From positions 1 to 27,577 of the forward strand of contig JBFKMY010000001.1 in NCBI GenBank assembly GCA_041629615.1: a stretch of 27,577 bases of DNA. The letters are read 5' to 3'. The position numbers were made by a program, and so were the translations under genes. Under the pieces are notes generated by a model. The model was not told where the DNA came from, searched no databases, and was given only the letters and a program-made list of their open reading frames with translations. This DNA comes from Thermodesulfovibrionia bacterium (GTDB taxonomy: Bacteria > Nitrospirota > Thermodesulfovibrionia > UBA6902). Position 1 is the first letter of the stretch. Every line of letters starts with the position of its first letter. Shown here in pieces: positions 1-27,577 of this stretch.

Positions 1-2
1 AC

Positions 3-1289
3 CTCTGCAATAACTGTTACGAAAAACTCTGCGTGAATGCCGACGGGAATGTATATCCCTGTGCGTCGCTCAATGGGGATAATAACTTTAATGCCGGTTC
101 TGTGCGCAAAAAACCTCTCAGGGACATATGGCTTCATTCAGGTGCCATGGAAAGAGGCAGGAAAAACAGTGTACAGAACAAAGTGGAATGCAGGGAATGT
201 TACCTCAAGTTTTTTTGCGGAGGAGGATGCACGTCTCACAGTTATTACGCCTCGGAGGTAGATACCGGCGCAGGTTCCGTCACAGCCCTTGATCCCTATT
301 GTTCGACATATAAGCAGATGTTTGAGGACATTATCTGGGAACTGGCTTCTGAAGGCGTTACCCCCCAATACGGAGAAGGGTATACGCCGCCCCTTGTCTA
401 TAATGCCATGGATTCAAAGCTGCCCGGACATCTTGGTGCCGGGATCAGGTCCATTGATAAGAATTTTGAAGTGGGCTGCTATCATTGCTCATGCGTATTG
501 TCCGTGGATGTTGAAGATGATGAAGAAGTATGTAAACCTGAGATTAAGGGGCATGTGACCAGGACGGTAAAAAAGAAATTTTCCAAGGCTGCATATAACC
601 CTGTTGCTGATTACTATTGCCCTACCGGATACGATCCCAAAGACCTGGCACACATCCCCAATGAAGTGCTCGACGTTTCCTACGGATGCGGGAATCCGGC
701 GGCCCTGGCTGACATTCAGGAGGGTGAAACAATTGTTGATCTGGGTGCAGGGGGCGGCATTGACTGCTTTATTGCCGCCAGGAAGCTCGGAAAGGAAGGC
801 AGGGTAATCGGCATAGACATGACCGATGAAATGCTTGAAAAGGCAAGGGACGGTGCAAAGAAAGTTGCCCTCAGTCTCGGATACGACATTGTCGAATTCA
901 GGGCCGGCAATATCATGGAATTGCCTGTTGAGAGCTGTTCCGCTGATCTGGTGATCTCAAACTGTGTTATCAATCTCACAGAGGACAAGACTAAAGTACT
1001 GGAAGAAATATATCGAATATTAAAGCCGGGAGGAAGGTTTATTATTTCAGACATTGTTTCCGATAAACCTGTCCCCGGATATTTAAAGAGAGACAAGGAG
1101 TTATGGAATGCCTGCCTGTCAGGGGCCCTCACTGACCGCCATTTTAAGGATGTTGCCGAAAATGCCGGGTTTTCCAGGGTCAATATGACCAGAAATTACC
1201 TTTATAAAAAGGTTGAATTCATAGAGTTTTATTCCATAACATTAACGGGCACAAAACCGATGAAGGTCGGCTGCGGATGCAGTGCATGA
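3..1289 (+). CDS. 5'-truncated radical SAM/SPASM protein fused to a C-terminal ArsM-like (arsenite methyltransferase-type) SAM-dependent methyltransferase
   Basis: The frame is open from base 3 (LCNNCYEKLCVNADGNVYPC), so GTG at 33 is not the true start. It has a SPASM-type CX2CX5CX3C (CRECYLKFFCGGGC) plus a distal DPYC, followed by ArsM signatures YYCP, SYGCGNP, the SAM motif VDLGAGGGIDC, VISNCVINL and WNACLSGAL. The rSAM core itself lies outside the window and is inferred from the SPASM domain. Confidence 0.85.
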   Translation, partial: LCNNCYEKLCVNADGNVYPCASLNGDNNFNAGSVRKKPLRDIWLHSGAMERGRKNSVQNKVECRECYLKFFCGGGCTSHSYYASEVDTGAGSVTALDPYCSTYKQMFEDIIWELASEGVTPQYGEGYTPPLVYNAMDSKLPGHLGAGIRSIDKNFEVGCYHCSCVLSVDVEDDEEVCKPEIKGHVTRTVKKKFSKAAYNPVADYYCPTGYDPKDLAHIPNEVLDVSYGCGNPAALADIQEGETIVDLGAGGGIDCFIAARKLGKEGRVIGIDMTDEMLEKARDGAKKVALSLGYDIVEFRAGNIMELPVESCSADLVISNCVINLTEDKTKVLEEIYRILKPGGRFIISDIVSDKPVPGYLKRDKELWNACLSGALTDRHFKDVAENAGFSRVNMTRNYLYKKVEFIEFYSITLTGTKPMKVGCGCSA

Positions 1290-1337
1290 GGTGCGGTCCC
1301 GGATGATAAACTTGAACAGGAAACGAGGTAGGAATAT

Positions 1338-2819
1338 ATGAGAGTAACACTGGTAAATGCCCAGGTTTTAGACGGCAACAATGTTGTGCCCCCTTTAGGG
1401 CTGATGTATATTGCGGCCGTATTGGAAAAGTCGGGACATCAGGTGCAGATATTTGATGCTGACCCTGAATATCAGGCCACGATGATGAAGGAGATCAAGG
1501 AATTTAATCCGGAACTGATTGGATTGAGTTTCCTGACCGTTGCGTATCAGAGGGCATTTAATCTCTGCAAGGCCTTGAAAAAGGAAATGCCTGACGCGAC
1601 ATACTGTGCAGGAGGGGTGCACACGACTGTCAAGCCCCGTGAGACCTTAAAGGAGTTCGACCTCGATTTTATCGTAGTCGGAGAAGGGGAAGATACGGTT
1701 GTTGAGGTGTGTGAGAAGCTGGGAAGGAAAGAAGGCCTTGCAGGTGTCAATGGGGTCATGTACCGTGAAAAGGATGAAATTGTTGAAAACGAGAGACGGG
1801 ACATGATCAAGGACCTGGATTCCATCCCCTTTCCTGCCAGGCACTTAATCGATATGAAACCCTACCTGAAGCCGCCGGGAATTATACGCGGATATGCTGA
1901 AAAGAACCAGACAACGATCGTCACAAGCAGGGGGTGCCCCTTTAAATGTATCTACTGCGGCAGCCATAACATATTCGGCAGAAGGACAAGAAGGCGTTCG
2001 GTGCAGAATGTTGTAGATGAGATTGAATACCTGGTGAAGGACTATGATATGAAGGGTATCTATTTCTGTGATGATACATTTACTCTCAGTTCCCGGTGGG
2101 TCAAGGAATACTGTGAAGAACTGAAGAAGAGAAATCTGAATATTAAATGGGCCTGCCAGTCAAGGGTTGACCAGACCGACAGGGAATTGATGACGAAGAT
2201 GAAAGAATCGGGGCTGGTGCAGCTTGACTTCGGTGTGGAGAGCGGCTCTGAAAAAATACTCAAGGTACTGGGCAAAGGCGGCGCAGGAGACAGGACTGCA
2301 CAGATAAAACAGTCCTTTAAACTGTGCAAGGAACTCGATATCAGGACGCTGGCAACGTTCATAATAGGCAATCCCGAGGAAACCCGTGAAGACATCGATG
2401 AAAGTTTCAAAGTGGCTAAGGAGATCGACGCTGACTACACGGCCTTTTATTTCCTGACCCCCTATCCCGGAACGGACATCTATACCATGGCCATTGAAAA
2501 CGGATGGCTGGACCCGAATATCCCCTTCTCGGAGATATGGGCGCACAGGCAGCCTGAGCTTCCCTTAATGGCCATAACCTTCGGAAAGGAAGAACTCAGG
2601 GACATACGCAGACATCTGCAGAACCAGTTCTTTGTAAAAAATTATCTCAAGGCCTCAAGCAACATCAGTTTCTACTCGATACTGTTCAGTATTATTTTCA
2701 GGCATCCCAAAGTTATTCTCGATTGTCTGGGAAAATTTATCAGGACCCGCAGGATAGACTATATTGTGGAGACCCTCAATGCAGAATACTGGCGGATGAA
2801 AAAGTACGAAGGGGCCTGA
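1338..2819 (+). CDS. Cobalamin-binding radical SAM protein (class B methyltransferase-like)
   Basis: N-terminal B12-binding-type domain (PPLGLMYIAAVL...GGVHTT...GEGE). CxxxCxxC SRGCPFKCIYC at 1935-1958, plus DDTF, GVESGS and TPYPGT motifs. Purine-rich RBS GAGGTAGGA upstream. Confidence 0.9.
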   Translation: MRVTLVNAQVLDGNNVVPPLGLMYIAAVLEKSGHQVQIFDADPEYQATMMKEIKEFNPELIGLSFLTVAYQRAFNLCKALKKEMPDATYCAGGVHTTVKPRETLKEFDLDFIVVGEGEDTVVEVCEKLGRKEGLAGVNGVMYREKDEIVENERRDMIKDLDSIPFPARHLIDMKPYLKPPGIIRGYAEKNQTTIVTSRGCPFKCIYCGSHNIFGRRTRRRSVQNVVDEIEYLVKDYDMKGIYFCDDTFTLSSRWVKEYCEELKKRNLNIKWACQSRVDQTDRELMTKMKESGLVQLDFGVESGSEKILKVLGKGGAGDRTAQIKQSFKLCKELDIRTLATFIIGNPEETREDIDESFKVAKEIDADYTAFYFLTPYPGTDIYTMAIENGWLDPNIPFSEIWAHRQPELPLMAITFGKEELRDIRRHLQNQFFVKNYLKASSNISFYSILFSIIFRHPKVILDCLGKFIRTRRIDYIVETLNAEYWRMKKYEGA

Positions 2820-2823
2820 ACAG

Positions 2824-2862
2824 AAAACAGACATAAAAAATACACATAAAGAATAAACAGAA
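2824..2862. repeat. 3 x 13-nt imperfect A-rich tandem repeat
   Basis: AAAACAGACATAA / AAAATACACATAA / AGAATAAACAGAA, with 11/13 and 10/13 identity between neighbours. Confidence 0.5.
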
Positions 2863-2888
2863 AGGGCGCTGCAGCGCCCTTTCTGTTT
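2855..2888. terminator. Bidirectional intrinsic terminator (perfect 34-bp palindrome)
   Basis: AAACAGAAAGGGCGCTG|CAGCGCCCTTTCTGTTT has a GC-rich core with A/T tracts on both sides and lies between convergent stops at 2819 and 2889. Confidence 0.85.
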
Positions 2889-3725
2889 TTACAGTCCCTG
2901 CACAGGTGTTGGTGTAAAGGTCAAAATAAAAATTGCAAGGGACAACCATCCTATATATATTCTTTTCCTGTCGAGTTGAATATGGGGATAAACAACGGGA
3001 GGATGTCTGTACCCGAGTATAATCATCAGGACCGCCCATATTAACCAGCCGGGCCAGTACAGTATTCCGAGAATGACCAGAACAGGGAGTGTCCCTTTTG
3101 ATATCCATGAATGACTTTCCCCAAAGAGAGCATACACAATATGACCCCCGTCGAGCTGTCCGATGGGCAGCAAATTGAGCGATGTCACTAAAAGGCCAAT
3201 CCATCCTGCAAAGGCAACGGGATGAAGAATAATGTCGTATTTTCCGGGATCGATATTCAGAACAATTTTCGTAAGAAAGGAAAACAGGAGTGAACTGCCG
3301 AAGGCAATCCCCCCCTCAAGTTCCCCTGTCGGCTGAACCCCGGACAATTTCAGTCCTGCGATACAGGCAATGATGGCGATGATGAATCCGCCGATGGGTC
3401 CTGATGCGCCGATATCTAAGAGTGACCGCCTGTCGGGGATCGGGGGTTTCATCTTGATGACCGCTCCGAAGGTCCCTATTATGGAGGGAGCAGGGATGAA
3501 GTAAGGGAGGGTTGCAGGTACATGATGTTTTCTTGACATTAAGTAATGTGACATTTCGTGAGTGAGAAGGATAAAAAGCAACGTTAAAGAGAATGGCAGC
3601 CCGAGATACATTTTCTCCGGTTGCTCCCACGGGATTATCCCGTTCAGCAGGGCGCCGGCGAATGTAGTTGTGAGAAAGGTCAGAATAAAAAGCAGGACAT
3701 GTATGCGGGTCAATGTATTCGGCAT
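2889..3725 (-). CDS. Site-2 protease family (M50) intramembrane metalloprotease
   Basis: HExxH (HEMSH), NLLPIGQLDGGH and multiple hydrophobic segments. The start is coupled to the upstream stop (TAG-A-ATG). Confidence 0.9.
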   Translation of the reverse strand: MPNTLTRIHVLLFILTFLTTTFAGALLNGIIPWEQPEKMYLGLPFSLTLLFILLTHEMSHYLMSRKHHVPATLPYFIPAPSIIGTFGAVIKMKPPIPDRRSLLDIGASGPIGGFIIAIIACIAGLKLSGVQPTGELEGGIAFGSSLLFSFLTKIVLNIDPGKYDIILHPVAFAGWIGLLVTSLNLLPIGQLDGGHIVYALFGESHSWISKGTLPVLVILGILYWPGWLIWAVLMIILGYRHPPVVYPHIQLDRKRIYIGWLSLAIFILTFTPTPVQGL

Positions 3726-3726
3726 T

Positions 3727-4200
3727 CTAAATTTTTTTGTATCTGGCTGCCAGATGGTGAATGATAAAGTAACTTATTATTGCTGAAATAGTACAGACAA
3801 CAAAGGAGCCGACAAAGAAGGCCTTGATAATCGGCATCATCTGTTTGACCACAGAGAGAAAATGTTCCCACTCGGACATCTTATTTATCACAGTGAGAAG
3901 CCCCAGGTTTTTCCAGTCAACGTCGGGCAGGATCTGCCTGATTCCCATCAGCTTTGCGCCAAGCCAGACGGCAAAAGAAGATATGGGCACTATCGTCCAT
4001 GGATTGTTAACGCTGATTCCGACAATGGCGACCAGCCTGTTCAGGCGAAAAAGATAGGCTAAAAAGATGCCCCCGACATAGTGGAGGCCCAGCAAGGGCG
4101 ATATGCCCATGAACACGCCGACCGCAAAGGCCAGGGCAATCCGATGGGGCGAATCCTTTACCTTTAATATGCTTTTGAATTTATCTCTGAAATAGGACAT
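3727..4200 (-). CDS. DUF2062-family membrane protein
   Basis: SPHRIALAFAVGVFMGISPLLGLH and NNPWTIVPI patterns, with hydrophobic helices. Confidence 0.8.
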   Translation of the reverse strand: MSYFRDKFKSILKVKDSPHRIALAFAVGVFMGISPLLGLHYVGGIFLAYLFRLNRLVAIVGISVNNPWTIVPISSFAVWLGAKLMGIRQILPDVDWKNLGLLTVINKMSEWEHFLSVVKQMMPIIKAFFVGSFVVCTISAIISYFIIHHLAARYKKI

Positions 4201-4209
4201 AAATTAAGC

Positions 4210-4332
4210 TGTCAGCCATCAGCTATCAGCGATCAGCAATCAGCCATCAGCAACCAGCGATCAGCAACCAGCAATTACTGAATAAAGCTAAAAACTGAAA
4301 GCTGAAAGCCGATGGCTGATGGCTGATCGCTG
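4210..4332. repeat. Bipartite heptamer repeat element: 9 tandem NATCAGC-type units, then 6-7 units in inverted orientation
   Basis: Left arm 4210-4272: TGTCAGC CATCAGC TATCAGC GATCAGC AATCAGC CATCAGC AACCAGC GATCAGC AACCAGC. Right arm 4287-4332: GCTAAAA ACTGAAA GCTGAAA GCCGATG GCTGATG GCTGATC GCTG. GCTGATG and GCTGATC are exact reverse complements of left-arm units. Confidence 0.9.
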
Positions 4333-5289
4333 TCTCTTAAAGTGTTCATACCCTTCTGCTTTAAACGGTGTTTTATTGCCTTTGCCGTCTACAATATAGC
4401 GGCCTTTTCTCATTATCTCTCCTATCCTGAATGCCTTTGTCCTGTAATCCGGCGGGGCGGTAAAGAGAAGGGCATAATCTTCACCGCCCTGTAATGCATA
4501 TATCATCGGGTCCTGATGCAGGCTTGTCGCTGTTGACGCCACTTCCCTGGATATGGGTATTTGATCGCGGTAAATGACCGCGCCTCTGCCGCTTGCATCA
4601 CATATATGGCTTAAATCCATACACAGTCCGTCGCTCACGTCTGTCATCGCTGTTATTCCGGACGTGTTTTTTACAGGAGCAGGACGAGGCATTAAATGCT
4701 TCCTTATAAGTTTGAGGCGATTTGTGGGAGGAGAGAATCTGCGGACTCTCCTGCCCCCTTTTTGTAAAATATGCAGACCCATTGCTGAATCGCCCAGAGT
4801 GGTTGAAACAAAGATCCCGTCTCCTTCCTTAGCGCCTGCTCGTGTGATGATTTTATCTGCGTGTCCTGTGAGCGTACCGCTTAAAATGAGGCCCTGTTTT
4901 GAAGAACAGGTGTCACCTCCGATAACCGCAATGTCAAACTTCCCGGCGGCACTATTTATACCGGAGTAAAGATCGCCGATACTGCCGGAATCAAAATTTC
5001 CCGGGACGCCGAGACTCACAATGAAATATTTGGGGCTGCCGCCCATGGCAAATATATCACTTATGTTGACTGCGAGAAATTTATAACCGAGCTGGTAAAA
5101 TGTGCACAGGGAAAGATCAAAGTGCACTCCTTCAATTAACATGTCGGAGGTGATAAGGATATTCCTGTCCGTGCCTTTTACCACTGCAGCATCATCGCCG
5201 ATGCCGGTGATGATATCAGATGTCAGTCCCGGGCATTTTTTCTGTAATATTTTTATAAGTCCGAATTCGCCTAATTTTGACAGTTTCAT
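4288..5289 (-). CDS. thiL: Thiamine-monophosphate kinase
   Basis: N-terminal LGEFGLI, GIGDDAA, SDMLIEGVHF, AVNISDIFAMGG, GGDT, DVSDGL, GGEDYALLFT and GYEHF. The last ~15 aa are encoded by the repeat arm. Confidence 0.95.
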   Translation of the reverse strand: MKLSKLGEFGLIKILQKKCPGLTSDIITGIGDDAAVVKGTDRNILITSDMLIEGVHFDLSLCTFYQLGYKFLAVNISDIFAMGGSPKYFIVSLGVPGNFDSGSIGDLYSGINSAAGKFDIAVIGGDTCSSKQGLILSGTLTGHADKIITRAGAKEGDGIFVSTTLGDSAMGLHILQKGGRRVRRFSPPTNRLKLIRKHLMPRPAPVKNTSGITAMTDVSDGLCMDLSHICDASGRGAVIYRDQIPISREVASTATSLHQDPMIYALQGGEDYALLFTAPPDYRTKAFRIGEIMRKGRYIVDGKGNKTPFKAEGYEHFKRQRSAISHRLSAFSF

Positions 5290-5309
5290 GATGATGTCAC
5301 TAACTAAAA

Positions 5310-5334
5310 GGATTCAAGGGGGTCCTCGAACTCT
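5310..5334. repeat. Short degenerate copy of the GGATTCAA/GGGTTCGA octamer repeat family
   Basis: GGATTCAA-GGGGGTCC-TCGAACTC shares words with the element at 20621-20724. Confidence 0.4.
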
Positions 5335-5400
5335 GTTTTAATACGGACGTATAGAGGATGTAATTATGTGACGGGATTAAATTCCGGCAATCACGCAAAA

Positions 5401-7896
5401 CTACTTTCTGCTTTTTCCCTTTTTTGCACTCTTCCTGACGCGTTGCCCGGCAGTTTTTTTAACGCGCGTCCCGGCGTTTTTTTTGCTGCCACTCCCGGAA
5501 CTCTTCGCAGCTATTTTCCTGGAGCTCGTCCGGGCACTTTTCCCGCTGTTCGTCTTAAGGGCGTTTTTTAATACTTCGTCCATCGTTTCAACAGCGATAA
5601 ACTTCATGTCCTTCTTGATATATTTAGGGATATCTTCAAGGTCTTTTTCATTCCGTTTGGGAATAATTACTGTCTTGATGCCCATCCTCTTTGCCGCAAG
5701 GGTTTTCTCCTTTAATCCGCCTATCGGCAGGACACTTCCGCGCAGAGTTACTTCGCCGGTCATTGCTATGCCCTTATGAACGGCCTTGCCGGAAAAAACA
5801 GAAGCCAGAGCGGTTGCCATGGTAATACCGGCTGACGGCCCGTCTTTGGGAATTGCACCGGCAGGGACATGAATGTGGATATCATTCTCTGAAAACATGG
5901 CGTTTTTAATACGCAGTTTTTTTGCCTTTGAACGGATATAACTTAAAGCTGCATGGGCGGACTCTTTCATTACGTCTCCGAGCTGACCTGTCAGAGTAAT
6001 GCTGCCTTTGCCTTTCATTATTGTCGCTTCAATGTAGATGATGTCTCCCCCTGCCTCTGTCCAGGCCAGTCCGGTCGAAACGCCGACCTCATCTTTTTTA
6101 ATTTCTTCCTCAGGAAGGTATTTGGGAACACCGAGATATTTTGACAGATTGTTTGATGAAATATTGTATTTTTTGACCTTGCCCTCAGCAGTCTTTCTTG
6201 CCACCTTGCGGCAGACATTGGCAATCTCACGCTCAAGGTTTCTTACGCCTGCTTCACTCGTGTAATGGGTGATGATTTGCAGCATGGCACTGTCATTTAT
6301 CTTTATATTCTTTTCGGTGATCCCGTGCGCGTCCAGTTGTTTGGGGATGAGGTAATTCCTGGCAATGCCGACCTTTTCCTCAGCTGTATACCCGGACAGG
6401 TAGAGGACTTCCATCCTGTCTCTTAAGGGAGAGGGAATGGGGTCCATTTGATTGGCCGTTGTGATAAACATTACGTTGCTTAAGTCAAAGGGGACCCCGA
6501 GGTAATGGTCTGCAAAGGCGAAATTCTGTTCAGGATCCAAAACTTCCAGCAATGCCGATGCAGGATCGCCCCTGAAATCCATGCCTATTTTGTCGACTTC
6601 ATCAAGCATGAAAACAGGGTTGTTTTTCCCCGTTGTTTTAATACCCTGAATGACCCTTCCCGGCATGGCTCCTACATAGGTACGTCTGTGCCCTCTGATC
6701 TCTGCTTCGTCTCTCATTCCACCGAGGGACATCCTGTAAAATTCCCTTCCGAGGGCCCTGGCAATTGACTTGCCGAGGGACGTCTTGCCGACGCCGGGCG
6801 GCCCTACAAAACACAGTATCGGGCCTTTCATCTTGTCCTTTAACTTACGTACCCCGAGGTACTCAAGGATACGCTCTTTGATCTTTTCAAGGTCATAGTG
6901 GTCCTCGTCGAGGACCTTTTTTGCCCGCTTGATGTCAAGTTTGTCCTTCGTGCTTATTGACCAGGGCAATTCAATGAGCCAGTCAATATAGGTCCTGATT
7001 GTACCGGCCTCCGCACTGTCCTGATGCATCTTGTCGAGACGGTTGATCTGTTTGATCGCTTCTTTCTCTACCTTTTCAGGCATCTTCGCCTCATCAATTT
7101 TCTTGCGCAGGTCCATGATCTCTTCCGTCTTTTCATCTATTTCACCAAGTTCTTTTTGTATGGCTTTGAGCTGTTCCCGGAGAAAATATTCCCGCTGGGT
7201 CTTGTCTATTTCACCCTTCACATCTGACTGGATTTTCTGTTGCACCAGAAGCAGCTCAACTTCCCTGTTTAAAATTTCGCTTATTTTATTCAGTCTCAGG
7301 ACAGGATCTGTTTCCTCGAGTAATTCCTGCGCCTGCTCCGCCTTTAACCCGAGGTTTGAGGCGACCAGGTCCGCAAGTCTCCCCGGTTCCTCTATGTTTT
7401 CAATAAGGACAATAATATCAGGCAAAAAGGACTTGCCGAGTGCCAGGGATTTGTCCACAAGTTCTTTCACGTTCCTCATAAGCGCTTCAACTTCCAGCGT
7501 TAAATCGGGCCGTTCCTGGTCAACGACTTTTTCAATTTCCCCGACAAAAAAAGGATCTGTCTGACTGTATTTGAGGACCCTTGATTTTGTGAGGCCCTGT
7601 ACAAGTATTTTAAGCCTTCCATCGGGCAGTTTCAGCATTCTGAGGATTGTACCGACAGTGCCCACGGTATACAGGTCTTCTGTTGACGGCGATTCAACGT
7701 TGAGGTCCTTCTGTGAGACAAGCAATATAAGCTTATCGCTTTCAACTGCCTTTTCAATGGCTTTTATTGAAACATCTCTTCCCACAAAGAGAGGAAGAAT
7801 CATATAGGGAAATATGACAACATCTCTCACAGGGAGAATGGGTAAACTTGCGGGGATTTCTATATCCCGATCTTCTTTTATATCAAAATCTGCCAT
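5401..7896 (-). CDS. lon: ATP-dependent Lon protease (endopeptidase La) with a basic C-terminal tail
   Basis: N-terminal [10 protein letters not shown], Walker [10 protein letters not shown], Walker B MLDEVDK, catalytic PKDGPSAG and GGLKEK. RBS AAGGAGAG. Confidence 0.97.
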
Positions 7897-7982
7897 TATC
7901 TCTCCTTTTCAAATAGTATCTTTCCTCTGAACTACATGAGAATCTGCCACACATTCAAAACCACGGATAAAAAATCAATCCT

Positions 7983-7991
7983 ATTGTACCA
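7983..7991 (-). promoter_or_regulatory. Putative extended -10 promoter for lon
   Basis: TGGTACAAT on the minus strand, with a weak -35 TTTCAA 17 nt upstream of the hexamer. Confidence 0.5.
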
Positions 7992-8340
7992 TGGAACCTG
8001 AGTTATTGAAAGAGGTTATGAAAAAAGAAAAGTTCAGCATCTTTCATCGGACTGAAGGGGGTTCATGAGAAGGAATTCACGGAAATACATTGGCAATTTC
8101 AATCACATTCAAGATGGGATTGATTTACGTGTCGACTTAAGTTTTCCGAATGATGACCCAACAAAAAACCCGAATCTGCAAGCCGTGTCCCGGAATGCAT
8201 ACAGATGCCAATCCACGAGAGTGTGAAATGCGGGGTATATGCCCTGAAGTGTTGTTAATGCATAAATACACAAGCAGTTGTATATATTTCACGATGGATT
8301 TATTAATGATATACGGGGAGCAGCCTGGTCATTTATGACG

Positions 8341-9219
8341 TCAGACACAATCATTATTAAATGCCGAGTTTTTTATGAATTCCTTTAAGTCCTTCCCGAT
8401 GTCCTCTCTGTCCAGCGCGTATTTAAGTATTGCTTTCAGGTAATTTAAGGGATCTCCCGTTGTGAGCCACTCACCGCCCTCCACCTCTTTAGCCAGAAAA
8501 ATACCACCGTCATTAACGTACTTTCGAATCGCGTCAACAATCCAGAGCTCATTGTCTTTGCCGAGGGGAATGTTTCTTAAAATATCTATGATTTCCTGAT
8601 TTAAAATCATGCGACCGAAATCCGCCAGCTGCGACGGCGCCTCATTGACAGGGGGTTTTTCCACAATATCCTCGATCTCCATGGTCCCTTCTCTCAGCTT
8701 TACGATCCCGTAACGGTCAACCACCTCTTTCGGCACTTTCTGTACGCCAATCATCAAATGGCCGTGGTTCTGGTAATCTTCTACCATTTGTTTGGTAAAG
8801 GGGACCCTGGATTTAACGAGATCGTCGCCCCAAATGTACACGAATGTTTCGTCCTCGACCAGGCTGGCTGCGGACAACACCGGTGTTCCATTTCCGTAAG
8901 GTCCTTTCTGTCTGATATAGATGAAATTTGCCATATCGGCCACTCTCTTTACATCCTTAAGCCGGTTCAGTTTGCCTGCTTTCTTGAGCTCATCAACCAG
9001 CGCCCAGTTATGATCAAAGTGGTCTTCCAGAGGTTTCTTGTCCCACTTTGTTACAAGAATAATGTCTTCTATCCCTGCTTCTACCAATTCTTCAACAACC
9101 AGCTGAATGATCGGCTTGTCCACGATCGGCAGCATTTCTTTGGGCATGGTCTTTGTTGCCGGCAGAAAACGTGTGCCCGAACCTGCTACCGCTACCACTG
9201 CTTTCCTGATTTTTGACAT
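8341..9219 (-). CDS. galU: UTP--glucose-1-phosphate uridylyltransferase (GalU-like sugar nucleotidyltransferase)
   Basis: AGSGTRFLPATKTMPKEMLPIVDKP, EDHFD, YIRQ, GDD, YGIV and VEKP. RBS AAGGAG. Confidence 0.85.
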   Translation of the reverse strand: MSKIRKAVVAVAGSGTRFLPATKTMPKEMLPIVDKPIIQLVVEELVEAGIEDIILVTKWDKKPLEDHFDHNWALVDELKKAGKLNRLKDVKRVADMANFIYIRQKGPYGNGTPVLSAASLVEDETFVYIWGDDLVKSRVPFTKQMVEDYQNHGHLMIGVQKVPKEVVDRYGIVKLREGTMEIEDIVEKPPVNEAPSQLADFGRMILNQEIIDILRNIPLGKDNELWIVDAIRKYVNDGGIFLAKEVEGGEWLTTGDPLNYLKAILKYALDREDIGKDLKEFIKNSAFNNDCV

Positions 9220-9400
9220 AATGCTATGGCTCCTTGTTTATTATTAAATATGCTGAATTATAGTACAGGGACTATCTCGACCGGACAACCCTTTTCAATT
9301 ATGTCTCAGAGGGTTTCGATGAAATATATTTAATTTTAGATAAGATCGAAAGATTATGCAATAAATATCTTGGACCGGTGTTTCCCGTTGAGGGAGTTTA

Positions 9401-9429
9401 TTGACAAAAATCGCATAATCCCTTACATT
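9401..9429 (+). promoter_or_regulatory. Sigma70-type promoter upstream of the osmC-pgpA genes
   Basis: TTGACA (9401-9406) - 17 nt - TACATT (9424-9429). RBS AGGAGG precedes ATG 9465. Confidence 0.65.
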
Positions 9430-9464
9430 TTAATCATTTCAGAATAATACCCAGGAGGCGTATA

Positions 9465-9881
9465 ATGAAAAGCAGGATCAAATTTGTAGAAAATATGCAA
9501 TTTGTTGGCACATCCGATTCCGGACATGCAGTGGTAATGGATGCCCCGCCGTCTGTCGGCGGGAAAAATACAGGAACGAAACCGTCGGAACTGCTTCTTG
9601 TTGCACTGGGCGGCTGCTCCGGGATGGATGTGATTTCAATTTTGAGAAAGAAGAAACAGGCAGTTACAAATTTTGAAATGAACGTGAACGGAGAGACGCC
9701 CGATTATCACCCCCGTTCGTTTACCGATATCCATATTGAGTTTGTTATAACGGGCAGGAACATATCCGAAGAAGCGGTACAGAGGGCAATTGATCTGTCA
9801 ATGAATAAATATTGCATGGTGGGAAATACGATTGGCAAGGCCGCAAAGATAACGCATTCGTATAAGATCATCAGTGCTTGA
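9465..9881 (+). CDS. OsmC-family protein (YhfA-like)
   Basis: PSELLLVALGGCSGMDV and SMNKYCMV, carrying the two conserved Cys of the OsmC/Ohr fold. Confidence 0.9.
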   Translation: MKSRIKFVENMQFVGTSDSGHAVVMDAPPSVGGKNTGTKPSELLLVALGGCSGMDVISILRKKKQAVTNFEMNVNGETPDYHPRSFTDIHIEFVITGRNISEEAVQRAIDLSMNKYCMVGNTIGKAAKITHSYKIISA

Positions 9882-10326
9882 TAAAATACAACATGCCGTT
9901 GCAACAGTTGGCTTCATTGGGTATCTTCCCTATGCCCCCGGTACGTTTGGTTCTGCTTTAGGGTTTGTGCTTGTCCTATTCACCATGCCTGATGACGGGC
10001 GTCTCTTCATGATATTTCTGTGTTTACTGGTCCTGGGGACAGTCAGTGCACACAATGCGGAGAAGTTTTTTGGAAAGGACAGCGGACGTATCGTCATAGA
10101 TGAGCTGTGCGGGTACTTCCTTTCTGTTTTGCTTGTCCCGAAAACATTCGGCTATCTCTTCGGCGCGTTTTTATTATTCAGGGTATTTGATATTGTGAAA
10201 CCGCCCCCCATACGCAGGGCTGAAGAAACAGTTCCAGGAGGGGCCGGGATTATGCTTGATGATCTGCTGGCAGGAATATACACGAATCTTTGCCTGCAGA
10301 TATGGATATATATTTTTGCAGCGTAA
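9874..10326 (+). CDS. pgpA: Phosphatidylglycerophosphatase A
   Basis: GYLPYAPGTFGS, DSGRIVIDELCG, FRVFDIVKPPPI and GIMLDDLLAG. The GTG start overlaps the osmC stop by 8 nt. Confidence 0.92.
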   Translation: MLDKIQHAVATVGFIGYLPYAPGTFGSALGFVLVLFTMPDDGRLFMIFLCLLVLGTVSAHNAEKFFGKDSGRIVIDELCGYFLSVLLVPKTFGYLFGAFLLFRVFDIVKPPPIRRAEETVPGGAGIMLDDLLAGIYTNLCLQIWIYIFAA

Positions 10327-10361
10327 TAACGTCAAATGATTTTTTATTTTTAAAGCTTCTG

Positions 10362-10370
10362 TGGTATTCT
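10362..10370 (+). promoter_or_regulatory. Putative extended -10 element upstream of thpR-recA
   Basis: TGGTATTCT preceded by an AT-rich tract. Confidence 0.35.
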
Positions 10371-10422
10371 ATTGTGAAAATTACGGTGAGGTCACATTGG
10401 AACGTAAAAGACAGACCGGGCC

Positions 10423-11001
10423 TTGAGAAGTTTTATTGCGATAGAATTGCCAGATACAGCAAAATCTGCCCTTGCTGAACTTCAGCGGGAGTTGAAAAAA
10501 ACAGGGGCCGATATACGGTGGGTAAAACCGGACAATCTTCATCTCACACTGAAATTTCTCGGCAATATCGAGGAGAAAGTCATTGGCACTCTTGTACAGG
10601 TCATGCGGGGGACATGCAATAAATATACACCATTTAATCTTGAAATCAAGGGAATGGGCTTTTTCCCGAACGTGAGGTCTCCAAGGATTATATGGGTCGG
10701 AATAAATGGAAACACCGCTATGACCGGGATTCAGAGTGAAATTGACAGCGGTCTCTCTTCCCTTGGGTTTGAGAGGGAGAAGAGGAACTATGCTCCTCAT
10801 TTAACGCTTGGCAGGTTCAGGACGTCTCAGGGCAAGAGGCTCATAACAGAAGCAGTGGAGCAGTTCAGCAACAGAAGCTTCGGAGTGATCGGGGTAGAAT
10901 CTTTATCTCTGATGAGAAGCGACCTCCATCAGGCGGGAGCCCGATATACAAAAATAGCAGAAATTTCACTCCGAGAGACGGGCCCTGAGAGTGCCAGATA
11001 G
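10423..11001 (+). CDS. thpR: RNA 2',3'-cyclic phosphodiesterase (2H phosphoesterase)
   Basis: MRSFIAIELP N-terminus, two HxT motifs (LHLTLKF and PHLTLGR), and PRIIWVG. TTG start. Confidence 0.92.
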   Translation: MRSFIAIELPDTAKSALAELQRELKKTGADIRWVKPDNLHLTLKFLGNIEEKVIGTLVQVMRGTCNKYTPFNLEIKGMGFFPNVRSPRIIWVGINGNTAMTGIQSEIDSGLSSLGFEREKRNYAPHLTLGRFRTSQGKRLITEAVEQFSNRSFGVIGVESLSLMRSDLHQAGARYTKIAEISLRETGPESAR

Positions 11002-11060
11002 TTTTGATGTTCGGTGTCCGGATTATGGGGTTTTAATTTTTAATATATGAAGGAGGAACA

Positions 11061-12062
11061 ATGTCTGATAAAGATCGTACCAAGGCCCTTGAAGTTGCCA
11101 TATCACAAATAGAAAAACAATTCGGCAAAGGCGCCATCATGCGCCTCGGCTCTGAGGGGGTTGTTGAGGTCCCCGCCATTTCAACCGGCTCTATCGGTCT
11201 GGATGCGGCCCTTGGGGTAGGAGGTTTCCCCCGAGGCAGGGTCATTGAGATTTACGGTCCTGAATCGTCCGGGAAGACAACCCTTGCCCTGAGTGCAATT
11301 GCGCAGGCACAGAAAGCAGGGGGATCAGCGGCCTTTATTGATGCTGAACATGCGCTGGATGTGTCCTATGCGGGAAGACTGGGTGTGAACGTCAACGACC
11401 TCCTCATAAGCCAGCCTGACACAGGGGAGCAGGCGCTGGAAGTTACCGAAACGCTGGTCCGCAGCGGAGCACTTGATATTGTCATTATCGATTCAGTAGC
11501 AGCCCTTGTTCCGAGGGCAGAGATTGAAGGTGAAATGGGTGACAGTCTCCCCGGTCTTCAGGCGCGTCTTATGAGCCAGGCAATGAGGAAGCTCACATCT
11601 GCAATTGCAAAGGGCCAGACAACGGTGGTCTTCATCAACCAGATACGAATGAAAATAGGAGTCATGTTCGGTAACCCTGAAACCACGACAGGGGGAAATG
11701 CACTTAAGTTTTATTCGTCGGTCCGGCTTGATATCAGAAGGATTGAACAACTGAAAAGCGCCCAGGAAGCGGTAGGCAACAGGGTAAGAGTAAAGGTCGT
11801 AAAAAATAAAGTTGCCCCGCCTTTTAAACAGGCGGAATTTGATATATACTTTAATCAGGGGATTTCAAGAGAGGGGGAACTTATCGATCTTGGAATTGAA
11901 AAGAAAATAGTCGAACGGGCAGGCGCATGGTATTCATACAACGGCAACAGGGTAGGTCAGGGGAGAGAAAACGCCAAGCAGTATCTTAATGAACATCCTG
12001 AAATAGCTCAGGAAATTGAGGAAAAGCTGCTTGAGGAATATAATTTAAGGGGTAAGGTATGA
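11061..12062 (+). CDS. recA: Recombinase RecA
   Basis: [61 protein letters not shown] and [20 protein letters not shown]. Confidence 0.99.
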
Positions 12063-13219
12063 ACACAGACATAAATGCTCTTTTAGAAAAAGCGGTCAGG
12101 CAGAATGCATCGGACGTGCATTTGAAAGTCGGCAGCCATCCCATTATCCGGATCGACGGGGCACTGAGTGCCTTGCAGGATGAGCCCAAACTCACTTTTG
12201 AGGATATGCAGTACATTGCCACTGTTGTCATGAAAGAACCGCAGAGAGAGGAATTTGAGAGAAGCCGTGAGGTTGATATGGCCTATAGTATTTCAGGACT
12301 TGGAAGGTTCCGGTGTAATGGCTATTACCAGAGGGGTACAATCGGCATTGTCTTCCGGGTTATTCCTCCGAAGATTCTTGAACTGGAAGAACTGCTGATG
12401 CCTATTGTCATAAAAAAAGTCGCCCTCGAACCCAGGGGCCTGATTCTTGTTACCGGTACAACGGGAAGCGGTAAGTCTACAACGCTTGCATCGATGATCG
12501 ACTATATAAATTCTAACCGTTCAGTAAATATTATAACGATTGAAGATCCGATCGAGTTTTTACACAGGGACAGAAGAAGTATTGTGAGCCAGCGCGAGAT
12601 AGGCATTGATGCGACAACCTTTGCCAAGTCATTGAGGGCAGCGCTGCGGCAGGACCCTGATGTTATTCTTGTAGGTGAAATGCGTGACTTTGAGACCATC
12701 AAAACAGCACTCGACGCTGCGGAGACAGGACACCTTGTTGTCAGTACTTTGCATACAACGGACACCGTCGAGACAATAAACAGGGTCATATCTGTTTTTC
12801 CCCCCTACCAGCACAGTCAGGTACGGGCACAGCTTGGCTCTGTTCTGAAGGCCATTATATCCATGCGGCTTATTCCGCGTTCAGACGGCAAAGGGAGGGT
12901 GCCTGCAGTTGAGGTACTTATTAATACCGCTACCATCAGAAGCTGTATTGAGGACGCTGACAAGACAAAAAATATCCACGATTACATCGCAGAAGGGGTG
13001 AGCCAGTACGGGATGCAGACCTTTGATCAATCGCTTATGAGCCTTTTCCATAATGAACTGATCACCTATGAGGATGCTATCAATATAGCGACAAATCCCG
13101 ATGACTTTGCACTGAAAGTCAAGGGAGTACAGTCCACGAAAGACATATGGGGAGCTGGCGGCGAGATAGGTGGACGTAAAGATCATGGAGGCCCGGATAT
13201 TGAAAGGTTCTCCCGCTGA
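12059..13219 (+). CDS. pilT: PilT/PilU-family type IV pilus retraction-type ATPase paralogue
   Basis: Walker [39 protein letters not shown] and GMQTFDQSL. The AIRNLIRE helix reads TIRSCIED, so it may not be the canonical PilT. ATGA overlap with recA. Confidence 0.85.
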
Positions 13220-13667
13220 TGCAAAAAGAACTGCATTAAAACTCCTCAGCTACCGCTCGAGAAGCAGAAAAGAATTGCACGAAAGGCTGGAAAGAAAGGG
13301 CTTTGAAAGCGGACAGATTACGGAAGTAATCACCCTTCTTGAACATGCAGGCTTAATAAACGACAAAGCCCTTGCCTCGGACCTGCTTGCCTATTCAATG
13401 GAAAGAAAATACCTCGGTAAAAAAGGAATCAGGATGTTTCTTATGAAACGCGGCATCGATCGGGAGCTTATTGATAAGACCCTTTCGTTGCTTTCCCCGG
13501 ACATGGAGGACAGGACCGCACTCGCGCTGGTGGAAAAAAAAATGGATGCGTTAGGGAATGTTCCCAATAATGTTGCAAAGAGAAGATTATGGGGGATGCT
13601 GCAGCGCAGGGGGTTCCCCTTTGAGGTGATCAGCAGGGCAGTCAATTCGGTTCTCCGCGGGAAATAA
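13200..13667 (+). CDS. recX: Regulatory protein RecX
   Basis: ALKLLSYRSRSRKELHERL, GLINDKALA, LMKRGID and LQRRGFPFEVI. TTG at 13200 is preferred because GGAGG lies 8 nt upstream; the ORF is open from 13170. Confidence 0.88.
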   Translation: MKGSPADAKRTALKLLSYRSRSRKELHERLERKGFESGQITEVITLLEHAGLINDKALASDLLAYSMERKYLGKKGIRMFLMKRGIDRELIDKTLSLLSPDMEDRTALALVEKKMDALGNVPNNVAKRRLWGMLQRRGFPFEVISRAVNSVLRGK

Positions 13668-13761
13668 CAGGAAATGCCCACTGCATAGTATTCAAAGAGA
13701 AATATGATTGTCACCTTCCGTTGTTGATATGCGTTGAAGTGTCTAAAATACCATGAAAATT

Positions 13762-13770
13762 TGATATAAT
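13762..13770 (+). promoter_or_regulatory. Extended -10 promoter for pfkA
   Basis: TGATATAAT about 40 nt upstream of the start, with RBS AAGGAG. Confidence 0.55.
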
Positions 13771-13811
13771 GGGAAGAACCAGGGACGGATTGTTGTGGAA
13801 AGGAGCGGGAC

Positions 13812-14906
13812 ATGGGAAAAAGATTAAGGATTGCCCTGAATACCGGAGGGGGAGATGCCCCGGGACTCAATGCTGTCATTAAGGCAGTCGTGATGGCAGC
13901 CCACAACAGGAACTGGGAGGTGTTCGGCATCAGGAACGGGTATGCCGGGCTCCTTGATACAGACGAGATCCTCCATCTGACCCCCAAGGAAGTTCGTGAT
14001 ATCTCAAATATGGGAGGGACCATTCTCGGCACTACCAATAAGGGCAACCCTTTTAAAATGCCTGTGACCGCTATGAACGGTGAGACAGCACTTCACGATA
14101 TTTCCGACAGGGTAGTGGCGAATTTCAGGCGTCTCCGTTTTGATTGCCTGATCGCCGTGGGGGGTGACGGCAGTCTTGAGATTGCATATAATTTTTACAA
14201 AAAAGGAATCCCCGTTGTGGGGGTCCCCAAGACCATTGATAATGACCTCGTGTCAACGGTAATCACCTTTGGTTTTGATACGGCCGTGAGCATTGCCACC
14301 GAGGCCATAGACCGTCTTCATTCCACCGCCAAGTCACATGAACGGATTATGGTGGTCGAGGTCATGGGAAGGAATGCCGGCTGGATTGCCCTTAACAGCG
14401 GAATGTCAAGTGTTGCCGATGTTATTCTCATTCCGGAGATCCCCTTTGATATAGATAAGGTATGCGACCACATTATGGGATGCGAGCTGCGCGGACAGCG
14501 CTATGCGATTGTCGTTGCTGCCGAAGGTGCTGTTTCACAAGACGGGCGTTCATTTAACCGGGGAACAGGAGAGGTGGGAAGGCAGGGTGTTGTGCTCGGC
14601 GGCATAGCAGAGGCTCTGGCTAGGGAATTGGCCGTGAAGACAGGAAAAGATGCACGCTCGCTGGTCCTCGGCCATTTGCAGCGCGGGGGCTCTCCCACAA
14701 CATTTGACCGGCTGATCGCACTTCGTTTTGGCGCAGCAGCGGTCCGCATGATTGAGGAGGGAAAATTTGGAATGATGGTTGCCTTCACCCCTCCTACGGT
14801 AAGTGCCGTTCCTCTCAGCGACGTGATCGGGAGAATAAAAAGGGTCCCGGTCGATAATGACACCATAATGGCGGCAAGGGAAATCGGTATTTCTTTCGGT
14901 GACTGA
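13812..14906 (+). CDS. pfkA: 6-phosphofructokinase, PfkA family (probably ATP-dependent)
   Basis: TGGGDAPGLN, GGTILGT, GGDGS, PKTIDND, VEVMGR, AEGA and LGHLQRGG. Confidence 0.95.
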   Translation: MGKRLRIALNTGGGDAPGLNAVIKAVVMAAHNRNWEVFGIRNGYAGLLDTDEILHLTPKEVRDISNMGGTILGTTNKGNPFKMPVTAMNGETALHDISDRVVANFRRLRFDCLIAVGGDGSLEIAYNFYKKGIPVVGVPKTIDNDLVSTVITFGFDTAVSIATEAIDRLHSTAKSHERIMVVEVMGRNAGWIALNSGMSSVADVILIPEIPFDIDKVCDHIMGCELRGQRYAIVVAAEGAVSQDGRSFNRGTGEVGRQGVVLGGIAEALARELAVKTGKDARSLVLGHLQRGGSPTTFDRLIALRFGAAAVRMIEEGKFGMMVAFTPPTVSAVPLSDVIGRIKRVPVDNDTIMAAREIGISFGD

Positions 14907-14928
14907 AGGGGACGGTCCTTTTTCCCGG

Positions 14929-16506
14929 TCAGTTTTCTCCGTGAATACTATCAGCATTCAGTATAAAGAACGGGGCATGGTTTGATGTAAATACAGGAGG
15001 GTCTTTTCGCAGTATCTCCGATACTGCCCGATGCTTTCTGAATTCTTTGTCCAGAAAATCTCTGACCCGCCGTCTGTCCCAGCCTCCGGGATGCCTGAAG
15101 TCAGTGTAGAGGGAGAGGTCCCCTTCATAAAAACTGCTCGTTTCATAATTGCCCGTCTCCTGACTGCAGACAGGCATATTAAACAATGCGAGATTCAGGA
15201 AACCAATTTCATCCTTATGTCTGACAACAAAATCAAGGGTATTGCGGGCCTCATAAAGTGTTTCAGGCGGCGTACCGAAAAGAAGATAGACGTATATGGC
15301 TATTCCGGCCTTTTTCAAAGTCCTTAAAACCACGGATGCTGTTTCAATATCAATTCCCTTGTGCATGCGGTCAAGTACTCCCTGGTCTCCTGATTCCAGC
15401 CCGAGTTTCAGCATTACACAGCCCGCCTTTTTCAGGGTAATGCAAAACTCCATATCCGTTAAAAGAGTGCTTATCCGGGCGAAGCCATACCAGGGAACTC
15501 CCGGGGGATGAACGGCAAGTCTTTTCAGTATGGCTGGACTGATTGCGTTGTCAAGCAGATGAACAATGGTCGGGCCCGTCATTGTGATGAGCGTGTCAAG
15601 GTCCTGCATCACCCGTTCGGCGGAGGCGGGAACATAGGGATTGCCTTCCGCTTTCTCCGGACAAAAAGAGCACCTGTTCCAATAGCACCCCCGTGAAGCG
15701 CTGTAGGGAAGAATGTGCCCCGGCGCCAAGTAATCATTCAATGGTAATGAAGAATAATCGGGGGTGCAATCTGTTTCTTTTATTGCACTGATCTTCATGA
15801 TTGTGAGCAGGGCCTGTTCACCCTGTCCGTTTATGAGATGATCAACAAGTCCGTTAAAGGGGTTTTGCCAGTCAGGATTGTTCATCCAGGAAGTGACAAG
15901 TCCTCCGCCGAGGATGATTGTTATTTCATGAAAGTTCTGTCGAATAAAACCGATCATTGCAAATGAGCACAATGCCTGGCTTAAATAATTAATGGAAAAC
16001 CCTATGAGCGGGGAAACACTGCTGTCCACGAGCTCCGGTATGCGCATGGAAAAATAGGGATAAAAGGGATTACGCTCAGGGTGTTCAGCAGCCCTGATAA
16101 GGTCGGCGCTTCTTAACGGGGAAAGCTTTCCCTGCTGGAAATTCGCAAGTCCGAGGGTTGCATGGTGATCACATAATTTTTCAATCCCGTGATTCAGGTC
16201 AGTAACAGCCCGTTTGTAGCGGTCAATATGGGAATAGGTGTGCCAGTTCCTGAGAGCATCGTAATTGTCTGTTAGAGTACGAAGAGCACGCCTGGTCCAT
16301 CTGTCTGATGAAGCCCCGGACAGTGGGGGCCTGTTAATCATATGCCGGAGCCCTTCAATATTTGCATCCAGGAGGAGCGGGTGTATACCGTGCTTTATAA
16401 GTGCGCCTGCAAGTTTGGCTATACCGGCGGGAGGCTCGCCGGGTTTTGCAACAGGAGGGTAAATAAGTATCATAAATAAGTGCTTATGCCTTCGCGAGGC
16501 ATACAC
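14929..16506 (-). CDS. B12-binding-like radical SAM domain protein with a CX4CX2C motif
   Basis: SRGCYWNRCSFC at 15661-15687, plus GLESGD and LLFGTPPET. The N-terminus is LIYPP...EPPAG with a later ILGGG. The start is either GTG 16506 (AAGGA upstream) or ATG 16473. Confidence 0.82.
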   Translation of the reverse strand: MYASRRHKHLFMILIYPPVAKPGEPPAGIAKLAGALIKHGIHPLLLDANIEGLRHMINRPPLSGASSDRWTRRALRTLTDNYDALRNWHTYSHIDRYKRAVTDLNHGIEKLCDHHATLGLANFQQGKLSPLRSADLIRAAEHPERNPFYPYFSMRIPELVDSSVSPLIGFSINYLSQALCSFAMIGFIRQNFHEITIILGGGLVTSWMNNPDWQNPFNGLVDHLINGQGEQALLTIMKISAIKETDCTPDYSSLPLNDYLAPGHILPYSASRGCYWNRCSFCPEKAEGNPYVPASAERVMQDLDTLITMTGPTIVHLLDNAISPAILKRLAVHPPGVPWYGFARISTLLTDMEFCITLKKAGCVMLKLGLESGDQGVLDRMHKGIDIETASVVLRTLKKAGIAIYVYLLFGTPPETLYEARNTLDFVVRHKDEIGFLNLALFNMPVCSQETGNYETSSFYEGDLSLYTDFRHPGGWDRRRVRDFLDKEFRKHRAVSEILRKDPPVFTSNHAPFFILNADSIHGEN

Positions 16507-16697
16507 GTTATCCTTTTATGTTTGTTGATCTTTATCCGATGCTTTATCAGGGCAGTTTCATGCGTTACGGTACAATGACGCAATAAAACTATAACAGGAA
16601 ACACCATGCTGCATCCACCCTGCAAAGAATAAACCCCGGAATGGAGCAATGCCTGCTCAAACCAACATCAATATGAATGGTAAGAACGCAATTTTAG

Positions 16698-16726
16698 TTG
16701 ACAGGCAACAGAATGTGTAGTAAAAG
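16698..16726 (+). promoter_or_regulatory. Possible sigma70 promoter in the rSAM/PilZ divergent region
   Basis: Perfect TTGACA (16698-16703) - 17 nt - TAAAAG (imperfect -10). Confidence 0.3.
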
Positions 16727-16859
16727 AACAATAAGAGAAAGCAAATAATACAAAGGCGTATCGAAGAAGAGGCAGGCTGTTGTATAAGTCAAAAAGGGCA
16801 GATAACTGATATATATGGAGAAGTTGAGAAGAGAAGAGAGCGTACATAAATCGGATACC

Positions 16860-16876
16860 ATTACACTGAGTGTAAT
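16860..16876. promoter_or_regulatory. Candidate transcription-factor operator (8-1-8 palindrome)
   Basis: ATTACACT-G-AGTGTAAT is a perfect inverted repeat in a divergent AT-rich intergenic region. Confidence 0.4.
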
Positions 16877-17123
16877 AATAACTTACAATAATCAGCGCGT
16901 TATTATATCGAAATATATTAAATTCATTTAGTTATGTAGTTAGCAAGAAAATTGCTTGTTTTTGTGAAGCACATTATTCGTGAAAACGAATATCATGGAC
17001 GCAGATAGTGGTCCTGATCTCATTCATAATCATATAGATTAACGCAGCGAGCTTTAGCAGGGGGAGAAGTATTAACGGAAAATGCCGGCTTTCTCTCCCT
17101 GTGAAGAAATCCAGAGGGTATCC

Positions 17124-17789
17124 ATGATTTCACAAGAGAAGAGAAAATGTGAAAGACCTGACATTTTTCTCATTATTAAATTCAGAAGGCGCGAAAAATC
17201 ATACCGGTATTCTTTTGGTGTTACCAGTAATGTTTCTCACAGGGGGGTCAAATTTGAAGCGAGCGACAGCAGCTTCGGTCCGGGAGAAGTTTTGGAGATA
17301 TTGCTGAAACACCCTCATGATGAATTATCAGTTGCAGCCTCGGGGCAGATAGTCTGGAAAAGGTCTGGCTGGTACGAATATGAGATGGGCCTGCAGTTAC
17401 ATGAAATGGACCAGGAGGCCAGCGGTAAGCTGGAAGACCTGATGACAAGCGCAAAAGAAGACCCTGTCGGGCCTCATGTGATCAGCGGCGACAATGGAGA
17501 TGAAGATGACGCGAATAAGGTACAGATGCTGGCGCGTAAATTGTCAGTGCGCCGTATCAGTGCCATACCCCCTGTGATGGAAGTAAAAAACGAAACACCA
17601 TTGTTTCGTCAGGGACATGATCATGCATTAAGCGCACATGCTAAAGCACAACGGGAGAAAAAATCACTGCTTAATAGAGAGCGCTTCGATTTGATGAGGA
17701 TGTTTTTAATACAGCAAAAAAACAGAGGATGGTCAGCCATACGGGCATGGGCAGACATAATGAAAAAAACAGGAAATGGCCGGCCATAA
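17124..17789 (+). CDS. PilZ-domain protein with an uncharacterised C-terminal extension
   Basis: RxxxR (EKRKCER) and (D/N)xSxxG (NVSHRG) c-di-GMP motifs, plus GQIVWKR and GLQLHEM strands. ATG 17124 has SD GAGGG; the ORF is open from 17082. Confidence 0.8.
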   Translation: MISQEKRKCERPDIFLIIKFRRREKSYRYSFGVTSNVSHRGVKFEASDSSFGPGEVLEILLKHPHDELSVAASGQIVWKRSGWYEYEMGLQLHEMDQEASGKLEDLMTSAKEDPVGPHVISGDNGDEDDANKVQMLARKLSVRRISAIPPVMEVKNETPLFRQGHDHALSAHAKAQREKKSLLNRERFDLMRMFLIQQKNRGWSAIRAWADIMKKTGNGRP

Positions 17790-17906
17790 CATCACGGGCT
17801 GTTTTATGGAAAGGATCCTTAATGTAAAGATCAGATCCCAAGAGAGCACCAGAAACATAAAACATCATCATCCTGCCGGTTGATTTTAAAATTATATACC
17901 TAAAAT

Positions 17907-17915
17907 TGATATAAT
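17907..17915 (+). promoter_or_regulatory. Extended -10 promoter for alaS
   Basis: TGATATAAT in an AT-rich tract. A second TATAAT at 17937-17942 lies inside the palindrome GCATAT-A-ATATGC. Confidence 0.5.
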
Positions 17916-17987
17916 ACAGTATATTATTTACTTGCATATAATATGCCTGTATCCAGACCTGATTGTTTGCTGCATTTCTCGTTTGAC

Positions 17988-20615
17988 ATGGAAAGTAAAA
18001 AGATAAGACAGTTGTTCCTCGATTTTTTTAAAGAAAAAGGACATGAGGTCCTGCCCAGTTCCCCCCTTTTACCCGTCAATGATCCTACACTTCTCTTTAC
18101 GAATGCCGGAATGGTACAGTTCAAGACCGTGTTTCTGGGAGAGGATGAGAGACCTTACAGAAGGGCGGTAACAGTACAGAAATGTCTCAGGGCAGGCGGG
18201 AAACACAATGACCTTGAGAACGTGGGAAGGACCGCCCGGCACCATACTTTTTTTGAGATGCTGGGGAATTTTTCCTTTGGCGACTATTTTAAAAAAGAAG
18301 CATCCCAATGGGCATGGGAATTCCTGACCGAACGGGTCGCACTTCCTGCGGACAAGCTCCGGATAACCGTATTTGAAAAGGACGATGAAGCTGCGGAATT
18401 GTGGGAAAAAGAGGTAGGGGTATCGCCGGAAAGGATTTTCAGACTTGGAGAAAGAGATAATTTCTGGCAGATGGGGGATACCGGACCGTGCGGACCGTGC
18501 TCGGAGATACTGATTGACCAGGGCCCTGAACTGGGCTGCGGAAAGCCCGACTGCCGTGTGGGATGCGACTGCGACAGATACCTGGAGATATGGAACCTTG
18601 TATTTATGCAGTATAACAGGGATTCATCGGGGAAATTGACCCCTTTACCAAAGCCGAGTATAGATACGGGAATGGGACTTGAAAGACTCTCGGCAGTGCT
18701 TCAGGGAAAGGTGAATAATTATGACTCTGACCTTTTCACTCCCATTTTTAAATATGTGGAGGACATCACCGGGAAAAAATACGGCGATGATTCTGCGGTA
18801 AATGTGTCCATGCGTGTTATCGCGGACCATATACGATCAGCGGCATTTGTCCTTTCAGAAGGACTGACCCCGTCGAATGAAGGCAGGGGATATGTACTGA
18901 GGAGGATCATAAGGAGGGCGGCAAGGCACGGTTTCATGCTTGGTGTGCAGGAACCGTTCCTTTTTAAAATCCTTGACCCCGTGTATGAAATAATGTCAGG
19001 GCCCTTCCCGGAACTGGTTGAAGATACGCTGAACAGCAAAAAGGTGCTTAAGCATGAGGAAGAAAGGTTTGCCCATACCCTTACATCGGGGATGACCATT
19101 TTGGAAAAACTGATAAAGGAGATTAAATCATCGGGCAGGGACATGATCCCCGGTGCCGAACTCTTTAAGCTGTACGACACATTCGGGTTTCCTCTTGATC
19201 TTGCCCAGGACATAGCCGGGGATAACGGTCTTGAGATAGACCATAAGGGCTTTAATGATGAGATGGAACATCAGAAGACACGGGCACGGGCGTCATGGGT
19301 CGGAACTGAAGGTGAAGTTGCTGCAGTATATAAGAAGGTCAAAGAGATTTTCCCGGCAACGGATTTTCTGGGGTATGAAACGCTTCACACGAACAGTATC
19401 GTAAACGCACTCATAAAATATAATTCGATTGTTGAAGAAGTCCATGAAGGGGAAGAGGTGGAAATAGTGCTTGATCAGACCCCTTTTTACGGTGAGTCCG
19501 GAGGGCAGGTCGGCGATACAGGAATAATAAAAGCAGACAACATGAGAATTGACGTTGAAAAGACGAGGAAAGTTAATGACCTGCTTATTCATTCCGGTTT
19601 TGTAAAAAAAGGGACTGTCAGAAGGGGGATGGCCGTTCAGGTGACGGTAGACGCAGGAAGCAGAAAAGCCATTATGCGCAACCACACTGCGACGCACCTC
19701 CTGCATGCAGCTTTAAAGGAAGTTCTCGGGGACCATATCAAGCAGGCAGGGTCTCTTGTGGCTCCCGACAGGCTCAGGTTTGACTTTACCCATTTTTTTG
19801 CCATGAGTGAGAAGGAATTAAGTGACGTTGAAAATATTGTTAATGAAAAGATAATCGAGAACCTTCCTGTTGAAGTAACATCCGCGGCCCTTGACGAGGC
19901 AGTCAACAGCGGGGTTACCGCGCTTTTTGGCGAGAAATACGGAGAAGAGGTGCGGGTTGTAAGGGCAGGAGCTTTCTCTGCTGAATTGTGCGGCGGCACG
20001 CATTGCCGTGCAACAGGAGATATCGGGCCGTTCAGGATTATCTCTGAAGGCAGTGTGGCATCGGGGATAAGACGCATAGAAGCCCTGACGGGTCTTGCCT
20101 CACTTGCATTCAATAAGAAGAGGGAAACCGAGCTGTTGAAGACAGCCGGCCTTCTCAGGGTGGGTGAATTCAGCGTTTCGGACAGGGTAATGAAAATTCT
20201 TCATGAAGTTAAACAGTATGAAAGGGAACTTGAAAAAATCAGGAAACGGGCGGTGACCGGTTCCGTAGATAGCATCCTTGAAAGTGCGGTAGAAATAGGC
20301 CGCATAAAAGTGCTTGCCCATAAAGCTGACGGGCTGGACATGAAATCATTGAGAAATCTTGCGGATTCTTTGAAGGATAAAATCGGGTCCGGCGTGATCG
20401 TGCTTGGATCTGCCCTTGACGGACAGGCATATTATGTGTCGACCGTAACAAGGGACATTGTTTCCCGCCTCCATGCAGGCGACATACTCAAGGCAGTGAC
20501 TGGAGGGAAGGGCGGCGGAAGACCGGACATGGCACAGGGCGGTACAAAGGACACGGAAGGAATAGAGAGGGCACTCTCTTCATTAGCTGGTATAATTAAA
20601 GACAAGATAAAGTAA
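17988..20615 (+). CDS. alaS: Alanine--tRNA ligase
   Basis: DPTLLFTNAGMVQFK, RHHTFFEMLGNFSFGDYFK, GPCGPCSEI, DTGMGLER, RNHTATHLLH, ELCGGTH and GGKGGGRPDMAQGG. ATG 17988 (MESKKIRQLF) matches the usual N-terminus better than ATG 17943. Confidence 0.98.
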   Translation: MESKKIRQLFLDFFKEKGHEVLPSSPLLPVNDPTLLFTNAGMVQFKTVFLGEDERPYRRAVTVQKCLRAGGKHNDLENVGRTARHHTFFEMLGNFSFGDYFKKEASQWAWEFLTERVALPADKLRITVFEKDDEAAELWEKEVGVSPERIFRLGERDNFWQMGDTGPCGPCSEILIDQGPELGCGKPDCRVGCDCDRYLEIWNLVFMQYNRDSSGKLTPLPKPSIDTGMGLERLSAVLQGKVNNYDSDLFTPIFKYVEDITGKKYGDDSAVNVSMRVIADHIRSAAFVLSEGLTPSNEGRGYVLRRIIRRAARHGFMLGVQEPFLFKILDPVYEIMSGPFPELVEDTLNSKKVLKHEEERFAHTLTSGMTILEKLIKEIKSSGRDMIPGAELFKLYDTFGFPLDLAQDIAGDNGLEIDHKGFNDEMEHQKTRARASWVGTEGEVAAVYKKVKEIFPATDFLGYETLHTNSIVNALIKYNSIVEEVHEGEEVEIVLDQTPFYGESGGQVGDTGIIKADNMRIDVEKTRKVNDLLIHSGFVKKGTVRRGMAVQVTVDAGSRKAIMRNHTATHLLHAALKEVLGDHIKQAGSLVAPDRLRFDFTHFFAMSEKELSDVENIVNEKIIENLPVEVTSAALDEAVNSGVTALFGEKYGEEVRVVRAGAFSAELCGGTHCRATGDIGPFRIISEGSVASGIRRIEALTGLASLAFNKKRETELLKTAGLLRVGEFSVSDRVMKILHEVKQYERELEKIRKRAVTGSVDSILESAVEIGRIKVLAHKADGLDMKSLRNLADSLKDKIGSGVIVLGSALDGQAYYVSTVTRDIVSRLHAGDILKAVTGGKGGGRPDMAQGGTKDTEGIERALSSLAGIIKDKIK

Positions 20616-20620
20616 TAAAA

Positions 20621-20724
20621 AGGTCCAAGGTCTCAAGGATTCGGGGGTTCGAGCAGAAGCTCATTATATCTCTTGAATCCCTGGGCCCCTGCCTGCCGGC
20701 AGGCAGGCCTGACCCCTTGAATCC
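20621..20724. repeat. Bipartite inverted octamer repeat element with a nested 20-bp palindrome
   Basis: Left arm AGGTCCAA GGTCTCAA GGATTCGG GGGTTCGA. Right arm TTGAATCC CTGGGCC[CCTGCCTGCCGGCAGGCAGG]C CTGACCCC TTGAATCC. Confidence 0.8.
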
Positions 20725-20741
20725 TATTTTTGGAGGGTATT

Positions 20742-21068
20742 ATGACGTTAAACGAAATAGTCCATAAAGCATTAATGCTGGGAATCGGCGTTCCTGAAAA
20801 GGTGAAAGAACTGGTTGATGAACTCGTTGAAAAGGGAGAACTGAGCGAAAGCCAGGGGGCAAAAATTGTAAAGGAATGTTCCGAAAAGGTGAGCAGATCA
20901 GGGGACGAATTAAGCAGAACGGTCTCAGACCTCATAAACAGGACCCTTGAAAAAATAAACATTCCCACCCGTGATGAGGTGGAAAAGATAGAGAAGAAAT
21001 TGACCGCTCTTTCCGCACGGATTAAAAAGCTCGAAGGAGCTTCCAAATCCGGCAGTTATGATACATGA
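20742..21068 (+). CDS. Phasin-like / PHA synthesis regulator-type coiled-coil protein
   Basis: ALMLGIG, VDELVEKGELS, NIPTRDEV and a C-terminal coiled coil. SD GGAGGG precedes ATG 20742. Confidence 0.75.
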   Translation: MTLNEIVHKALMLGIGVPEKVKELVDELVEKGELSESQGAKIVKECSEKVSRSGDELSRTVSDLINRTLEKINIPTRDEVEKIEKKLTALSARIKKLEGASKSGSYDT

Positions 21069-21178
21069 GCAGGCAATGGTTCAGGGGCGGTGCGGGGACA
21101 CCCGGTTTCACTCCCGGGGAGATTGCGGCGGCCTTTAACTGCGGACAGGAATAAACAGAGGGAACAGTTTGTGTTCCC

Positions 21179-22897
21179 GTGATGAAACGGATGACCATTT
21201 CTAGTCTCTTACGATTCTGGTATACATATAAAAATATTACCCGTATCAGGCAAATCGTCAATGTCTTCCTTAAACACGGGTTCGGGCAATTCATCGAACT
21301 GCTGAATCTTCAAAGGTTCATTCCGCTCAGGAAAAAAATAAAATATTTTTCCCGATGGCATGAGGTTGAAAAGCACACGATTCCCCAGCGTTTGAGGATG
21401 GCCTTCAGTGAACTGGGCCCGTCTTTTATAAAACTTGCCCAGATTCTTGCTTCCCGGCCGGACCTTATATCAGGCGACTATGCGGACGAATTCAAAAAGC
21501 TTCAGGACAAAGTACCGCCCTTCTCTTCCGATGTGGCCAGACATATAATTGAATCTGAATTTAAACTATCGCTCATGGATATTTTCGAGGATTTTGAGGA
21601 TGTTCCTGTTGCCGCTGCATCTATTGCCCAGGTCCACAGGGCCTTGCTCAGATCTGGGGAGCAAGTCATTGTCAAGGTTCAGAGACCAAACATACGCGAA
21701 GTTATTGAGACTGATATTGCCATTTTAAATGCCGTTGCACGCCTCATGCTGAGGTACATTCCTGAGAGTAAATATTTTGATCCCAGAGGCATAGTGAATG
21801 AATTTTCCAGGACGGTCAAAAAGGAACTGGATTTTGTTGTCGAGGCAAAGAATGCGCAGCGGTTCAAAAGAAACTTTGCCGGGAAAGAGGACATATGCAT
21901 CCCTGCCATCTATCCTGAACTATTGTCAGGGAAGGTCATTGTAATGGAAAGAATCGAAGGCGTACGCATAGATGATATCAAGGGAATAGACGCTCTTGAT
22001 GTCGATAGAATTGATCTGGCCAGAAGGGGCGTAGATGTGTATTTTAAGATGATTTTTGAAGACGGGTTTTTCCACGCAGATCCCCATCCCGGGAATATTT
22101 TTGTAATGTCCGGCGGGAAAATAGGCATAATGGACTTTGGCATCGTCGGATGGCTGACATCGGATATGATGGAAACTATTGCCAGTACCTTCCTGGCGGT
22201 ATTAAATAAGAATTATGACCGGCTGATTGATCTTTATATAGACCTTGGACTTATAACTGATGACGCTGATACAGAAGCGTTCAAGAGAGAATTCAAGACA
22301 GACCTGGTATATCTCCTGGAGCCGCTCTATGATGCGACGATTTCCGAGGTGAACTTCCCTGCATATCTTGAAGCCCTTACCCATCTCGTTATAAAACACG
22401 GGCTGAAAGTACCTTCCGATCTGTTGCTGATGAACAAGACCATCCTGATACTCGATAATATCGGAAGACAGCTTGACCCGGGGTTTAATGCAGTAACTGC
22501 CGTTGAACCCTATGCAGCAAAACTGGTGAAAAAACGCCTGAGCCCCCAGCGGGTGTTTGATAAAACAAAGGACAACCTTTCAGAAATCAGTGATATTATT
22601 CTTGATACGCCGAAGCAGATAAACAGGCTGTTAAGAAAGACGCTGAGAGATGAAGTAAGCTTTAAGATAGACCCTCTGGGAATGGAAAAACTGATCCTTG
22701 ATATTGATCGTTCAAGCAACCGCCTTGCATTCAGCATCATCGTTGCGGCCATTATCATAGGCTCATCCATGCTCATACAATCCAATATCGGCGGTAAAAT
22801 TTTCGGATTCTCCGCCATAGGCGCCATAGGTTTTCTGGTGGCGATTTTACTTGGCGTGAGACTTCTGATATCAATTTTACGGTCCGGGCGACTGTAA
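21179..22897 (+). CDS. AarF/UbiB/ABC1 atypical kinase family protein
   Basis: LGPSFIKLAQILASRPD, AAASIAQVH, VKVQRP, ELDFVVE, FFHADPHPGN and MDFG, with two C-terminal TM helices. The start is uncertain (21179, 21182 or 21191). Confidence 0.92.
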   Translation: MMKRMTISSLLRFWYTYKNITRIRQIVNVFLKHGFGQFIELLNLQRFIPLRKKIKYFSRWHEVEKHTIPQRLRMAFSELGPSFIKLAQILASRPDLISGDYADEFKKLQDKVPPFSSDVARHIIESEFKLSLMDIFEDFEDVPVAAASIAQVHRALLRSGEQVIVKVQRPNIREVIETDIAILNAVARLMLRYIPESKYFDPRGIVNEFSRTVKKELDFVVEAKNAQRFKRNFAGKEDICIPAIYPELLSGKVIVMERIEGVRIDDIKGIDALDVDRIDLARRGVDVYFKMIFEDGFFHADPHPGNIFVMSGGKIGIMDFGIVGWLTSDMMETIASTFLAVLNKNYDRLIDLYIDLGLITDDADTEAFKREFKTDLVYLLEPLYDATISEVNFPAYLEALTHLVIKHGLKVPSDLLLMNKTILILDNIGRQLDPGFNAVTAVEPYAAKLVKKRLSPQRVFDKTKDNLSEISDIILDTPKQINRLLRKTLRDEVSFKIDPLGMEKLILDIDRSSNRLAFSIIVAAIIIGSSMLIQSNIGGKIFGFSAIGAIGFLVAILLGVRLLISILRSGRL

Positions 22898-22941
22898 GGG
22901 CGTTCCGGGGGCAATACATATTAAACCGGGAGGTGCTGGCC

Positions 22942-23379
22942 ATGACATTAGATGAACTGAAACAATACTGCGCTGGAGAATTTCAGAATATCGACCGTAT
23001 CGTGAATGAGCTGTATTCCTTTTATAAACCCGATAAGACAGCGTATACGCTCGCTGAAGAAGCAGCGATGGCAACGTTTATCATGAATGCCTACAGCGGG
23101 GTCGAGAACGTCCTGAAGCAGATGCTTCTCTATGACAAGCTTGAAATAGCGGATTCCCCGGGCTGGCATGAGAAGGTGCTGAGGAAGGCCGGGGAGATAG
23201 GGATACTCCCCCCTGAACTTTTTCAGATGCTCACCCGGTACCTGTCGTTCAGAAACTATTTTATTTATTCCTATGTCTTTACTATTAAGTGGGATGATAT
23301 GAAGCCGCTGGTTGATGCGATGAAAGATGTGGCTGCAGAGATACGATCAGAGGTTGATGAATATTTGCAGACGATTTAA
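22942..23379 (+). CDS. HepT-like HEPN-fold protein, catalytic His apparently replaced
   Basis: NAYSGVENVLK, GWHEKVL and FRNYFIYSY at the RX4HXY position. SD GGAGGT lies 7 nt before ATG 22942. Confidence 0.6.
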   Translation: MTLDELKQYCAGEFQNIDRIVNELYSFYKPDKTAYTLAEEAAMATFIMNAYSGVENVLKQMLLYDKLEIADSPGWHEKVLRKAGEIGILPPELFQMLTRYLSFRNYFIYSYVFTIKWDDMKPLVDAMKDVAAEIRSEVDEYLQTI

Positions 23380-23389
23380 TCCGGGTCTC

Positions 23390-24601
23390 CTACATCCTCA
23401 ATATTTCCGGCCTGATCCACAGCACCGCAAGTGTTCCTGTCAGGCAAAAACACGCGCTGGTGAGAAGGGCATTTTGTGTGCCGACATAATGTGCCAGACT
23501 TCCCACCATAAAATTCCCTAAGGGCGCCATACCTAAAAACATTGTTGTAAAAACCCCCATTACCCTCCCTCTTAACGCGTCGGGCACTGCAAGCTGAAGC
23601 AGATTGTTTGCGGTGACTATCTGATTGAGTGCGCCAACTCCGACCAGGAATAGCATCACATAGGAGAGCCAGATGTTTTCAGAAAGTGAAAATATGAGCA
23701 GTGCGGAAGAAAAAGTAAGACCCGCCACTGACATGACCAGTCCCCTTCTTGCTATATTCCCTTTCAACGCCATGCCGACTGCTCCGGTAAATGCCCCTGC
23801 CCCGGCAAATCCCATTAATATCCCGAGCCCGCTTGCACCGGTTTTTAAGATATCCCGGGCATACACGGGCAGGAACGAAATGTAGGGAAACCCGAAAAAG
23901 CTGATTATGCCTACTGATATAAGAAGAGTATATACTGCAGGATTATGTCTGACATATTTGATCCCCTCCCCGAAGGACTTTCTCATACCTGTTTTGGGAG
24001 AAGATGTATCGCCGGGGGTGAATTTCATTCTGAGCAGTGCTGCGATGATGGCGATAAAACTTGCGCTATTGATAAAGAAACAGGATGCCATTCCCGCAGA
24101 TCCCATGACAAACCCCGCAATGGCCGGCCCGATCATGCGGGCGCCGTGAAAAGCGGTCGAATTCAGCGCAATGCCGTTGAGCAGGTCGTCCCTGCCGACC
24201 AGTTCAATGATAAATGACTGCCTGGTGGGTATCTCAAACGCATGAACAGTTCCTATACAAAAGGCGAGAATGAGCACATGCCATATATTTACCATACCTG
24301 TTGCCACTAAAACCGCGAGTGAAAGGGCAAGCAGCATCAGTACACTATGCGCAGTGAGAATAATCTGCCTTTTGGGATACCTGTCAGCAATAACACCCCC
24401 TGCCATGGTAAACATAAGAATCGGCGCTGACGCTGCAGTTCCGGCGAGCCCCAGAAAAAAGGGAGAATTCGTTAATTCATACACCAGCCATCCCTGGGCA
24501 GCCTGGTGCATCCAGGTCCCTGTCAGGGATAGTATCTGTCCGAACCAGAACAGTCTGAAATTTCTGTGCTTAAGTGCCGCAAAGGGATGATATGTTTTCA
24601 T
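23390..24601 (-). CDS. MFS transporter (MFS_3 / transmembrane secretion effector-like)
   Basis: FAALKHRNFRLFWFGQILSLTGTWM, GGVIADRYPKR, ARMIGPAIAG and VPDALRGRVM, with ~12 hydrophobic segments. ATG 24601 is preferred over the ORF start at 24664. Confidence 0.9.
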   Translation of the reverse strand: MKTYHPFAALKHRNFRLFWFGQILSLTGTWMHQAAQGWLVYELTNSPFFLGLAGTAASAPILMFTMAGGVIADRYPKRQIILTAHSVLMLLALSLAVLVATGMVNIWHVLILAFCIGTVHAFEIPTRQSFIIELVGRDDLLNGIALNSTAFHGARMIGPAIAGFVMGSAGMASCFFINSASFIAIIAALLRMKFTPGDTSSPKTGMRKSFGEGIKYVRHNPAVYTLLISVGIISFFGFPYISFLPVYARDILKTGASGLGILMGFAGAGAFTGAVGMALKGNIARRGLVMSVAGLTFSSALLIFSLSENIWLSYVMLFLVGVGALNQIVTANNLLQLAVPDALRGRVMGVFTTMFLGMAPLGNFMVGSLAHYVGTQNALLTSACFCLTGTLAVLWIRPEILRM

Positions 24602-24609
24602 GGTCAGTA

Positions 24610-24618
24610 ATGATAACA
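24610..24618 (-). promoter_or_regulatory. Extended -10 element 8 nt before the MFS start (leaderless-type)
   Basis: TGTTATCAT-N8-ATG with no SD in between. Confidence 0.4.
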
Positions 24619-24736
24619 TACCCCGCCGGGCAATCAATGAGCAATGCAAAGGGGAAGCAGACATTGACTATATCACTCATTGATCAGCGCGGGCTTCATA
24701 ATCAGAATAGTATATATATTTGATATTTCTCTTTTT

Positions 24737-24769
24737 CATTTGACATTTGCGCTTTGAAATTTGTCATTT
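24737..24769. repeat. Heptamer tandem repeat (NNTTTGN x ~4.7)
   Basis: CATTTGA CATTTGC GCTTTGA AATTTGT CATTT. Confidence 0.55.
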
Positions 24770-24784
24770 CTTCTTTCCCTGTTG

Positions 24785-24793
24785 TGGTATAAT
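24785..24793 (+). promoter_or_regulatory. Extended -10 element 7 nt before the metal-binding lipoprotein start (leaderless-type)
   Basis: TGGTATAAT-TTTATCG-GTG with no SD. Confidence 0.55.
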
Positions 24794-24800
24794 TTTATCG

Positions 24801-25709
24801 GTGATCACTTTCAGAACACTGAGAATACTTGCATTCCTGTGCATGGTTACTGGTCTTCATGCCTGCCAGCAGAATGCCACGCAAAACAGCGGAGAACTCA
24901 GGGTCCTTACGACTATTGCCCCTCTCTACAGCTTTACCAGAAATGTCGCCGGAGACCTGGCACATGTTGATAATCTTATCCCTTCGGGTGTTGGTCCTCA
25001 TGAATATTCCTTGAGCCCTGCAGATGCAAGGAAGGTTGCGGGAGCCCGTGTCCTTGTCACAAATGGCCTTAACCTGGAGATCTGGCTGCACACATTGACC
25101 AGCGCTGCTGAAGGCGTGAGAAAGACGGATTCTTCCGGGGAACATGGACTCATCGTTGTTGATACGAGTGCCGGGACTGAAGTTTTCGGGAATGATCCCC
25201 ATATATGGCTTTCTCCGGGGAACGCCATAATCCAGGTAAAGAATATAAGAGATGCTATGATAAAAGCTGACCCCGGTAACGGGCAAACTTACAGGGAGAA
25301 CGCTGCAATATATATTCAACGTCTTGAAGATCTCGATAACGAAATAAGAGAGGAAATAAAGACATGGAAAACAAAGAAATTTGTTGCTTTTCATTCTGCC
25401 TTCAAATATTTTGCCAGAGATTACGGACTTGAGCAGGCGGCAGTCATTCAGGAGACACCCGAAATCGAACCATCTCCGAAACATATAGCACATGTTATGG
25501 AAACAATCAAATCAACGGGTATCAGGGCCATTTTTACAGAGCCCCAGTATTCACACAAGATAGTCGTGTCAATTGCAGGAGACCTGGACCTGGAGATATA
25601 CAGCCTTGATACACTTGAAACAGGGGCCCTCTCAAAAGAATGGTATGAAGACAGCATGAGATCAAACGTAAGCATTTTAAAAAAAGTACTCAACCGGGAA
25701 ACTGAATGA
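24801..25709 (+). CDS. Zn/Mn ABC transporter substrate-binding lipoprotein (ZnuA-like)
   Basis: GVGPHEY, DPHIWLSP, VAFHSAFKYF and LDTLE. GTG 24801 gives a lipoprotein signal ending LHA-C. The ORF-track start at 24747 runs through the repeat. Confidence 0.9.
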   Translation: MITFRTLRILAFLCMVTGLHACQQNATQNSGELRVLTTIAPLYSFTRNVAGDLAHVDNLIPSGVGPHEYSLSPADARKVAGARVLVTNGLNLEIWLHTLTSAAEGVRKTDSSGEHGLIVVDTSAGTEVFGNDPHIWLSPGNAIIQVKNIRDAMIKADPGNGQTYRENAAIYIQRLEDLDNEIREEIKTWKTKKFVAFHSAFKYFARDYGLEQAAVIQETPEIEPSPKHIAHVMETIKSTGIRAIFTEPQYSHKIVVSIAGDLDLEIYSLDTLETGALSKEWYEDSMRSNVSILKKVLNRETE

Positions 25710-26458
25710 TCGCCCTGAGTGTAGAAAACCTGTGTGTTAAGGCCGACAACCGTCACCTTCTGGAGAACATCACTTTTTCGATAGATGAGGGCAGAATTGT
25801 CGCAATTATCGGCCCGAACGGCGCGGGCAAAACTACATTGATCAAGGCAATACTCGGGCTTATTCCCTATGAAACAGGATCTGTGTCCCTGTTTGGACGT
25901 CCGTTTAAACAGGTCAATTCTCATGACGGTATAGGGTATGTTCCACAGAGGATTGAGTTTGACAGGACATTCCCGCTTACCGTTTCAGAGCTTTTGCGCT
26001 TTACCGTTCCTCCGCTTTATGCCCTGCCGTTTCGAAAAAGAAGAGAAGAAAAAGAGAATATTGACCGGCTGCTCAAAACAGTGGGGGCGCAGGATTTAAA
26101 GGGGAGAAGCATCGGCAGCCTGTCGGGCGGGGAGCTTCAGAGGGTCATGATTGCCAAAGCGATCGTGAATGACCCAAGGCTGCTCATCCTCGATGAACCG
26201 GCGTCCGGGGTGGACATTGAGGGACAGGAGCGGTTCCATGATCTGGTAAAGCGTCTGAATAAAGAAAAAGGACTGACCGTAATATTGATCTCCCATGATC
26301 TGAATGTGGTATACCGTTTTGCAGATGATGTCCTTTGCCTGAACAGGAAACTGGTGTGCAGCGGAAGGCCCGAGGATGCTCTTACCGATGATGTGATCAA
26401 GAGCGTATACGGAGAGATGATGGGCGCCTATATCCATAGTTGTCATGAACATGATTAG
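25706..26458 (+). CDS. Metal ABC transporter ATP-binding protein (ZnuC-like)
   Basis: GPNGAGKTT, GYVPQ, LSGGELQR, LDEP and ISHD. ATGA overlap with the upstream gene. Confidence 0.93.
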   Translation: MIALSVENLCVKADNRHLLENITFSIDEGRIVAIIGPNGAGKTTLIKAILGLIPYETGSVSLFGRPFKQVNSHDGIGYVPQRIEFDRTFPLTVSELLRFTVPPLYALPFRKRREEKENIDRLLKTVGAQDLKGRSIGSLSGGELQRVMIAKAIVNDPRLLILDEPASGVDIEGQERFHDLVKRLNKEKGLTVILISHDLNVVYRFADDVLCLNRKLVCSGRPEDALTDDVIKSVYGEMMGAYIHSCHEHD

Positions 26459-27254
26459 TGAATTCATAGCATATCCGTTCATCCAGAGGGCATTGCTGGC
26501 GTCCATAATGACAGGTATTCTCTGCCCGTTTGTCGGCAACTTTGTCGTACTGCGCAGGATGTCTTTTTTTTCAGATGCAATATCGCATTCGGCTTTTGCC
26601 GGTATTGCAGCAGGTGCTTTGCTTGGCATCGACCTTTCTCTCTCATCAGTTGTTGTGGCAATACTCATTGCACTGGTTATTGCATTCCTTTCTGAAAAAA
26701 CATCTTTATCACATGATACGGTCATCGGCATTGCTTTTTCGGGTGCTATTGCGTCGGGGATGCTTATCATTGGAATGCTCAAGGGGTACAGGGCAGATCT
26801 CTTTGCCTTTCTGTTCGGCGACATACTTGCAATAACAAACAGCGACCTGCTCCTGATTCTTGCTGTCAGCGTAGTGACGATAACGGTTCTGCTTGCATTT
26901 TTGAAGCCCTTTCTCCAGATCACATTTAACAGGGACCTTGCGAGGGTAGAAGGGATTAATGTAAGGTTTTTCGAATACCTGCTTTTTTTGATCATTGCAA
27001 TTGTGATCACCGTAAGTCTTAAAATTGTCGGGATTATCCTTGTCACATCCCTCCTGATTGTCCCGGCTGCATCGGCAAAAAACCTTGCTTCAAGTATGAA
27101 AAGGCTGTTTGTCCTGTCAAGCATTTTTGGTGTTGTTTCAGGAATAGCGGGGCTTGTCGGCTCTATATACCTCAACACGTCGTCCGGTCCGACGATTGTG
27201 CTGGTAAGCATAGGGATATTCATTGTGACCGTGTTGAAACGGACAGGAACATAA
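26445..27254 (+). CDS. Metal ABC transporter permease (ZnuB-like)
   Basis: FVVLRRMSFFSDAISHSAFAG, FLFGDILAI, IVGIILVTSLLIVPAASA and SGPTIVL. Alternative start at 26451. Confidence 0.93.
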   Translation: MNMISEFIAYPFIQRALLASIMTGILCPFVGNFVVLRRMSFFSDAISHSAFAGIAAGALLGIDLSLSSVVVAILIALVIAFLSEKTSLSHDTVIGIAFSGAIASGMLIIGMLKGYRADLFAFLFGDILAITNSDLLLILAVSVVTITVLLAFLKPFLQITFNRDLARVEGINVRFFEYLLFLIIAIVITVSLKIVGIILVTSLLIVPAASAKNLASSMKRLFVLSSIFGVVSGIAGLVGSIYLNTSSGPTIVLVSIGIFIVTVLKRTGT

Positions 27255-27288
27255 AGAGACATGGCCTGGTGAAAAGAGAGGTGAAATT

Positions 27289-27577
27289 ATGAAATATGTG
27301 ATCATTGGCAACGGAGTTGCAGGAACCACAGCGGCTTTGAATATCAGAAAACTGGACGGCAGCGGAGAAATAACCGTCCTCACTGACGAGGCTGCCCCTT
27401 TTTACAGCCGTATTCGATTAATCGAGTATCTTGCCGGAGAAGCAAATGAACAGGACATTATCATTTATAAAGGAGACTGGTATGAGAAAAACAGTATCAA
27501 GCTTCTGTTGAACACGCCCGTCTCTGAGATCGATAAAGACAACAGGCGCATTATTACTGCAGCGGGTGATGCCCTTC
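27289..27577 (+). CDS. 3'-truncated FAD/NAD(P)-dependent oxidoreductase (rubredoxin reductase / NirB N-terminal-like)
   Basis: Absent from the ORF track and translated by hand: MKYVIIGNGVAGTTAALNIRKLDGSGEITVLTDEAAPFYSRIRLIEYLAG... It has a GxGxxG dinucleotide-binding motif and SD GAGGTG. Confidence 0.88.
   Translation, partial: MKYVIIGNGVAGTTAALNIRKLDGSGEITVLTDEAAPFYSRIRLIEYLAGEANEQDIIIYKGDWYEKNSIKLLLNTPVSEIDKDNRRIITAAGDAL

Follow-up and report, generated by a model that had tools for sequence, protein, structure and literature searches.

The window analyzed here is a stretch of 27,577 nucleotides forming the start of contig C1 in the assembly of an uncultured Thermodesulfovibrionia bacterium (Nitrospirota), which comprises 489 contigs and is 91% complete with 5.3% contamination. 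Its first open reading frame (positions 3–1289, plus strand, frame +3) is open from the contig edge to a stop codon at 1287–1289 and encodes 428 residues. This is the 3′ part of a gene that fuses a radical SAM-SPASM enzyme to an ArsM-type methyltransferase, and a second radical SAM gene begins 48 nt past its stop codon. The features at this end of the window are:

3–1289, plus strand: 3′ part of the fusion gene, the C-terminal 428 codons plus stop of a gene of ~802 amino acids
3–350, plus strand: SPASM auxiliary Fe-S domain, residues 1–116, with a seven-Cys motif and two extra Cys, C2 and C5
351–551, plus strand: linker, residues 117–183, with a Cys/His motif (C159, H161, C162, C164, C177)
552–1253, plus strand: ArsM/AS3MT-type class I methyltransferase domain, residues 184–417, with the SAM motif VDLGAGGG
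1254–1286, plus strand: C-terminal tail, ending G-C-G-C-S-A
1338–2819, plus strand: B12-binding radical SAM gene, 493 amino acids, with CxxxCxxC within GCPFKCIYCG
2855–2888, no strand assigned: hairpin with a perfect 15-bp stem between the convergent B12-binding radical SAM and M50 peptidase genes

The hairpin is likely a bidirectional terminator that closes a two-gene unit.

In order to recover the missing 5′ part, we searched the same assembly with a full-length homologue and located the N-terminal ~374 codons on contig C9 (C9:16080–17189). The end of C9 carries 370 codons of the fusion gene, from a start codon at C9:16080 to the last residues ...VRVRTKRG. Beyond this point the homologues read R-K-N-D-L-C-N-N-C, and the first bases of the window are the last two of that Asp codon; the gap between C9 and C1 is therefore ~10 nt. 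An earlier note, made from the window alone, had placed the N-terminal core outside the window and held that the lack of an upstream CxxxCxxC motif would speak against its reading. The core does lie on C9, with the motif C151-x3-C155-x2-C158, so this objection falls away. The C9 part also contains a PqqD/RRE-like N-terminal region, giving the domain order PqqD/RRE-like, radical SAM, SPASM, linker, ArsM-type methyltransferase and Cys tail. Neither the PqqD/RRE-like domain nor the obligatory B12-binding partner described below figured in the earlier note. A search of the assembly also detected a second copy of the fusion on contig C414 that is 80% identical in DNA to the C9/window gene. This copy, probably a co-binned strain or a paralogue, has the same N-terminus and matches Pfam PqqD (PF05402, 36.6 bits versus a cut-off of 23.4) as well as Radical_SAM and SPASM.

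The gene order across C9 and C1 is a divergent GAF/sigma-54 activator, the fusion, the B12-binding radical SAM gene, an M50 peptidase, DUF2062, ThiL and Lon. In one intact relative (L043) the same set of genes flanks the fusion in identical order and orientation. We considered whether the fusion could be an assembly chimera and rejected this because more than 120 full-length homologues share the architecture and because the C9 and C1 gene order matches that of intact relatives.

Within the window, the earlier note had described a SPASM Cys pattern joined in one frame to a methyltransferase. This arrangement is borne out by matches to Pfam SPASM (PF13186, residues 2–67, E 5.5e-9) and TIGR04085 (51.2 bits versus a cut-off of 27) and by a complete canonical seven-Cys SPASM pattern (C10, G15-x4-C20, C63-x2-C66-x5-C72-x3-C76 and C100), all in a single ORF. 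The methyltransferase domain matches Methyltransf_31 with an E value of 9.4e-34 and shares ~50% identity with the stand-alone ArsM-like proteins found in Nitrospirota. Its best NCBIfam model is NF008823, “arsenite methyltransferase” (E 3.9e-74), which aligns over profile positions 38–235 of 272 with 249.6 bits, just under the cut-off of 263; four other fusions score 222–253 bits with this model.

ArsM binds As(III) at a four-Cys site (preprint 10.1101/2024.02.01.577332). The four Cys codons that had been picked out in the window (nt 618, 687, 963 and 1113) are exact and encode C206, C229, C321 and C371. By residue count along a profile alignment to CmArsM (PDB 4FR0), these residues correspond to C44, C72, C174 and C224, respectively. 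The profile, comprising 16 methyltransferase domains of the family, aligned with the 4FR0 sequence over chain residues 21–281 at an E value of 4e-57. In an AlphaFold model made with 28 homologues, the methyltransferase domain has a pLDDT of 85–96, and in a Foldseek search of the PDB the best 13 matches are all As(III) methyltransferases, namely CrArsM, CmArsM and human AS3MT (E 3e-21 to 8e-19, rmsd 2.1–3.7 Å, identity 32–38%). Generic methyltransferases first appear at about 1e-13, ~8 orders of magnitude behind the top As(III) matches. By profile alignment the four Cys thus map onto the ArsM arsenic site, and the fold agrees with that of ArsM, so that the mismatch which the earlier note named as a second refutation did not arise. 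At the level of sequence the ArsM domain is complete, with all four Cys of the predicted As(III) site present. The linker with its Cys motif is modeled with low confidence only (pLDDT below 50 for residues 127–184).

The fusion is widespread. The more than 120 homologues with the whole architecture are 792–822 residues long, share 64–88% identity and, where named, belong to Nitrospirota or Thermodesulfovibrionia. Among 400 genomes of the phylum, a full-length fusion occurs in 9 of the 9 sampled genomes of the window's family plus two sister families, and a second Nitrospirota clade at ~38% identity spans seven other families; in one Nitrospirota family the two halves are separate genes. An exhaustive profile-free search yielded ~45 clusters (at 50% identity) that align over both halves. 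Variants among these fusions carry an extra C-terminal DUF5714 domain (about 1000–1080 amino acids in all) or an MbdU-like domain, both of which are metal-binding-type additions, and one protein (P0136) has the reversed order of methyltransferase, radical SAM and SPASM. When the radical SAM half was used as query against one genome per species, 80 loci were returned from Nitrospirota, Chloroflexota, Thermodesulfobacteriota, Spirochaetia, anammox Planctomycetota, Acidobacteriota, Elusimicrobiota, Wallbacteria, Omnitrophota, Nitrospinota and Hebobacteria, including the isolate Desulfurivibrio dismutans AMeS2, whose variant is 1118 amino acids long. The methyltransferase is fused in 61 of the 65 complete focal ORFs, which span more than 10 phylum-level groups.

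As judged by alignment of these 61 fusions, the radical SAM CxxxCxxC motif is conserved in all 61, the four ArsM Cys in 59–61 and one linker Cys (C164 in the window) in 61. The only other residue of the linker motif conserved family-wide is H161, which is nearly invariant. A Cys-rich tail, mostly ending in CC, is present at the C-terminus of nearly all 61. The SPASM Cys behave differently: they are kept in 12 of 12 members of the Thermodesulfovibrionia clade and mostly lost elsewhere. Outside this clade, Ser and Asp stand in place of C394 and C450 (full-length numbering) in about 49 of 49 proteins, and the CxxCx5C triad is retained in only 20 of the 49. The window's clade has all seven SPASM Cys plus a Cys-Cys pair at the N-terminus and a further three Cys in the linker. 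That the radical SAM, ArsM and linker Cys are 97–100% conserved while the SPASM Cys are replaced argues that selection acts on the arsenic-type thiols and not on the clusters of a peptide maturase. The constant features of the family are thus the predicted SAM-cleaving cluster and the arsenic-type thiols rather than peptide-maturase auxiliary clusters, with the window's clade as the exception.

Four diverse members of the family gave no match above cut-off to any NCBIfam model, and such genes are currently labeled “methyltransferase domain-containing protein” or “PqqD family chaperone”. We found no paper on a radical SAM-SPASM-ArsM fusion, and the ArsM, ArsS and ArsL papers make no mention of one. 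The fusions constitute a broad, uncharacterized family in which what is predicted to be a complete arsenite methyltransferase is joined to a radical SAM enzyme from the RRE/SPASM lineage, that of the peptide maturases.

This lineage raises the question of whether the fusion is a RiPP-like maturase, in which the RRE-like domain would bind a Cys-rich peptide, or the Cys-rich tail of a protein, whose gene lies elsewhere, the radical SAM/SPASM part would cross-link it, and the ArsM-like domain would methylate a thiol or load a metalloid. The domain order of the N-terminal 500 residues is that of the RRE-radical SAM-SPASM maturases CteB, SkfB, AlbA, MftC and PqqE. CteB (5WGG) and SkfB (6EFN) are the nearest solved structures to the radical SAM part by sequence, and StsB, MftC and AlbA are its best NCBIfam models, with scores far below cut-off (163 versus 625 for StsB). 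PqqD/RRE-like domains normally bind peptides. This domain scores well above the Pfam cut-off in the C414 copy and is detectable by BLAST in 51 of the 61 fusions. Its retention in most members, and the full seven-Cys SPASM set of the window's clade, which is shared with the peptide maturases, stand against the arsenic reading developed below. We nevertheless consider a peptide maturase unlikely, as no precursor peptide was found. A search for ORFs of 15–110 amino acids within 1.5–4 kb of the gene in 86 loci (21 from Nitrospirota and 65 from multiple phyla) detected none that is conserved: the only hits in the Nitrospirota loci were shadow ORFs lying within the B12-binding radical SAM gene, and no small ORF was common to more than three of the 65 multi-phylum loci. 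A brief look at C75, C139, C147 and C5 of the window's genome likewise revealed no cassette of a Cys peptide, a radical SAM enzyme and an ArsM-like methyltransferase. The Nitrospirota clade at 38% identity lacks any conserved neighbor at all. Furthermore, the fusions differ from peptide maturases in their C-terminal ArsM domain, and most of the family has lost the auxiliary-cluster SPASM Cys and kept the ArsM Cys.

In the window's clade the sole conserved neighbor is the B12-binding radical SAM gene, which is present in 12 of 12 loci. Its orthologues (74–90% identity) occur only in fusion-bearing genomes and always adjoin the fusion, and the next matches are paralogues at 36–40% identity; it is a clade-specific obligatory partner of the fusion. 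With the ArsL model NF040542 it scores 79.5 bits versus a cut-off of 450, and it has no Cys tail. The GAF/sigma-54 activator adjoins the fusion in only some loci. No sigma-54 promoter for this divergent gene was evident on inspection by eye, an alignment of upstream regions gave only a sigma-70-like −35/−10 block and a short conserved motif, and Rfam returned no match at E ≤ 1 in the upstream region C9:15400–16200. No ars resistance gene is adjacent to the fusion.

A different setting is seen in other phyla, where the fusion lies next to TIGR04282 and/or TIGR04283 in at least 15 loci belonging to nine groups. NCBIfam names these two families “arsenosugar biosynthesis glycosyltransferases” because both accompany the radical SAM enzyme ArsS, so that the name rests on co-occurrence and not on assays; our literature search found nothing that links arsenosugars with DUF2064. 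This arsenosugar-type neighborhood involves mainly relatives that are ~30–40% identical and roughly a quarter of loci. The neighbors and the number of loci for each are:

TIGR04282 (DUF2064): 15 loci, 203.7 bits versus a cut-off of 134
TIGR04283 (GT2): 13 loci, 237.9 bits versus a cut-off of 182
PHO4 transporter: 14 loci
MerA-like disulfide reductase: 12 loci
DedA: 9 loci
thioredoxin-like protein: 9 loci
DUF547: 6 loci
DUF3047: 6 loci
FMN reductase: 5 loci
AhpD-like protein: 4 loci

In the window's clade, TIGR04283 immediately precedes the fusion in one locus (L078), and neither C1 nor C9 carries TIGR04282 or TIGR04283. An ArsP-family permease lies two genes downstream of the fusion in one relative. 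Canonical ArsS (TIGR04167) is absent from all surveyed fusion loci. In five genomes of uncertain completeness with the fusion beside TIGR04282/TIGR04283, no TIGR04167 match exceeded the cut-off and the best ArsS-like match was the fusion itself. The window's own genome has a true ArsS on C146 (390.8 bits versus 300), TIGR04283/TIGR04282 pairs on C306 and C358, a third TIGR04282 on C71, a 353-residue ArsM-like gene on C147 and a TGA-containing ArsM-like gene on C358. Since this genome has its own ArsS, TIGR04282/TIGR04283 and ArsM-like genes, the fusion and its B12-binding partner supplement a standard arsenosugar-type set and do not replace it.

These neighbors also bear on the nature of the substrate. 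The target might be a soft metalloid or chalcogen other than arsenic (Sb, Se, Te, sulfide or persulfide), in methylation, volatilization or cofactor chemistry. Consistent with this, NF008823 is narrowly missed, the neighbors include thiol/disulfide redox proteins (MerA-like, thioredoxin-like and DsbD), and models of ArsM-fusion selenoproteins (NF041537, ArsM/AhpD; NF041536, ArsM/DUF2284; and NF047649) score 159–172 bits on the methyltransferase domain against cut-offs of 460–575. Those proteins likewise join an ArsM-type domain to a second redox or metal-binding module and have paired Cys/Sec motifs, but the partner in our family is a radical SAM enzyme and there is no selenocysteine. Weighing against another element, every top match in sequence and in structure is an As(III) methyltransferase with exactly these arsenic-site Cys, the accessory genes are those linked to ArsS, and ArsP and PHO4 (arsenate/phosphate-type) transporters lie nearby; we regard this explanation as improbable. 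A metalloid-free modification of a lipid, sugar or cofactor together with the B12-binding enzyme, in which the ArsM-like Cys would be structural or redox residues only, is very unlikely: the B12-binding protein is nearest to BchE, HpnJ and lipid-type models (all far below cut-off) and some relatives lie near GT2, LPG_synthase_TM and DedA membrane genes, but the four arsenic-site Cys and the vicinal-Cys tail do not vary between phyla, and the B12-binding partner is limited to one clade and therefore cannot define the core function of the family.

We thus return to arsenic. The earlier note had left the choice between a single-polypeptide arsenic enzyme and a peptide or metal(loid) maturase, and the arsenic side is now favored. 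The ArsM Cys and the Cys-rich tail are invariant family-wide and the SPASM Cys are not, relatives lie beside TIGR04282/TIGR04283 where no ArsS was found, and no precursor peptide was detected. On the other side, the arsenosugar-type context comes from relatives at ~30–40% identity plus one same-clade locus, the window's own context is the B12-binding gene only, and its genome also has a canonical ArsS. Domain architecture, residue conservation, gene neighborhoods and phyletic pattern are direct observations; from residues, fusions and neighbors we infer the chemistry, including what the substrate and product are and in which sequence the steps occur. On this basis it is about an even call that the fusion is a synthase of organoarsenicals, with As(III) methylation as one activity and the making or tailoring of an additional As-C bond as the other.

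Such a synthase can be compared with two systems. In ArsS, As-C formation proceeds with a 5′-deoxyadenosyl radical, and in ArsL, As(III) is bound by a C-terminal Cys tail and the As-C bond is made by radical SAM chemistry (10.1101/2024.02.01.577332). Like the ArsM and ArsS pair, the fusion unites a predicted SAM-dependent As(III) methyltransferase and a radical SAM enzyme, and in other phyla it shares the company of TIGR04282/TIGR04283, DedA, MerA-like, DUF547 and DUF3047 genes. Unlike that pair, it is predicted to have both activities on one chain. Its radical SAM part reaches 74 bits with the ArsS model versus a cut-off of 300, lacks DUF3641 and belongs to the RRE/SPASM lineage, and in the window's clade its partner is the B12-binding enzyme, with true ArsS elsewhere in the genome. 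With the ArsL and ArsM of arsinothricin synthesis it would share radical SAM As-C formation on thiol-bound As(III), which in the ArsL system is followed by ArsM methylation. The Cys tail of ArsL is its As(III) site, and by analogy the Cys-rich tail of the fusion family may be one also. The fusion differs from ArsL (NF040542, RCCLKC tail) in having no NF040542 match and another tail motif, and no arsQ-type or AST genes lie near it.

In the mechanism that we propose, the vicinal thiols of the Cys-rich C-terminal tail would capture arsenic, either as As(III) or in a methylated trivalent form, and hand it to the four-Cys ArsM site for SN2 methylation with SAM. The radical SAM domain would cleave a second SAM and join a SAM-derived radical to the thiol-bound arsenic, as in ArsS and ArsL, or alternatively would tailor the carbon framework of the organoarsenical. 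In the window's clade another methylation, or a rearrangement, might then fall to the B12-binding partner. The resulting organoarsenical would resemble arsenosugars or arsenolipids.

To our knowledge ArsS and ArsL are the only radical SAM routes to carbon-arsenic bonds. As a tentative extension, the fusion may represent a third independent radical SAM lineage, one recruited from RRE/SPASM peptide maturases for C-As bond formation and permanently fused to ArsM to let thiol-bound arsenic pass between two SAM-using active sites. The Thermodesulfovibrionia version would have retained functional auxiliary clusters and acquired the B12-binding partner, and their joint product would be unlike arsenosugars and arsinothricin.

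Taken together, the family probably makes carbon-arsenic compounds in anaerobic bacteria. Were the arsenic reading true, it would add a third radical SAM route to C-As bonds, on one polypeptide with a methyltransferase, and would offer a compact enzyme in which to study the hand-over of arsenic between SN2 and radical SAM chemistry. The carriers are common among uncultured anaerobes that live in groundwater, sediment and soil (such as Nitrospirota, Acidobacteriota, Elusimicrobiota, anammox Planctomycetota and Chloroflexota), and the metagenome-based prediction of arsenic cycling and of organoarsenical production in anoxic habitats would change.

Besides the window's own fusion gene, the genome bin G000 holds a second copy on another contig, C414 (locus L002). 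This copy shares 80% DNA identity with positions 1-754 of the window:

L002:1-1875, minus strand, second fusion gene copy, spanning residues 1-625

No 3' part of this copy was found in the bin. The copy probably comes from a co-binned related strain (bin contamination is 5.3%) or is a paralogue. We compared three regions upstream of fusion genes:

L013 (contig C9, carrying the N-terminus of the window's fusion gene) 15584-16079
L003 7607-8000
L002 1876-2131

A conserved block common to all three looks like a sigma-70 promoter (TTGTTA, 18 nt, TATAAT), and they also have the short motif ATAATAyTAACATCAGG in common. The long leaders 3' of the promoter-like block lack conservation. In part of the clade a divergent GAF/sigma-54 activator gene lies upstream of the fusion. 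At the other end, the convergent genes for the B12-binding radical SAM protein and an M50 peptidase are separated by a probable bidirectional terminator:

window 2855-2888, GC-rich hairpin with a perfect 15-bp stem and 4-nt loop

Elsewhere in G000 a standard arsenosugar-type gene set is spread over five contigs:

C146:563-1468, ArsS
C306 and C358, TIGR04283+TIGR04282 pairs
C71, third TIGR04282 gene
C147, ArsM-like gene (353 aa)

C358 carries a further ArsM-like ORF with a differing Cys pattern and an in-frame TGA, which may be a selenocysteine codon.

At two loci only, one from Thermodesulfobacteriota and one from Spirochaetia, small FmdB-type zinc-ribbon proteins with Cys-rich C-terminal tails (GCGC...CGC) are encoded a few genes from the fusion:

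L082 14848-15078, 76 aa
L084 15651-15881, 76 aa

Two relatives carry variants of the fusion architecture:

L064 8001-10136, P0136, 711 aa, reversed order (ArsM-like, then radical SAM-SPASM)
L144 9992-13345, 1118-aa variant of Desulfurivibrio dismutans AMeS2

The P0136 gene directly follows GT2, C_GCAxxG_C_C, LPG_synthase_TM and DedA genes. In the L144 variant, radical SAM and ArsM-like domains are followed at the C-terminus by one that is similar to the "metal-binding double selenoprotein MbdU" (135 bits). As a cultured isolate, D. dismutans AMeS2 offers a possible experimental handle on the fusion.
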